Virus record (IMG/VR): IMGVR_UViG_3300045988_105971 | Location: 1-31,189 of that record | Direction: 5' to 3' (one strand) | Source of the DNA: a virus | DNA: 31,189 nt | Shown here: positions 1 through 31,189 of the stretch, piece after piece | How the letters are laid out: each line of letters begins with the position of its first letter | Numbering within the stretch: position 1 is the stretch's first letter | Program-made: the position numbers and the translations under genes | The notes under the pieces: model-generated | What the model was told of the DNA's origin: nothing | Seen by the model: the letters and a program-made list of their open reading frames with translations, nothing else | The model's database searches: none

Positions 1-55
1 CACCGCTGCGACCATCATCACGGGCGCGGGCACGTTCATCGGCGCCTGCATCGGC
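1..55. repeat. Terminal direct repeat identical to 31135..31189 (circular-contig closure overlap)
   Basis: The first 55 nt of the window are letter-for-letter identical to the last 55 nt. The length matches a typical assembler k-mer, so the molecule closes into a circle. Confidence 0.9.
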
Positions 56-88
56 ATCAGCACGGTGAAGGACGGCGATGCGAAGTGA
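2..88 (+). CDS. Holin, C-terminal part of the gene that begins at 30999 and crosses the circular junction
   Basis: The reading frame continues from 30999..31189 through the 55-bp overlap to TGA at 86-88. Combined product is about 73 aa with two hydrophobic helices (WVGLVVCPALATLTLTV and TAATIITGAGTFIGACIGI) and a charged tail. The stop overlaps the endolysin GTG start (GTGA). Confidence 0.6.
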   Translation, partial: TAATIITGAGTFIGACIGISTVKDGDAK

Positions 89-1179
89 GCAAGCACCAGA
101 AGAAGGCTTTTGCCGAGGTTGTTGGGCTGCTGCTGGCACTCGTGCTTGCTGCGGTGCTGATGCCTGGCACCGCACACGCCTACGTGCAGAAGGAGACGAT
201 CTGCAACCATGGGCACGGATACAACAGTGCCCAGTATTTGACGGTGCACGAGACCGCCAACCCAGGCGCTAGCGCATACAACCACGTGCGCCTGTACGGC
301 AATGGGAGCTGGCAGTACGCCGTCCAGTACGTGATGGACTTGGACGGCGGCACCGTGTACCACTGCATGGAGGACAACCGCAAGGCATGGGCGGTTGGCA
401 ACGGCAACAGCCGTTGCGTCAACATCGAGCTATGTCACGCCACGAACCGCGCAGATTTCAACAAACAGTGGGATGAGGCGGTTAAATGGTGCGGCGACTA
501 CCTCAATAAGCGAGGTTGGGGGATCGATCGGCTTATCAGCCACAACGATGCTCGTATGCGCTGGGGAGGCTCAGACCACACTGACCCGTTGAGCTATTTC
601 AGCTCTTACGGCAAGAGCTGGAACATGTTCAAGGCTGCTGTTCGCGATTACATGGGCACTGGCCAGGTCGGCGGCACCGTGGAGCAGGGAGCCACCGAAA
701 CACAGGCACCGTCCAGCTACAACGGCTCCAAGAGCTACAGCATCGGCTCCACCTACATGGTGACCGCATCGGCTCTCCATGTACGAAGCGGTGCAAGCGT
801 CAACTGCGGCATCGTCCGCACCTATCCGCATGGCCTGCGCTTCACTTTGCTCGAAACAAAGGGCAACTGGGGTCGCACACCAAGCGGTTGGGTCTGCATG
901 GACTACGCCACCAAGGCAGCCGCCAAGTCTAGTGGCACCATCAAGAGCACGGGCAACGGCACGTATAAAGTGACCGCATCGGCTCTTTATGTCCGCACTG
1001 GTGCGGGCACGGGTTACGCAAAGGTTCCGTACCGCAACCTCACCGCCAACGCGAAGGCGCACGCATACTCCAACGGTTGCCTGAAGAACGGCACTCGCGT
1101 GACCGTGCTGCAAACATCCGGCAACTGGGCGCGCATCCCCAGCGGTTGGGTGTGCATGGACTACCTGAAGGCTGCGTAA
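85..1179 (+). CDS. Endolysin: N-acetylmuramoyl-L-alanine amidase (Amidase_2/PGRP fold) with N-terminal signal-peptide-like segment and three C-terminal SH3b-like repeats
   Basis: 364-aa ORF with GTG start overlapping the holin stop. Residues about 35-190 carry Amidase_2-type motifs (HETANPGA..., NIELCH, SHND...HTDP). Three degenerate repeats follow (Y.VTASAL.VR.GA...GNW.R.PSGWVCMDY), typical of SH3b cell-wall-binding domains. The N-terminus (LLLALVLAAVLMPGTAHA) resembles a signal or SAR sequence. Confidence 0.85.
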   Translation: MSKHQKKAFAEVVGLLLALVLAAVLMPGTAHAYVQKETICNHGHGYNSAQYLTVHETANPGASAYNHVRLYGNGSWQYAVQYVMDLDGGTVYHCMEDNRKAWAVGNGNSRCVNIELCHATNRADFNKQWDEAVKWCGDYLNKRGWGIDRLISHNDARMRWGGSDHTDPLSYFSSYGKSWNMFKAAVRDYMGTGQVGGTVEQGATETQAPSSYNGSKSYSIGSTYMVTASALHVRSGASVNCGIVRTYPHGLRFTLLETKGNWGRTPSGWVCMDYATKAAAKSSGTIKSTGNGTYKVTASALYVRTGAGTGYAKVPYRNLTANAKAHAYSNGCLKNGTRVTVLQTSGNWARIPSGWVCMDYLKAA

Positions 1180-1205
1180 CCAAATTCATGCCAAATTTGC
1201 ACCAA

Positions 1206-1234
1206 CTTTTCACCAGTGCTTTTTGGCGTACAAT
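1206..1234 (+). promoter_or_regulatory. Candidate sigma70-like promoter (TTTTCA - 16 nt - TACAAT) in AT-rich spacer after endolysin
   Basis: TACAAT at 1229-1234 with a weak -35-like TTTTCA at 1207-1212 and an AT-rich upstream stretch. No protein gene lies downstream before the terminator at 1432-1474. Confidence 0.25.
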
Positions 1235-1390
1235 CAGCATTGCTGAAGCCGCTAACGCCTCTGGGCTCGAGCAGGTTCGAGTAGGTTCGAGCTTGTTGTA
1301 CGCAAGTGAAACCTGGCGGCAGGCCATGGTCGATCGATCGAAAAAGACCCAAGGCTTTTAGCCAATCGGCGAATTATCGGCGAATCGACC

Positions 1391-1422
1391 AAAAAAAGAG
1401 CCCGATCTTTGGTCAATCGGGC
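1391..1422 (-). terminator. Rho-independent terminator for the leftward cargo operon
   Basis: On the minus strand, a 7-bp stem (gcccgat / atcgggc) with a 9-nt loop is followed by a run of U (plus-strand aaaaaaa at 1391-1397). It lies just downstream of the 1482 stop of the 271-aa ORF. Confidence 0.6.
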
Positions 1423-1431
1423 AATGAGACG

Positions 1432-1474
1432 GGGCACCTGGCTTTGCGCTGGGTGCCCTTATTTTTTTGTTTGT
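1432..1474 (+). terminator. Rho-independent terminator (plus strand)
   Basis: Stem gggcacc (1432-1438) and ggtgccc (1452-1458) with a 13-nt loop, followed by ttatttttttgtttgt. Confidence 0.6.
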
Positions 1475-1481
1475 GCGGGGG

Positions 1482-2297
1482 TTAGTACATGGTCATGTCA
1501 ATATTGAGCCTCTTGCAGATGTTGACCATTCGCTGCATGTCCCTATCCGAGGCGGTGAGCGGAACTCTTACAGTCGTCGAAGAGCCCCTTGGTGCCGAGG
1601 GCTGCGTGCCATGCTCTGTTGGCTGGCACGGTCCCCTGAATACCAATCCATGTTTCTTTGCCGATGAAGCATGCCTCAGCTTGCCCTCGTCGTCGAACCC
1701 GATGCCATGGCCATCGTAGTTGCCCTCGAACCATGCCTTGCCATTACGGTTGAGCGAGCTTTTCTTTGCCAGTCCGACGACTTCCATGTGGCTATCGCCC
1801 TGACGTAAAATGCAGTACGCATCCGCACCGTCGATCCGGCACCTTACCGCGATGTCACGCCCATTGACGTCTGGCTTCATGCTGGCAATGATGTCGAGCA
1901 ACCTGGTCTCGTGGCTGGGGAAGCCGCTGCTGCACCATGCGTCGTCAACGGGCCCGGGCTCACAGCATGGCTGTTGTTCGGCGCCGCCGTCAAGCTGGCT
2001 GTCTGCACTCAACGCCTCTGCCCACCCGTCTGGATTGTTGTCCGTGACGGCGTATCCCATTCTCCTGGACATGAAGCTGACCGCGCCGATGGACGAGAGG
2101 GCTCCCAGGATGGTGGATGCCTGGTTGCGTGGGATCCCCATATCTTCTTGCATCTCGCCAGAGCGGAACGCCCCATCTCCGTCAGCCGACCACGCTATCC
2201 ATTCGATGGTGTTACGAAGCACGGTGACTGGGATGCCCCTGTGAGACAAAGGCCCGAAGAGCTGCCCGTTCTTTATGTAGAAATCCTTGTTTTGCAT
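1482..2297 (-). CDS. Hypothetical 271-aa cargo (moron) protein, no recognisable domain
   Basis: Begins 6 nt after the stop of the XRE regulator, so it looks like a two-gene operon. G+C is visibly lower than the phage backbone. No signal peptide or TM segment. I found no HExxH, GIY-YIG, Fic or recombinase motif. Confidence 0.6.
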   Translation of the reverse strand: MQNKDFYIKNGQLFGPLSHRGIPVTVLRNTIEWIAWSADGDGAFRSGEMQEDMGIPRNQASTILGALSSIGAVSFMSRRMGYAVTDNNPDGWAEALSADSQLDGGAEQQPCCEPGPVDDAWCSSGFPSHETRLLDIIASMKPDVNGRDIAVRCRIDGADAYCILRQGDSHMEVVGLAKKSSLNRNGKAWFEGNYDGHGIGFDDEGKLRHASSAKKHGLVFRGPCQPTEHGTQPSAPRGSSTTVRVPLTASDRDMQRMVNICKRLNIDMTMY

Positions 2298-2303
2298 ATG
2301 CGG

Positions 2304-2741
2304 TTACCCCTGTTCTTCGCTCACTGTATCCATCAGCCCAGGGAACCCGAACTCCACGTCGAATCCCATCTCCATGAGCATATGTCCTGCGAGCCTGGCG
2401 TTGGCGTTGGCCATCTGCCATTTGGCGGGATCCTCTTCGGGATGAGCACGGGCGTACTCCACCGCATTGCCCCAGTAGCTCAGCCGCACCACCTTCGGTG
2501 TGCCGCGCTCGTCCTCCATGCGCTCAACGGCAGTGATAACCTCGTCAATCGCGCGTATCTGATCTTCACGCGCCTTGATGAGCAGATCCCATGCGAATTC
2601 GCGCGGGGCGTATGCCGTGTTCTCGGCATCCTCCCAGCGCCTAACGCTTCGCGCATCGATGCCGCATTCCTTCGCCACGTGCGCCTGCGTCATGCCCACG
2701 GTTTCGCGAAGTGCGCGGAAGTTTGCTATTGTGTGCTCCAT
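2304..2741 (-). CDS. XRE-family helix-turn-helix transcriptional regulator (candidate repressor)
   Basis: N-terminal HTH_3-like segment LRETVGMTQAHVAKECGIDARSVRRWE. 145 aa. Transcribed divergently from the Cro/Xis-like gene. Confidence 0.75.
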   Translation of the reverse strand: MEHTIANFRALRETVGMTQAHVAKECGIDARSVRRWEDAENTAYAPREFAWDLLIKAREDQIRAIDEVITAVERMEDERGTPKVVRLSYWGNAVEYARAHPEEDPAKWQMANANARLAGHMLMEMGFDVEFGFPGLMDTVSEEQG

Positions 2742-2792
2742 AGCTGCTCCTTTTACGGTTGGAGCCGCCCGAAAGCGGCTCCTTGTGTGCTG

Positions 2793-3047
2793 TTAGATGC
2801 TCTGCTTGTAAGCGTCGAATGTCTTGCGGGCCTGTTTCAACGCTTCCGAATATCCAAGCTCGGTGACGGAGAACTCGCGGCTGCGGGAGTCGCCGCTACC
2901 GGTTACCTCTCCCTGCTCGTCCTCCCACCAGTCGGTGATCTCGACGTTGATGAGGTCGGCGAACTCGCCCTTGTTCAAGCGCTCGATGGTGATCTCGTAG
3001 CAATGGCCGAGGTGGTTTGCCTTGATTGCATCGATGACGTTCTTCAT
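2793..3047 (-). CDS. Small hypothetical protein (84 aa), weak HicB/DUF1902-like pattern
   Basis: First gene of the leftward operon. The pattern CYEITIERLNKGEFADLINVEI resembles HicB-like antitoxin N-termini, but this is tentative. Confidence 0.45.
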   Translation of the reverse strand: MKNVIDAIKANHLGHCYEITIERLNKGEFADLINVEITDWWEDEQGEVTGSGDSRSREFSVTELGYSEALKQARKTFDAYKQSI

Positions 3048-3103
3048 TTCAATCTTCCTCTCTTGGGGCTTGGCGGGCTTCCTTTGCCCTTCCTTATGTC
3101 TCT

Positions 3104-3132
3104 ATTATAGTCCTATGATAGGACTATAGCAA
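3104..3132 (-). promoter_or_regulatory. Candidate leftward promoter (-10 TATAAT at 3104-3109 on minus strand; -35-like TTGCTA at 3127-3132)
   Basis: On the minus strand a perfect TATAAT lies 17 bp downstream of TTGCTA. The 23-bp palindrome sits between and over the two hexamers. The site is about 60 nt upstream of the 3047 start codon. Confidence 0.35.
3106..3128. promoter_or_regulatory. Perfect 23-bp palindromic operator candidate tatagtcctat-g-ataggactata
   Basis: 11-bp arms are exact reverse complements about the central g at 3117. The element overlaps the leftward -10. Confidence 0.6.
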
Positions 3133-3281
3133 GAGAAATCTTTTGCCATTCGCGCCGACCGCGCGCGACCCGTCACCGTCCGTCACCGTCCGACACGGTG
3201 CGACAAAGGTGCGACACTGTCGCGACAGTTCGACGACGCTGTCGTTTGCTTGTCGCTGTGGATAACTTGGTCTGCCTCTTT

Positions 3282-3328
3282 GCCTGTGCAGAAAAATTGT
3301 GAATAAACTGTGCAACTTCTGCACAGGC
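3282..3328. promoter_or_regulatory. Inverted repeat gcctgtgcagaa ... ttctgcacaggc (12-bp arms, 23-nt AT-rich spacer) with TGTGCA half-sites; candidate operator over a rightward promoter-like element
   Basis: Arms at 3282-3293 and 3317-3328 are exact reverse complements. The spacer holds a further ctgtgca copy. TTGCCT (3279-3284), 17 nt, then TAAACT (3302-3307) reads as a weak sigma70-like promoter. Confidence 0.45.
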
Positions 3329-3425
3329 AACCGCGATACCCTGACGCGCTCTGGTATGGTTATGCACGCTGAGGTGCAGCAATGAACGCCTAAGCACAGT
3401 TGGGAACACGTAGGTACGCTCTTCC

Positions 3426-3505
3426 GGTCCGCAGGTGCGCACGGGGCAACCCCCCCCATGAGCCACCTCCATTCAAACGTTTCAACCCGTGCGCACCTGC
3501 GGACC
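3426..3505. promoter_or_regulatory. 20-bp perfect inverted repeat (ggtccgcaggtgcgcacggg / cccgtgcgcacctgcggacc) with 40-nt spacer containing a C7 tract; long hairpin in the leader of the Cro/Xis-like gene
   Basis: 3426-3445 is the exact reverse complement of 3486-3505. The loop contains ccccccc at 3451-3457. The RBS and ATG at 3526 follow immediately. Confidence 0.6.
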
Positions 3506-3525
3506 AGAGAAGGAAAGGAGCAGAC

Positions 3526-3741
3526 ATGGAGCTGACGATGCCCAAGAGGCCGATTGGCAAGCCGATGTACACGGTGCAGGAGGTCGCCCAGCTGGCGGGC
3601 GTCAGCAAGGGAACCGTATACGAGGAGATCAAGCGCGGGAACCTCCAGGCGGTGGTCCGCAGGGGATGCACCCAGGGATACCGCATCAGGAGCGAGGCGC
3701 TGGACAGATGGATCGACGAGCAGTGGACGCCCGTCGTGTAG
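3526..3741 (+). CDS. HTH_17 (excisionase/MerR-like) DNA-binding protein; candidate Cro/Xis-like early regulator
   Basis: YTVQEVAQLAGVSKGTVYEEIKRGNLQAV is a classic excisionase-family HTH. RBS ggaaaggag sits upstream of the ATG. First gene of the rightward early operon. Confidence 0.7.
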   Translation: MELTMPKRPIGKPMYTVQEVAQLAGVSKGTVYEEIKRGNLQAVVRRGCTQGYRIRSEALDRWIDEQWTPVV

Positions 3742-3754
3742 AGAGGAGACAGGC

Positions 3755-3889
3755 ATGACAGCAACGGATAGGGCGCGCATGCGCGAGGAGATGCGCCGCG
3801 AGGAGCGCAGGCGGCTCGCCGTCGACACGGCAGTCGTGATGGGCGGCTTCACCGCGCTGGTGGCGCTGTTCTGGGTGCTGGCGCTCTGA
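3755..3889 (+). CDS. Small membrane protein (44 aa)
   Basis: RBS gagaggagacaggc before the ATG. C-terminal hydrophobic helix GGFTALVALFWVLAL. Stop overlaps the RusA start (TGATG). Confidence 0.4.
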   Translation: MTATDRARMREEMRREERRRLAVDTAVVMGGFTALVALFWVLAL

Positions 3890-4248
3890 TGCGGTACGTG
3901 TTCGAGGTGCCGGGCGTCCTTCCGACGCTCAACGAGTACGTGAACTGCGAGCGCGCCAACCGCTACGCCGCCGCGAGCCTCAAGAAGAGCGTGCAGGGCC
4001 GCATACGCGAGTGCCTGGTGCGCGCCCCCGAGTTCAAGGGGCATGTGACGGTGGAGATCACCTGGATCCGCCCGAACGCGCGCAGCGACAAGGACAACGT
4101 CGCCTTCGCCAAGAAGTTCATCCTCGACGCGCTCCAGGAAGCGGGCGTGATCGAGAGCGACAGCTGGAAGATGTGCACCCCGTACGACGCGGGGTTCATG
4201 GTTAACAGGAAGCGCCCTCGCACCGTGGTGCGCATCGAGGGCGACTAG
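3889..4248 (+). CDS. rusA: RusA-like Holliday-junction resolvase
   Basis: 119 aa. The motif DKDNVAFAKKFILDALQEAGVIESDSW matches the RusA catalytic Asp cluster (compare E. coli RusA [25 protein letters not shown]). An N-terminal PTLNEY-type motif is also present. Confidence 0.6.
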   Translation: MRYVFEVPGVLPTLNEYVNCERANRYAAASLKKSVQGRIRECLVRAPEFKGHVTVEITWIRPNARSDKDNVAFAKKFILDALQEAGVIESDSWKMCTPYDAGFMVNRKRPRTVVRIEGD

Positions 4249-4874
4249 TGGGACGCGAATGGACGACAAGGGAGATAGCGTACCTGCGCGAGAGCGCGGG
4301 CAGGGTGCCCCTGCGCGAGATCCAGCTGCACCTGCGCCGAAGCGCCGAGAGCGTGCGCTGGCAGGCGAAGAAGCTCGGCCTTTCTGTGCGGGTCCCGGCA
4401 TGGCGGCTCCACTGGTGCGACGAGTGCGCCACATGGCGCACGAGGATCCAGGCCAACGGGCGCTGCCGAGTGTGCCAGGCGCGGGCGAACATCGAGCGCG
4501 AGGAGGGCCGCATCGCCGACGCCCTGCGCGGGCTGCCGCTCGAGCGGAGGCTCGCCTTCGAGCGCGGAGAGTCGAAGAAGGGGCGCCAGAAGGCAATGGG
4601 GCCTCCTCCGGTGAGGCAACGGGTCCCGGAGGACGCGACGCCGTACCAGCGGTCCAGGGCCGAGCAGGACTACCTGGCTGCTATGGAGCACTGGCAATGG
4701 GAGCGGCTGCAGATGCGCTACGACGCGCAGAGGCAGCGGCTCAAGGACATAAAGGACATCGGAAGGAAGGAAAAGCATGCAACTGAAGGAGATCAGCCTG
4801 GAGGACGTGTTCCCCAGCAAGGACAACCCACGCCAGGACTTCGGGGACATCGAGGCGCTGGCGGAGAGCCTTGA
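4248..4874 (+). CDS. Hypothetical protein with Cys4 zinc-finger (CDEC...CRVC) and basic N-terminal DNA-binding-like segment
   Basis: GTG start overlapping the RusA stop. The last 98 nt overlap the ParB-like gene in another frame. Confidence 0.45.
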   Translation: MGREWTTREIAYLRESAGRVPLREIQLHLRRSAESVRWQAKKLGLSVRVPAWRLHWCDECATWRTRIQANGRCRVCQARANIEREEGRIADALRGLPLERRLAFERGESKKGRQKAMGPPPVRQRVPEDATPYQRSRAEQDYLAAMEHWQWERLQMRYDAQRQRLKDIKDIGRKEKHATEGDQPGGRVPQQGQPTPGLRGHRGAGGEP

Positions 4875-5985
4875 GGGCGGCCAGCCCAACATCCCGATCA
4901 TCGTCGCCCAGGACGGCGGAATCTACACGATCATCGACGGCGAGCGTCGCTACCGCGCGATGAAGGTGCTCGGCACCAAGCGCACCCAGGCGCTGGTGGC
5001 GGAGGACCAGAGCGACGCGGACGTGATGGTGGCGATGGTCGCCGCCGACAACAAGAAGCAGCTCACGCCGGTGGAACTCTCCCGCGGGATCCAGCAGGCG
5101 CTCCACTTCGCGGACGTGGAGCGCGTCGAGAAGGTGTCGGGGCGCAAGAGCCTGGGGCGCGTGAAGCGAGCTCGGGCGAAGGTGCAGGACGCCGCAGACG
5201 ACATGAGCCTGGACAGGCTCCTAGCCATCGACGAGCTGAGCTTCAGCCGCGCCGCGGTCGACCAGCTGACCAACTGCCGAGAGGCCGAGTGGAGGCGCGT
5301 CTACGACCGCATCAAGCAGGACCTGGAGACGGAGCGCAGGACCCAGGAGCTCGACGACGAGCTGGAGGCGGCGGGCATCGCGAAGGCAATGCGGATGCCG
5401 GACGGCGACTGGGGGTACTTCGCGCAATGCGGCCAGGGCGACGTGCAGAAGCTGGTCGAGCGCGCCGACGGCGCGGAGCTGGTCGCGGTCGGCACGGGGC
5501 TGTACCGCAGCGTGTACCGCAGGACCGACGAGCAGGTAAGCCGCGCCGAGGACGAGCGCCGGGAGCGCATCGACGAGGTGTCGCGTGCGCTTGAGGAGTC
5601 CGCCGAGCGCCGCGCGAAGTGGCTGGGCGAGCTTGTCAACGGCTTAGACGACAGCAAGGCGGGGCCAATCCGCTTCGCGGGCAGCAAGGCCGTGCGCCTG
5701 TGCGCCGAGCGCTTCGAGGAGCGCTTCGGGCGCGAGGTGGAGCGCTTCGACGAGATGTGCGGCACCAGCACCGGCAAGTGCATCAACGAGCTGACGGTGG
5801 CGCTTGGGCTTCCCGGCACGCCCGACGCGCGGAGCCTGGTCGACGGCAAGGCGCCGCTGTACCAGGAGGACATGGCGAAGCAGGGCAAGGCGCTGTTCGC
5901 CGCGATGCTCGCCGACGGCTACGAGCCCGAGGGCGAGGAGGAGGCCGAGCTGTTCAGGCTCATGGAAGAGATGGAGGTGGACTAG
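4777..5985 (+). CDS. ParB-like nuclease domain (ParB/Srx N-terminal) protein
   Basis: N-terminal ParBc signature (DVFPSKDNPRQDFGDIEALAESL ... YTIIDGERRYRAMKVLG). 402 aa. Common in phage recombination/replication modules. Confidence 0.7.
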   Translation: MQLKEISLEDVFPSKDNPRQDFGDIEALAESLEGGQPNIPIIVAQDGGIYTIIDGERRYRAMKVLGTKRTQALVAEDQSDADVMVAMVAADNKKQLTPVELSRGIQQALHFADVERVEKVSGRKSLGRVKRARAKVQDAADDMSLDRLLAIDELSFSRAAVDQLTNCREAEWRRVYDRIKQDLETERRTQELDDELEAAGIAKAMRMPDGDWGYFAQCGQGDVQKLVERADGAELVAVGTGLYRSVYRRTDEQVSRAEDERRERIDEVSRALEESAERRAKWLGELVNGLDDSKAGPIRFAGSKAVRLCAERFEERFGREVERFDEMCGTSTGKCINELTVALGLPGTPDARSLVDGKAPLYQEDMAKQGKALFAAMLADGYEPEGEEEAELFRLMEEMEVD

Positions 5986-6885
5986 ATGGGGGAGAGCGTG
6001 GAAGCGAAGGCGCTGGACACCAATCTTGTCGTGGTGAAGGTCGACCCGCAGAAGGTGACCGACCTCATCCTCGGCATGGACGCCGAGGTCAGGAAGTGCA
6101 ACGCCATCGTGGCGGAGTTCGAGGGCTCGACCCTGGACGGTGCCGCAGACGAGGACGTGAAGCGGCTGAGCCAGGACCTCAGCCGCCACTACAAAGACGC
6201 GGACGAGGCGCGCAAGCGGTTCAAGCGCGAGTGGCAGGAGCCGCAGAAGGCGGTGGAGGCGGCCTTCAAGGATGCCCTCGACCCCATGAAGGAGCTCGTC
6301 GACGCGTACAAGGGCGAGCTTGACGCGCGCAACGCAGCCAAGCGCCAGGAGCGATACGAGCTGATGTGCGAGTTCTACGAGGCCGACGCGCCGACGCTCG
6401 CCGAGCTGGTGCCGATCGAGCGTTTCGGAATCGAGCGCGACAAGATGAGCGTGGCCAAGAGCTGGAGCCTGGTCAAGGAGCAGGAGCGCCTACACGCGCA
6501 GCTCGTTCAGGCGCTCAACGACTGGGCGGCGCTCAAGACGGGCCACCTATCCTTCGAGCAGGAGGCGGAGGCGGAGTTCTTCCGCACTCTCAGCCTGCAG
6601 GCGGCGCTCAACCTCAACGCGATGAGGGAAGAGGAGCAGGCGCAGATCGACAAGCTCAACGCAGAGATGGGCGTTGCGCCAGAGCCAGAGCCGACGCCCG
6701 AGCAAGAGCGAGAGCCGCAGCCCGAGCCTGAGCAGGCGGCAGCACAGCCGTCGGAGCCGGTTGGGCGCTACTGCATCGTCTGCGACATGACCCCCGCCCA
6801 GAAGCACAGGCTGCTCGGGTACATGAGGGCGGCAGGCATACACGGGCACATCAACACCATCAGGAAGGAGAACGCAAATGGGTAA
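5986..6885 (+). CDS. Hypothetical phage protein (coiled-coil, possibly DUF1351-like) immediately upstream of RecT
   Basis: 299 aa. Acidic and coiled-coil. The ATG overlaps the ParB-like stop. A C-terminal Pro/Glu-rich linker precedes a short CxxC-containing tail. Confidence 0.5.
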   Translation: MGESVEAKALDTNLVVVKVDPQKVTDLILGMDAEVRKCNAIVAEFEGSTLDGAADEDVKRLSQDLSRHYKDADEARKRFKREWQEPQKAVEAAFKDALDPMKELVDAYKGELDARNAAKRQERYELMCEFYEADAPTLAELVPIERFGIERDKMSVAKSWSLVKEQERLHAQLVQALNDWAALKTGHLSFEQEAEAEFFRTLSLQAALNLNAMREEEQAQIDKLNAEMGVAPEPEPTPEQEREPQPEPEQAAAQPSEPVGRYCIVCDMTPAQKHRLLGYMRAAGIHGHINTIRKENANG

Positions 6886-7690
6886 CGCGATAGTGCAGGC
6901 CCAGCCTCAGCTGACATTGGCCGAGCAGATGCAGTACGCGAACACGGTGTGCAAGGGGTCCCTTGTGCCGAAGGCGTACCAGAACAGCGCGGCGAACGTG
7001 CTGATCGCCATGGACTTCGGGCGCTCCATGGGGCTGTCCCCGGCAGAGAGCCTGTACAGAATCACGGTCATCAACGGCAAGCCAACTGCGAGCGCCGAGC
7101 TCATCGCCGCCAACGTCCGCCGCGCCGGGCACAAGCTTCGCGTCAAGAAGGACGAGCAGGCCAAGAAGGCCACGGTCGAGATCGTCCGAGCAGACGACCC
7201 CGACTACACGTTCAGCGTGACATGGGACATGGCCAAGGCGCAGCAGGCGCAGCTCAGCGGCAAGGAGAACTGGAAGAAGTACCCCATGGCCATGCTCACG
7301 GCGCGCGCCATCACGGAGTGCGCACGGGACGCGTGCCCCGAGGCGCTTTACGGAGTGGTCTACACGGGCGAGGAGATGGAGGGCGGCTTCGGCTCAGCCT
7401 CCGACGGCTACCAGGTGGAGGTGCTCGACGATCAGCCTCAGCCTACGCAGCCGCAGCAGCCCCAGCAGACGAAGGAGCAGTACCAGGCTGGGATCCAGCT
7501 CGGAGAGTGGCAGAGCCGCGCAGGCGCCGCCATGCGGCGCGCCAACGCGCTCGGCTTCCAGATCGCCGAGATAAAGGCGCAGGCCCGCGAGGAGTACGGC
7601 GTGGACATCGCCGACATGGGCGTGCCGCAGCTCCAGGCGTTCTGCGCGGAGCTGGAGGGCACCCTGGCGGCGTTCGAGGCGGCGGAATGA
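6878..7690 (+). CDS. recT: RecT-family single-strand annealing recombinase
   Basis: Motifs NVLIAMDFG..MGLSP..LYRITVINGKPT..SAELIAANVRRAGH...KYPMAMLTARAITECAR are characteristic of RecT. 270 aa. Confidence 0.75.
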   Translation: MGNAIVQAQPQLTLAEQMQYANTVCKGSLVPKAYQNSAANVLIAMDFGRSMGLSPAESLYRITVINGKPTASAELIAANVRRAGHKLRVKKDEQAKKATVEIVRADDPDYTFSVTWDMAKAQQAQLSGKENWKKYPMAMLTARAITECARDACPEALYGVVYTGEEMEGGFGSASDGYQVEVLDDQPQPTQPQQPQQTKEQYQAGIQLGEWQSRAGAAMRRANALGFQIAEIKAQAREEYGVDIADMGVPQLQAFCAELEGTLAAFEAAE

Positions 7691-7974
7691 CGGCGGTCGA
7701 CGGGCTACGCCCGGTAGAGGAGCTGCCGAGGCGCAACCTCGGGGAGAAGAAGGCCCGCATCCAGATGATGCTCTCGAGCTTTGTCGAGAGCGGCGAGGAC
7801 CTGTGCGAGGTCGTGATGGACTCGACGGGAGGGCCGCTGGAGGAGGGGCGTATCGAGCCGCTCCGCGGTTACATGTACAGGATTATCGCGGACGAGGGGC
7901 TGCCGGTGCGCACCCTCGTCCGCAAGGACGCAGAGGGTAGGCGCAGGCTCTACCTCGGAAAGGCAGGCAAATGA
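7687..7974 (+). CDS. Hypothetical protein (95 aa)
   Basis: ATG overlaps the RecT stop (ATGA). It is the only protein-like part of the long alternative-frame ORF 6949..7974. Confidence 0.45.
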   Translation: MTAVDGLRPVEELPRRNLGEKKARIQMMLSSFVESGEDLCEVVMDSTGGPLEEGRIEPLRGYMYRIIADEGLPVRTLVRKDAEGRRRLYLGKAGK

Positions 7975-8414
7975 GCATCAATCGAGTCGTGATCAGCGGA
8001 AACATCACCCGCGATCCAGAGCTTCGGAGCACACAGGGCGGCATGGCGATCCTGGGCTTCGGCGTAGCGGTCAACGACCGCCGCAAGAACCAGCAGACGG
8101 GGGAGTGGGAGGATTGCCCCAACTTCGTCGACTGCGTGATGTTCGGCACCCGCGCCAAGTCCGTCTCCCGCTTCCTTTCCAAGGGAAGCAAGGTGGCAAT
8201 CGAAGGCAAGCTCCGCTGGAGCCAGTGGGAGCGCGACGGGCAGAAGCGCAGCAAGATCGAGGTAATAGTGGACGAGATCGAGTTCATGACCAGCCGCGGC
8301 GACGGGCAGCAGGCCCCTGCGCCTCAGACCGCGCCAACCCAGCATCCGTACCAGCCGCCGATAGCGGCTCCCGTGGTGGATGAGTCCATCTACGACGACA
8401 ACATTCCCTTCTAG
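7971..8414 (+). CDS. ssb: Single-stranded DNA-binding protein
   Basis: OB-fold N-terminus (MSINRVVISGNITRDPELR...), Pro/Gln-rich linker and the canonical acidic C-terminal tip DDNIPF. Confidence 0.85.
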   Translation: MSINRVVISGNITRDPELRSTQGGMAILGFGVAVNDRRKNQQTGEWEDCPNFVDCVMFGTRAKSVSRFLSKGSKVAIEGKLRWSQWERDGQKRSKIEVIVDEIEFMTSRGDGQQAPAPQTAPTQHPYQPPIAAPVVDESIYDDNIPF

Positions 8415-8427
8415 GGCGGTGGCGGAT

Positions 8428-8640
8428 ATGCACATCAAGGAGGACCCCAGGTTCAAGGAGGCCGCACGCTGCCTGCTCGCCACATGGCTGGCACAGGACG
8501 CAGGGGAGCGCGCCGACGGCGATGCGGAGCGGTACAGGCACCTTGCGCACGTGCTGGAGTGCGAGTACGGAAAGACGTTCAAGGAGGTGGCGCACATGGT
8601 AAGCGCCAAGGCCCAGGAGAAGTACATGGAGGACGTTTGA
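8428..8640 (+). CDS. Hypothetical protein (70 aa)
   Basis: ATG at 8428 follows the SSB stop. Coding-like composition. Confidence 0.4.
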   Translation: MHIKEDPRFKEAARCLLATWLAQDAGERADGDAERYRHLAHVLECEYGKTFKEVAHMVSAKAQEKYMEDV

Positions 8641-8840
8641 TGCCGGTGTGCTACGGGCGCGGCGGCATCGAGTGGGACGGCGTTGCGAAGCACGTGGAGC
8701 AGGACGAGCCCAAGGAGCTGCCGATGGGCGCCAGGCACGGCACCGAGATCGCCTACAGGGTATACGGCTGCCGGTGCCGCAAGTGCGCCAGCAGGCGCGC
8801 GAGGGACGCGATGGAGGTGAAGGGGCATGGAAGAGCTTGA
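8640..8840 (+). CDS. Hypothetical Cys-containing small protein (66 aa)
   Basis: Start overlaps the upstream stop (TGATG). Contains CYGRGG...CRCRKC. Confidence 0.4.
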   Translation: MPVCYGRGGIEWDGVAKHVEQDEPKELPMGARHGTEIAYRVYGCRCRKCASRRARDAMEVKGHGRA

Positions 8841-9138
8841 CGGCGCGGGCAACGACCTGGGTGGCAGCGAGCCGTTCAGGTTCGGCGCAGGAGACAAGCA
8901 GCCGCAGAACTTCACGTGGTACGAGAGCTTCACCGAGGCGATGCTGGAGCTTCCCACCAGGGACGAGCAGGTGCGCTTCGTCTTCGGGCTCATAGGCTAC
9001 GGCGCGTTCGACGTGGACCCGATGTTCGCCACCCCCAGCCTGCGCATGGCGTTCAGGTTGGTGAGGCCCATCATCGACACGAACCGCAAGAAGATAAACG
9101 GCGGCAGGAAGGGCGGCAGGCCCTCCAAGAAACCATAG
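8827..9138 (+). CDS. Hypothetical protein, paralog A of a pair flanking the origin (C-terminal ...NGGRKGGRPSKKP)
   Basis: 103 aa. Its C-terminus overlaps the first aaccatagg iteron. It shares a Gly-Gly-Arg-Pro basic tail with the 9319..9585 product. Confidence 0.5.
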   Translation: MEELDGAGNDLGGSEPFRFGAGDKQPQNFTWYESFTEAMLELPTRDEQVRFVFGLIGYGAFDVDPMFATPSLRMAFRLVRPIIDTNRKKINGGRKGGRPSKKP

Positions 9139-9255
9139 GTTTTAACCATAGGTTTCTCTGTTGGTTTTAACCATAGGTTTCTCTGTTGGTTTTAACCATA
9201 TGGAAAACCATAGGTTGAAAGCAATTTAAAGGTAAAGGTAAAGGCAAAGGTAAAG
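9127..9255. repeat. Putative replication origin: iterons (aaccatagg x4; 25-bp unit ggttttaaccataggtttctctgtt x2 plus a palindromic third copy) followed by (a)aaggt pentamer tract
   Basis: Units at 9138-9162 and 9163-9187 are identical. A variant at 9188-9222 contains the palindrome ccatatgg. aaaggtaaaggtaaaggcaaaggtaaag lies at 9228-9255. The region is the most AT-rich in the window and sits between paralogous genes. Confidence 0.55.
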
Positions 9256-9318
9256 ATACCCGCCGAAAATTGTGGATAACTCGCCCTAGCCGGAGCCTGG
9301 AAATCGGAAGGAAAAGCA

Positions 9319-9585
9319 ATGGACATAAGGACCGACATCAACCCTCCCAGCTTCACGTTCGGGAGGAGCTTCTGGGAAGCGGGCCAGAGGCTCGGAGATG
9401 AGGACCGCCTGAGGTTCTACGACGGGTTGTGCGAGGTCGCCTTCGAACGCCGCATGCCCGAGCCTCCCGCAGAAGGCGAGCTTGATGCGCTCTCCGTGGC
9501 CTTCGCGCTCGCGCTGCCAACGGTCGAGCAGAGCTGCGCCAAGAACGCGGGCGGGCACCGCGGCGGCCGTCCTGCGAGGTCGTAG
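9319..9585 (+). CDS. Hypothetical protein, paralog B (C-terminal ...NAGGHRGGRPARS)
   Basis: 88 aa. Shares the Gly/Arg-rich C-terminal tail and an internal aromatic block with the 8827..9138 product. Confidence 0.5.
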   Translation: MDIRTDINPPSFTFGRSFWEAGQRLGDEDRLRFYDGLCEVAFERRMPEPPAEGELDALSVAFALALPTVEQSCAKNAGGHRGGRPARS

Positions 9586-9587
9586 CC

Positions 9588-9821
9588 ATGGAACCTCACA
9601 TCCAGGCCGAGTGCTACTGGAGCGAGCTGCAGCAGCTCCGCATCAAGGTGCTGAAGGCCGTCACGTGCAAGGAGTGCGACCACTGCCGCGCATGGCAGGC
9701 GAGGGCGAACGGGGGCAGCGTCCCCGTCGGCTTCTGCATGCGCTGCGAGTCTCCACTCAACGCAGAGGACCTTCGCACGAGTCAGTGGGACATGTGCGGG
9801 GACGAGCTGATCGATGAGTAG
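9588..9821 (+). CDS. Small Cys-rich (zinc-ribbon-like) protein
   Basis: 77 aa with CKECDHC ... CMRCES ... MCG. Confidence 0.5.
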   Translation: MEPHIQAECYWSELQQLRIKVLKAVTCKECDHCRAWQARANGGSVPVGFCMRCESPLNAEDLRTSQWDMCGDELIDE

Positions 9822-9931
9822 AGCGACTGTGAGCCGATCTGTGACGCGCAAAGCCGCGACACGGGCAAGCGGAGCGGAATCGGGAGGAAACGGCCCCAGG
9901 AGGGCACGAGAGGAAGCGAGAGGAGCATCCA

Positions 9932-10261
9932 ATGACTAAGCGGAAGGACGCAGAGGATTGGCTGGAATGGGCGCAGAGCAAGTACGACGAGGCGCAGGAG
10001 CGGTTCGCTTGGATGGAGCGCCCGCGAAGCGACACCATGGACTCTTACAGCACGCTCATCTCATTGATCGAGAGCGGCATGGCATCGCGGGCGAAGGAGA
10101 AGGCCGATGCCCAGAAGGAGCGCACGGCGATCGAGCCGATGATGAAGCCGCTGATGGAACTCGCCGAGCAGATGGAGACGCTTGGCAAAGGCGGGTTCAG
10201 CTACAACCCCAGCGGCATGGTGGAGGCTGCTCGCACGATCAAGGCGGTGCTCTGCCGATGA
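9932..10261 (+). CDS. Hypothetical protein (109 aa)
   Basis: Purine-rich RBS region upstream. Stop overlaps the next start (ATGA). Confidence 0.5.
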   Translation: MTKRKDAEDWLEWAQSKYDEAQERFAWMERPRSDTMDSYSTLISLIESGMASRAKEKADAQKERTAIEPMMKPLMELAEQMETLGKGGFSYNPSGMVEAARTIKAVLCR

Positions 10262-10665
10262 GCACGGGAATCGCAGCAAAGGCGTTCGCGAAGATGCTTC
10301 GCGACCATCCGGTGACGGACATGCACAGGGAGGACTGCCGGGGTTGCGGCGAGTGCTGCGGAAGGTTCCTGCCGCTCACGCCAGCCGACAGGGTGCGCCT
10401 TATGGCCTATGTCCGCAGCCACGGCGTCAAGCCGCACCCGGAGCCTAGGGGCATCGTCGACCTGACGTGCCCGTACCTAAGCAGGGAGCGCGAGTGCATG
10501 GTCTACGAGGCGAGGCCAGAGATTTGCAGGGGCTACAGCTGCAGCAAGCATGCTTCGGGAGAGCTTTTTGTCGACGTTCAGCTGCTGAAGAGCCTCTCTA
10601 CGGCTGTTGACGTTGACATGAGATTGCTTGCAGAAGCGATAGAGGAAGGACAGACATGGAAGTGA
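10258..10665 (+). CDS. YkgJ-family Cys-cluster protein (CxxCxxCC zinc/iron-chelating domain)
   Basis: CRGCGECCGRFLPLT ... CPYL...ECMVYEARPEICRGYSC matches the UPF0153/YkgJ pattern. Confidence 0.65.
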   Translation: MSTGIAAKAFAKMLRDHPVTDMHREDCRGCGECCGRFLPLTPADRVRLMAYVRSHGVKPHPEPRGIVDLTCPYLSRERECMVYEARPEICRGYSCSKHASGELFVDVQLLKSLSTAVDVDMRLLAEAIEEGQTWK

Positions 10666-11117
10666 AGGTAATAGCGATCAAGCAGATGATGCCAGAAAGG
10701 CAGCATTCAGACGATGCGGGGGCAGACTTGAAGGCCGACCGCCCATGCCGAATCGCCCCAGGCACCACGCGGATGGTCTTCACGGGCACCCGTTGGGAGA
10801 TCCCGCGCGGATACGTGGGGTTGGTGTTCGCCCGCAGCAGCCTTGCGGTGAAGAAGGGCCTGATGCTCACGAACGGCGTCGCAGTGATCGACCCGGGCTA
10901 CCAGGGCGAGGTTCTGGTCCCGCTGTTCAACGCCACGGGCACTTTCGTCACCATCGATGAGGGCGAGCGCATCGCCCAGATGGTGATTGTGCCGATCGTC
11001 ACGCCCGAGCTGGTGCGTGTCGGTCATTTCGACGAGCCGTCTGAGCGCGGCGATGGCGGCTTCGGCTCCACTGGCAAGTGGGGCGAGCTTTACGACGAGA
11101 TGAAAACGGAGGGGTAA
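10656..11117 (+). CDS. dut: dUTP diphosphatase (dUTPase)
   Basis: All five trimeric dUTPase motifs are present: AGADL, ARSSLAVKKG, GVIDPGYQGE, GERIAQMV, RGDGGFGSTG. Confidence 0.9.
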   Translation: MEVKVIAIKQMMPERQHSDDAGADLKADRPCRIAPGTTRMVFTGTRWEIPRGYVGLVFARSSLAVKKGLMLTNGVAVIDPGYQGEVLVPLFNATGTFVTIDEGERIAQMVIVPIVTPELVRVGHFDEPSERGDGGFGSTGKWGELYDEMKTEG

Positions 11118-11120
11118 GCG

Positions 11121-11747
11121 ATGAAGTACGAGCTGTTCCAGGCAAGCGCAGTGAAGGCGTTCGGCCACTGCCGAGACATAAAAGCCATGGTCTCCGACAT
11201 GCAGGGAGTTCTGTCTGTGGTGCCTGCCATGGTGCGCAAGAACGAGCGCCTGGATCGAGAGAGAGCCGAGCTGAAGCAGGAGAACGCGGCGCTGAAGGCG
11301 GAGCTAGACGACTGGAAGGGCAACGCCGAGGGCTTCGAGCCAGATGCGTACATGAGGCTTTCTCTCGATGCGGACGGCGTGCCGATTCGAATCGGCGATG
11401 AATCGGAGGTCGATGGCGACGCCATGACCGTGCTCGGTTATCGCTTCCACAACGACATGCTGCTCATTATCGCAAAGGACAAGGAAAGTGGCCTCGTCTT
11501 CACTCCCAGGCCATCGGGAGTCCGCCATTTCAGGCCCGAGCCGCCCGACAGTTGGGAGAAGTTGGAAGAGGATGTGTCGAAAAACCCATGCTCCTACTTT
11601 GGGAAGCTCGAAGACCAAAACGTCTCCTGCTTAGCATGCCCACACGGCCACAATACAACAGGCCGAAACTGCGGGGAGAACATGAATCTCGACCTCATAG
11701 AGCGCGCCAAGAAGCTCGCAGGAATCGAAGAGCAGGAGGGCGAGTGA
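11121..11747 (+). CDS. Hypothetical protein with coiled coil and C-terminal Cys/His cluster (paralog family 1)
   Basis: 208 aa. Shares a PPDSW(E/D)KL block and an N-terminal DADG..I block with the next gene. Confidence 0.55.
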   Translation: MKYELFQASAVKAFGHCRDIKAMVSDMQGVLSVVPAMVRKNERLDRERAELKQENAALKAELDDWKGNAEGFEPDAYMRLSLDADGVPIRIGDESEVDGDAMTVLGYRFHNDMLLIIAKDKESGLVFTPRPSGVRHFRPEPPDSWEKLEEDVSKNPCSYFGKLEDQNVSCLACPHGHNTTGRNCGENMNLDLIERAKKLAGIEEQEGE

Positions 11748-12154
11748 TGATGGAAGAGAGCAAGAAGCCAGCGGTCACGCTGCCGATGGACGCCGATGGG
11801 CGCAGCATACCGCTCGACACCGAGGTGCTGTACTCGGGCCCTGACAAGGTGAAGGTGCTCTCTTTCTCCTACTACCCGCTTGCCGACTACTGGACGGTCG
11901 ATCATTCCAGGAGCGACTCTTGCAGCAAGCGATGCCTGTCAACCGAACTTCGCCTTTCTCCGCCCGACAGCTGGGACAAGCTGCTCGGAGACCTGGATAG
12001 GGCGACAAATTGTGAGATTTCGGCATGCTGTTACGCAAGCAATGCTGAAGAACCCTGCAAAAGCTGCAAATTCAATAGGTGGAGTAACTGCGTAGGCCAT
12101 ATCTTCGCGGACATCGCGGACAGGATCCGCACGTTGAGAGGAAAGGAGCAATGA
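11747..12154 (+). CDS. Hypothetical Cys-rich protein (paralog family 1)
   Basis: 135 aa. PPDSWDKLLGDLDRATNCEISACCY...CKSCKF. Confidence 0.5.
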   Translation: MMEESKKPAVTLPMDADGRSIPLDTEVLYSGPDKVKVLSFSYYPLADYWTVDHSRSDSCSKRCLSTELRLSPPDSWDKLLGDLDRATNCEISACCYASNAEEPCKSCKFNRWSNCVGHIFADIADRIRTLRGKEQ

Positions 12155-12504
12155 TGGTCACCGATGAAGAGCGCCGAGAGGTTGTGCGAAAGCTGCGCTT
12201 CCAACTTGGTTTCATGCGGATAAAGGATGAGCAGTACGCGAAGGATGCCGACCCGATGAAACTGGGGAACGCGGCGTACCGCAACATCGCATGGTCGGTG
12301 ACCGAGTTAGGCAACGCATCCAAAGGCAATTACATCAGCATCGTTAAAAGACTCGCTGATCTGATAGACCGCCCGACCACCACGCTTATCGAAGACGAGG
12401 ACGGGCGCACCTGCTGCGCAAACTGCGGATGCGCCGCACTGTCTATGTCTGATGCCGCCTATTGCCCAGACTGCGGCGCGGAGGTGGTTGGCGATGAAGA
12501 TTAG
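12151..12504 (+). CDS. Small zinc-ribbon protein (paralog family 2)
   Basis: 117 aa. Shares EERREV, RLADLIDRP and a C-terminal CxxCG...YCPDCGAEVV with the next gene. Confidence 0.55.
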   Translation: MMVTDEERREVVRKLRFQLGFMRIKDEQYAKDADPMKLGNAAYRNIAWSVTELGNASKGNYISIVKRLADLIDRPTTTLIEDEDGRTCCANCGCAALSMSDAAYCPDCGAEVVGDED

Positions 12505-12859
12505 CAACGAGGAGCGCCGTGAGGTTGCCGCCCTTCTTCGGAAGGAAGCAGATGGCTGGGCTGAGGATTGTCCCGATACCGTCACCTGCGAATCTTACGA
12601 TTGCTACGAGTTCATATTGAACATCGCTGATTCGGCAGACATAGACCTCAGCAAGCCGCCAAGCATGTTGTTCGACCGTCTTGCCGACCTGATTGACCGT
12701 CCAAAGTGCCAAAACATCTACGACGAGTCCAAGGATGGAGCTTGCGAGAACGGCTTTGAGTGCTCCGAGTGCGGAAACGTCGTTGAGGATTACGAAGGTT
12801 TTCGCATAAGTGGAGAGTTCAATTACTGCTCCAAATGCGGCGCGGAGGTGGTCGAATGA
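12494..12859 (+). CDS. Small zinc-ribbon protein (paralog family 2)
   Basis: 121 aa. EERREV, RLADLIDRP, CSECG...YCSKCGAEVV. Confidence 0.55.
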   Translation: MKISNEERREVAALLRKEADGWAEDCPDTVTCESYDCYEFILNIADSADIDLSKPPSMLFDRLADLIDRPKCQNIYDESKDGACENGFECSECGNVVEDYEGFRISGEFNYCSKCGAEVVE

Positions 12860-13245
12860 GCGGCGAGATTCTGCCGACATGCACCCATTGCCATGCACCG
12901 GCGAGAGAGAAGCGGATTTCGAAGTTATACGGCTACGATATTACGCTCTGCCCTGCTTGCGATCGGAGGTTCGGCGCCCTTGTCGATTGGGACAACGAGC
13001 AGCTGCTTGAGGATAAGGCAACTTGCCCATATTGCGGTTACGAGGACTATGACAGTTGGGAATATGAGGAAGGGCATCAGGTGGCCGAATGCCCAAGCTG
13101 CGGCAGGGAGTTCGAGCTAGAGGTCGTCGTTGACGTCAAGTACACGAGCAGTCGCCGCAGCGAGGACATGCCGGACGACTACATGTACATGAGCCTAGAA
13201 GAGAGGTTCGCATACGCCGAAAAGCTTGCGGAGGTTGTCGAATGA
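12856..13245 (+). CDS. Double zinc-ribbon protein
   Basis: 129 aa with CTHC...CPAC and CPYCG...CPSCG. Confidence 0.55.
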   Translation: MSGEILPTCTHCHAPAREKRISKLYGYDITLCPACDRRFGALVDWDNEQLLEDKATCPYCGYEDYDSWEYEEGHQVAECPSCGREFELEVVVDVKYTSSRRSEDMPDDYMYMSLEERFAYAEKLAEVVE

Positions 13246-13412
13246 AGATGTACAAGTGCGACCGCTGCGGGAAAGGTCCTATCAGGCTGAACGGGTCCCT
13301 CCTTTTCACGCAAGGCTGAAAAATGAGGGACCTGGACCTTTGCCCCGACTGCCTGAAGAGCTTCAAGCGCTGGCTGAATGGCAAGGAAGAGGAGCAGGAG
13401 GGGCAGGAATGA
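13242..13412 (+). pseudogene. Zinc-ribbon ORF interrupted by an in-frame TGA (13317-13319): halves 13242..13319 and 13323..13412
   Basis: MKMYKCDRCGKG...TQG, then stop, then K-MRDLDLCPDCLKSFKRWL. Each half carries one CxxC, so a four-Cys ribbon needs both halves. Both lie in the same frame. Confidence 0.35.
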
Positions 13413-13573
13413 GTAACGGCGCTCATGACGCAATGAGCCTCATCGTGAACATTCTCATGGAGGTCATGATGCTTGGTGGTTTGTTCTGCCGCGACATCTG
13501 CGTCGTGGCGTTCGCTGGCTTCACCTTGGTAATGCTTGCCATCGAGAGCTTTGAAAGGGAGATAAGGCGATGA
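13409..13573 (+). CDS. Small membrane protein (54 aa)
   Basis: Hydrophobic helices LIVNILMEVMMLGGLF and VVAFAGFTLVMLAI. Stop overlaps the next ATG. Confidence 0.4.
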   Translation: MSNGAHDAMSLIVNILMEVMMLGGLFCRDICVVAFAGFTLVMLAIESFEREIRR

Positions 13574-13872
13574 ACCGTATCAGCGAAGAACGCCGTCTGC
13601 TTTCCATCCCTGAGGTCTTTGCCGTGATCTGCTGCATGCTGCTACCCGTGGCCCTCATTGGGACCATGGTCGGGTTCCGCCTGGGTGTCGGGACGCATTA
13701 CAACGACGAGGATATGGCGAGGCTTGCCCTGGTGGAGGAGTTCCATTGCTGCAGCTGCGGGGACTCGTTCCTTGCCGAGGTCGGCACGTACTGCCCAGAA
13801 TGCGGCTCCAGGGCTTCGGGAGCAGGCACGAGCGGCGCGCTCCCTGGGAGTGACCTTTTCCATACAACCTAA
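13570..13872 (+). CDS. Membrane protein with C-terminal zinc ribbon
   Basis: 100 aa with TM VFAVICCMLLPVALIGTMVGF and CCSCG...YCPECG. Confidence 0.5.
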   Translation: MNRISEERRLLSIPEVFAVICCMLLPVALIGTMVGFRLGVGTHYNDEDMARLALVEEFHCCSCGDSFLAEVGTYCPECGSRASGAGTSGALPGSDLFHTT

Positions 13873-13948
13873 TAGCCGTGATTCACGGAACCCTTCTCGG
13901 AAGCGGTGCGGCGCAAGCTGCGCCGCTTCTGCGTTTACTGAGCGATGG

Positions 13949-14492
13949 ATGGAGGAGCCGATGCCCAAGCAGGAATACAGCGAGTTTGTGGAGAAGTTCA
14001 AGCCGAAGTCGACGACGGACGACTGTTACACGCCCGAGCCGGTTCTTCACCGCGAGCGAGCAGCCAGTGACCTACCTGGCGTGCGGATGCGACGTCACGT
14101 ACGGCAACGGCGCGAAGATCAGCACCAGCTTCATCACGAACATGGAGCCGTCGGAAGTCCGCGCCAAGTCGGCGCCTGGCCTGCGCGCCATGGTCCAGTC
14201 CGCAGCCGATGCCGCGGCTAAGGCGGGGAAGAGGAAAGTCCGCAAGCTCGACCTCCCCGTCGAGGTCGTCACCGCCGCGAGGCTCGCGTACCTGGCGAAG
14301 AACGGCGTCGAGCTGACGGTGATGCGCGGCGAGAGCGTGAGGGTGTCGAGGCTCGACAACGATTCAGGAAGCGGGATCTTCGGGGGTGGGTTCCTGATCT
14401 CGGAACGTGCGGCGGCGGAACGTGCGGCGGCGGAACGGATCGCCCTGTCCCCCAGGGAGGTTGGGATCGTGCGCTCCCTGGACGCTTCGTAG
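13949..14492 (+). CDS. Hypothetical protein upstream of terminase with apparent frameshift near 14040-14050 (possible degenerate small-terminase or other packaging-associated gene)
   Basis: Protein-like sequence runs MEEPMPKQEYSEFVEKFKPKSTTDDCYTPEPV (frame of ORF 13658..14221), then continues protein-like only in the frame of ORF 13878..14492 (...TASEQPVTYLACGCDVTYGNGAKI...). The other frame segments are Arg/Ser-rich junk. Confidence 0.4.
14401..14438. repeat. Tandem repeat cggaacgtgcggcgg x2.5 (encodes ERAAAERAAAER)
   Basis: Two exact 15-bp copies plus a partial third, inside the gene upstream of terL. Candidate pac-region repeat. Confidence 0.6.
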
Positions 14493-14522
14493 GCGCGTGA
14501 CCTTTGCCGCAACATCGGCGGC

Positions 14523-16184
14523 ATGTCTAAGGAGAAATGCACAAAGGAGCTTGTCGCCAAGGCCACGGAGCTGGTCTCCAGCGGGTTGCGCAACAAGGAC
14601 GTGATCGAGTACCTGGGGATCTCCGACTCGGCTTTCTACGGCTGGCTGAAGAACCCGCGCACGGAGAACCAGGTTGCCCTGGTGGAGAGCCTACAAAAGG
14701 CGAGGATCGACAGGAAGCAGCGCTACCTGAACACGATCAGCAACGCAGCGGAGGGCGGCGACTGGAAGGCCGCCGCCTGGTACATGGAGCGCAACTTCCC
14801 GCTCGACTACAGCCTGAGCAACGCGAGGTTCAAGAAGGTGCTCGAGGAGCACGAGCGGGAGCACCCGCGCCCGACGATCGACACCGCCTCGCTCGTGCCG
14901 CCAGCCTACTGGGACGTGTGGCGCGACATCATGGCCGCAGGCCACGGGACCTACGAGGGCACTGGCGGCCGCGGCTCGCTGAAGTCCACGATCCTGGGCG
15001 GCATCGCCCCCGTGATGCTCATGCTTCGCGACCCGAAGCTGTGCGGCGTGGCGTTCCGACAGGTGCAGGGAACCATCCGCGACTCCATCTTCGCGACGAT
15101 CATCAGCGCCATCAAGCGCCTGGGCGTCGAGGCGGAGTTCGAGTACACGTACCAGCCGATGGAGATACGCCGCAGGGAGACGGGGCAGGTGATCCTGTTC
15201 CGCGGCCTTGACGACCCCGAGAAGGCGAAGTCGCTGCAGCTCAAGGACCCAGACCAGTACATCGGGTTCGCGATCTGGGAGGAGTTCAACCAGTTCAAGG
15301 GCATGAGGCAGGTGCGCAAGGCGGAGCAGTCCGTCAAGCGCGGCGGCGCGCCCCACTTCTGGACGTTCCGAATGTGGAACACGCACCCGGACGAGGAGCA
15401 CTGGAGCAACGAGCACTGGCGCGAGTCCATCGAGGACCCCGACACCTACGCGATCCGAGTCAACTACAACGAGGTCCCCGCCGAGTGGCTGGGCGAGGCG
15501 TTCATCGCCGACGCGCTGAAGCTCAAGGCAGCCAATCCCGAGGCGTACAAGAACGAGTACCTCGGCGAGTGCAGCAAGCTCACGGGCAGGGTGTTCGCGA
15601 ACGTCGAGGACTTCCAGTGCGACCAGCAGGCGGTCAACGGGTTCAAGTGGGTCAAGAACGGCGTCGACTGGGGGTACATGCAGGACCCCTTCGTCTTCCT
15701 GCGCGTCGCGTACGACAGGAAGATGGGCGACCTGTACGTCTTCGACGAGCTGTTCAACACCGAGACGCTCGACCAGCCGAACATCGACGAGGTGAAGCGC
15801 CGGCTCGCGGAGCGCGACTCTGACGGAAGGCCCAGGCTGACGGCGGAGGGCAGGCTCCAGTTCAAGAAGTCCAAGCCGAGCAACGAGGTCAGGGCAGACG
15901 CTGCAGCGCCGAAGGACATCGCCACGTGGAAAGAGGGCGGCGTCTGGATCATGGGCGCGTCGAAGCGCGTCCCCGTCGATGACGGGATCAGGTGGCTGCA
16001 GAAGCGCGCCCACATCTACATCGACCGCAGGCGCTGCCCCCTCGCATGGGCGGAGTTCACCCGCTACCGCGCCCTCGAGGACGAGGAAGGGCGCTTCAAG
16101 GGATTCCCCGACAAGGACAACCACACCATCGACGCGGTTAGATACGCCGTGTTCGACCTCATAGCAGACAGAACCATCGTCTAA
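14523..16184 (+). CDS. terL: Terminase large subunit (PBSX-like) with fused N-terminal small-subunit-like HTH domain
   Basis: 553 aa. The N-terminal ~110 aa carry a TerS-like motif (GDWKAAAWYMERNFP). An ATPase P-loop YEGTGGRGSLKST follows, then a C-terminal nuclease region with acidic residues. Confidence 0.85.
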   Translation: MSKEKCTKELVAKATELVSSGLRNKDVIEYLGISDSAFYGWLKNPRTENQVALVESLQKARIDRKQRYLNTISNAAEGGDWKAAAWYMERNFPLDYSLSNARFKKVLEEHEREHPRPTIDTASLVPPAYWDVWRDIMAAGHGTYEGTGGRGSLKSTILGGIAPVMLMLRDPKLCGVAFRQVQGTIRDSIFATIISAIKRLGVEAEFEYTYQPMEIRRRETGQVILFRGLDDPEKAKSLQLKDPDQYIGFAIWEEFNQFKGMRQVRKAEQSVKRGGAPHFWTFRMWNTHPDEEHWSNEHWRESIEDPDTYAIRVNYNEVPAEWLGEAFIADALKLKAANPEAYKNEYLGECSKLTGRVFANVEDFQCDQQAVNGFKWVKNGVDWGYMQDPFVFLRVAYDRKMGDLYVFDELFNTETLDQPNIDEVKRRLAERDSDGRPRLTAEGRLQFKKSKPSNEVRADAAAPKDIATWKEGGVWIMGASKRVPVDDGIRWLQKRAHIYIDRRRCPLAWAEFTRYRALEDEEGRFKGFPDKDNHTIDAVRYAVFDLIADRTIV

Positions 16185-16195
16185 GGAGAGAGAGA

Positions 16196-17632
16196 ATGGC
16201 GAACGACCTTTTCACCGCCAACGCCGTAAAGTGGCTGGAGTCCATCGGCTACCCCGTGGCTAGCCTGACCACCCCGATGGATGCGCACGTGTCCCGCTGG
16301 TGGGCGTACCTCTTGGCCGAGGCCGACTTCTACACACGCGAGGAGGTGGACGAGAATGGGCGGAAGAACAAGGTGAAGGTGCGCAGCTGCACGCCCGCCG
16401 ACATGGTGTGCGAGGACATGGCGAACCTGCTGTACAACGAGAAGGCCAGCATCAGCCTGGTTGACCCCGACTCCGAGGAAGCCGCCACGGCATGGCTGGA
16501 GGGCTGGCTCAACCGCACCGCCTGGAACGACAAGGCCCCGCTCGCCATGAAGCGCATGTGCGCAACCGGCACGGCTGGCTGGGCACTGCATGTGAAACGC
16601 GCGGCGGAGGTCGGTCAGTCGGAGGCGCTGCAAGTGGACCCCATCCGCTACGACGCGCGCAGCATCGTGCCGCTTGAGTGGGGTGAGGGCGGCTGCATCG
16701 CCTGCGCGTTCGTCTCCTCGCTGTACATCAGGGGCGAGCGCTGCAGCCAGGTTGAGGTGCACCGTCCCGACCCTATGACGGGGAACTATCAGATCATGTG
16801 CGGATTCTTCGACGAGGAAGGCGAGCAGTTCCAGCCCGAGGGGTACCTTCAGGCAGACAGGGCGCTCGACACCAAGCAGCCGCTTCCGACGTTCCAGCTG
16901 ATCCGCCTGGCGAACGACAACCCGTTCTGGGACTACAGCCCGATGGGCGTGTCCCTCTTCGCCAACGCGATCGACGCTATAGAGACGGTCGACCTCGCGT
17001 TCGACGCCATTGGCAACGAGCTGTTCCTTGCGAAGAAGATGCTGCTGCTGCCCGAGTCGATGCTCAGCCGCAACGCTGTGGGGGCGCTCCAGGTCCCGCA
17101 CATGAGCGGGCACCAGTTCTTCATCGCCACGGAGAGCAACACCTACGACGGGAAGCCGTCGATCTTCGAGTACAACCCAGAGATCAGGTCCGCCGCCCTG
17201 CGCGAGATGCTGTCAACATCGCTGCAGGTCCTCGGCAAGCGCATCGGCTTCGGGACCAAGGCGTACGCTCTCGACAGCACCGGCAACATAACGACCGCGA
17301 AGGAGGTCGCGTCCGACAACGCCGAGATCATGCGGTCGGTGCGCCGCCACGAGCACATCATCGAGCCTGCGGTCCGCAAGCTGATCGAGGCTGCTGCCAA
17401 CGTCTACCGCACGCTCGGCACCGCCGCCCTCCCCGACCTGACGGGGCAGGTGCAGGTCGTGATGGGCGACTCGATCATCGAGGACGACGACACGCTTCGC
17501 GAGCGCGACCGCGCGGACGTTGCCGCAGGGCTTCTGGAGCCGTGGCGCTACATTGTGCGCTGGCAGGGGTACACCGAGGAGGACGCGATGGCCGCCACGC
17601 AGGCTGGCGCAGACGCGCCGCTGGAGCTGTAG
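16196..17632 (+). CDS. Portal protein (SPP1 gp6-like)
   Basis: 478 aa immediately after terL, of portal-typical length. The acidic C-terminus is typical of portal proteins. Confidence 0.75.
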   Translation: MANDLFTANAVKWLESIGYPVASLTTPMDAHVSRWWAYLLAEADFYTREEVDENGRKNKVKVRSCTPADMVCEDMANLLYNEKASISLVDPDSEEAATAWLEGWLNRTAWNDKAPLAMKRMCATGTAGWALHVKRAAEVGQSEALQVDPIRYDARSIVPLEWGEGGCIACAFVSSLYIRGERCSQVEVHRPDPMTGNYQIMCGFFDEEGEQFQPEGYLQADRALDTKQPLPTFQLIRLANDNPFWDYSPMGVSLFANAIDAIETVDLAFDAIGNELFLAKKMLLLPESMLSRNAVGALQVPHMSGHQFFIATESNTYDGKPSIFEYNPEIRSAALREMLSTSLQVLGKRIGFGTKAYALDSTGNITTAKEVASDNAEIMRSVRRHEHIIEPAVRKLIEAAANVYRTLGTAALPDLTGQVQVVMGDSIIEDDDTLRERDRADVAAGLLEPWRYIVRWQGYTEEDAMAATQAGADAPLEL

Positions 17633-17635
17633 CCG

Positions 17636-19225
17636 ATGGCCCTGTCCGAATCCGACATCGACGCGCTGTGCGACCGCATCCTGCACGGCAGCCAGGAGCG
17701 CTATCTCGCCGAGATGGCGGACGCGATAATCGCCCACCTGTCCCAGGGCATGGCGGGCGAGTGGGACAGGGCGGCGCTGGTGCAGCTTGCCAGCGAGTGG
17801 CCGTCGAAGGCCAAGCAGATAATGGCGGAGTACGGCCCGCTCGTGGGCAAGGAGGTGGCGGCAGAGGTAGGCGATGCGCTGGCTTCTTCCGCCATGGTCG
17901 ACCTGTTGGCGCTTGGCGCAGCCTACGGCGCTTCTGCCGTTTCCGAACAGCTCAGCTCTCATTTCCGCAGGCTGGCAGACCAGGCTGCGCAGCGCGTGGC
18001 GAGCATCGTGCAGCGCAACAACCTCGCTATGGAGGCCAACGCCGAGAGGGCGTGGTACGAGGTAGTTGAGGATGCCGTCAATGCCAAGGTGCTGGGGACC
18101 AAGACCCACGACCAGATAGTGGCCGACGCCGTGCAGAGGCTCGGGGACTCGTTCCGCGTAACCTACCAGAGCGGGCGCAAGGTTCCCGTGGACACCGCCA
18201 TACGCACGCACATAGCCACGCAGGCCAGCCAGGCGGGCGGCGAGCTTACCATCGAGGCGATGCGCTCGTACGGCTGCGAGCTCGGCATAACCGACGCGCA
18301 CTGGGGGGCGCGCCCGAGCCATGCGGAGTGGCAGGGGCTCCCGTTCGGCATCGACGGCCCGTGCGAGGTCGACGGCGTTGAGTACCCGGGCATAAAGGAA
18401 CTGACGGGCTACGGATCGCCAGGCGGGCTCAAGGGAGTGAACTGCCGCCACATTATCAGTCCGTACTTCCCAGGCATCACCGAGCTTCCCGACCGCGAGT
18501 TCAAGGCGGAGCGCGAGAAGTGGGGCGTGGAGCCCGATGAGTTCTACAGGCTGCAGCAGAAGCAGCGCGCATGGGAGCGGCGCATCCGCTCGACCAAGCG
18601 CCAGATCGCCGACATGGAGCGCGCTGGGCTGGGGCTTGAGTCGCCGAGCTACGTGCAGAAGCGCCTGCTCCTGGGACGGCAGCAGAAGGCTGTGCGCGAG
18701 CTGTGCAGGCGCCACAAGCTGACGCGCAGGCTGGAGCGCGAGAAGGCGTACGGCGTGAAGACTCAGCCGAGGGCGCTGACGGCGAAGCGAAGGAAGGTCA
18801 GCGGCGCGCTCGACGGGCGCAACGACCCGACGGGTGCGAAGAGGGAAGCGCACGCCATCTCCTACTACGAGCAGGTGAGGAAGCGCGACAAGAGTATGGA
18901 GATAGCTGCCGTGGCGAAGCACTCGGGCGTGAGCGCCGAGGGCGTGGCGAGGGCATACGACCATCTGTTTGTGAACGAGTATGACCTTGAAGGAGGGCGC
19001 AGGCGCTTCGACCCCGACTACTACATCGCCCAATCATGGCAGCGGTTAAGGGAGGGCAAGGGCGTGCAGCCCCACGACCTGACGCTGCTGCGGCACGAGT
19101 CCTACGAGTACGTGATGATGCGGGCGGGAATCGACTACAGGGAAGCGCATAGGATGGCTGAGAAGCGGTACAATTACAGCAAAGAGCTTTGCGAGTGGAT
19201 GGAAAGGAGCGGATACCATGCTTGA
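17636..19225 (+). CDS. Minor capsid / head morphogenesis protein (SPP1 gp7 / Mu F-like)
   Basis: 529 aa following the portal. Basic, coiled-coil C-terminal half. Confidence 0.65.
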   Translation: MALSESDIDALCDRILHGSQERYLAEMADAIIAHLSQGMAGEWDRAALVQLASEWPSKAKQIMAEYGPLVGKEVAAEVGDALASSAMVDLLALGAAYGASAVSEQLSSHFRRLADQAAQRVASIVQRNNLAMEANAERAWYEVVEDAVNAKVLGTKTHDQIVADAVQRLGDSFRVTYQSGRKVPVDTAIRTHIATQASQAGGELTIEAMRSYGCELGITDAHWGARPSHAEWQGLPFGIDGPCEVDGVEYPGIKELTGYGSPGGLKGVNCRHIISPYFPGITELPDREFKAEREKWGVEPDEFYRLQQKQRAWERRIRSTKRQIADMERAGLGLESPSYVQKRLLLGRQQKAVRELCRRHKLTRRLEREKAYGVKTQPRALTAKRRKVSGALDGRNDPTGAKREAHAISYYEQVRKRDKSMEIAAVAKHSGVSAEGVARAYDHLFVNEYDLEGGRRRFDPDYYIAQSWQRLREGKGVQPHDLTLLRHESYEYVMMRAGIDYREAHRMAEKRYNYSKELCEWMERSGYHA

Positions 19226-19457
19226 TTACAGGAAATGCGGCGAGGACATCGGCAAGACGATGTTCGAGTACTTCGTCGAAGGGCGCAGCGAGGAACGCGG
19301 AACCGTTATCCTCGACCACGAATCGGGCGAAGCCGTTGTCGATGAGCTTGCGAGCACCGACAAGTTCAGCATCTATGCTATGCACCTGCTGTCGCAATTG
19401 AGGAAGGAAGCCCGCGAGGGCAACGTCTCCGATTCCGGAACGGTTGCCTGGTACTGA
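19218..19457 (+). CDS. Hypothetical protein (79 aa)
   Basis: Overlaps the preceding stop. Followed by an intrinsic terminator. Confidence 0.45.
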   Translation: MLDYRKCGEDIGKTMFEYFVEGRSEERGTVILDHESGEAVVDELASTDKFSIYAMHLLSQLRKEAREGNVSDSGTVAWY

Positions 19458-19490
19458 CCCTCCAACGAAAACCCAACATTGCCATCAATG

Positions 19491-19518
19491 GCCCCGCTTC
19501 GGCGGGGCTTTTCTTTTG
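19491..19518 (+). terminator. Rho-independent terminator
   Basis: gccccgc-ttcg-gcggggc stem-loop followed by ttttctttt. Confidence 0.65.
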
Positions 19519-19664
19519 CCCTGGAACCCTCCAGGTGACCTTCCCGATACCTTCCAACCATCGCAGGCCCCGAGCGCAGAGGGGCGCACGCACGCCGCGA
19601 GCGGAGAGCGGCACCGTCAAGCGCGCAGTGAAGCGCGGAACAAACCCGATGGAAGGGAGCAGGA

Positions 19665-20237
19665 ATGGCAGAACCCAGCGGCATCGACCAAGCGGACCCC
19701 AAGGGAGCCGAGCCAGGCGGCGCGCCGAGCGCCGAGCAGAAGGCGAAGCGGCTCGAGCAGGAGGTCTCGGACCTCAAGAAGCAGCTCGAGGAGGCCAAGG
19801 GGCAGGTGACCACGCTCACCGAGAACCTTGGCAAGGCGCTCACCGAGGACGACGTGAAGACCGCCGTCGAGGCGGCCAAGCAGGAGGCCGAGAAGGCGCA
19901 GCAGGAAGCCGCGAGCGCGGCGGCGCAACGCGAGAAGCGCCTGGTCGTCGAGAACGAGCTGATCAAGGCACGATGCATCGACACGGCCGGCGCGATGGCT
20001 CACATCGACATGGAGGGCGTGCAGGTCGCGCCCGACGGGCATGTGAGCGGCCTCGACGTGTCGAAGCTGGCGAAGGACTGCGGCCACCTGTTCCAGCAGC
20101 CGAACACCGACACCGTGTCAAGCGCGGGCACGCCAGGCGGCAACGGCAAGAAGATGACGCGCGACGAGATCATGTCCATCAAGGACTCCAAGGAGCGCCG
20201 CGCGGCGATTCTGGCGAATCAAGACCAATTCGAATAG
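19665..20237 (+). CDS. Capsid scaffolding protein
   Basis: 190 aa. Highly charged coiled coil (KRLEQEVSDLKKQLEEAKGQV...). Positioned directly upstream of the major capsid gene. Confidence 0.65.
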   Translation: MAEPSGIDQADPKGAEPGGAPSAEQKAKRLEQEVSDLKKQLEEAKGQVTTLTENLGKALTEDDVKTAVEAAKQEAEKAQQEAASAAAQREKRLVVENELIKARCIDTAGAMAHIDMEGVQVAPDGHVSGLDVSKLAKDCGHLFQQPNTDTVSSAGTPGGNGKKMTRDEIMSIKDSKERRAAILANQDQFE

Positions 20238-20246
20238 GAGATTGAA

Positions 20247-21161
20247 ATGGCAGTTGACGAAAAGGTGATGAAGGCGGAGGACTTCGCGAAGGTGTCCTCC
20301 ATCGACTTCGTCTACACGTTCAACAAGAACATGAAACAGCTCACTGAGCTTCTGGGCATCACCCGAAAGATCGAGAAGGTGCCCGGTCAGACGGTGAAGA
20401 CCTACAAGGTGACGGGCACCCTCGAGGACGGCACCGTGGCAGAGGGCGAGGAGATCCCCCTGTCCAAGTACAAGACCGAGGTGGCGGACATCTTCGAGCT
20501 CGCGCTGAAGAAGTACCGCAAGCAGACCACCTACGAGGCGATCAACGACAAGGGCTACGAGCAGGCCGTCGAGGACACGGACAGCAAGATGATGCTCGAC
20601 ATCCAGGCGGTCATCCGAAACGAGTTCTTCAGCTTCCTCAAGACCGGCACGGGAGTCGCCACGCCTACCGGCACCGGCATCCAGGGCGCGCTCGCGGCGG
20701 CCTGGGGCAAGAACCAGGTCTACTGGGAGGACTACGAAGCAGACGGCTTCCTGTACTTCGTCAACCCGCTCGACATCGCCGACTATCTGGGCACCAAGGA
20801 CATCACGGTGGAGACCGCGTTCGGCATGAACTACATCGAGAACTTCCTCGGCCTGTACGACGTGGTTGCCTACAGCCGCATCGAGCAGGGCAAGGTGATC
20901 ACCACCGCCAAGCAGAACCTGATCCTCTACTACACCAACCCCACCAACTCCGAGGTGGCCAAGGCGTTTGAGTTCACGACCGACAGCACGGGCCTCATCG
21001 GCGTCCACCGCAACGTCGACTACAAGACCCTGACCACCGACACCACGGCGGTCACAGGCTCCAAGCTCTTCGCCGAGCTTCTTGACGGCATCGTGAAGGT
21101 GGACATCAAGGCAACCGCAGCGCAGGCGCTCGAGGGCACCGAGCAGGTGGAGACCATCTAA
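20247..21161 (+). CDS. Major capsid protein
   Basis: 304 aa between the scaffold and connector genes. Composition and length fit HK97-fold major capsid proteins of SPP1-like phages. Confidence 0.7.
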   Translation: MAVDEKVMKAEDFAKVSSIDFVYTFNKNMKQLTELLGITRKIEKVPGQTVKTYKVTGTLEDGTVAEGEEIPLSKYKTEVADIFELALKKYRKQTTYEAINDKGYEQAVEDTDSKMMLDIQAVIRNEFFSFLKTGTGVATPTGTGIQGALAAAWGKNQVYWEDYEADGFLYFVNPLDIADYLGTKDITVETAFGMNYIENFLGLYDVVAYSRIEQGKVITTAKQNLILYYTNPTNSEVAKAFEFTTDSTGLIGVHRNVDYKTLTTDTTAVTGSKLFAELLDGIVKVDIKATAAQALEGTEQVETI

Positions 21162-21490
21162 TGGGCGCCACCTTCGATGGGTACGCATCCTGGGGCGGGC
21201 AGCTGGAGAGCAAGGCGTTCTCCGCGCTCCTGCCCAGGGCCGAGTCCCTGGTGCGGCAGCGGCTCGCCGCGATCGACCCCGCGAGCGTCACTCAGGAAGA
21301 GGGGGAGGCGCGGGACCGCGCCGTGTACGCGGCGGTCGAGGCGCTCGGCGACGACCAGTCGGGCCTTGCGAGCTACAGCGCCGGCAAGGTGTCGGTGAAG
21401 TTCGCCGACTCCGCCTACCGCTCCAACACGGTGGGCGCGGCCATCGAGCGCGAGCTGTCGGGCACGCGCCTGGTCGGGACGGCGGTGTAG
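21161..21490 (+). CDS. Putative head-tail connector/adaptor protein
   Basis: 109 aa in conserved synteny after the major capsid gene. Confidence 0.4.
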   Translation: MGATFDGYASWGGQLESKAFSALLPRAESLVRQRLAAIDPASVTQEEGEARDRAVYAAVEALGDDQSGLASYSAGKVSVKFADSAYRSNTVGAAIERELSGTRLVGTAV

Positions 21491-21492
21491 CG

Positions 21493-21807
21493 ATGATCTA
21501 CCCGCACACCGCCACCGTCTGGAGAAGGCGCGAGGAGGGGCGCACGGTCGCCTGGACGCGCACCGAGCTTGGGCGCTGCAGGCTTGAGCCAACCTTCGGG
21601 GCGAAGCCCGGCGACAGGGGCGACGAGTCCGCCAGGAGCGCCGACCTCATCTGCAAGAGCCGCGGGAAGCCGTTCGGCAAGGGCGACATGGTAGCGATGG
21701 GGACGGTCGGCGGCGACGTGCCGCCAAGCGACGCGTTCCGCGTTGAGTCCGTCTCGATGGTCAGCATCGGCGGTGCGCCCCTGCACTGGGAGGCTGAGCT
21801 CAGATGA
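21493..21807 (+). CDS. Putative head closure (head-tail joining) protein
   Basis: 104 aa in the expected position. Confidence 0.4.
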   Translation: MIYPHTATVWRRREEGRTVAWTRTELGRCRLEPTFGAKPGDRGDESARSADLICKSRGKPFGKGDMVAMGTVGGDVPPSDAFRVESVSMVSIGGAPLHWEAELR

Positions 21808-22157
21808 TCCTCACCGTATCGAACGTGGACACCGTCGGCGCCTTCGCCGCGGGAAGGCGCGCGCAGGCTGCCGGCATGGCCGCCTACGTCGAGGCGGCGA
21901 AGCGCGACAGCAACCGATACGTCCCCAGGGTCTCTGGCGCGCTCCGCGGATCGGCGGAGCTTCGCAGCGACCCCTACGGCGGGCAGCTCGCCTACGGCGG
22001 CGGGGACGTGCCGTACGCGCGGGCGCACTACTACGCGCCAGGCGGTTGGCGCTACACCACCCCAGGAACGGGCCCAGGGTGGTTCAACAAGGCGAAGGCG
22101 CGCTACGGGTCCAAGTGGGTCCGTGAGGCGCAGAAGGCAGCGAGGAAGGCAACGTGA
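21804..22157 (+). CDS. Putative HK97 gp10-like tail-to-head joining protein
   Basis: 117 aa in the expected position. Overlapping start and stop codons. Confidence 0.4.
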   Translation: MILTVSNVDTVGAFAAGRRAQAAGMAAYVEAAKRDSNRYVPRVSGALRGSAELRSDPYGGQLAYGGGDVPYARAHYYAPGGWRYTTPGTGPGWFNKAKARYGSKWVREAQKAARKAT

Positions 22158-22591
22158 TGGTCGTAAGCAAGGGATTGGCCGAGCAGGTCCTGGACCTGGT
22201 CGAGGAGACGGCGGAGAAGGTGGGGGCGTCCATGCCCGTGCGCTTCGAGGAGCTGACTGCCGACGTCGGCGAGCTTCCAAGGATCATGCTGCAGCTCTCC
22301 GAGTCGGACAGCCAGCAGCAGCGCTACCTCAGCGGCGAGCGCATCTGCCCGATGCCGTTCGCCCTGACGCTCCGCATCTCAGCCGACGACCAGCAGACGA
22401 GGCTCGACGCCCGCGAGCTGCTCGGCAGGATGGCGGACGCGATCCTCGAGGACTGCATGGTCCTCAACGGCTACGTCGCCTACGCGCTGCCGACCGCGAG
22501 CGTCCCCGTGTGCCTGGGCAAGGCGCCGCTGTTCGAGGACTGGCAGGTGACCTTCGACCTGAAATACAAGCAATCAAAGAGAAAGGGGTAG
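22154..22591 (+). CDS. Putative tail terminator/completion protein
   Basis: 145 aa preceding the major tail protein gene. Confidence 0.4.
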   Translation: MMVVSKGLAEQVLDLVEETAEKVGASMPVRFEELTADVGELPRIMLQLSESDSQQQRYLSGERICPMPFALTLRISADDQQTRLDARELLGRMADAILEDCMVLNGYVAYALPTASVPVCLGKAPLFEDWQVTFDLKYKQSKRKG

Positions 22592-22595
22592 CCAC

Positions 22596-23096
22596 ATGGC
22601 TGGCGATACCAACGCAGAGCTCCCCGTTTGGGGATACGAGGTAGAGAACTTCATCAACCTCGGCACTTCCGAGGCACCGGAGTGGACCGAGTTCGACAAC
22701 CTGTTGAGCTGGGACCAGTCCACCGACACGAACACCTACGAGCCTTCATACGTCAACCGCAAGAACTCGCCGAAGTTCACGCTGTCCAAGGACTTCAACG
22801 TCGAGTACGAGATCGACCTCTACAAGAACAACAAGCTGTCCACCTACCTCGTGGAGCACGAGGACGAGGAGGACATCCCCGTCGAGGTCGTCCGCGTATA
22901 CAACTGGCTCGGCGAGGACGGCAAGCGCACCGCCAAGAAGGCGGCGTTCCTCCTCACGCCCACGCCTGTCGACAACGGGACCGCAGGCGAGCCCGGCAAG
23001 CTTAAGGGCTCGCTGAACATGAAGGACGAGTCCTGGACCAAGGGAACATGGAACGGCAAGACCCCCGCATTCACGCCGGCTACCAAGGACCTCTAG
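22596..23096 (+). CDS. Major tail protein
   Basis: 166 aa immediately upstream of the chaperone pair and tape measure gene. Followed by a hairpin. Confidence 0.6.
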   Translation: MAGDTNAELPVWGYEVENFINLGTSEAPEWTEFDNLLSWDQSTDTNTYEPSYVNRKNSPKFTLSKDFNVEYEIDLYKNNKLSTYLVEHEDEEDIPVEVVRVYNWLGEDGKRTAKKAAFLLTPTPVDNGTAGEPGKLKGSLNMKDESWTKGTWNGKTPAFTPATKDL

Positions 23097-23130
23097 GCTC
23101 GGGCAGGGACAAAGCAGCACAGACCAAGGT

Positions 23131-23175
23131 GAAGCGCCTGGGCGTCGTTAGGCGAGCCTGGGCGCTTCTTGCATT
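23131..23175 (+). terminator. Hairpin / partial terminator after major tail gene
   Basis: gaagcgcc ... ggcgcttc stem (23131-23138 / 23161-23168) followed by a T-rich stretch. Likely attenuator. Confidence 0.3.
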
Positions 23176-23190
23176 GAGAAAGGAACGGAA

Positions 23191-23628
23191 ATGGGATTCA
23201 AGTTCAAGGACCGCACGGTGAAGGTCGAGATCGAGGGAAGGGAGTACGCGATCCAGATCGGGAGCGCCGAGATGGCCGACCGTGTGGCGATGGCTTACAC
23301 GAACCTGGAGGCAATCGGCGGCGACAAGCTAGCCAACGACCAGAACGTGAACGTCAAAGTGTCGAACATGCTGCGCAACCTAATCGGCGCGATCCTCGGC
23401 CAGCAGGCGCAGGACGAGATCTTCGAGCATCGCCAGCACAGCGTAATAGACGAGATCGAGCTGCTCTCGTTTCTCATGACCGAAGTCAACAAGGCCGAGG
23501 ATGCGAGCTTCAGCATCTCCGCCGCCATGCAGGAGGTCGCCGGCATGATGCAGACGCAGGCGGCGGACACTCAGGAGACGCCCATCACATCCATCGCCGA
23601 CAAGCTGGCGAGCAAACTCAAGGAGTAA
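23191..23628 (+). CDS. Tail assembly chaperone
   Basis: 145 aa acidic protein between the major tail and tape measure genes. Confidence 0.5.
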   Translation: MGFKFKDRTVKVEIEGREYAIQIGSAEMADRVAMAYTNLEAIGGDKLANDQNVNVKVSNMLRNLIGAILGQQAQDEIFEHRQHSVIDEIELLSFLMTEVNKAEDASFSISAAMQEVAGMMQTQAADTQETPITSIADKLASKLKE

Positions 23629-23631
23629 CCC

Positions 23632-24231
23632 GTGGGGCTTCTAACGGAGGGCGCGCCGTGCTCGGTCGACGTGTGCGGTGCGGACCTTCCCGTGAACACG
23701 GACTGGCGCGTCTGGATGACCGTCTGGCAGGTGCTCGACGACCCGTCCACAGACCCAGCCGGGAAGGCGCTTGCCGTCCTGGCGCTCGCCTTCCCGCACG
23801 GCGAGGCGCGCGAAGAGGCGATGCGCCACCCGAACGACGCGCTGGAGGCTGCGATGGACTTCCTGAGGCGCAGGGACCCCTCCGTCCCCGACAGGCCTCC
23901 CACGCGCTCGGAGCGCAGGCTGCGCGGCAAGAGGCTGTTCGACTGGGAGTACGACGCCTCGAGGATCGCTGCGGACTTCCAGCGCGAGTACGGCATCGAC
24001 CTGACCGACGAGGCCACGTCCATGCACTGGCACAGGTTCATGGCCCTGTTCAACGGCCTAGGTGACCGTGCGCAGATAGTGCAGGCGATAAGCATAAGGG
24101 CGGCGGACCTCGGGGACGGCAGGCTCGGCAAGGATGAGCGAAGCGCACTCCGCGAGCGGAAGATGGCAGTGATGCTGCCGGCTAGGACAGAGGAGGAGGC
24201 CGCCTGCAACCGCAGGATTAGAGGTGTCTAA
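23632..24231 (+). CDS. Tail assembly protein (Gp15-like / second chaperone)
   Basis: 199 aa. GTG start with aaggag RBS 6 nt upstream. It is in the same frame as the upstream chaperone, directly after its TAA. Confidence 0.5.
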   Translation: MGLLTEGAPCSVDVCGADLPVNTDWRVWMTVWQVLDDPSTDPAGKALAVLALAFPHGEAREEAMRHPNDALEAAMDFLRRRDPSVPDRPPTRSERRLRGKRLFDWEYDASRIAADFQREYGIDLTDEATSMHWHRFMALFNGLGDRAQIVQAISIRAADLGDGRLGKDERSALRERKMAVMLPARTEEEAACNRRIRGV

Positions 24232-27200
24232 GTGTCCGACGGAAAGGTCGTAATCCAGATAACCGCCGATCCCTCCGACTACGAGAAGGCGATCGGCTCG
24301 CTCGGCGCGAGCACTCAGAAGTCGCTCGCCACGGCGATCAAGGGCAGCTTCATCGGCAACCTGTTCGCCCAGGCGTTCAGCAAGGCGGCGGGGGTCATCG
24401 CCAACTCGATGGACTCCGCCATCAGCCGCGTCGACACGATGAAGAACTTCCCGCGCGTCATGCAGTCGCTCGGCTACAGCGCCGACGACGCGGCAAGTTC
24501 CATCCAGAAGATGAGCGACCACCTGACGGGGCTGCCCACGCGCCTGGACTCCATGACCTCCAGCGTGCAGAAGATCGTCCCGACCGTGAAGGACGTGGGC
24601 AAGGCCACCGACATCATGCTCTCGTTCAACGACGCGCTGCTCGCGGGCGGAGCCAGCACACAGGTTCAGGAGGCGGCGCTCGAGCAGTTCAGCCAGGTGC
24701 TCGCCAAGGGAAAGCCCGAGCTTGAGGACTGGCGAAGCATCCAGGCCGCGATGCCTGGCCAGCTCGATCAGGTGGCGCAGTCGATGCTGGGGCAGGGCAA
24801 GAGCGCCAACGACCTGTACGAGGCGCTGAAGCACGGCGACGTGACCATGAGCGACTTCTGCGACGCGCTGGTACGCCTGGACAAGGAGGGCGGCAACGGC
24901 TTCGCGTCGTTCTCCGAGCAGGCGAAGCTCGGCACGCAGGGCATAGCCACCAGCTTCAGCAACCTCGAGAACTCGGTCGTCAAGGGCCTTGCGTCCGTAC
25001 TCGACGCTGTGGGCTCTGAGAACATCGTCGGCGTGATGGAGGGCGCGAACAAGGCGATCACGGGAGTGTTCAAGCAGGTCGCCGCCTCCGTGTCAGGCGC
25101 AATGCCCACCGTTAAGCAGATGGGCTCGGCACTGCTCCAGATGGTGCCGCAGATAGTAGCCGCCGTTGCGGGCTTCTACGGCTTCAAGTCGGTGGGCGGC
25201 TACGTCGCAGATGCTTCTGCGCGCCTGGGGCAGCTCGGCAAGGGCGCGAGCACCGCCGCCAAGGCATCGGCGATCCTGGGCAAGAGCATCAGCCCCGTGG
25301 GAATCGCGCTCACCGTGGCAGCCGCCGCTGTGGGGCTCATCGCGGGGGCCGTCACCGACTACGTGACCAAGGCGGAGAACGCCAAGAAGGCCACCGAGGG
25401 GCTCAACCAGGCAACCGCCGACACCGTTGGGCTGCAAAGCTACTCCGGCACGTTGGGCGACGTTGCGCAGAAGGCGGAGGACGCGCACGTCAGCGTCGAC
25501 GACCTGAACGCATCGACGGCGCAGCACGTCGATGCAATGAACAGGAACACGCAGGCCGCGCAGAGCCAGATAAGCGAGCTGACCGCCGCGCAGAGCATCA
25601 TCACGTCGCTTGCGGGGCAGACTGACCTTTCCGCCGAGAGCCAGGGCCGCCTGGAATGGGCGCTCAAGACGGTGAACGATCAGTTCGGGCTGAGCATCAG
25701 CGCCGCAGACGTAGCCGCCAACAAGTACAAGGACCAGGACGGCAACGCAAAGAGCCTGAATGACTCCATCAACGAACTTATCGAGGCCAAGAAGCACGAG
25801 GCGCAGATGGACGCGATGCAGGCGAACTACAGCGAAGTGCTGAAGCAGAAGACCGATGCCGAGAGCGCCTACGCCGATGCCGTAGTGCACCGAAGCGACC
25901 GCATCAAGGAGGCCGAGGACCAGCTCGCCGCCAAGTTCGCCGACACCACCACGGCCGAGGACCGCCAGCGCATGGCCACCCAGCAGGTGGACGAGGAGAT
26001 AGCGGGGCTGAAGGGCAACGTCGACAACGCCAGCAAGAGCCTCGATGACATTTCAGCAGCCATGGGCGACTCCGCCAAGTCGGCAAGCGAGAGCGCGGAC
26101 GCGTTCGACCAGTGGGGCAACAGCCTCGACGGGACCTTCACGCAGATACTCCAGAAGAAACTGGGCGCGAACGGCCTGGGCCAGCTGAAGGACGACCTCC
26201 GCGACCTCGGCGTGTCGGTCGAGGACCTTGGCAACCTCACGGGCGACCAGCTGCAGGAGCTGGCGCTCGCGTACGACGGCACCTCCGCATCCATCGTAGG
26301 CAAGCTAGCCGAATGGGGCGTCGGCATGGACGACGCGAAGAGGAAGGCCGCCGAGGGCGCGGCAGGGATCCGCGACGCGCTGAACGGGATGAACCTCGGC
26401 GAGGTCTTCTCGTCCGTGAACGTCGACATCTCCAGCTTCAGCCAGGCGCTTGCCGAGGCAGGCGTCTCCGTCGAGGAGCTCAACAGCATCGGCAGCGAGA
26501 ACCTGTCGGCGCTGGCCCAGAGCTGCAACGGCAACACCGACCAGATGATAGCCGCCATAACCGCATTCAACGGCACGCCGATGCTCGACAAGAACAGCGG
26601 CGTGTACATCTACGACACCGAGCTGACGGACGCCCAGGGGAACGTCTACACATGGAACGGCACCGCGCTGGTCGACAAGAACGGCACCGCCATCGTCCAG
26701 GACGCCAGCCTGACCGACGCCCAGGGCCACAACTACGTCTGGAACGGCACCGCGCTGGTGTCGAAGCAGGCGAGCGCGAACGTCAACGGCAACGCTTCTA
26801 ACGGCCAGGCGAAAGGGCAGGTCGACAACACCAACAGCTCCGTCGACAGGATGCACGACAAGAGCGTCAACGCGAGCGTGAGCGGCAACGCCGCCGACGG
26901 AAGCGCGGCCAGAAGCATCTGGGACACGGTCAGCGCGATCGGCAGCCTTGTCGGCAAGAGCATCACCAACACGGTCACCAACGTCGTGCACAGCATCACG
27001 GGCAACGCGAAGGGCGGCATCAGGCCACACGCGGACGGCGGCTTCGTGCCGCGCTTCCATGCCCACGGCGCAATTGCGACCAAGGCGGTCCCGCTCGACA
27101 TCGTGGGCGAGGACGGGGCGGAGGCCATCGTGCCTCTGACGAACGAGCGGTACGCCAGGCCGTTCGCGCAGCTGATCGCGCGCGAGGTCGACGGCATGTC

Positions 27201-27426
27201 TACGCTCGACCTCGACATCGACCAGGCGCGCGCGGAGCTCGCGATGCAGTCCGCGACGCAGTACGCGCTTCTGGGCCAGGCCTTCATGCAGGGCATCCAG
27301 GAGGTGACGCTGCGGCTCGACGGCGTGAACCAGAGGCTCGACAGGATAGAGCGGAAGATGGACAGGGAGGTATCCGTGAGGATCGACAGCAGGGAGTTCG
27401 GCCGCCTGGTTAGGGGTGTGCGATGA
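24232..27426 (+). CDS. Tail tape measure protein
   Basis: 1064 aa. Ala/Gly-rich with coiled-coil segments and internal repeats (YTWNGTALVDKNGTAIVQDASLTDAQGHNYVWNGTALV). The position and length are those expected for a tape measure gene. Confidence 0.85.
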   Translation: MSDGKVVIQITADPSDYEKAIGSLGASTQKSLATAIKGSFIGNLFAQAFSKAAGVIANSMDSAISRVDTMKNFPRVMQSLGYSADDAASSIQKMSDHLTGLPTRLDSMTSSVQKIVPTVKDVGKATDIMLSFNDALLAGGASTQVQEAALEQFSQVLAKGKPELEDWRSIQAAMPGQLDQVAQSMLGQGKSANDLYEALKHGDVTMSDFCDALVRLDKEGGNGFASFSEQAKLGTQGIATSFSNLENSVVKGLASVLDAVGSENIVGVMEGANKAITGVFKQVAASVSGAMPTVKQMGSALLQMVPQIVAAVAGFYGFKSVGGYVADASARLGQLGKGASTAAKASAILGKSISPVGIALTVAAAAVGLIAGAVTDYVTKAENAKKATEGLNQATADTVGLQSYSGTLGDVAQKAEDAHVSVDDLNASTAQHVDAMNRNTQAAQSQISELTAAQSIITSLAGQTDLSAESQGRLEWALKTVNDQFGLSISAADVAANKYKDQDGNAKSLNDSINELIEAKKHEAQMDAMQANYSEVLKQKTDAESAYADAVVHRSDRIKEAEDQLAAKFADTTTAEDRQRMATQQVDEEIAGLKGNVDNASKSLDDISAAMGDSAKSASESADAFDQWGNSLDGTFTQILQKKLGANGLGQLKDDLRDLGVSVEDLGNLTGDQLQELALAYDGTSASIVGKLAEWGVGMDDAKRKAAEGAAGIRDALNGMNLGEVFSSVNVDISSFSQALAEAGVSVEELNSIGSENLSALAQSCNGNTDQMIAAITAFNGTPMLDKNSGVYIYDTELTDAQGNVYTWNGTALVDKNGTAIVQDASLTDAQGHNYVWNGTALVSKQASANVNGNASNGQAKGQVDNTNSSVDRMHDKSVNASVSGNAADGSAARSIWDTVSAIGSLVGKSITNTVTNVVHSITGNAKGGIRPHADGGFVPRFHAHGAIATKAVPLDIVGEDGAEAIVPLTNERYARPFAQLIAREVDGMSTLDLDIDQARAELAMQSATQYALLGQAFMQGIQEVTLRLDGVNQRLDRIERKMDREVSVRIDSREFGRLVRGVR

Positions 27427-28277
27427 ACCTGGCGGTCAAGTACACGAACAACAGGGGCCAGAGCATCGAGTTCGGAGGCGCCGACGACGCGCTGAACCTC
27501 TTCGAGTGCAATCTGCGGGACTCCGAGTGGAAGTACGAGGCGGGATCGTCGTACGCGATCCCCTACTTCTACAGGGAGCCTGACGAGGTCGCGCTGAAGG
27601 TGGGCGTTGCGGCGGCGAACGAGGAAGAGGGCCTGGCATGGCGCGACAGGATAGCCGACATAGCCGAATGCGACATAGCGGACGGAAGGCCGGGCTCCGT
27701 CGAGGTCAACGGGTGGCGGCTCGGCTGCTACGTGGTGGCCAGGGAGGCCGACAACTGGTGGATGGACGGCAGGTTCTTCGAGTGCGAGATGACGCTCCTC
27801 GTCCCGTCTCGCGTGTGGCGCAGGGAGACGGTCCACCACTTCGAGCCGAGCGACGGGGGAGGAACGGGCAGCCTGGACTTCCCGTTCGACTTCCCGTTCG
27901 ACTTCTCCGTCTCCGACGCGCGCAGCAGGACTATCGACAACGGCGGCATCTCGGCCGCTGACATCGTGCTCCGCTTCTACGGCCCATGCGAGAACCCTGC
28001 GGTGACCGTCGCGGGCAACGAGTACGGCGTCAAGGTGTCCGTACCCGACGGAGCCTACGTCGAGATCGACACCGAGGCGATGACTGCGGAGCTTGTCGGC
28101 AAGTACGGAGACCGCACCAACGTGTTCCCGAAGCGCATACCAGGCGGCGAGGGAAGCGGCTCGTACATCTTCGAGAAGGTCCCGAGCGGCATCCAGGCGG
28201 TTTCGAGCAGGGGCGACGTGATGTTCGACGTGGTGCTCGTCGAGCATCGCAGCGAGCCTGAGTGGAGGACGCGATGA
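27423..28277 (+). CDS. Distal tail protein (Dit-like)
   Basis: 284 aa directly after the tape measure gene, with overlapping start and stop codons. Confidence 0.55.
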   Translation: MNLAVKYTNNRGQSIEFGGADDALNLFECNLRDSEWKYEAGSSYAIPYFYREPDEVALKVGVAAANEEEGLAWRDRIADIAECDIADGRPGSVEVNGWRLGCYVVAREADNWWMDGRFFECEMTLLVPSRVWRRETVHHFEPSDGGGTGSLDFPFDFPFDFSVSDARSRTIDNGGISAADIVLRFYGPCENPAVTVAGNEYGVKVSVPDGAYVEIDTEAMTAELVGKYGDRTNVFPKRIPGGEGSGSYIFEKVPSGIQAVSSRGDVMFDVVLVEHRSEPEWRTR

Positions 28278-29233
28278 TCGCGGCGGTCCATGCGGACAAG
28301 GACCTGCGCGACGTGCGCATGGTCCTCCCGTCAAGCATGGAGTTCGCGTACGGGAAGGACGAGAACGACTTCGAGCTGCGCCTCCCTGAGGGCAGCGAGC
28401 GACTGGAGTGCGGCGGATACGTCTACGTCGACGGCACCGAGCACGGCGGCCTCGTCACGGACTTCGGCGCGGACCCTGACGAGCGCCAACACGTTTACGG
28501 GGGCATGACATGGCACGGCATGCTCGCCGCGAAGGTGCTGTCCCCCGACGGCGGACAGGACTACCTGACCGTGTCGGGCGAGCTGAATGCCGTGGTCGCC
28601 TCCCTTATAGGCCGCGTCGGCCTGGGATCGGTCATGTCTGCGCCCAAGTCCTCCTCCGGCGTCGTGGTGAGGAGCCTCAGGCTCAACCGCTACTGCACAG
28701 CGTATGAAGGGATCTGCGCCGTCATGGCCAGCGTAGGCATGGCCCCGCGGATCGTCTGCGTCGGAGGGGCGGTCACAGTCGCGCCCGAGAGGAAGAGGAC
28801 CGTCATGCGAAAGGCCAAGGTGGAGCGCCACACCCTGCCGGTGAACCATCTGGTTTGCTTGGGGAAAGGCGAGCTGGCCGCCAGGACCGTCCTGCACCTA
28901 TACGCCGATGCGGCGGGCAAGGTCGGCAAGGTGCAGACACTGAAGGGCGCGATGGAGCGCGCGGAGGTCTACGACTACAGCAGCGCGGAGGAGTCCGAGC
29001 TGGAGGAGAAGGGCATCGAGAAGCTGCAGGAGTACCAGGTGTTCGCCGAGGCGAGCTTCAGCGACCTGGGCGCTGACGAGCTTTTCATCGGCGACGTCGT
29101 GAGCTGCTACGACAGCGTCACGGACACAAGCGTATCGGTGCCGATCGAGAAGAAGATAGCGTCGTACAAGGCAAACGGCCTCTCCGTCTCCTACGAGGCG
29201 GGGGATGCTGTGATCAAGAATGGGAAGATGTAA
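28274..29233 (+). CDS. Tail-associated / baseplate protein
   Basis: About 320 aa following Dit. Alternative GTG start at 28262. Confidence 0.5.
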   Translation: MIAAVHADKDLRDVRMVLPSSMEFAYGKDENDFELRLPEGSERLECGGYVYVDGTEHGGLVTDFGADPDERQHVYGGMTWHGMLAAKVLSPDGGQDYLTVSGELNAVVASLIGRVGLGSVMSAPKSSSGVVVRSLRLNRYCTAYEGICAVMASVGMAPRIVCVGGAVTVAPERKRTVMRKAKVERHTLPVNHLVCLGKGELAARTVLHLYADAAGKVGKVQTLKGAMERAEVYDYSSAEESELEEKGIEKLQEYQVFAEASFSDLGADELFIGDVVSCYDSVTDTSVSVPIEKKIASYKANGLSVSYEAGDAVIKNGKM

Positions 29234-29242
29234 GGAGCAAAG

Positions 29243-30025
29243 ATGGCAGAGCTTATCACCGGGCGCGGCGGGACTGACCACGTCGACAGCGAGGACTTCG
29301 GGGCGCTCAACGCCGTGACCCTAGGTGACGGAACGTACATCCTGAGCGGATGCTCCATGGCCATGAAGACGGCGAGCACGCTGCACATCGCGGCGGGCGA
29401 GCTGCTGATGCAGGGCAGGCACGTCCGCATCAAGGGCGCTGGCGAGGACATCGACGTCGCAGTGGGCACCACCGGCTACAACCGCAACGACCTTGTGGCC
29501 CTGCACTACAAGCAGGAGGGCGGCATCGAGAGCGTATCCGTAGAGGTCGTTGCCGGCACCCCGACCACAGGCGCCGCCTCCGATCCTGAGCTTGGCGGCG
29601 GGTCGATCCTGAACGGCGATGCCGAGGCGTATGTCGCGATCGCCCGCGTCCCGATCGTCGGGCTTGCACCGTCAGAGCCTGTCGTCCTGGTTGGTGGGCT
29701 GAAGTCAAACAGCCAGCTCGCCGAGAGCATCAGCGCCATCCGGGATTCCGTATCCCGACCGCTGTTCAAGACGGTGAAATACACAAGCCCAAATTCAGAT
29801 GTTGGATCTGGCAATGTTCTTGAATACAGCGGAACGCTCAAAAATTTCGCAGGATACACGCCCGTTGGAATCGTGGAGACGAACACCAATCACGATTGGT
29901 CTTTCGGCTTGATGAGGGCAACGCTTAACGGAGATGGCACGTTCACCTGCACATGGATGAACTTCAACAAGAACACGTGGAGAGGCTCGATCGGCTACGC
30001 GACCGTGCTTTACATCCGATCGTGA
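29243..30025 (+). CDS. Receptor-binding (tail fibre/spike) protein with exchangeable C-terminal tip A
   Basis: 260 aa. From the IRDSVS linker at 29738-29755 the sequence drops sharply in G+C. The linker is encoded by a repeat found twice more downstream. Confidence 0.55.
   Translation: MAELITGRGGTDHVDSEDFGALNAVTLGDGTYILSGCSMAMKTASTLHIAAGELLMQGRHVRIKGAGEDIDVAVGTTGYNRNDLVALHYKQEGGIESVSVEVVAGTPTTGAASDPELGGGSILNGDAEAYVAIARVPIVGLAPSEPVVLVGGLKSNSQLAESISAIRDSVSRPLFKTVKYTSPNSDVGSGNVLEYSGTLKNFAGYTPVGIVETNTNHDWSFGLMRATLNGDGTFTCTWMNFNKNTWRGSIGYATVLYIRS
29744..29756 (+). repeat. Direct repeat copy 1 gattccgtatccc (encodes DSVS linker, frame of RBP gene)
   Basis: Exact 13-mer shared with 30024-30036 and 30373-30385. 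Confidence 0.9.
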
Positions 30026-30371
30026 TTCCGTATCCCAATTTAAGACCGAAGCAAAAGACTACTGGACAGTGACGACGCTCCCCGATGGTTTGCGAATGGC
30101 TTGGACGACAGACGGAACCGGGAGAGTTGCGCCAAACTCTGGATCGACCAAAGAGATTCCTCTCCCTTTCAAGGTGAAAGCAGGAAACGCTATATCCGTT
30201 CTGCATTCTCAGACCGATATAGGCAGATCAGCGCAAAGCGGCTTTACGCAGCTCACGGTCAAGGTTACGGCGACGGCTGACTCTGTCTTTGTAAATGCGT
30301 ACAACGACGACAACACTATGACGCTGAGCACGAGTGTGTCTATTCTCGTGATCGAACGTGCGGTGTATTAG
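29961..30371 (+). other. Silent alternative RBP tip cassette B (open frame with no start codon before the DSVS linker)
   Basis: The frame opens after TGA at 29958-29960. It reads ...RDSVSQFKTEAKDYWTVTTLPDG... to TAG at 30369-30371. The first possible start is an internal GTG at 30069. Low G+C. Confidence 0.45.
30022..30037 (+). repeat. Direct repeat copy 2 gtgattccgtatccca
   Basis: 16-mer identical to 30371-30386. Contains the RBP stop codon TGA (30023-30025). Confidence 0.9.
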
Positions 30372-30576
30372 TGATTCCGTATCCCAGCTTTCCGAGTCCA
30401 AGGCTGTAACGCTCCAATCAGGCATTACGTACGAGGTCAGCGGAAATGTCGTCATCGTCGACTACGTGACGGTGGTCAGCGGCATAGGCGGATCGTACGC
30501 GACGCTGACGTTCGCACCCGACGCGGCAGTCGGCATCGAGTCCGCGACCGTGCTCATCGAGCGCGTGTGCGGGTAA
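30358..30576 (+). CDS. Alternative RBP tip cassette C (72 aa, GTG start two codons after an in-frame stop, no RBS)
   Basis: Reads MRCISDSVSQLSESKAVTLQSGITYEVSG... The beta-rich C-terminus is typical of fibre tips. Confidence 0.4.
   Translation: MRCISDSVSQLSESKAVTLQSGITYEVSGNVVIVDYVTVVSGIGGSYATLTFAPDAAVGIESATVLIERVCG
30371..30386 (+). repeat. Direct repeat copy 3 gtgattccgtatccca
   Basis: Identical to 30022-30037. Confidence 0.9.
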
Positions 30577-30610
30577 AAGCAGCCGGGTGACCCCTGGGGC
30601 ATAAAGAGAA

Positions 30611-30649
30611 ACGGGCACGTTGCCTTTTGGCGCGTGCCCGTTTTTTCTT
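30611..30649 (+). terminator. Rho-independent terminator after tail/RBP operon
   Basis: acgggcacg (30611-30619) and cgtgcccgt (30633-30641) stem followed by ttttttctt. Confidence 0.65.
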
Positions 30650-30676
30650 GCCTGGTTTGGAAGGGAGGTGAAGCCT

Positions 30677-30997
30677 TTGATCGAGGCAAGCCAGCTGGTC
30701 GGCTGGGTAGTTTCCCCTCTGCTCGCTTCGGTGGTGGGCGGGCTGATCGTCTGCATAAAGGGCGCCGTGAAGCGCGAGTCCGCCCATGACAGGGCGATGG
30801 AGCAAGGGATGAGGGCGCTGCTGCGCCAGCAGCTGATCGACTACCACCGCGACTACGTTGTGGCCGGTCGCTCGTGCCCAGTGCGGGTGAAGGAGCAGGC
30901 CACCAGCGTCTACGCCGCCTACCACGACTTAGGTGGGAACGGCACGGGCACCCAGCTTTACCAGGAGATCATGAGCGCGCATGTAGAGGAGGATTGA
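30677..30997 (+). CDS. Lysis-cassette membrane protein (single N-terminal TM; holin-like/XhlA-like accessory)
   Basis: About 107 aa with TTG start at 30677 (alternative GTG at 30668) after RBS ggaagggagg. TM LVGWVVSPLLASVVGGLIVCI, then a charged soluble domain. Confidence 0.45.
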   Translation: MIEASQLVGWVVSPLLASVVGGLIVCIKGAVKRESAHDRAMEQGMRALLRQQLIDYHRDYVVAGRSCPVRVKEQATSVYAAYHDLGGNGTGTQLYQEIMSAHVEED

Positions 30998-30998
30998 G

Positions 30999-31189
30999 AG
31001 ATGGAAGAAGAGAACAAGTACCTGCTGCCCGACAAGGCGTACGACGTGCTGAAATGGGTCGGGCTGGTCGTATGCCCAGCGCTCGCGACGCTGACGCTCA
31101 CCGTCGGCAACGCCGTTGGCTGGGCCGACACCGTCACCGCTGCGACCATCATCACGGGCGCGGGCACGTTCATCGGCGCCTGCATCGGC
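30999..31189 (+). CDS. Holin, N-terminal part (continues across the circular junction to position 88)
   Basis: MEEENKYLLPDKAYDVLKWVGLVVCPALATLTLTVGNAVGW... in frame with 2..88 through the 55-bp overlap. Confidence 0.6.
31135..31189. repeat. Terminal direct repeat identical to 1..55
   Basis: Exact 55-nt identity with the window start. Confidence 0.9.

What the first reader, a model, noticed from the sequence alone, without database searches (positions are those of the whole stretch)
1482..3047. Lower-GC cargo operon (84-aa protein, XRE regulator, 271-aa unknown protein) where an integrase is expected; no integrase anywhere in the genome
The usual temperate-siphovirus order is lysis, attP/int, repressor, cro. 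Here the lysis-to-repressor gap holds a reverse-strand operon instead. It is driven from an operator-bearing promoter, closed by its own terminator, and ends in a 271-aa protein with no motif I can assign. I checked metalloprotease HExxH, Fic, GIY-YIG, Tyr/Ser recombinase signatures and TM segments and found none. Its G+C is visibly below the backbone. The genome has a repressor/Cro-like switch but no integrase, excisionase partner, ParA or recognisable plasmid replication initiator. The 271-aa protein could be a defence or anti-defence moron under repressor control, a toxin, or an unrecognised lysogeny function.
Basis: partly seen in the sequence, partly recalled or inferred. Interest (0 to 1): 0.7.

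Follow-up and report, generated by a model that had tools for sequence, protein, structure and literature searches.

The report
Anti-defence-like cargo cassette; lysogeny genes deleted
The three reverse-strand genes are a real cargo cassette built like an anti-CRISPR operon, and the phage has no integrase because a ~4.5 kb deletion starting in its attachment site removed the integrase and repressor genes that close relatives still carry.

Summary
The operon is real: 84-aa, 145-aa and 271-aa genes on the minus strand, a near-consensus promoter with an 11-1-11 palindrome, its own terminator, and lower G+C.

The missing integrase has an ordinary cause. Sister phages from an uncultured gut Eggerthellaceae host carry attP (tRNA-Arg core), a 365-aa integrase, cargo, an S24 CI repressor and HTH_17 at this position. 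One relative carries the trio as well, on the far side of attP. In the window the attP arm stops at CTTC (3421-3424), in the tRNA anticodon loop. It is fused there to a look-alike site upstream of HTH_17. About 4.3-4.6 kb is lost, including int and cI. The same junction occurs in at least five independent contigs. So the window is a deletion derivative, probably lytic.

The trio is cargo at the prophage end. The 145-aa protein has the Aca2/YdiL fold. In relatives it follows unrelated small acidic ORFs behind the same promoter, operator and 5'UTR, and one related operon contains ArdA. That is acr-aca architecture, but function is untested.

The 271-aa protein is a lineage-restricted orphan with an N-terminal winged helix. 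It is an add-on to the cassette and also occurs alone in another mobile-element-like region.

The parts
1400..1422 (-). Intrinsic terminator closing the trio operon
   Evidence: stem GCCCGATTGACCAAAGATCGGGC followed by a T-run, about 60 nt after the stop codon of the 271-aa gene.
1431..1459 (+). Terminator of the late/lysis operon, back to back with the trio terminator
   Evidence: In L014 and L017 an IS3-family element is inserted at 1441-1444, between the two terminators.
1482..2297 (-). 271-aa orphan protein: N-terminal winged helix, disordered linker, beta-rich C-terminal domain and a short beta-alpha tail
2304..2741 (-). 145-aa Aca2/YdiL-fold HTH regulator, the predicted autorepressor of the cassette
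   Evidence: AF2 pLDDT 89. Foldseek against PDB puts ZF40 Aca2, 7ezy Aca2, SO3848 and YdiL on top, target-normalised TM 0.63-0.80. The PDB profile search hits Aca3 at 1.7e-6 and full-length Aca2 at 6.9e-4. Pfam PF08965 is matched by 11 of 22 family members but below the gathering cut-off.
2793..3047 (-). 84-aa acidic protein (pI 4.8), the variable payload position and a candidate anti-defence protein
   Evidence: No family or PDB match. Only 3 near-identical homologs. Relatives have unrelated ORFs of 86, 73, 128 and 218 aa at this position, pI 4.0-5.3.
3048..3103 (-). 5'UTR with the conserved block AGACAyAAGGAAGGGCAAG...GCCCGCC, containing a small GGGC/GCCC hairpin
   Evidence: conserved in the window, L111 and L122 although the first ORFs are unrelated. 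No covariation is available.
3104..3132 (-). Cassette promoter TTGCTA-17-TATAAT
   Evidence: 10 of 12 consensus matches.
3106..3128 (.). Operator: perfect 11-1-11 palindrome between the -35 box and over the -10 box
   Evidence: Analogous palindromes occupy the same place in L111, L122 and L004.
3144..3424 (+). Remnant P arm of attP, with short direct repeats and a 14-nt perfect inverted repeat
   Evidence: 85-99% identical to the arm that precedes the tRNA-Arg core in attP (L027, L023) and attR (L003, L005, L006, L014, L017, L022).
3421..3424 (+). Deletion junction: the CTTC shared by the attP core (tRNA anticodon loop) and a core-like site upstream of HTH_17
   Evidence: attP reads GCTCTTC|TAATCCGAAGGT. 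L010 and L024 read CTCCTTC|CGGTCCGCAGGT. The window reads GCTCTTC|CGGTCCGCAGGT.
3423..3508 (+). 23-nt inverted repeat (hairpin) just upstream of the HTH_17 ribosome-binding site; native to the early region
   Evidence: arms 96% complementary.: -39 kcal/mol, z = -3. Present in L010 and L024.
3526..3741 (+). 71-aa HTH_17 (excisionase/MerR-like) protein, first early gene; in sister phages it follows cI and small ORFs

Best explanation
1. The window is the circular genome of a deletion derivative of a temperate siphophage. The host is an uncultured gut Eggerthellaceae bacterium close to 'Eggerthella sp. CAG:209'.

2. The parental order is endolysin, terminators, trio cassette, attP P arm, tRNA-Arg(TCT) core, 365-aa tyrosine integrase, a cargo gene, S24 CI repressor, small ORFs, HTH_17, RusA and onward.

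3. A 4.3-4.6 kb deletion joined the attP core, at the tRNA anticodon loop, to a 12/16 look-alike site about 100 nt upstream of HTH_17. It removed int, cI and the small ORFs next to cI. The phage can therefore no longer integrate or establish CI-type repression. That it is probably obligately lytic is inferred.

4. The trio is not a lysogeny function. It is a cargo cassette at the classic prophage-end position, between the lysis genes and attR.

5. The core of the cassette is a strong promoter, a palindromic operator, a conserved 5'UTR, a variable small acidic payload gene and an Aca2-fold HTH autorepressor. This is the architecture of acr-aca anti-defence operons.

6. Inferred mechanism: a burst of payload expression on DNA entry, then shut-off by the 145-aa protein binding the palindrome.

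7. The 271-aa gene is a later add-on, co-transcribed behind the regulator. It is most likely a winged-helix DNA-binding protein with an anti-defence or inter-element competition role. This is the weakest inference.
For: Shown:
- Sister phages with an identical RusA carry int(365/359 aa), Abi_2 or other cargo, and CI(S24) exactly between the endolysin and HTH_17 (L009, L010, L024, L026-L030).
- The 28-nt tRNA-Arg core lies next to that integrase. L024 is attL with a full tRNA-Arg; L027 is attP. The same core lies at the trio-side host junction of prophages 99% identical to the window (L014, L017, L022).
- The reference host genome has an empty attB beside murI (98% MurI identity).
- L023 carries the trio and 98.9% identity to the window. 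It runs through the core into the P' arm and overlaps L009, from the same sample, by exactly 30 nt. L009 starts with int, Abi_2 and cI.
- The junction sequences were compared directly.
- The identical junction occurs in L008, L011, L012, L013 and L021, from different assemblies.
- No int or cI remnant is present.
- Aca2 fold of the 145-aa protein.
- Two-gene cassettes (payload plus Aca2-like regulator) sit at the same prophage-end position in L111 and L118-L124. Longer operons elsewhere end in the Aca2-like gene, one of them including ArdA (L113-L117).
- The payloads are mutually non-homologous and mostly acidic. The promoter, operator and 5'UTR are conserved.
- The ZF40 acrIF8-aca2 promoter is TTGCTT-17-TATAAT with inverted repeats (PMC6765145). 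Aca2 also binds a structured 5'UTR (PMC13551039).
Against: - No experiment or homology shows that the 84-aa or the 271-aa protein inhibits any defence system.
- The Aca2/YdiL fold also occurs outside acr loci, in YdiL and SO3848 (PMC8434428).
- The Pfam match to PF08965 is below the gathering cut-off (18.8 against 23.8 bits).
- In the window the regulator is not the last gene of the operon.
- The link between L023 and L009 rests on a 30-nt assembly-graph overlap, not on one contig.
- Whether the deletion was made by the integrase or by short-homology illegitimate recombination is not resolved.
- The lytic lifestyle is inferred only from gene loss.
Confidence: 0.7

Rival explanations
1. The trio is a defence, toxin-antitoxin or superinfection-exclusion moron expressed from the prophage. 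The XRE protein would be the antitoxin or regulator, and the 84-aa or 271-aa protein the effector.
For: - It sits at the prophage end, where lysogenic-conversion genes lie.
- There are weak HTH-only similarities to Xre-type, MqsA and HipB antitoxins.
- Sister phages carry Abi_2 or NYN cargo in their lysogeny module, so this phage group does carry defence cargo.
Against: - PADLOC finds nothing.
- The 84-aa protein is acidic and has no RelE/HigB-like hit.
- The first gene is swapped for unrelated ORFs while the promoter, UTR and regulator stay the same. That pattern is typical of acr-aca loci and not of cognate toxin-antitoxin pairs.
- The full-length fold match is to Aca2/YdiL, not to antitoxins.
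- A related operon carries ArdA.
Confidence: 0.2
2. The trio is a new lysogeny or maintenance module (repressor plus an unrecognised recombinase or partition function) that replaces int and cI.
For: - It occupies the gap between the endolysin and the early genes.
- It includes an HTH protein and a DNA-binding-like 271-aa protein.
- The window has no integrase.
Against: - Prophages with the same trio are integrated at the attB of the canonical integrase, with the standard tRNA-core duplication.
- L023 joined to L009 shows the trio and int-cI together.
- Window-type genomes are seen only in the uninterrupted form.
- Related cassettes lack the 271-aa gene altogether.
- The ParB_N protein is also present in the integrase-bearing sisters.
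Confidence: 0.04
3. The 293/294-aa tyrosine recombinase that relatives carry next to a response regulator near the tail-fibre genes is the real integrase, and the window simply lost that module.
For: Trio-bearing integrated prophages (L003-L006, L014, L017) all show this recombinase 6-8 kb from the junction. The window lacks it.
Against: - L027 carries both this module and the canonical int-cI module.
- The recombinase is flanked by tail-fibre (Gp10_C) fragments in alternative orientations, as expected of an invertase.
- The tRNA-Arg core sits next to the 365-aa integrase, not next to this gene.
Confidence: 0.05
4. The junction at 3421-3424 is an assembly chimera, and the real genome still has int and cI.
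For: The window comes from a metagenome assembly, with a 55-nt terminal overlap.
Against: Only 4 nt are identical at the join, far below any assembler k-mer. The same junction is 100% identical in at least 5 contigs from SPAdes-type and Logan assemblies of different samples.
Confidence: 0.01

Closest known systems
acrIF8-aca2 operon of Pectobacterium phage ZF40 (Aca2 family anti-CRISPR-associated autorepressor)
   Same: - A strong promoter with a perfect -10 box and 17-nt spacer: ZF40 TTGCTT-17-TATAAT, here TTGCTA-17-TATAAT (PMC6765145).
- An inverted repeat inside the promoter.
- A small payload gene upstream of the regulator.
- The regulator has the Aca2 HTH plus dimerisation-domain fold.
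- A conserved 5'UTR element; Aca2 binds structured 5'UTR RNA (PMC13551039).
   Different: - The host is an Actinomycetota (Eggerthellaceae) member, not a Proteobacterium.
- Identity to Aca2 is 16-20%, and Pfam PF08965 scores below its cut-off.
- The operator sequence is unrelated to the ZF40 TTCG half-sites.
- A third, 271-aa gene follows the regulator.
- No Acr activity is known for any payload.
Lytic derivatives of temperate phages made by deleting lysogeny genes, for example mycobacteriophage D29 relative to L5 and the Streptococcus thermophilus Sfi21 deletion mutants (from my own knowledge, not checked here)
   Same: A near-identical temperate relative exists. A few-kb deletion in the lysogeny region removes the ability to lysogenise, and the rest of the genome is intact.
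   Different: One deletion end lies exactly in the attP core, in the tRNA anticodon loop. The other lies at a 12/16 core look-alike. Integrase, cargo and repressor are removed together, and the attP-adjacent cargo cassette is left next to the early genes.
Prophage-end morons or lysogenic-conversion cassettes between the lysis module and attR of Gram-positive siphophages (from my own knowledge)
   Same: The same position (lysis genes, cassette, att), its own promoter and terminator, deviating G+C, and mosaic presence or absence among relatives.
   Different: The cassette is built like an anti-defence operon with an Aca2-type regulator, rather than a toxin or virulence gene.
YdiL (1S4K) and SO3848 (2OX6), Aca2 structural homologs of unknown function
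   Same: The same two-domain fold, target-normalised TM 0.63-0.80. Inverted repeats lie near their promoters (PMC8434428).
   Different: Those genes are chromosomal and not in mobile elements. The gene here is in a phage cargo cassette behind a variable payload.

Membership tests
acr-aca (Aca2-type) anti-defence operon | The regulator has the Aca2 fold: an N-terminal HTH plus the Aca2/YdiL C-terminal dimerisation domain | tested here: met
   AF2 pLDDT 89. The top Foldseek PDB hits are Aca2 structures (7vjo, 7ezy, 7b5j, 7vjq), SO3848 and YdiL over the full length, target-normalised TM 0.63-0.80. The profile search hits Aca2 7ezy at E=6.9e-4 over residues 4-118.
acr-aca (Aca2-type) anti-defence operon | Sequence membership in Pfam PF08965 (Aca2_YdiL) at the curated cut-off | tested here: not met
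   18.8 bits against a cut-off of 23.8. 11 of 22 family members match at E<0.01, best 5e-5. This is a distant relative.
acr-aca (Aca2-type) anti-defence operon | The regulator gene lies downstream of one or more small payload genes in one operon, and the payloads vary between loci | tested here: met
   The 84-aa gene lies 51 nt upstream. Relatives have unrelated ORFs of 86, 73, 128 and 218 aa before a homologous regulator. Deviation: in the window a 271-aa gene follows the regulator.
acr-aca (Aca2-type) anti-defence operon | A strong promoter carrying an inverted-repeat operator | tested here: met
   TTGCTA-17-TATAAT with an 11-1-11 palindrome. The same layout is seen in L111, L122 and L004.
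acr-aca (Aca2-type) anti-defence operon | A structured RNA motif in the 5'UTR that is bound by the regulator | tested here: inconclusive
   A conserved 5'UTR block with a GGGC/GCCC hairpin occurs in three cassettes, but there is no covariation and no binding data.
acr-aca (Aca2-type) anti-defence operon | The regulator represses its own promoter | not testable with these tools
   Needs a reporter assay or EMSA.
acr-aca (Aca2-type) anti-defence operon | The payload inhibits CRISPR-Cas or another defence system | not testable with these tools
   The 84-aa protein matches no family and no solved structure, including any solved Acr. No Acr-specific HMM library was available.
Temperate-phage integration module (tyrosine integrase plus attP) | An integrase gene is present | tested here: not met
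   Pfam scans and tblastn with the relatives' integrases are negative.
Temperate-phage integration module (tyrosine integrase plus attP) | An intact attP with a core identical to attB | tested here: not met
   The P arm is present (3144-3424), but the tRNA-Arg core stops after CTTC. The 28-nt core is absent from the window.
CI/Cro-type genetic switch | A CI-like (HTH plus S24) repressor divergent from an early-gene promoter | tested here: not met
   The CI of the sister phages has no counterpart in the window beyond a generic HTH match to the Aca2-like gene.
Type II toxin-antitoxin (HigBA / Xre-type) | A recognisable toxin next to the XRE antitoxin | tested here: not met
   No toxin family hit for the 84-aa or 271-aa protein in Pfam, NCBIfam or PADLOC. 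The 84-aa protein is acidic, pI 4.8.
Known anti-phage defence systems (PADLOC) | Any component matches a defence-system model | tested here: not met
   only weak HTH-level hits for the regulator.
Winged-helix transcription factors (ArsR/Rrf2/MarR-like), for the N-terminal domain of the 271-aa protein | A wHTH fold or profile match | tested here: inconclusive

The most novel reading that the evidence does not exclude
The Aca2-like cassettes at the prophage ends of Eggerthellaceae phages may be a reservoir of new anti-defence proteins. [quoted passage not shown] The lineage-restricted 271-aa winged-helix protein may be a new kind of DNA-binding effector. It would act by silencing or blocking a host defence locus or a competing element, and it moves between phages and another mobile element.
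Probability: 0.3. Interest if true: 0.6.

Novelty: new member of a known kind. Interest (0 to 1): 0.35.

Why it matters
It removes an apparent puzzle. A temperate-looking phage without an integrase turns out to be a natural deletion derivative, and the deletion starts inside attP. It also defines attP and attB (tRNA-Arg(TCT) beside murI) and the probable host for a group of gut Eggerthellaceae phages. It extends Aca2-type regulated cassettes to Coriobacteriia phages. That gives a short list of testable anti-defence candidates (84, 86, 73, 128, 218 and 271 aa) for a gut bacterial family whose type I-C CRISPR system is experimentally tractable.

Tried and rejected
- Near-identity DNA search of window 1-8000 against deposited phages: no match.
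- The 271-aa family in GTDB genomes and in IMG/VR, by pattern plus tblastn: nothing.
- Full HMMER profile scan of 1.8 billion representatives: no remote homologs.
- The C-terminal half of the 271-aa protein and the 84-aa protein against PDB sequences: nothing.
- I first read the break in homology as lying at 3436 and suspected attP sat between the trio and HTH_17 in an intact phage. Base-level comparison moved the junction to CTTC at 3421-3424 and showed it is a deletion scar.
- I considered the 293-aa recombinase as the integrase. I rejected it because L027 has both recombinases.
- I looked for homology between the 84-aa protein and the acidic N-terminal extension of the 218-221-aa regulator homologs: not significant.
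- PHROG scan of the neighbourhood of the stand-alone 271-aa homologs (L001, L002): no phage structural genes and no clear conjugation genes, so the type of element is unresolved.
Full report
**What is in the window.** The window is a circular assembly with a 55-nt terminal direct repeat. It is a ~31.1 kb siphophage genome of 63% G+C. Almost every gene is on the + strand:
- early genes: HTH_17, RusA, ParB_N, DUF1351, RecT, SSB, dUTPase;
- packaging and structural genes: terminase, minor capsid protein 2, scaffold, Gp15, tape measure, tail genes;
- lysis genes: a Dp-1-type holin (called on the identical contig L008) and an Amidase_2/SH3 endolysin at 85-1179.

The only convincing minus-strand genes are the three in the finding. 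They lie at 2793-3047 (84 aa), 2304-2741 (145 aa) and 1482-2297 (271 aa), separated by 51 and 6 nt.

The promoter is a 10/12 sigma-70 match, TTGCTA-17-TATAAT (3132-3104). A perfect 11-1-11 palindrome (3106-3128) lies between and over the -10 box and occurs nowhere else in the window. A minus-strand terminator (1422-1400) stands back to back with the late-operon terminator (1431-1459).

G+C of the trio is 58.4% and GC3 is 71-82%, against 91-95% in core genes. The endolysin and the 9-14 kb region are also low.

**Why there is no integrase.** I looked up contigs that encode exactly the window's RusA, HTH_17 and 84-aa proteins. They fall into three classes.

1. *Window-type contigs.* L008, L011, L012, L013 and L021 are 100% identical across 1100-3800. 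They come from several samples and two kinds of assembler.

2. *Sister phages and prophages with a canonical lysogeny module.* These are L009, L010, L024 and L026-L030. Between the endolysin and HTH_17 they carry, on the minus strand, a 359/365-aa tyrosine integrase, a cargo gene (Abi_2, NYN or an unknown gene) and an HTH+Peptidase_S24 CI repressor. In most of them small + strand ORFs follow, and then HTH_17.
   - In L024 the integrase lies next to a complete tRNA-Arg(TCT) and host genes, so this end is attL.
   - In L027, the free form, the order is endolysin, terminator region, a 290-nt arm 85% identical to window 3144-3436, the 3' part of tRNA-Arg, then int.

3. *Integrated prophages carrying the trio.* L014, L017 and L022 are 99% identical to the window over 1441-3436. 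L003, L005 and L006 are about 77-89% identical. In all of them the same arm runs into the same 28-nt tRNA-Arg core, followed by the tRNA's terminator hairpin and host murI, Ham1 and tRNA-Pro/Gly. This end is attR.

The MurI protein is 98% identical to that of 'Eggerthella sp. CAG:209'. That genome has the tRNA core beside murI and no phage DNA, so it is an empty attB.

L023 carries the trio (98.9% identical to the window). It continues through the core into the P' arm. Its end overlaps by exactly 30 nt the start of L009, from the same sample, which begins with int, Abi_2, cI, HTH_17 and RusA.

The parental order is therefore endolysin, trio, attP, int, cargo, cI, HTH_17.

**The deletion scar.** Base-level comparison gives three sequences:
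- attP and attR: ...GTAGGTACGCTCTTC|TAATCCGAAGGTCGTAGG...
- the L010/L024 early region: ...CATTCTCCTTC|CGGTCCGCAGGTGCGCACGGGG...
- the window: ...GTAGGTACGCTCTTC|CGGTCCGCAGGTGCGCACGGGG...

The window joins the two parents inside CTTC (3421-3424), which lies in the tRNA anticodon loop. About 4.25-4.6 kb is lost (measured in L027 and L024). The lost segment holds the rest of the core, the P' arm, int, the cargo gene, cI and the small ORFs.

The two parental sites match at 12 of 16 positions (CTTCnnnTCCGnAGGT) and lie in direct orientation. About 1.2 such matches are expected per 31 kb on both strands. Given the 4-nt junction, 8 further matches out of 12 have a probability of roughly 0.003 by my binomial estimate. 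This fits recombination by the integrase between attP and a secondary core-like site. It also fits short-homology illegitimate recombination, perhaps helped by the 23-nt inverted repeat (3423-3445 / 3486-3508) whose base is at the junction. I cannot separate these two.

tblastn with the relatives' integrase, the 293-aa recombinase, CI, the 73-aa ORF next to cI, the response regulator and Abi_2 finds nothing in the window. The ParB_N protein is also present in the integrase-bearing sisters, so it is not a plasmid-prophage adaptation.

That the window phage can neither integrate nor set up CI-type repression, and is therefore probably lytic, is an inference from gene content.

**What the trio is.** In the prophage the trio lies between the lysis cassette and attR, which is the classic cargo position.

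*The 145-aa protein is an Aca2/YdiL-fold regulator.*
- Pfam PF08965 covers residues 8-112 at sub-threshold score and is matched by 11 of 22 family members.
- A family profile hits Aca3 (HTH part only, 1.7e-6) and full-length Aca2 7ezy (6.9e-4) in the PDB.
- A confident AF2 model (pLDDT 89) retrieves ZF40 Aca2, 7ezy, SO3848 and YdiL as the only full-length matches, with target-normalised TM 0.63-0.80.

*Its homologs sit in the same kind of operon.* In other Eggerthellaceae prophages the homologs are the last gene of a two-gene cassette at the same place, between host DNA and a convergent endolysin (L111, L118-L124). In other phages they close longer operons of small variable ORFs, one of which includes the anti-restriction protein ArdA (L113-L117).

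*The payload position is variable.* The first genes (84, 86, 73, 128 and 218 aa) are mutually non-homologous and mostly acidic, pI 4.0-5.3. The promoter, the palindrome between the -35 and -10 boxes, and a 5'UTR block (AGACAyAAGGAAGGGCAAG...GCCCGCC) are conserved.

*This matches the acr-aca2 design described for phage ZF40.* There the promoter is TTGCTT-17-TATAAT with inverted repeats bound by Aca2, the payload lies upstream, and Aca2 also binds a structured 5'UTR (PMC6765145; PMC13551039). [quoted passage not shown]

The Aca2 fold is not proof of an acr locus. YdiL and SO3848 are chromosomal proteins of unknown function (PMC8434428). No payload here matches a known Acr or any solved structure. 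The anti-defence role is inferred from architecture.

**The 271-aa protein.**
- It has 10 homologs among 5.8 billion clustered proteins and none more remote in a full HMMER scan.
- It has no Pfam, PHROG, NCBIfam or PADLOC hit.
- After a disordered linker come a beta-rich domain, the best-modelled part at pLDDT about 75, and a short beta-alpha tail. Neither matches anything.
- It is absent from the two-gene cassettes of relatives. It occurs alone, in two tandem paralogs, in a different mobile-element-like neighbourhood with a CHAP+amidase protein, a SpaA/TQ adhesin and HicA.

It is thus a mobile add-on, co-transcribed behind the regulator with a 6-nt gap. I rate it as a DNA-binding cargo protein of unknown target. 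An anti-defence or inter-element competition role is a guess.

**Verdict.** The operon is real and is cargo. The absence of an integrase is real but comes from an ordinary deletion of the lysogeny module, not from a new lysogeny mechanism. The cassette is a new, distant member of the Aca2-regulated anti-defence-type operons, found in Coriobacteriia phages, and it carries an orphan passenger gene. Interest is moderate to low. The most useful products are the attP/attB and host assignment and a short list of testable anti-defence candidates.

Noticed in passing
L003 12976-17407; L006 5986-10201; L014 15062-18612; L027 1-3360; window 30371-30462: Relatives carry a ~4 kb module between the tail-fibre genes and the holin: three small ORFs, an OmpR-type response regulator, and a divergent 293/294-aa tyrosine recombinase. 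It is flanked by Gp10_C tail-fibre fragments that lie in opposite orientations in L003 and L006. A 92-nt window segment is inverted in those loci. This looks like an invertible tail-fibre (host-range) switch. The window lacks the module.
   Followed up: partly
window 1441-1444; L014 11646-13015; L017 3985-5354: An IS3-family element (165-aa HTH ORF plus 283-aa rve transposase) is inserted between the two back-to-back terminators in two prophages. The flanking alignments overlap by 4 nt, which is probably the target-site duplication.
   Followed up: no
window 3423-3508: A 23-nt inverted repeat (96% complementary, 40-nt loop; RNA fold -39 kcal/mol, z = -3) lies immediately upstream of the HTH_17 ribosome-binding site. 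It is conserved in L010 and L024. It may be a regulatory hairpin or terminator of the early leader, and the deletion junction sits at its base.
   Followed up: partly
window 3144-3424: The attP arm contains tandem CCGTCACCGT repeats (3170-3189), GGTGCGACA repeats (3197-3218) and a 14-nt perfect inverted repeat (3280-3293 / 3317-3330). The block at about 3165-3260 is almost invariant across relatives, including L004, whose flank is otherwise different. These are probably arm-type integrase or excisionase binding sites.
   Followed up: no
L004 8101-9260: In L004 the homology to the window's attP arm ends at about window 3260, and a GH25 lysozyme gene followed by different host genes (GlmS, ligase) comes next. 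The tRNA-Arg core is not present in the fetched stretch. This is either a different integration site or a rearranged prophage end.
   Followed up: no
P0025, P0028, P0046, P0054 (218-221 aa); L113-L115: Some homologs of the Aca2-like regulator carry a ~75-aa highly acidic N-terminal extension (pI about 4) fused to the HTH domain. This is reminiscent of fused Acr-Aca proteins. One source names such a protein DUF4447.
   Followed up: partly
L001 10001-12569; L002 8320-10888: Two paralogs of the 271-aa protein (282 and 295 aa) lie in tandem, separated by an opposite-strand 178-aa ORF. They are on 122-139 kb contigs beside a HicA-like gene, a 1343-aa SpaA/TQ adhesin and a 561-aa CHAP+amidase protein. 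The type of element is unresolved.
   Followed up: partly
L116 5935-7035; L117 5895-7244: A more distant phage with an Aca2-like cassette carries a reverse transcriptase (RVT_1) next to tail-fibre-like genes. It is probably a diversity-generating retroelement.
   Followed up: no

What the first reader, a model, noticed from the sequence alone, without database searches (positions are those of the whole stretch)
3048..3526. Dense regulatory region: 23-bp perfect palindrome on the leftward -10, TGTGCA-type inverted repeat on a rightward promoter, and a 20-bp perfect inverted repeat with a C7 tract in the Cro/Xis leader
Three separate dyad elements lie between the divergent XRE-operon and the HTH_17 gene. 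The first is tatagtcctat-g-ataggactata (3106-3128), overlapping a perfect minus-strand TATAAT. The second is gcctgtgcagaa/ttctgcacaggc (3282-3293 / 3317-3328) with a third ctgtgca in its spacer. The third is ggtccgcaggtgcgcacggg at 3426-3445, the exact reverse complement of 3486-3505, ending 20 nt before the ATG at 3526. A 20-bp perfect stem is much longer than an ordinary operator. It could be an RNA leader structure controlling translation of the Cro/Xis-like gene, a recombination or resolution site, or a cruciform-forming element. The poly-C7 tract in its loop is a plausible slipped-strand hotspot.
Basis: seen in the sequence. Interest (0 to 1): 0.6.

Follow-up and report, generated by a model that had tools for sequence, protein, structure and literature searches.

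The report
Phage deletion scar with three dyads
The three inverted repeats are real, but they are three unrelated, ordinary elements: an operator for an Aca2-type regulator, leftover binding sites of an old integration site, and a hairpin in front of the first early gene, brought side by side because this gut phage lost its integrase-and-repressor module.

Summary
All three dyads exist at the stated coordinates, and they are the longest perfect inverted repeats in the 31-kb genome. Two corrections: the C tract is C8, and dyad 2 has 14-bp arms.

They do not form one CI/Cro-type switch. The window is a circular phage genome with no integrase, S24 repressor or cro-like gene. Its relatives are tRNA-Arg-integrating prophages that have all three.

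- **Dyad 1 (3106-3128):** the operator of a consensus leftward promoter. The promoter drives a small variable cargo gene followed by an XRE protein with an Aca2 fold. The promoter and half-sites (GTCCTA N2-3 TAGGAC) are conserved in distant cassettes with different cargo genes.
- **3134-3424, including dyad 2:** the orphaned int-distal arm of the ancestral attP. In relatives the same arm runs into the tRNA-Arg 3' half. The TGTGCA motif also recurs in the int-proximal arm, so it is probably an arm-type integrase site.
- **Dyad 3:** a hairpin conserved upstream of the HTH_17 gene in every relative, imperfect there (1-3 mismatches, loop 7-43 nt, C5-C8). Its left base is exactly the deletion junction (CTTC), which resembles the att core.

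The hairpin's function is unresolved. An RNA-level leader structure is the most likely role.

The parts
1482..2297 (-). 271-aa gene of unknown function, third gene of the leftward cassette
   Evidence: ORF. No Pfam, PHROG or PADLOC hit. It travels with the cassette in L150-L159 and L178-L181.
2304..2741 (-). 145-aa XRE/HTH protein with an Aca2/YdiL fold; candidate autorepressor acting on dyad 1
   Evidence: HTH_31 and Aca2_YdiL hits below the Pfam cut-off. Best PDB sequence hit is Aca3. AF2 model has pLDDT 89.8. Top Foldseek hits are Aca2 7ezy/7vjo/7b5j/7vjq and YdiL/SO3848, covering the full length.
2793..3047 (-). 84-aa acidic orphan protein; first 'cargo' gene of the cassette
   Evidence: ORF. 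No family hit. Only 3 other 90% clusters in 5.8 billion proteins. Homologous cassettes carry unrelated genes of 73, 218 or 67 aa in this position.
3048..3103 (-). Conserved 5' leader of the cassette (AAGGAAGGGCAA motif; GGGC..GCCC mini-hairpin with a variable loop)
   Evidence: 80-88% identical in L144, L145/146 and L148/149 although the downstream gene differs.
3104..3132 (-). Leftward sigma-70-type promoter: TTGCTA (3132..3127), 17-nt spacer, TATAAT (3109..3104)
   Evidence: Consensus scan, 10 of 12 matches. The hexamers are conserved in all homologous cassettes.
3106..3128 (.). Dyad 1: perfect 23-bp palindrome, the operator filling the promoter spacer and overlapping the -10
   Evidence: The half-sites GTCCTA N2-3 TAGGAC are kept at the same place in six cassette variants, with a divergent variant (ACGTCCC..GGGCGT) next to a 65%-identical regulator. 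It is the only copy in the window.
3134..3424 (.). Orphaned int-distal arm of the ancestral attP (prophage right-end arm)
   Evidence: 95-98% identical to L156 and L178. There it continues into the tRNA-Arg(TCT) 3' half, then a host terminator and host genes, which is an attR. No similarity to form-A early regions.
3170..3240 (+). Array of 10-11-bp phased direct repeats (CCGTCACCGT x2, CCGACACGGT, GGTGCGACA x2, GTCGCGACAGT, TCGACGACGCT); function unknown
   Evidence: Copy number varies: three GGTGCGACA in L156, two in the window and L178. Absent from the other att arm and from the cI-cro region of relatives.
3280..3330 (.). Dyad 2: 14-bp perfect inverted repeat holding three TGTGCA sites (3285+, 3309+, 3320-). 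Candidate arm-type integrase sites. Also a minus-strand terminator-like hairpin (3326..3308 plus T tract) and a weak rightward promoter candidate TTGCCT(3280)-18-TAAACT(3304)
   Evidence: GTGCA occurs 5 times in the 292-bp arm against 0.6 expected (P = 4e-4). The int-side arm of L132 has 4 against 0.6 expected. attR-type arms carry a fourth site, TGTGCATAAC, which in the window reads TGTGAATAAAC.
3363..3378 (.). Two further degenerate GTGCA sites (CGTGCATAA on the minus strand, GGTGCAGCAA on the plus strand)
3352..3360 (+). Alternative rightward promoter candidate: extended -10 TGG-TATGGT
   Evidence: Own scan. attR-type arms read TACGGT here. Not tested.
3421..3424 (.). Deletion junction, CTTC microhomology: att-arm sequence to the left, early-operon sequence to the right
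   Evidence: Homology to form-A phages L129, L132 and L135 starts at 3421. Identity to attR arms ends after CTTC, the first 4 nt of the anticodon-loop core CTTCTAA.
3426..3505 (+). Dyad 3: hairpin H3, 20-bp perfect stem and 40-nt loop, in the leader of the HTH_17 gene
   Evidence: -57 kcal/mol, z = -6.9. Present upstream of HTH_17 in every relative, in long-loop and short-loop alleles.
3450..3457 (+). C8 tract in the hairpin loop, length-polymorphic among relatives
   Evidence: C7 in L132, C8 in L129 and L135, C5 in the short-loop allele.
3509..3520 (+). Purine-rich ribosome-binding region GAAGGAAAGGAG (SD GGAG at 3517-3520)
   Evidence: Invariant in all relatives. Predicted to pair with the pyrimidine-rich 5' flank of the hairpin.
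3526..3741 (+). HTH_17 (excisionase/MerR-like) gene, first gene of the rightward early block
   Evidence: Pfam HTH_17 E = 5e-13. PHROG 66 'excisionase and transcriptional regulator'. In form-A relatives it is the third or fourth gene of the early operon.

Best explanation
The 480-bp 'regulatory region' is a composite left by a deletion. The window is a complete circular genome (about 31.1 kb) of a phage derived from a temperate ancestor that integrated into tRNA-Arg(TCT). It has lost about 4-5 kb carrying the att core, the int-side arm, the integrase, morons, the S24 repressor, a 73-aa divergent gene, a small ORF and two of three spacer hairpins.

(1) Dyad 1 is the operator of an autoregulated, near-consensus promoter. 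The promoter drives a cassette built like an acr-aca2 operon: a variable small cargo gene followed by an Aca2-fold HTH protein. A dimer of that protein most likely binds GTCCTA N3 TAGGAC between -35 and -10 and blocks RNA polymerase (inferred).

(2) 3134-3424 is the orphaned int-distal arm of the old attP. The TGTGCA sites of dyad 2 are most likely arm-type binding sites of the lost integrase. In this genome they are relics. Two lineage-specific changes in the dyad-2 spacer may have turned the AT-rich patch into the promoter that now drives the early genes (inferred, weak).

(3) Dyad 3 is the last of three hairpins of a conserved non-coding spacer in front of the HTH_17 gene. It most likely acts on the + strand RNA as a leader or intercistronic structure that limits or processes expression of the early block. 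Candidates are partial RBS occlusion, an RNase III-type substrate, or a stability or attenuation element.

The left base of dyad 3 is the deletion end-point. Its left arm (CTTCCGG TCCGCAGGT) resembles the att core (CTTCTAA TCCGAAGGT). The deletion was therefore plausibly made by the phage integrase acting between attP and this secondary site.
For: **Shown**
- The contig is circular: 55-bp terminal repeat.
- tblastn finds no integrase, S24 repressor or 73-aa gene in the window.
- Relatives with an identical or 96-97% identical HTH_17 protein carry int, cI(S24) and the divergent early genes, with the hairpin about 250 nt downstream of a small ORF.
- Homology to those relatives begins exactly at 3421.
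- The same arm, 3048-3424, is joined to the tRNA-Arg 3' half in L156. In the 55-kb chromosomal contig L178 it is followed by a host terminator and by murI/Ham1.
- An intact tRNA-Arg(TCT), the int-side arm and int are present in L014, L132 and L133.
- The GTGCA motif is enriched in both arms.
- The junction sequence is seen in at least 8 independent assemblies made with different assemblers.
- The operator is conserved across six cassette variants with different cargo genes.
- The XRE model matches the Aca2 fold.
- The Aca2 paradigm (TTGCTT-N17-TATAAT promoter, IR1 blocking -35/-10) is described in PMC6765145.
- The hairpin is kept in two alleles, with one compensatory pair (U-A to G-C) and two wobble-compatible changes. 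84.8% of cells are paired, against 29-44% in slid controls.
- The spacer is non-coding, because its indels are not multiples of 3.

**Inferred**
- Binding of the XRE protein, the integrase and HTH_17 to the sites named above.
- The RNA-level role of the hairpin.
- An integrase-mediated origin of the deletion.
Against: - No binding or transcript data exist.
- The XRE protein scores below the Pfam Aca2_YdiL cut-off (18.8 against 23.8 bits), and nothing shows that the cargo is an anti-defence protein.
- The arm-type assignment of TGTGCA rests on motif recurrence only. The same sequence also forms a minus-strand terminator-like hairpin.
- Hairpin covariation is thin. There are effectively two lineages, 13 of 22 pairs never vary, and 6 pairs carry mismatches in some relatives.
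- Predicted SD occlusion is not exceptional: AGGAG unpaired probability is 0.25, against a median of 0.54 and a minimum of 0.22 in 18 other genes.
- The pseudo-core match (12 of 18) is shared by 6 other sites in the genome. Plain microhomology-mediated deletion is therefore not excluded.
- No convincing rightward promoter was found for the early operon.
Confidence: 0.72

Rival explanations
1. One reading: one integrated CI/Cro-like switch in which the XRE protein and the HTH_17 protein act on three operators between divergent operons.
For: The genes are divergent and the dyads lie between them. Dyad 1 overlaps the leftward -10. A weak rightward promoter can be drawn through dyad 2.
Against: - The three dyads share no half-site.
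- Relatives place the HTH_17 gene third or fourth in an operon controlled by a different, AT-rich cI-cro region.
- The XRE cassette with dyad 1 occurs on its own at prophage ends, next to host DNA.
- Dyad 2 and its surroundings are an att arm.
Confidence: 0.08
2. Dyad 2 is (or also was) a lambda tI/sib-like element. Read on the minus strand it forms a terminator for integrase transcripts that cross attP in the circular phage. The longer 14-bp stem would form only on read-through transcripts.
For: The minus-strand hairpin CTGTGCAGAAGTTGCACAG is followed by TTTATTCACAATTTTT. It lies across the att core from the int gene, which is on the minus strand in relatives. The inner (7-8 bp) and outer (14 bp) pairings are mutually exclusive.
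Against: - The same hexamer recurs four times in the int-side arm without any hairpin arrangement.
- A hairpin with T runs (the tRNA terminator) already lies between int and the core.
- There are no transcript data.
Confidence: 0.2
3. Dyad 3 acts on DNA rather than RNA, as a cruciform, a recombination site or a small invertible segment flanked by 20-bp inverted repeats.
For: - The stem is perfect and 20 bp long.
- The deletion end-point sits at its base and resembles the att core.
- One contig (L159) carries the 40-nt loop in the opposite orientation.
- A RusA resolvase gene lies two genes downstream.
Against: - The L159 inversion is at the very end of a low-coverage contig, and the arm length equals k-1 of a common first assembly k-mer. 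A fold-back artefact is therefore likely.
- Relatives tolerate 1-3 mismatches, and two G-U pairs work only in + strand RNA.
- 40 bp is too short for recombinase-mediated inversion (established knowledge of invertase synapsis).
Confidence: 0.15
4. The perfection of the 20-bp stem has no function of its own. An ancestral quasi-palindrome was 'corrected' by template-switch mutation, or the perfect stem arose by drift.
For: Relatives show a stepwise series: GGCCCGC/GCCGACC (two mismatches, L129 and the short allele), then GGTCCGC/GCCGACC (one mismatch, L132 and L135), then GGTCCGC/GCGGACC (perfect, window). Template-switch correction of quasi-palindromes is an established mutational mechanism (own knowledge).
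Against: The same series is equally expected under selection for pairing. The core 14-15 bp of the stem is intact in all long-loop relatives, and a compensatory pair separates the two alleles.
Confidence: 0.25
5. The junction is an assembly chimera, and the window is not a real genome.
For: The junction lies in a short repeat-like sequence next to a palindrome. Coverage of several contigs is low (about 2.5-2.9x in the contig names).
Against: The junction is identical in at least 8 contigs from different studies and assemblers (metaSPAdes NODE contigs, MEGAHIT k127 contigs, Logan). The contig closes into a circle with a complete gene set.
Confidence: 0.03

Closest known systems
acr-aca2 operon promoter of Pectobacterium phage ZF40 (Aca2 autoregulator binding IR1)
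   Same: A small variable gene is followed by an HTH protein with the Aca2 fold. The promoter is strong and near consensus: TTGCTA-N17-TATAAT here, TTGCTT-N17-TATAAT in ZF40. An inverted repeat covers the -35/-10 region and is conserved among loci (PMC6765145).
   Different: - About 18% sequence identity to Aca2, and below the Pfam cut-off.
- The half-site is GTCCTA N2-3 TAGGAC, not TTCG N6 CGAA.
- Only one inverted repeat is seen (no IR2).
- The cargo is an orphan with no shown anti-CRISPR activity.
- A third gene of 271 aa follows.
- The host is an uncultured, high-GC gut bacterium.
attP arms of tyrosine-integrase phages (lambda P1/P2/P'1-3 arm-type sites; tRNA anticodon-loop att cores)
   Same: Multiple copies of one short motif occur in both orientations, 20-140 bp from the core, on both arms. 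The core starts at the 7-nt anticodon loop of a tRNA and runs to its 3' end. The phage carries the tRNA 3' half and a terminator (lambda details from own knowledge).
   Different: In this genome the core, the other arm and the integrase are gone, so the sites are orphans. Binding has not been tested. The phased GCGACA repeats distal to them have no clear lambda counterpart.
Int-promoted deletions of lambda ending at att, and 'ex-temperate' virulent phages (for example S. thermophilus phiSfi21 deletion mutants; Oenococcus phage OE33PA)
   Same: One deletion end-point lies at the att crossover region. The other lies at an internal site with partial core similarity. The deletion removes lysogeny functions and leaves a lytic genome. 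OE33PA is a virulent phage inferred to derive from a temperate ancestor (PMC6256464). The lambda and Sfi21 cases are recalled from memory and were not checked here.
   Different: - This case is seen only in metagenomes.
- The whole int-cI-cro block is lost, whereas OE33PA keeps int and repressor.
- Integrase involvement is inferred from 12 of 18 matches to the core and is not demonstrated.
Leader or intercistronic RNA hairpins of phage early operons (RNase III site in the lambda N leader; REP-like stabiliser hairpins)
   Same: A long, stable stem lies immediately 5' of the ribosome-binding site of an early gene. The stem reaches the roughly 20 bp needed for an RNase III substrate. Its flanks can pair with the SD (comparison from own knowledge).
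   Different: There is no sequence or Rfam similarity and no evidence of cleavage. The loop size is free (7-43 nt), and the loop carries a conserved C run.
C-rich-loop sRNAs of Actinobacteria and Firmicutes (6C RNA, RsaE-type C-rich motifs)
   Same: A stable stem presents a run of 5-8 C in its loop in both alleles. The long loop also carries CACCUCC, which is identical to the anti-SD end of 16S rRNA.
   Different: No Rfam 6C hit even at E = 10. There is a single hairpin inside an mRNA leader, not a stand-alone sRNA with two C-rich loops. This is resemblance only.

Membership tests
Aca2/YdiL-type autoregulator with its operator (dyad 1) | N-terminal HTH plus the Aca2-specific dimerisation domain (overall Aca2 fold) | tested here: met
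   AF2 model with pLDDT 89.8. The top Foldseek PDB hits are Aca2 (7ezy, 7vjo, 7b5j, 7vjq) and YdiL/SO3848, over 127-150 columns, with target-normalised TM 0.65-0.81.
Aca2/YdiL-type autoregulator with its operator (dyad 1) | Sequence membership of Pfam PF08965 (score at or above the gathering cut-off) | tested here: not met
   18.8 bits against a cut-off of 23.8, E = 0.0018. The best PDB sequence hit is Aca3, over the HTH only.
Aca2/YdiL-type autoregulator with its operator (dyad 1) | Encoded downstream of a small, variable gene in one operon | tested here: met
   84 aa here. Unrelated first genes of 73, 218 and 67 aa occur in homologous cassettes.
Aca2/YdiL-type autoregulator with its operator (dyad 1) | Conserved inverted repeat within the operon promoter, covering -35/-10 | tested here: met
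   GTCCTA N2-3 TAGGAC lies between TTGnnn and TATAAT in six variants.
Aca2/YdiL-type autoregulator with its operator (dyad 1) | The protein binds the repeat and represses the promoter; the upstream gene inhibits CRISPR-Cas or another defence system | not testable with these tools
   Needs EMSA or reporter assays and an infection assay. The cargo has no family hit.
Functional attP of a tyrosine integrase | Core sequence identical to the bacterial target (tRNA-Arg from the anticodon loop to the 3' end) | tested here: not met
   The window keeps only CTTC of the core. Relatives L156, L178, L132 and L014 have the full core.
Functional attP of a tyrosine integrase | Repeated arm-type motif on both arms | tested here: met
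   GTGCA-type sites: 5 in the window arm (P = 4e-4) and 4 in the int-side arm of L132 (P = 0.004). Met as a sequence pattern only.
Functional attP of a tyrosine integrase | Cognate integrase encoded by the element | tested here: not met
   tblastn with the relatives' integrase finds nothing in the window.
CI/Cro-type bistable switch | Several related operators shared by two divergent promoters and bound by both regulators | tested here: not met
   There is a single copy of the dyad-1 half-site in the window, and the three dyads are unrelated in sequence. Relatives have a separate cI(S24)/divergent-gene region.
Intrinsic (Rho-independent) terminator | GC-rich stem followed by a U tract on the transcribed strand | tested here: not met
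   Dyad 3 is followed by AGAGAAGGAAAGG, with no T run. Only the minus-strand inner hairpin of dyad 2 meets the pattern.
Described RNA families (Rfam 15, including 6C and phage leader elements) | Covariance-model match | tested here: not met
   No hit at gathering thresholds in the window. None at E <= 1 in form-A loci. Only meaningless miRNA-like hairpin hits at E <= 10.
Structured RNA leader acting in cis on the HTH_17 gene | Base pairing maintained across relatives by compensatory change | tested here: inconclusive
   Of 22 pairs, 1 is compensatory, 2 are wobble-compatible, 13 are invariant and 6 have mismatches. There are effectively two lineages.
Structured RNA leader acting in cis on the HTH_17 gene | Sequestration of the ribosome-binding site | tested here: inconclusive
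   GGAG unpaired probability is 0.02-0.16 with a 200-nt leader in all variants. By the same measure as the controls the value is 0.25, against a control range of 0.22-0.95.
Invertible DNA segment (inverton) | Both orientations of the segment between the inverted repeats present in a population | tested here: inconclusive
   One contig end (L159) has the loop inverted. A fold-back assembly artefact is likely. Read-level data are needed.

The most novel reading that the evidence does not exclude
The left arm of the hairpin is a working secondary attachment site. The phage's own integrase recombines attP with it and cuts out the whole lysogeny block (int, morons, repressor, cro-like gene). This converts a temperate gut phage into the circulating, obligately lytic 31-kb form seen here. 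The early genes of that form would now be driven from the orphaned att arm, where two lineage-specific changes create a -10-like TAAACT. On this reading the hairpin would serve both as an RNA leader and as a built-in break point for switching life-style.
Probability: 0.18. Interest if true: 0.6.

Novelty: new member of a known kind. Interest (0 to 1): 0.36.

Why it matters
The result changes how this region should be annotated. What looks like a lambda-style immunity region is instead a deletion scar that joins three independent elements.

Three practical leads follow:
- **Anti-defence candidates.** An Aca2-fold regulator with a conserved promoter and operator, and with swappable cargo genes next to the lysis cassette, marks candidate anti-defence genes in phages of uncultured high-GC gut bacteria. 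The 84-aa orphan and its 73-aa and 218-aa counterparts are examples.
- **Loss of lysogeny.** This is a natural, repeatedly sampled example of a temperate phage that lost int, repressor and cro by a deletion anchored at the att crossover. It bears on how lytic lineages arise from prophages, and on calling life-style from metagenomes.
- **A testable hairpin.** The hairpin is conserved, carries a C-rich loop, and sits in front of an excisionase-like early gene. Its role could be tested directly.

None of this is a new kind of system.

Tried and rejected
**Searches that found nothing useful**
- Rfam at gathering and E-value thresholds, on the window and on form-A loci.
- DNA and protein searches of the GenBank phage collection. 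The region and the HTH_17 protein have no match, and the terminase reaches only about 34% identity to Firmicutes phages.
- IMG/VR scan with a 15-base piece of the hairpin arm. It returned more than 119 unrelated GC-rich hits and was too unspecific.
- The palindrome pattern, which gave 2 chance hits, and the dyad-2 pattern, which gave none.
- The genome-contig scan with the HTH_17 protein. It found only distant HTH proteins, so the host species was not identified.

**Readings considered and rejected**
- A protein-coding reading of the spacer or hairpin: the 69-70-aa ORF called in L128 and L133, the in-frame TTG extension at 3400, and a 25-codon uORF at 3458-3535. All were rejected. Spacer indels are not multiples of 3, the loop insertion shifts the frame, and the uORF has no SD.
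- Dyad 3 as an intrinsic terminator. Rejected because there is no U tract.
- SD occlusion as a decisive argument. Rejected after the control on 18 other genes.
- GCGACA repeats as repressor operators. They are absent from the cI-cro region of relatives.
- A conserved rightward promoter inside the palindrome (TTGCCC-16-TATAGT). Its -10 is not conserved in homologous cassettes.
Full report
**1. Observation.**

- **Dyad 1** is TATAGTCCTAT-G-ATAGGACTATA at 3106-3128. It fills the 17-nt spacer of a minus-strand promoter, TTGCTA (3132..3127) to TATAAT (3109..3104), which matches the consensus at 10 of 12 positions.
- **Dyad 2** is longer than reported. Its perfect arms are 14 nt (3280-3293 / 3317-3330) with 23 nt between them, and a third CTGTGCA lies at 3308.
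- **Dyad 3** (3426-3445 / 3486-3505) is a perfect 20-bp inverted repeat with a 40-nt loop. It extends to 23 nt with one mismatch.
- **The C tract** is C8 (3450-3457), not C7.

Over the whole 31-kb window these are the longest perfect inverted repeats. In 100 dinucleotide shuffles, a perfect repeat of at least 14 nt appears 0.01 times per genome and one of 20 nt never appears. An 11-nt repeat is common, at 0.83 per shuffle. Dyads 2 and 3 are therefore far beyond chance on length alone. Dyad 1 is significant because of its position and conservation.

**2. What the window is.**

The window has a 55-bp terminal direct repeat, so it is a circular contig of about 31.1 kb. It holds a full set of phage genes:
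- a lysin at 85-1179;
- an early block with HTH_17, RusA, ParB_N, DUF1351, a RecT-like protein and SSB;
- terminase, portal and tape measure genes.

Looking up the exact HTH_17 protein and its two close relatives in public assemblies gave two genome forms.

- **Form A** is a classical temperate arrangement. A 365-aa tyrosine integrase, morons (Abi_2 or NYN), a 178-aa gene and an HTH+Peptidase_S24 repressor lie on one strand. Diverging from them are a 73-aa gene and a 58-66-aa ORF, then a conserved non-coding spacer of about 250 nt, then HTH_17 and the same early genes.
- **Form B** is the window. The lysin is followed by three minus-strand genes (271, 145 and 84 aa), then 480 bp, then HTH_17.

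tblastn with the form-A integrase, repressor and 73-aa protein finds nothing in the window. The form-B junction is identical in at least eight contigs from different studies and assemblers, so it is not a chimera.

**3. Where the pieces of the 480 bp come from.**

I ran BLAST of window 1180-3560 against all fetched loci.

- Homology to form-A phages (L129, L132, L135) begins at 3421. That is exactly the left base of dyad 3.
- The stretch 3042-3133 (promoter, dyad 1, leader) is 80-88% identical to regions upstream of homologues of the 145-aa protein in unrelated contexts.
- The stretch 3134-3420 matches only form-B copies and two other loci.

Those two loci settle its identity. In L156 the same sequence (98% identical) continues past GCTCTTC into TAATCCGAAGGTCGTAGGTTCGAATC. 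In L178, a 55-kb chromosomal contig, it continues into CTTCTAATCCGAAGGTCGTAGGTTCGAATCCTACTGGGCGCGCCA. A host terminator and host genes (Asp/Glu racemase, Ham1-like) follow. That sequence is the 3' half of tRNA-Arg(TCT), starting at the anticodon loop. The intact tRNA, followed by the other att arm and the integrase gene, is present in L014. L132 and L133 begin inside the same tRNA segment.

Window 3134-3424 is therefore the int-distal arm of the ancestral attP, which is the right-end arm of the prophage. The window keeps only the first four bases (CTTC) of the 7-nt anticodon-loop core. There it switches to the sequence that, in form A, lies in front of the hairpin:

- attR: GCT CTTC TAA TCCGAAGGTCG
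- window: GCT CTTC CGG TCCGCAGGTGC
- form A: CTC CTTC CGG TCCGCAGGTGC

**4. Dyad 1.**

The 145-aa protein has HTH_31/HTH_3 hits and a near-full-length Aca2_YdiL hit, all below the Pfam cut-offs. Its best sequence match among solved structures is Aca3. An AlphaFold model built on 12 homologues has pLDDT 89.8. Its best Foldseek matches, over the full length, are Aca2 structures (7ezy, 7vjo, 7b5j, 7vjq) and the YdiL/SO3848 relatives.

Homologues at 57-72% identity sit in the same kind of cassette, usually next to a lysis cassette at a prophage end. The first gene differs, at 73, 218 or 67 aa. The 84-aa protein here is an acidic orphan with only three other 90% clusters.

Across six cassette variants the -35, the -10, the leader motif AAGGAAGGGCAA and the half-sites GTCCTA N2-3 TAGGAC are conserved at the same positions. 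One variant (ACGTCCC..GGGCGT) accompanies a 65%-identical regulator.

This is the architecture described for acr-aca2 operons: a near-consensus promoter (TTGCTT-N17-TATAAT in ZF40), with Aca2 bound to an inverted repeat that blocks -35/-10 (PMC6765145). I conclude that dyad 1 is the autoregulatory operator of an Aca2-type cassette. Binding and the cargo's function are inferred, not shown.

**5. Dyad 2.**

The hexamer TGTGCA occurs three times in dyad 2. It occurs four times within 40 bp in the attR-type arms of L156 and L178, where the spacer reads TTGTGCATAAC. Counting the pentamer GTGCA on both strands, the 292-bp window arm has 5 sites against 0.6 expected (P = 4e-4). The 268-bp int-side arm of L132 has 4 against 0.6 expected (P = 0.004). 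The flanks are similar, TGTGCAGAA or TGTGCATAA (also seen in L014).

One motif repeated in both orientations on both arms, 20-140 bp from the core, is the signature of arm-type integrase sites (lambda P1/P2/P'1-3; own knowledge). That is my preferred reading. In this genome the sites are orphans.

Two alternatives are not excluded.
- The right arm and the internal copy form a minus-strand hairpin followed by a T-rich tract. Because it lies across att from the int gene, it recalls lambda tI/sib.
- The only AT-rich patch that could supply a rightward promoter for the early genes lies here, TTGCCT(3280)-18-TAAACT(3304). The two window-specific changes, C to A and an added A relative to TGTGCAT-AAC, are what create TAAACT.

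A second candidate is TGG-TATGGT at 3352-3360, which reads TACGGT in attR arms. No strong rightward promoter was found. How form B transcribes its early genes is therefore open.

**6. Dyad 3.**

In form A the spacer between the small ORF and HTH_17 is nearly invariant. It is non-coding, because it has indels of 2, 3 and 5 nt. It folds into three long hairpins, of which dyad 3 is the last (z = -3.3 and -4.3). Form B keeps only this last hairpin.

There are two alleles.
- **Long-loop allele:** a loop of 39-43 nt with C7 or C8, and 0-2 mismatches near the base.
- **Short-loop allele:** a loop of 7-8 nt (ATCCCCCG), and 19-bp arms with three mismatches and one G-U.

Counting pairs on nine distinct sequences gave:
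- 84.8% of cells paired, against 29-44% when the partner is slid by 1-3 columns;
- 13 of 22 pairs invariant;
- one compensatory pair (U-A in the long allele, G-C in the short);
- two wobble-compatible changes that pair only in the + strand RNA;
- six pairs with mismatches in some sequences.

The window is the only version with a perfect stem. The series GGCCCGC/GCCGACC, then GGTCCGC/GCCGACC, then GGTCCGC/GCGGACC suggests stepwise repair of pairing. This could have happened by selection or by template-switch correction.

The hairpin is very stable (-57 kcal/mol, z = -6.9). It has no U tract, so it is not a canonical terminator. Its pyrimidine-rich 5' flank can pair with the purine-rich RBS region in all variants. 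By the same measure, however, the SD is only at the low end of the range for 18 other genes of the phage: 0.25 against a median of 0.54 and a minimum of 0.22. No Rfam family matches.

My best reading is an RNA-level leader or intercistronic structure. It could be an RNase III-length duplex, partial RBS occlusion, or an attenuation or stability element. A C-rich loop is conserved in both alleles. This is inference, and I put it at roughly 45%.

**7. The junction.**

The deletion joins two directly oriented sites on the circular form-A genome. These are the att core (CTTCTAA TCCGAAGGT) and the left arm of the hairpin (CTTCCGG TCCGCAGGT). The crossover falls in the shared CTTC, at the left edge of the anticodon-loop overlap region.

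The internal site matches the core at 12 of 18 positions. Only seven sites in the 31 kb, counting both strands, match as well. Given the 4-nt microhomology, 8 further matches out of 14 is roughly a 1-2% event by my own binomial estimate.

This favours an integrase-promoted deletion at a secondary site. Such deletions are known from lambda, and I believe from phiSfi21, though both are recalled and were not checked. Plain microhomology-mediated deletion remains possible. Virulent phages that descend from temperate ancestors are documented, for example OE33PA (PMC6256464).

**8. Verdict.**

Each element belongs to a known kind, so I rate the finding as a new member of a known kind, with interest 0.36.

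The value lies in three things:
- the corrected anatomy;
- the Aca2-type cassette with swappable cargo, as a lead to anti-defence genes;
- a clean natural example of lysogeny-module loss anchored at att.

Noticed in passing
window 1-55 and 31135-31189: A 55-bp terminal direct repeat shows the window is a circularly closed contig of about 31.1 kb. It carries no integrase, S24 repressor or cro-like gene, although close relatives are tRNA-Arg-integrating prophages.
   Followed up: yes
window 2793-3047 (minus strand): An 84-aa acidic orphan protein is the first gene of an Aca2-type cassette. Homologous cassettes carry unrelated first genes of 73, 218 and 67 aa behind the same promoter and leader. 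This makes them candidate anti-defence (Acr-like) cargo. Only three other protein clusters match.
   Followed up: partly
window 3048-3103 (minus strand): The 5' leader of the cassette is better conserved than the coding sequence that follows. It has an SD-like AAGGAAGGGCAA motif and a GGGC..GCCC mini-hairpin whose loop varies between loci. It may be an RNA-level control or stabiliser element.
   Followed up: partly
window 3170-3240: An array of 10-11-bp phased direct repeats: CCGTCACCGT x2, GGTGCGACA x2, and degenerate GCGACA copies including the palindrome TGTCGCGACA. Copy number differs between relatives (three GGTGCGACA in L156). It is absent from the other att arm and from the cI-cro region. 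Candidate binding array for the HTH_17/excisionase-like protein or another factor. Unexplained.
   Followed up: partly
L159 3672-3707 (corresponds to window 3446-3485): One MEGAHIT contig ends with the 40-nt hairpin loop in the inverted orientation, directly after the left arm. This is probably a fold-back assembly artefact at a perfect 20-bp repeat, but it would also be the signature of a real inversion. Read-level data are needed.
   Followed up: partly
L123 3762-4000; L135 2985-3253 (form-A relatives): A non-coding spacer of about 250 nt upstream of HTH_17 is almost invariant among otherwise mosaic phages. It folds into three long GC-rich hairpins with complementary GGGAGGG / CCCTCCC tracts. 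It has no Rfam match. Form B survives without the first two hairpins.
   Followed up: partly
window 3458-3535: A 25-codon ORF starts at an ATG in the hairpin loop, directly after the C8 tract, and ends at a TGA overlapping the HTH_17 start (ATGGAGCTGA). It has no SD and is absent from the short-loop allele, so it is probably not translated.
   Followed up: partly
window 3230-3420 versus L178 and L156: About 13 differences from the attR-type arms are concentrated in the core-proximal part of the orphan arm. There are none in 3040-3199. The pattern fits relaxed constraint after loss of the integrase, or selection for a new promoter.
   Followed up: partly
L178 6340-7709: An IS element (rve transposase plus an HTH gene) is inserted between the 271-aa gene and the lysin in a chromosomal relative. 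L155 and L179 show the lysis and XRE cassettes next to a different 293-aa integrase and a response regulator. This suggests prophage remnants that keep this cassette.
   Followed up: no
L144 93-833: In one relative the conserved promoter, operator and leader lie downstream of the XRE gene and drive a 67-aa gene. This may be a tandem or rearranged cassette. The contig starts just upstream, so the full arrangement is unknown.
   Followed up: no
window 3084-3111 (plus strand): A rightward promoter-like site, TTGCCC-16-TATAGT, shares the palindrome with the leftward promoter. Its -10 is not conserved in homologous cassettes, so it is probably fortuitous.
   Followed up: partly

What the first reader, a model, noticed from the sequence alone, without database searches (positions are those of the whole stretch)
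29738..30576. Receptor-binding gene followed by two silent alternative tip cassettes, each behind the same 13-16-bp direct repeat encoding a DSVS linker
The RBP gene (29243..30025) contains gattccgtatccc at 29744-29756, encoding D-S-V-S. The same 13-mer recurs at 30024-30036 and 30373-30385, extended to the 16-mer gtgattccgtatccca in copies 2 and 3. In each case D-S-V-S is read in the frame of a different downstream open frame. Tip A is the current C-terminus. Tip B is an open frame from 29961 to 30371 with no start codon upstream of its linker. Tip C runs 30358..30576 and begins 2 codons after a stop. The distances between repeat copies are 280 and 629 bp. A deletion between copy 1 and copy 2 or 3 would therefore fuse the conserved RBP body in-frame to tip B or tip C. 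All three tips are far lower in G+C than the backbone, which points to horizontally acquired host-specificity modules. The phage carries its own RecT, which can act on very short homologies. This looks like a promoterless cassette array for host-range switching by short-homology recombination, an arrangement I do not recognise as a described system. It differs from DGRs, which use a reverse transcriptase and templated mutagenesis, and from invertase shufflons, which use inverted repeats; neither is present here.
Basis: partly seen in the sequence, partly recalled or inferred. Interest (0 to 1): 0.85.

Follow-up and report, generated by a model that had tools for sequence, protein, structure and literature searches.

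The report
Recombinase-less remnant of Rin shufflon
The three repeats are the crossover sites of an already described tail-tip switching system (the Rin shufflon of gut Actinobacteria phages), but this phage has lost the recombinase gene and the inverted cassettes, leaving a fixed receptor-binding gene followed by one intact silent tip and one truncated tip.

Summary
The sequence observation is real. GATTCCGTATCCC occurs three times in direct orientation (29744, 30024, 30373), each time read as D-S-V-S in the frame of the downstream open frame. It is not a new system. The 13-mer contains the putative rix crossover site (ttccgtat) reported for the Rin tyrosine-invertase shufflon of Eggerthella lenta prophages. 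In public contigs the same core sits at the body/tip junction of many receptor-binding proteins, usually with inverted copies and an adjacent Rin gene. Close relatives of this phage carry the same RBP body fused at this site to 17 tip families. Some have inverted cassettes, and one (L125) has an intact rin. The window is a complete circular 31-kb genome with no recombinase and no inverted site. "Tip C" is a deletion scar: 30 codons of a 95-aa cassette fused to the 3' end of a small downstream ORF. That deletion (3.0 kb measured against L135) removed the rest of the locus. Tip B is an intact silent cassette under purifying selection, but it is never seen in the expressed position. Best reading: a frozen, decayed Rin shufflon. 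RecT-driven switching has no support. Action of a Rin supplied in trans is not excluded.

The parts
29243..30025 (+). Expressed receptor-binding protein gene (Rc::RvA, 260 aa).
   Evidence: ORF. PHROG 13141/9994 match residues 1-170 only. The AF2 model has pLDDT 85, and the best PDB matches are the lactococcal phage p2 and 1358 RBPs. 238 homologs were found.
29243..29743 (+). Rc: the constant N-terminal body (167 aa). Its neck helix (residues 156-169) runs into the rix-encoded D-S-V-S.
   Evidence: 93-99 % aa identity to many proteins that differ completely after DSVS. Secondary structure.
29742..29756 (+). rix copy 1, Rc-type (GGGATTCCGTATCCC). It encodes G-D-S-V-S in the RBP frame.
   Evidence: The same 15-mer sits at the body/tip junction of many unrelated Rc bodies. 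It contains the E. lenta rix ttccgtat.
29744..30025 (+). Tip A (RvA), the currently expressed C-terminal beta-sandwich head. G+C is 0.50.
   Evidence: The tip-A family is found in 27 full-length homologs.
30022..30036 (+). rix copy 2, cassette-type (GTGATTCCGTATCCC). Its TGA is the stop codon of tip A.
30024..30371 (+). Tip B (RvB): an intact silent cassette of 115 codons from DSVS to the TAG stop, with no start codon at the linker.
   Evidence: Homologous cassettes occur in Rin-bearing loci L050 and L130-L133. It is full-length relative to them, with pN 0.23 against pS 0.83. It is never found fused to an Rc.
30371..30385 (+). rix copy 3, cassette-type (GTGATTCCGTATCCC).
30373..30460 (+). Truncated 5' part (about 30 codons) of the 'QLSESK' cassette. 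That cassette is 95 aa long where it is intact.
   Evidence: 87-93 % nt identity to L124 (expressed), L125 and L001 (inverted), and L127 and L135 (direct). The protein matches QLSESK tips only over residues 1-30.
30453..30576 (+). 3' part (about 38 codons plus the stop) of a small pre-holin ORF ('ORF-Z', 68 aa in L007 9390-9596). It is joined to the truncated cassette across a short imperfect microhomology (ATCGTCGA, about 30453-30461), which marks the deletion junction.
   Evidence: 76 % nt identity by blastn to L007, L002, L129 and L135 immediately upstream of their holin genes, and about 80 % in an ungapped comparison with L007; alignment. There is no match to any RBP tip.
30606..30646 (+). 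Strong stem-loop followed by a U-run, a likely terminator closing the tail-gene operon.
   Evidence: RNA fold of -36.8 kcal/mol, z-score -6.0. The simple terminator scan did not report it.

Best explanation
The locus is the decayed remnant of a Rin-type shufflon.

In an intact Rin shufflon, a constant RBP body (Rc) ends in a short asymmetric crossover site (rix). A tandem array of promoterless C-terminal tip cassettes (Rv) follows, each preceded by rix. An adjacent armless tyrosine recombinase (Rin) inverts DNA between the Rc site and any oppositely oriented site, which fuses a new tip in frame. Runs of direct sites after Rc are normal intermediate states of such arrays.

In this phage a deletion runs from codon ~30 of the third cassette to codon ~27 of a small ORF next to the holin gene. 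It measures 3.0 kb against the closest comparable relative, L135. It removed every inverted cassette, an accessory module that includes a response regulator, and rin itself if rin was still present. What remains is Rc::tipA (expressed), tip B (intact but silent) and a cassette/ORF-Z fusion scar ('tip C'), all on the tail operon transcript upstream of a terminator.

With no recombinase and no inverted partner site in the complete 31-kb genome, the RBP allele is fixed.

Shown: the identity of the site, the cassettes, the deletion junction, the absence of any recombinase, and the same layout in an independent assembly.

Inferred: the strand-exchange chemistry (crossover presumably within the asymmetric TTCCGTA centre), and that no switching now occurs.
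For: 1. The 13-mer contains ttccgtat, the repeat proposed as rix in E. lenta Rin shufflons. It is 9/11 identical to the Bifidobacterium rix TTCCCTAACCC.

2. In IMG/VR the exact 15-mer G[GT]GATTCCGTATCCC lies in frame (L-G/R-D-S-V-S) at the junction of many different RBP bodies and tips, often with inverted copies.

3. 43 loci carry a Rin homolog (40-70 % identity to L050 Rin) next to the array. Rin has Phage_int_SAM_3 and Phage_integrase domains. 192 distinct Rin-associated sites give the core G-N-A-TTCCGTATCCC with random flanks.

4. The constraint is at DNA level. GAT makes up 6.8 % of Asp codons and GTA 5.1 % of Val codons in this genome, so the probability of this spelling is 2e-4 per site.

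5. The same Rc (94-97 % aa identity) is fused at the site to at least 8 tips in nine related contigs and to 17 tip families among 120 homologs. The same cassettes occur silent in either orientation: L124, L125, L001 and L135 have inverted sites.

6. L125, whose tail genes are 95 % nt identical, has an intact rin next to its last inverted site.

7. Tip C consists of the cassette 5' end plus the ORF-Z 3' end. L135 shows the undeleted state: Rc::tipA, a full QLSESK cassette, an inverted cassette, the response-regulator module, ORF-Z, then holin.

8. The window is circular, with a 55-bp terminal overlap. It has no Rin homolog (best E = 0.15) and no recombinase domain in any scanned ORF. It has no inverted rix, even at 2-3 mismatches.

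9. L134, an independent assembly, is 99.99 % identical over 10.8 kb, including the array.
Against: Rin-mediated inversion has never been shown biochemically. Both published descriptions call Rin and rix putative.

Tip B is still intact, so the decay is recent or the cassette is still used.

Several relatives have also lost rin (L135, L129, L126, L002/L007), yet the lineage shows very high tip diversity. That diversity could mean recombination is supplied in trans rather than lost.

Consensus assemblies cannot exclude minority deletion variants.

Whether rin was still present when the deletion happened is unknown, because L135 already lacks it.
Confidence: 0.85

Rival explanations
1. Orphan rix array that is still active in trans. 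When the phage replicates in a cell carrying a Rin-encoding prophage, that Rin acts on the three direct sites. The outcome would be deletion (Rc::tipB) or exchange of cassettes with the resident prophage.
For: Rin-bearing loci with the identical core are common: 43 loci, including Eggerthellaceae and Collinsella MAGs. Several relatives lack rin, yet the lineage carries 17 tip families on one Rc. Cassettes 94-97 % nt identical are shared with L050, whose Rc is only 28 % aa identical. PMC6109161 proposes a trans-acting invertase for a second bifidophage locus.
Against: Long runs of direct rix sites persist next to intact rin genes, for example L050 with 10, L087 with 5 and L109 with 4. This argues that Rin, like the R64 shufflon recombinase Rci (own knowledge), does not efficiently recombine direct sites. 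No Rc::tipB junction was found in any collection. Two independent assemblies are identical.
Confidence: 0.1
2. One reading: a purpose-built direct-repeat cassette array, switched by the phage's own RecT through 13-16-bp homology deletions.
For: The in-frame geometry is real. A RecT-like ORF (6878-7690) and an SSB are present.
Against: The repeat is a site-specific recombination site conserved across unrelated genes, not a lineage-specific homology. Tip C is a deletion scar that could not form an RBP head. Deletion would be irreversible. No fusion variants were found. The RecT match is below the Pfam cut-off. Homology of 13-16 bp is far shorter than the homologies used in RecT/Red-type recombineering (own knowledge).
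Confidence: 0.03
3. Assembly artefact: a metagenome assembler chained cassettes from a mixed shufflon population into a false tandem array.
For: Shufflon populations are heterogeneous and hard to assemble, and the window is a metagenomic contig.
Against: The repeats (13-16 bp) and the junction microhomology (about 8 bp) are shorter than assembler k-mers. An independent ENA assembly reproduces the region at 99.99 % identity over 10.8 kb. The contig closes into a circle with coherent gene order.
Confidence: 0.02

Closest known systems
Rin shufflon of Eggerthella lenta clade-1 prophages (Buttimer et al. 2022, PMC8778435)
   Same: The same crossover repeat (ttccgtat lies within GATTCCGTATCCC). The same Rc / tandem Rv organisation upstream of the lysis genes. 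A high-G+C Coriobacteriia context: one homolog is annotated from an Eggerthellaceae MAG.
   Different: This genome has no rin gene and no inverted site, and one cassette is truncated by a deletion. The conserved core defined here (13-15 bp, G-N-A-TTCCGTATCCC) is longer than the 8 bp reported.
Rin shufflon of Bifidobacterium prophages Bb423phi1, Bl157phi1 and Bl30698phi1 (Mavrich et al. 2018, PMC6109161)
   Same: A constant N-terminus (168 aa there, 167 aa plus DSVS here) with tips of 95-115 aa, an Rc fold like the lactococcal phage 1358 RBP, direct rix sites within and just after the expressed gene, and an armless tyrosine recombinase in intact relatives.
   Different: The rix sequence differs (TTCCCTAACCC against TTCCGTATCCC). 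In this genome the recombinase and the inverted cassettes have been deleted.
R64 plasmid shufflon (Rci tyrosine recombinase, sfx sites)
   Same: A multi-cassette C-terminal exchange driven by a tyrosine recombinase at short asymmetric sites. Direct sites are tolerated without deletion (own knowledge).
   Different: The target is the PilV adhesin of a conjugative pilus, not a phage RBP, and the site sequence is unrelated. Membership was not tested here.
Serine-invertase tail-fibre switches (Gin of Mu, Cin of P1, Min of p15B)
   Same: Host-range switching by swapping tail-fibre C-termini.
   Different: They use serine recombinases with about 26-bp sites and an enhancer. No resolvase domain or such site occurs here or in the relatives.

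Membership tests
Rin-type (tyrosine invertase) RBP shufflon | A constant RBP N-terminal segment (Rc) that ends at the crossover site. | tested here: met
   Rc 29243-29743 is 93-99 % identical to many proteins that diverge exactly after DSVS. The RBP fold was confirmed.
Rin-type (tyrosine invertase) RBP shufflon | Tandem promoterless C-terminal cassettes (Rv), each preceded by the same short asymmetric repeat. | tested here: met
   Tip B is an intact cassette with homologs in Rin loci. The third cassette is present only as a 30-codon stump.
Rin-type (tyrosine invertase) RBP shufflon | The repeat matches the published rix (E. lenta ttccgtat; Bifidobacterium TTCCCTAACCC). | tested here: met
   All three copies contain TTCCGTAT. 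The published sequences were read.
Rin-type (tyrosine invertase) RBP shufflon | At least one rix site in inverted orientation relative to the Rc site. | tested here: not met
   No inverted copy in the complete genome at up to 2-3 mismatches. Inverted sites are present in relatives L124, L125, L001 and L135.
Rin-type (tyrosine invertase) RBP shufflon | An adjacent armless tyrosine recombinase gene (rin). | tested here: not met
   No Rin homolog by tblastn (best E = 0.15), and no Phage_integrase or resolvase domain in any scanned ORF. Relative L125 has an intact rin. L129, L126 and probably L002/L007 (much weaker match) keep only N-terminal remnants.
Rin-type (tyrosine invertase) RBP shufflon | Inversion variants observed within a population or between isolates. 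| tested here: inconclusive
   Seen between relatives and for the tip-B-family cassette in L130/L131 against L132. For this genome the only second assembly is identical. Raw reads are not available here.
Diversity-generating retroelement | A reverse transcriptase plus a template-repeat / variable-repeat pair. | tested here: not met
   No RT domain in the scanned ORFs. The three tips are not near-identical repeats.
Serine-invertase tail-fibre switch (Gin/Cin/Min) | A resolvase-family invertase and about 26-bp inverted crossover sites. | tested here: not met
   No resolvase domain. The recombinase next to homologous arrays belongs to the tyrosine family.

The most novel reading that the evidence does not exclude
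Recombinase-less rix arrays such as this one may not be dead. The shared rix core could work as a community-wide universal joint, so that Rin supplied in trans by a co-resident prophage excises, captures or swaps tip cassettes between unrelated Coriobacteriia phages, much as an integron handles its cassettes. That would explain three observations: one Rc body carries 17 tip families, near-identical cassettes sit behind Rc bodies only 28 % identical, and rin is lost repeatedly without loss of the sites.
Probability: 0.12. Interest if true: 0.6.

Novelty: new member of a known kind. Interest (0 to 1): 0.25.

Why it matters
The finding does not reveal a new host-range switching mechanism. It places this phage within the Rin shufflon family and shows what a decayed shufflon looks like, so that similar direct-repeat 'cassette arrays' are not mistaken for a new system.

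Four by-products may be useful to specialists:
- A longer definition of the E. lenta-type rix core: G-N-A-TTCCGTATCCC, coding the end of the RBP neck helix.
- Evidence that the site is widespread in gut Coriobacteriia phages, including contigs of about 130 kb and a Collinsella MAG.
- Evidence that rin is lost repeatedly and independently within one phage lineage.
- Evidence that cassettes move between phages with unrelated RBP bodies.

The last two points make the question of recombination in trans at orphan sites experimentally testable.

Tried and rejected
**Chance repeat.** Rejected by shuffles and by codon usage.

**Independent small genes or chaperones for tips B and C.** No Pfam or PHROG family matched. 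Tip B has no start codon at the linker, and its homologs are shufflon cassettes. Tip C is a chimera.

**Translational recoding, bypassing or splicing between the repeats.** Considered and dropped, because the same site is flanked by a recombinase and by inverted copies elsewhere.

**A hidden recombinase in the window.**
- tblastn with L050 Rin at E up to 100 found nothing credible.
- Pfam and PHROG scans of all ORFs of about 140 aa or more found none.

**Genome collection scan with the Rc body.** It found no relative, so the host could not be taken from an isolate genome. The only taxonomic hints are an Eggerthellaceae MAG annotation and a Collinsella MAG for another Rc type.

**Searches for an expressed Rc::tipB fusion.**
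- The protein search with tip B gave 2 hits, both short silent ORFs.
- Tip clustering of 120 RBP homologs showed no tip-B fusion.
- Junction-pattern scans of viral and genome contigs hit only an unrelated tip that also starts Q-F-K.

**Sequence-profile search of the PDB.** It gave nothing useful; the fold search was needed.

**Simple terminator scan.** It missed the hairpin after tip C, which was confirmed by folding.

**Literature.** No paper in the library describes rin-less or direct-only Rin arrays.

Full report
**1. Observation**

The 13-mer GATTCCGTATCCC occurs exactly three times on the + strand, at 29744, 30024 and 30373. The only other match at up to 2 mismatches is an unrelated site at 3675. 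No dinucleotide-preserving shuffle reached the observed count.

Copy 1 lies in the 260-aa ORF 29243-30025 and encodes residues 168-171, D-S-V-S. Copies 2 and 3 are read as D-S-V-S in the two other phases, and each phase matches the downstream open frame. Copies 2 and 3 share GTGATTCCGTATCCCA; copy 1 reads GGGATTCCGTATCCCG. The 280-bp and 629-bp spacings would give in-frame fusions.

G+C is 0.665 for the body, 0.50 for tip A and 0.51 for tip B. Tip C is 0.61 against 0.63 for the genome, so the claim that all three tips are low in G+C holds only partly.

**2. The gene is a receptor-binding protein**

The ORF follows a 1064-aa tape-measure protein, a Dit-like protein and a minor tail protein. PHROG families 13141 and 9994 match only residues 1-170.

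I predicted the structure from an alignment of 30 full-length homologs (mean pLDDT 85). The model has three parts:
- a beta-rich body;
- a helix at residues 156-169 that ends at D-S-V-S;
- a separate beta-sandwich at residues 172-259.

Its best matches among solved structures are the RBPs of lactococcal phages p2 (2wzp, 2bsd; E about 3e-5) and 1358 (4l92; E about 1e-4). The repeat therefore encodes the neck/head boundary.

**3. What the repeat is**

Some single hits are noise. In most loci, however, the motif is in frame as ...L-G/R-D-S-V-S at the junction between diverse RBP bodies and diverse tips. Many loci hold several copies in both orientations. L050, for example, has one + copy in the RBP and a tandem array of minus-strand copies, each followed by a tip-like frame. 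One L050 cassette is a homolog of the window's tip B.

Next to the L050 array lies a 299-aa tyrosine-recombinase-like ORF. Homologs at 40-70 % identity sit next to the arrays in 43 loci. They carry Phage_int_SAM_3 and Phage_integrase domains.

Two papers describe this system:
- Mavrich et al. 2018 (PMC6109161) described the Rin shufflon of Bifidobacterium prophages: Rc, tandem Rv cassettes, the rix site TTCCCTAACCC, and an armless tyrosine invertase.
- Buttimer et al. 2022 (PMC8778435) described the same system in Eggerthella lenta prophages, with the repeat 5'-ttccgtat-3' as the putative rix.

The window's 13-mer contains that octamer.

Across 192 distinct Rin-associated sites the conserved core is G-N-A-TTCCGTATCCC, and the flanks are random. 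The constraint acts on the DNA. GAT is 6.8 % of Asp codons and GTA 5.1 % of Val codons in this genome, so D-S-V-S would be spelled this way with probability 2e-4 per site.

The Rc copy reads GGGA-TTCCGTA-TCCC, which is short inverted arms around an asymmetric centre. This is what one expects of a tyrosine-recombinase core site (inference). In cassette copies the left arm is GTGA, whose TGA supplies the stop codon of the preceding cassette.

**4. State of the locus in this phage**

The window has a 55-bp exact terminal overlap, and its gene order closes on itself: holins at the end, endolysin at the start. It is therefore a complete circular assembly of about 31.1 kb. An independent contig shows the same order.

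The genome has no recombinase and no inverted site:
- No Rin homolog (best tblastn E = 0.15).
- No integrase or resolvase domain in any ORF of about 140 aa or more.
- No inverted rix, even at 2-3 mismatches.

**5. Relatives show how this state arose**

Nine contigs carry the same Rc at 94-97 % aa identity. In them Rc is fused at rix to at least eight different tips, and the same cassettes recur silent in either orientation. Among the 120 best protein homologs, 17 tip families are attached to this body.

| Locus | State of the shufflon |
|---|---|
| L125 (175-kb contig, tail genes 95 % nt identical) | Two inverted cassettes and an intact rin next to the last inverted site |
| L129, L126 (and probably L002/L007, weak match) | Only an N-terminal rin fragment, joined antisense to a + rix |
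| L135 (Rc::tipA 95 % identical) | Rc::tipA, rix(+), a full 95-aa QLSESK cassette, a convergent inverted cassette with rix(-), then a response-regulator module, ORF-Z and holin; no rin |

The window's tip C is a chimera. It matches the QLSESK cassette only from 30373 to about 30460: 87-93 % nt identity, and 93-97 % aa identity over 30 residues. From about 30453 to the stop at 30576 it matches the 3' part of ORF-Z, which is 68 aa in L007 (9390-9596) and lies just before the holin. The two parts meet in an imperfect microhomology, ATCGTCGA. The last 38 residues match no RBP tip.

Tip C is therefore the scar of a deletion, 3.0 kb measured against L135. The deletion removed:
- the rest of the cassette;
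- the inverted cassette(s);
- rin, if it was still present;
- the accessory module.

L134, an independent ENA assembly, is 99.99 % identical over 10.8 kb, including all three sites. This excludes an assembly artefact.

**6. Tip B**

Tip B is full-length relative to its homologs in Rin-bearing loci (115 aa against 113-114 aa). It shows purifying selection: pN 0.23 against pS 0.83 with the L130 cassette, and dN/dS about 0.18 with the L050 cassette.

Its closest homolog, P0002, sits in classical Rin shufflons. It is found in opposite orientations relative to the lysis genes in different samples.

No tip-B-family cassette was found fused to an Rc:
- not in the protein database;
- not by junction-pattern scans.

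**7. Mechanism and rivals**

The best-supported reading is a frozen, decayed Rin shufflon (confidence 0.85). Rc::tipA is the only expressed allele. Tip B is a recently silenced or stranded cassette. Tip C is a scar. All three lie on the tail operon transcript upstream of a strong hairpin terminator.

*The RecT model (about 0.03).* Its weaknesses:
- The repeat is a conserved site-specific recombination site, not a lineage-specific homology.
- One of the two proposed products would be a non-functional chimera.
- The RecT match is below the Pfam cut-off.
- No fusion variant exists in any collection.

*Rin supplied in trans (about 0.1).* This remains possible. Rin-positive prophages with the same core are common. 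rin has been lost repeatedly in this lineage despite very high tip diversity. Cassettes 94-97 % nt identical are shared with L050, whose Rc is only 28 % aa identical. Against it, long runs of direct sites persist next to intact rin genes, which suggests that Rin, like Rci of R64 (own knowledge), avoids recombination between direct sites.

**8. Verdict**

The sequence observation is largely correct, but the interpretation as a new system is not. This is a new, degenerate member of a known kind. It scores low on surprise, with modest value in four points: the extended rix definition, the breadth of the system, the repeated loss of rin, and the testable question of recombination in trans at orphan sites.

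Noticed in passing
window 1-55 and 31135-31189; whole window: A 55-bp exact terminal overlap marks a complete circular assembly of about 31.1 kb. The genome has no integrase. It has an HTH repressor-like gene (2304-2741, minus strand), a ParB_N protein (4777-5985), RusA, DUF1351, a RecT-like ORF, SSB and dUTPase. It may be a non-integrating or episomal temperate phage, or a virulent derivative. A close relative (L125) sits in a 175-kb contig.
   Followed up: partly
L125 7190-8470; L007 7194-9596; L135 6443-8809: Relatives carry an accessory module between the shufflon and the holin. It comprises an OmpR-type response regulator (Response_reg + Trans_reg_C) and 3-4 ORFs of unknown function, including a Q-rich 150-aa protein and a Gly/Cys-rich 212-aa protein. 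The whole module is deleted in the window.
   Followed up: partly
L129 618-845 (-); L126 ~1927-2025 (-); L002 ~4994-5038 (-): rin has decayed independently in several relatives. Only the first 20-50 codons remain, joined antisense directly to a + rix site (the L002/L007 match is weak). The apparent last 'cassette' (DSVSLEVLKPNLEFTEKGG...) is therefore the antisense of a rin stump. L135 lacks rin altogether but keeps an inverted cassette.
   Followed up: partly
L125 4502-4513: In the only relative with an intact rin, the Rc-internal site is mutated (GATTCCGTATAC, encoding D-S-V-Y). It is fused to a longer tip of a different kind (P0106 carries PF21939). This may be another way of locking the allele.
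   Followed up: no
L031, L052, L060, L078, L081, L084, L098, L099, L110 (contigs of about 125-130 kb): The same rix core and a Rin homolog (about 46 % identity) occur in very large viral contigs. There the rin-proximal site is preceded by a conserved 29-nt leader, GTCTAAAATAAGGGCTATAAGCTAACTGG. Some of these loci also hold a second, more distant tyrosine recombinase.
   Followed up: no
L050 6100-9550 against L124-L129: Tip cassettes are 94-97 % nt identical between phages whose Rc bodies are only 28 % aa identical. This indicates recent horizontal exchange of cassettes bounded by rix.
   Followed up: partly
L136 (CABRLT010000145.1, uncultured Collinsella sp. MAG): A Rin homolog plus five rix sites (four + and one -) with the identical core. 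This extends the E. lenta-type rix to Collinsella.
   Followed up: no
window 26569-26759 (within the tape-measure gene): Two overlapping 104-nt segments offset by 87 nt are about 75 % identical, which points to a short internal tandem repeat in the tape-measure protein. It was seen only as secondary BLAST hits.
   Followed up: no
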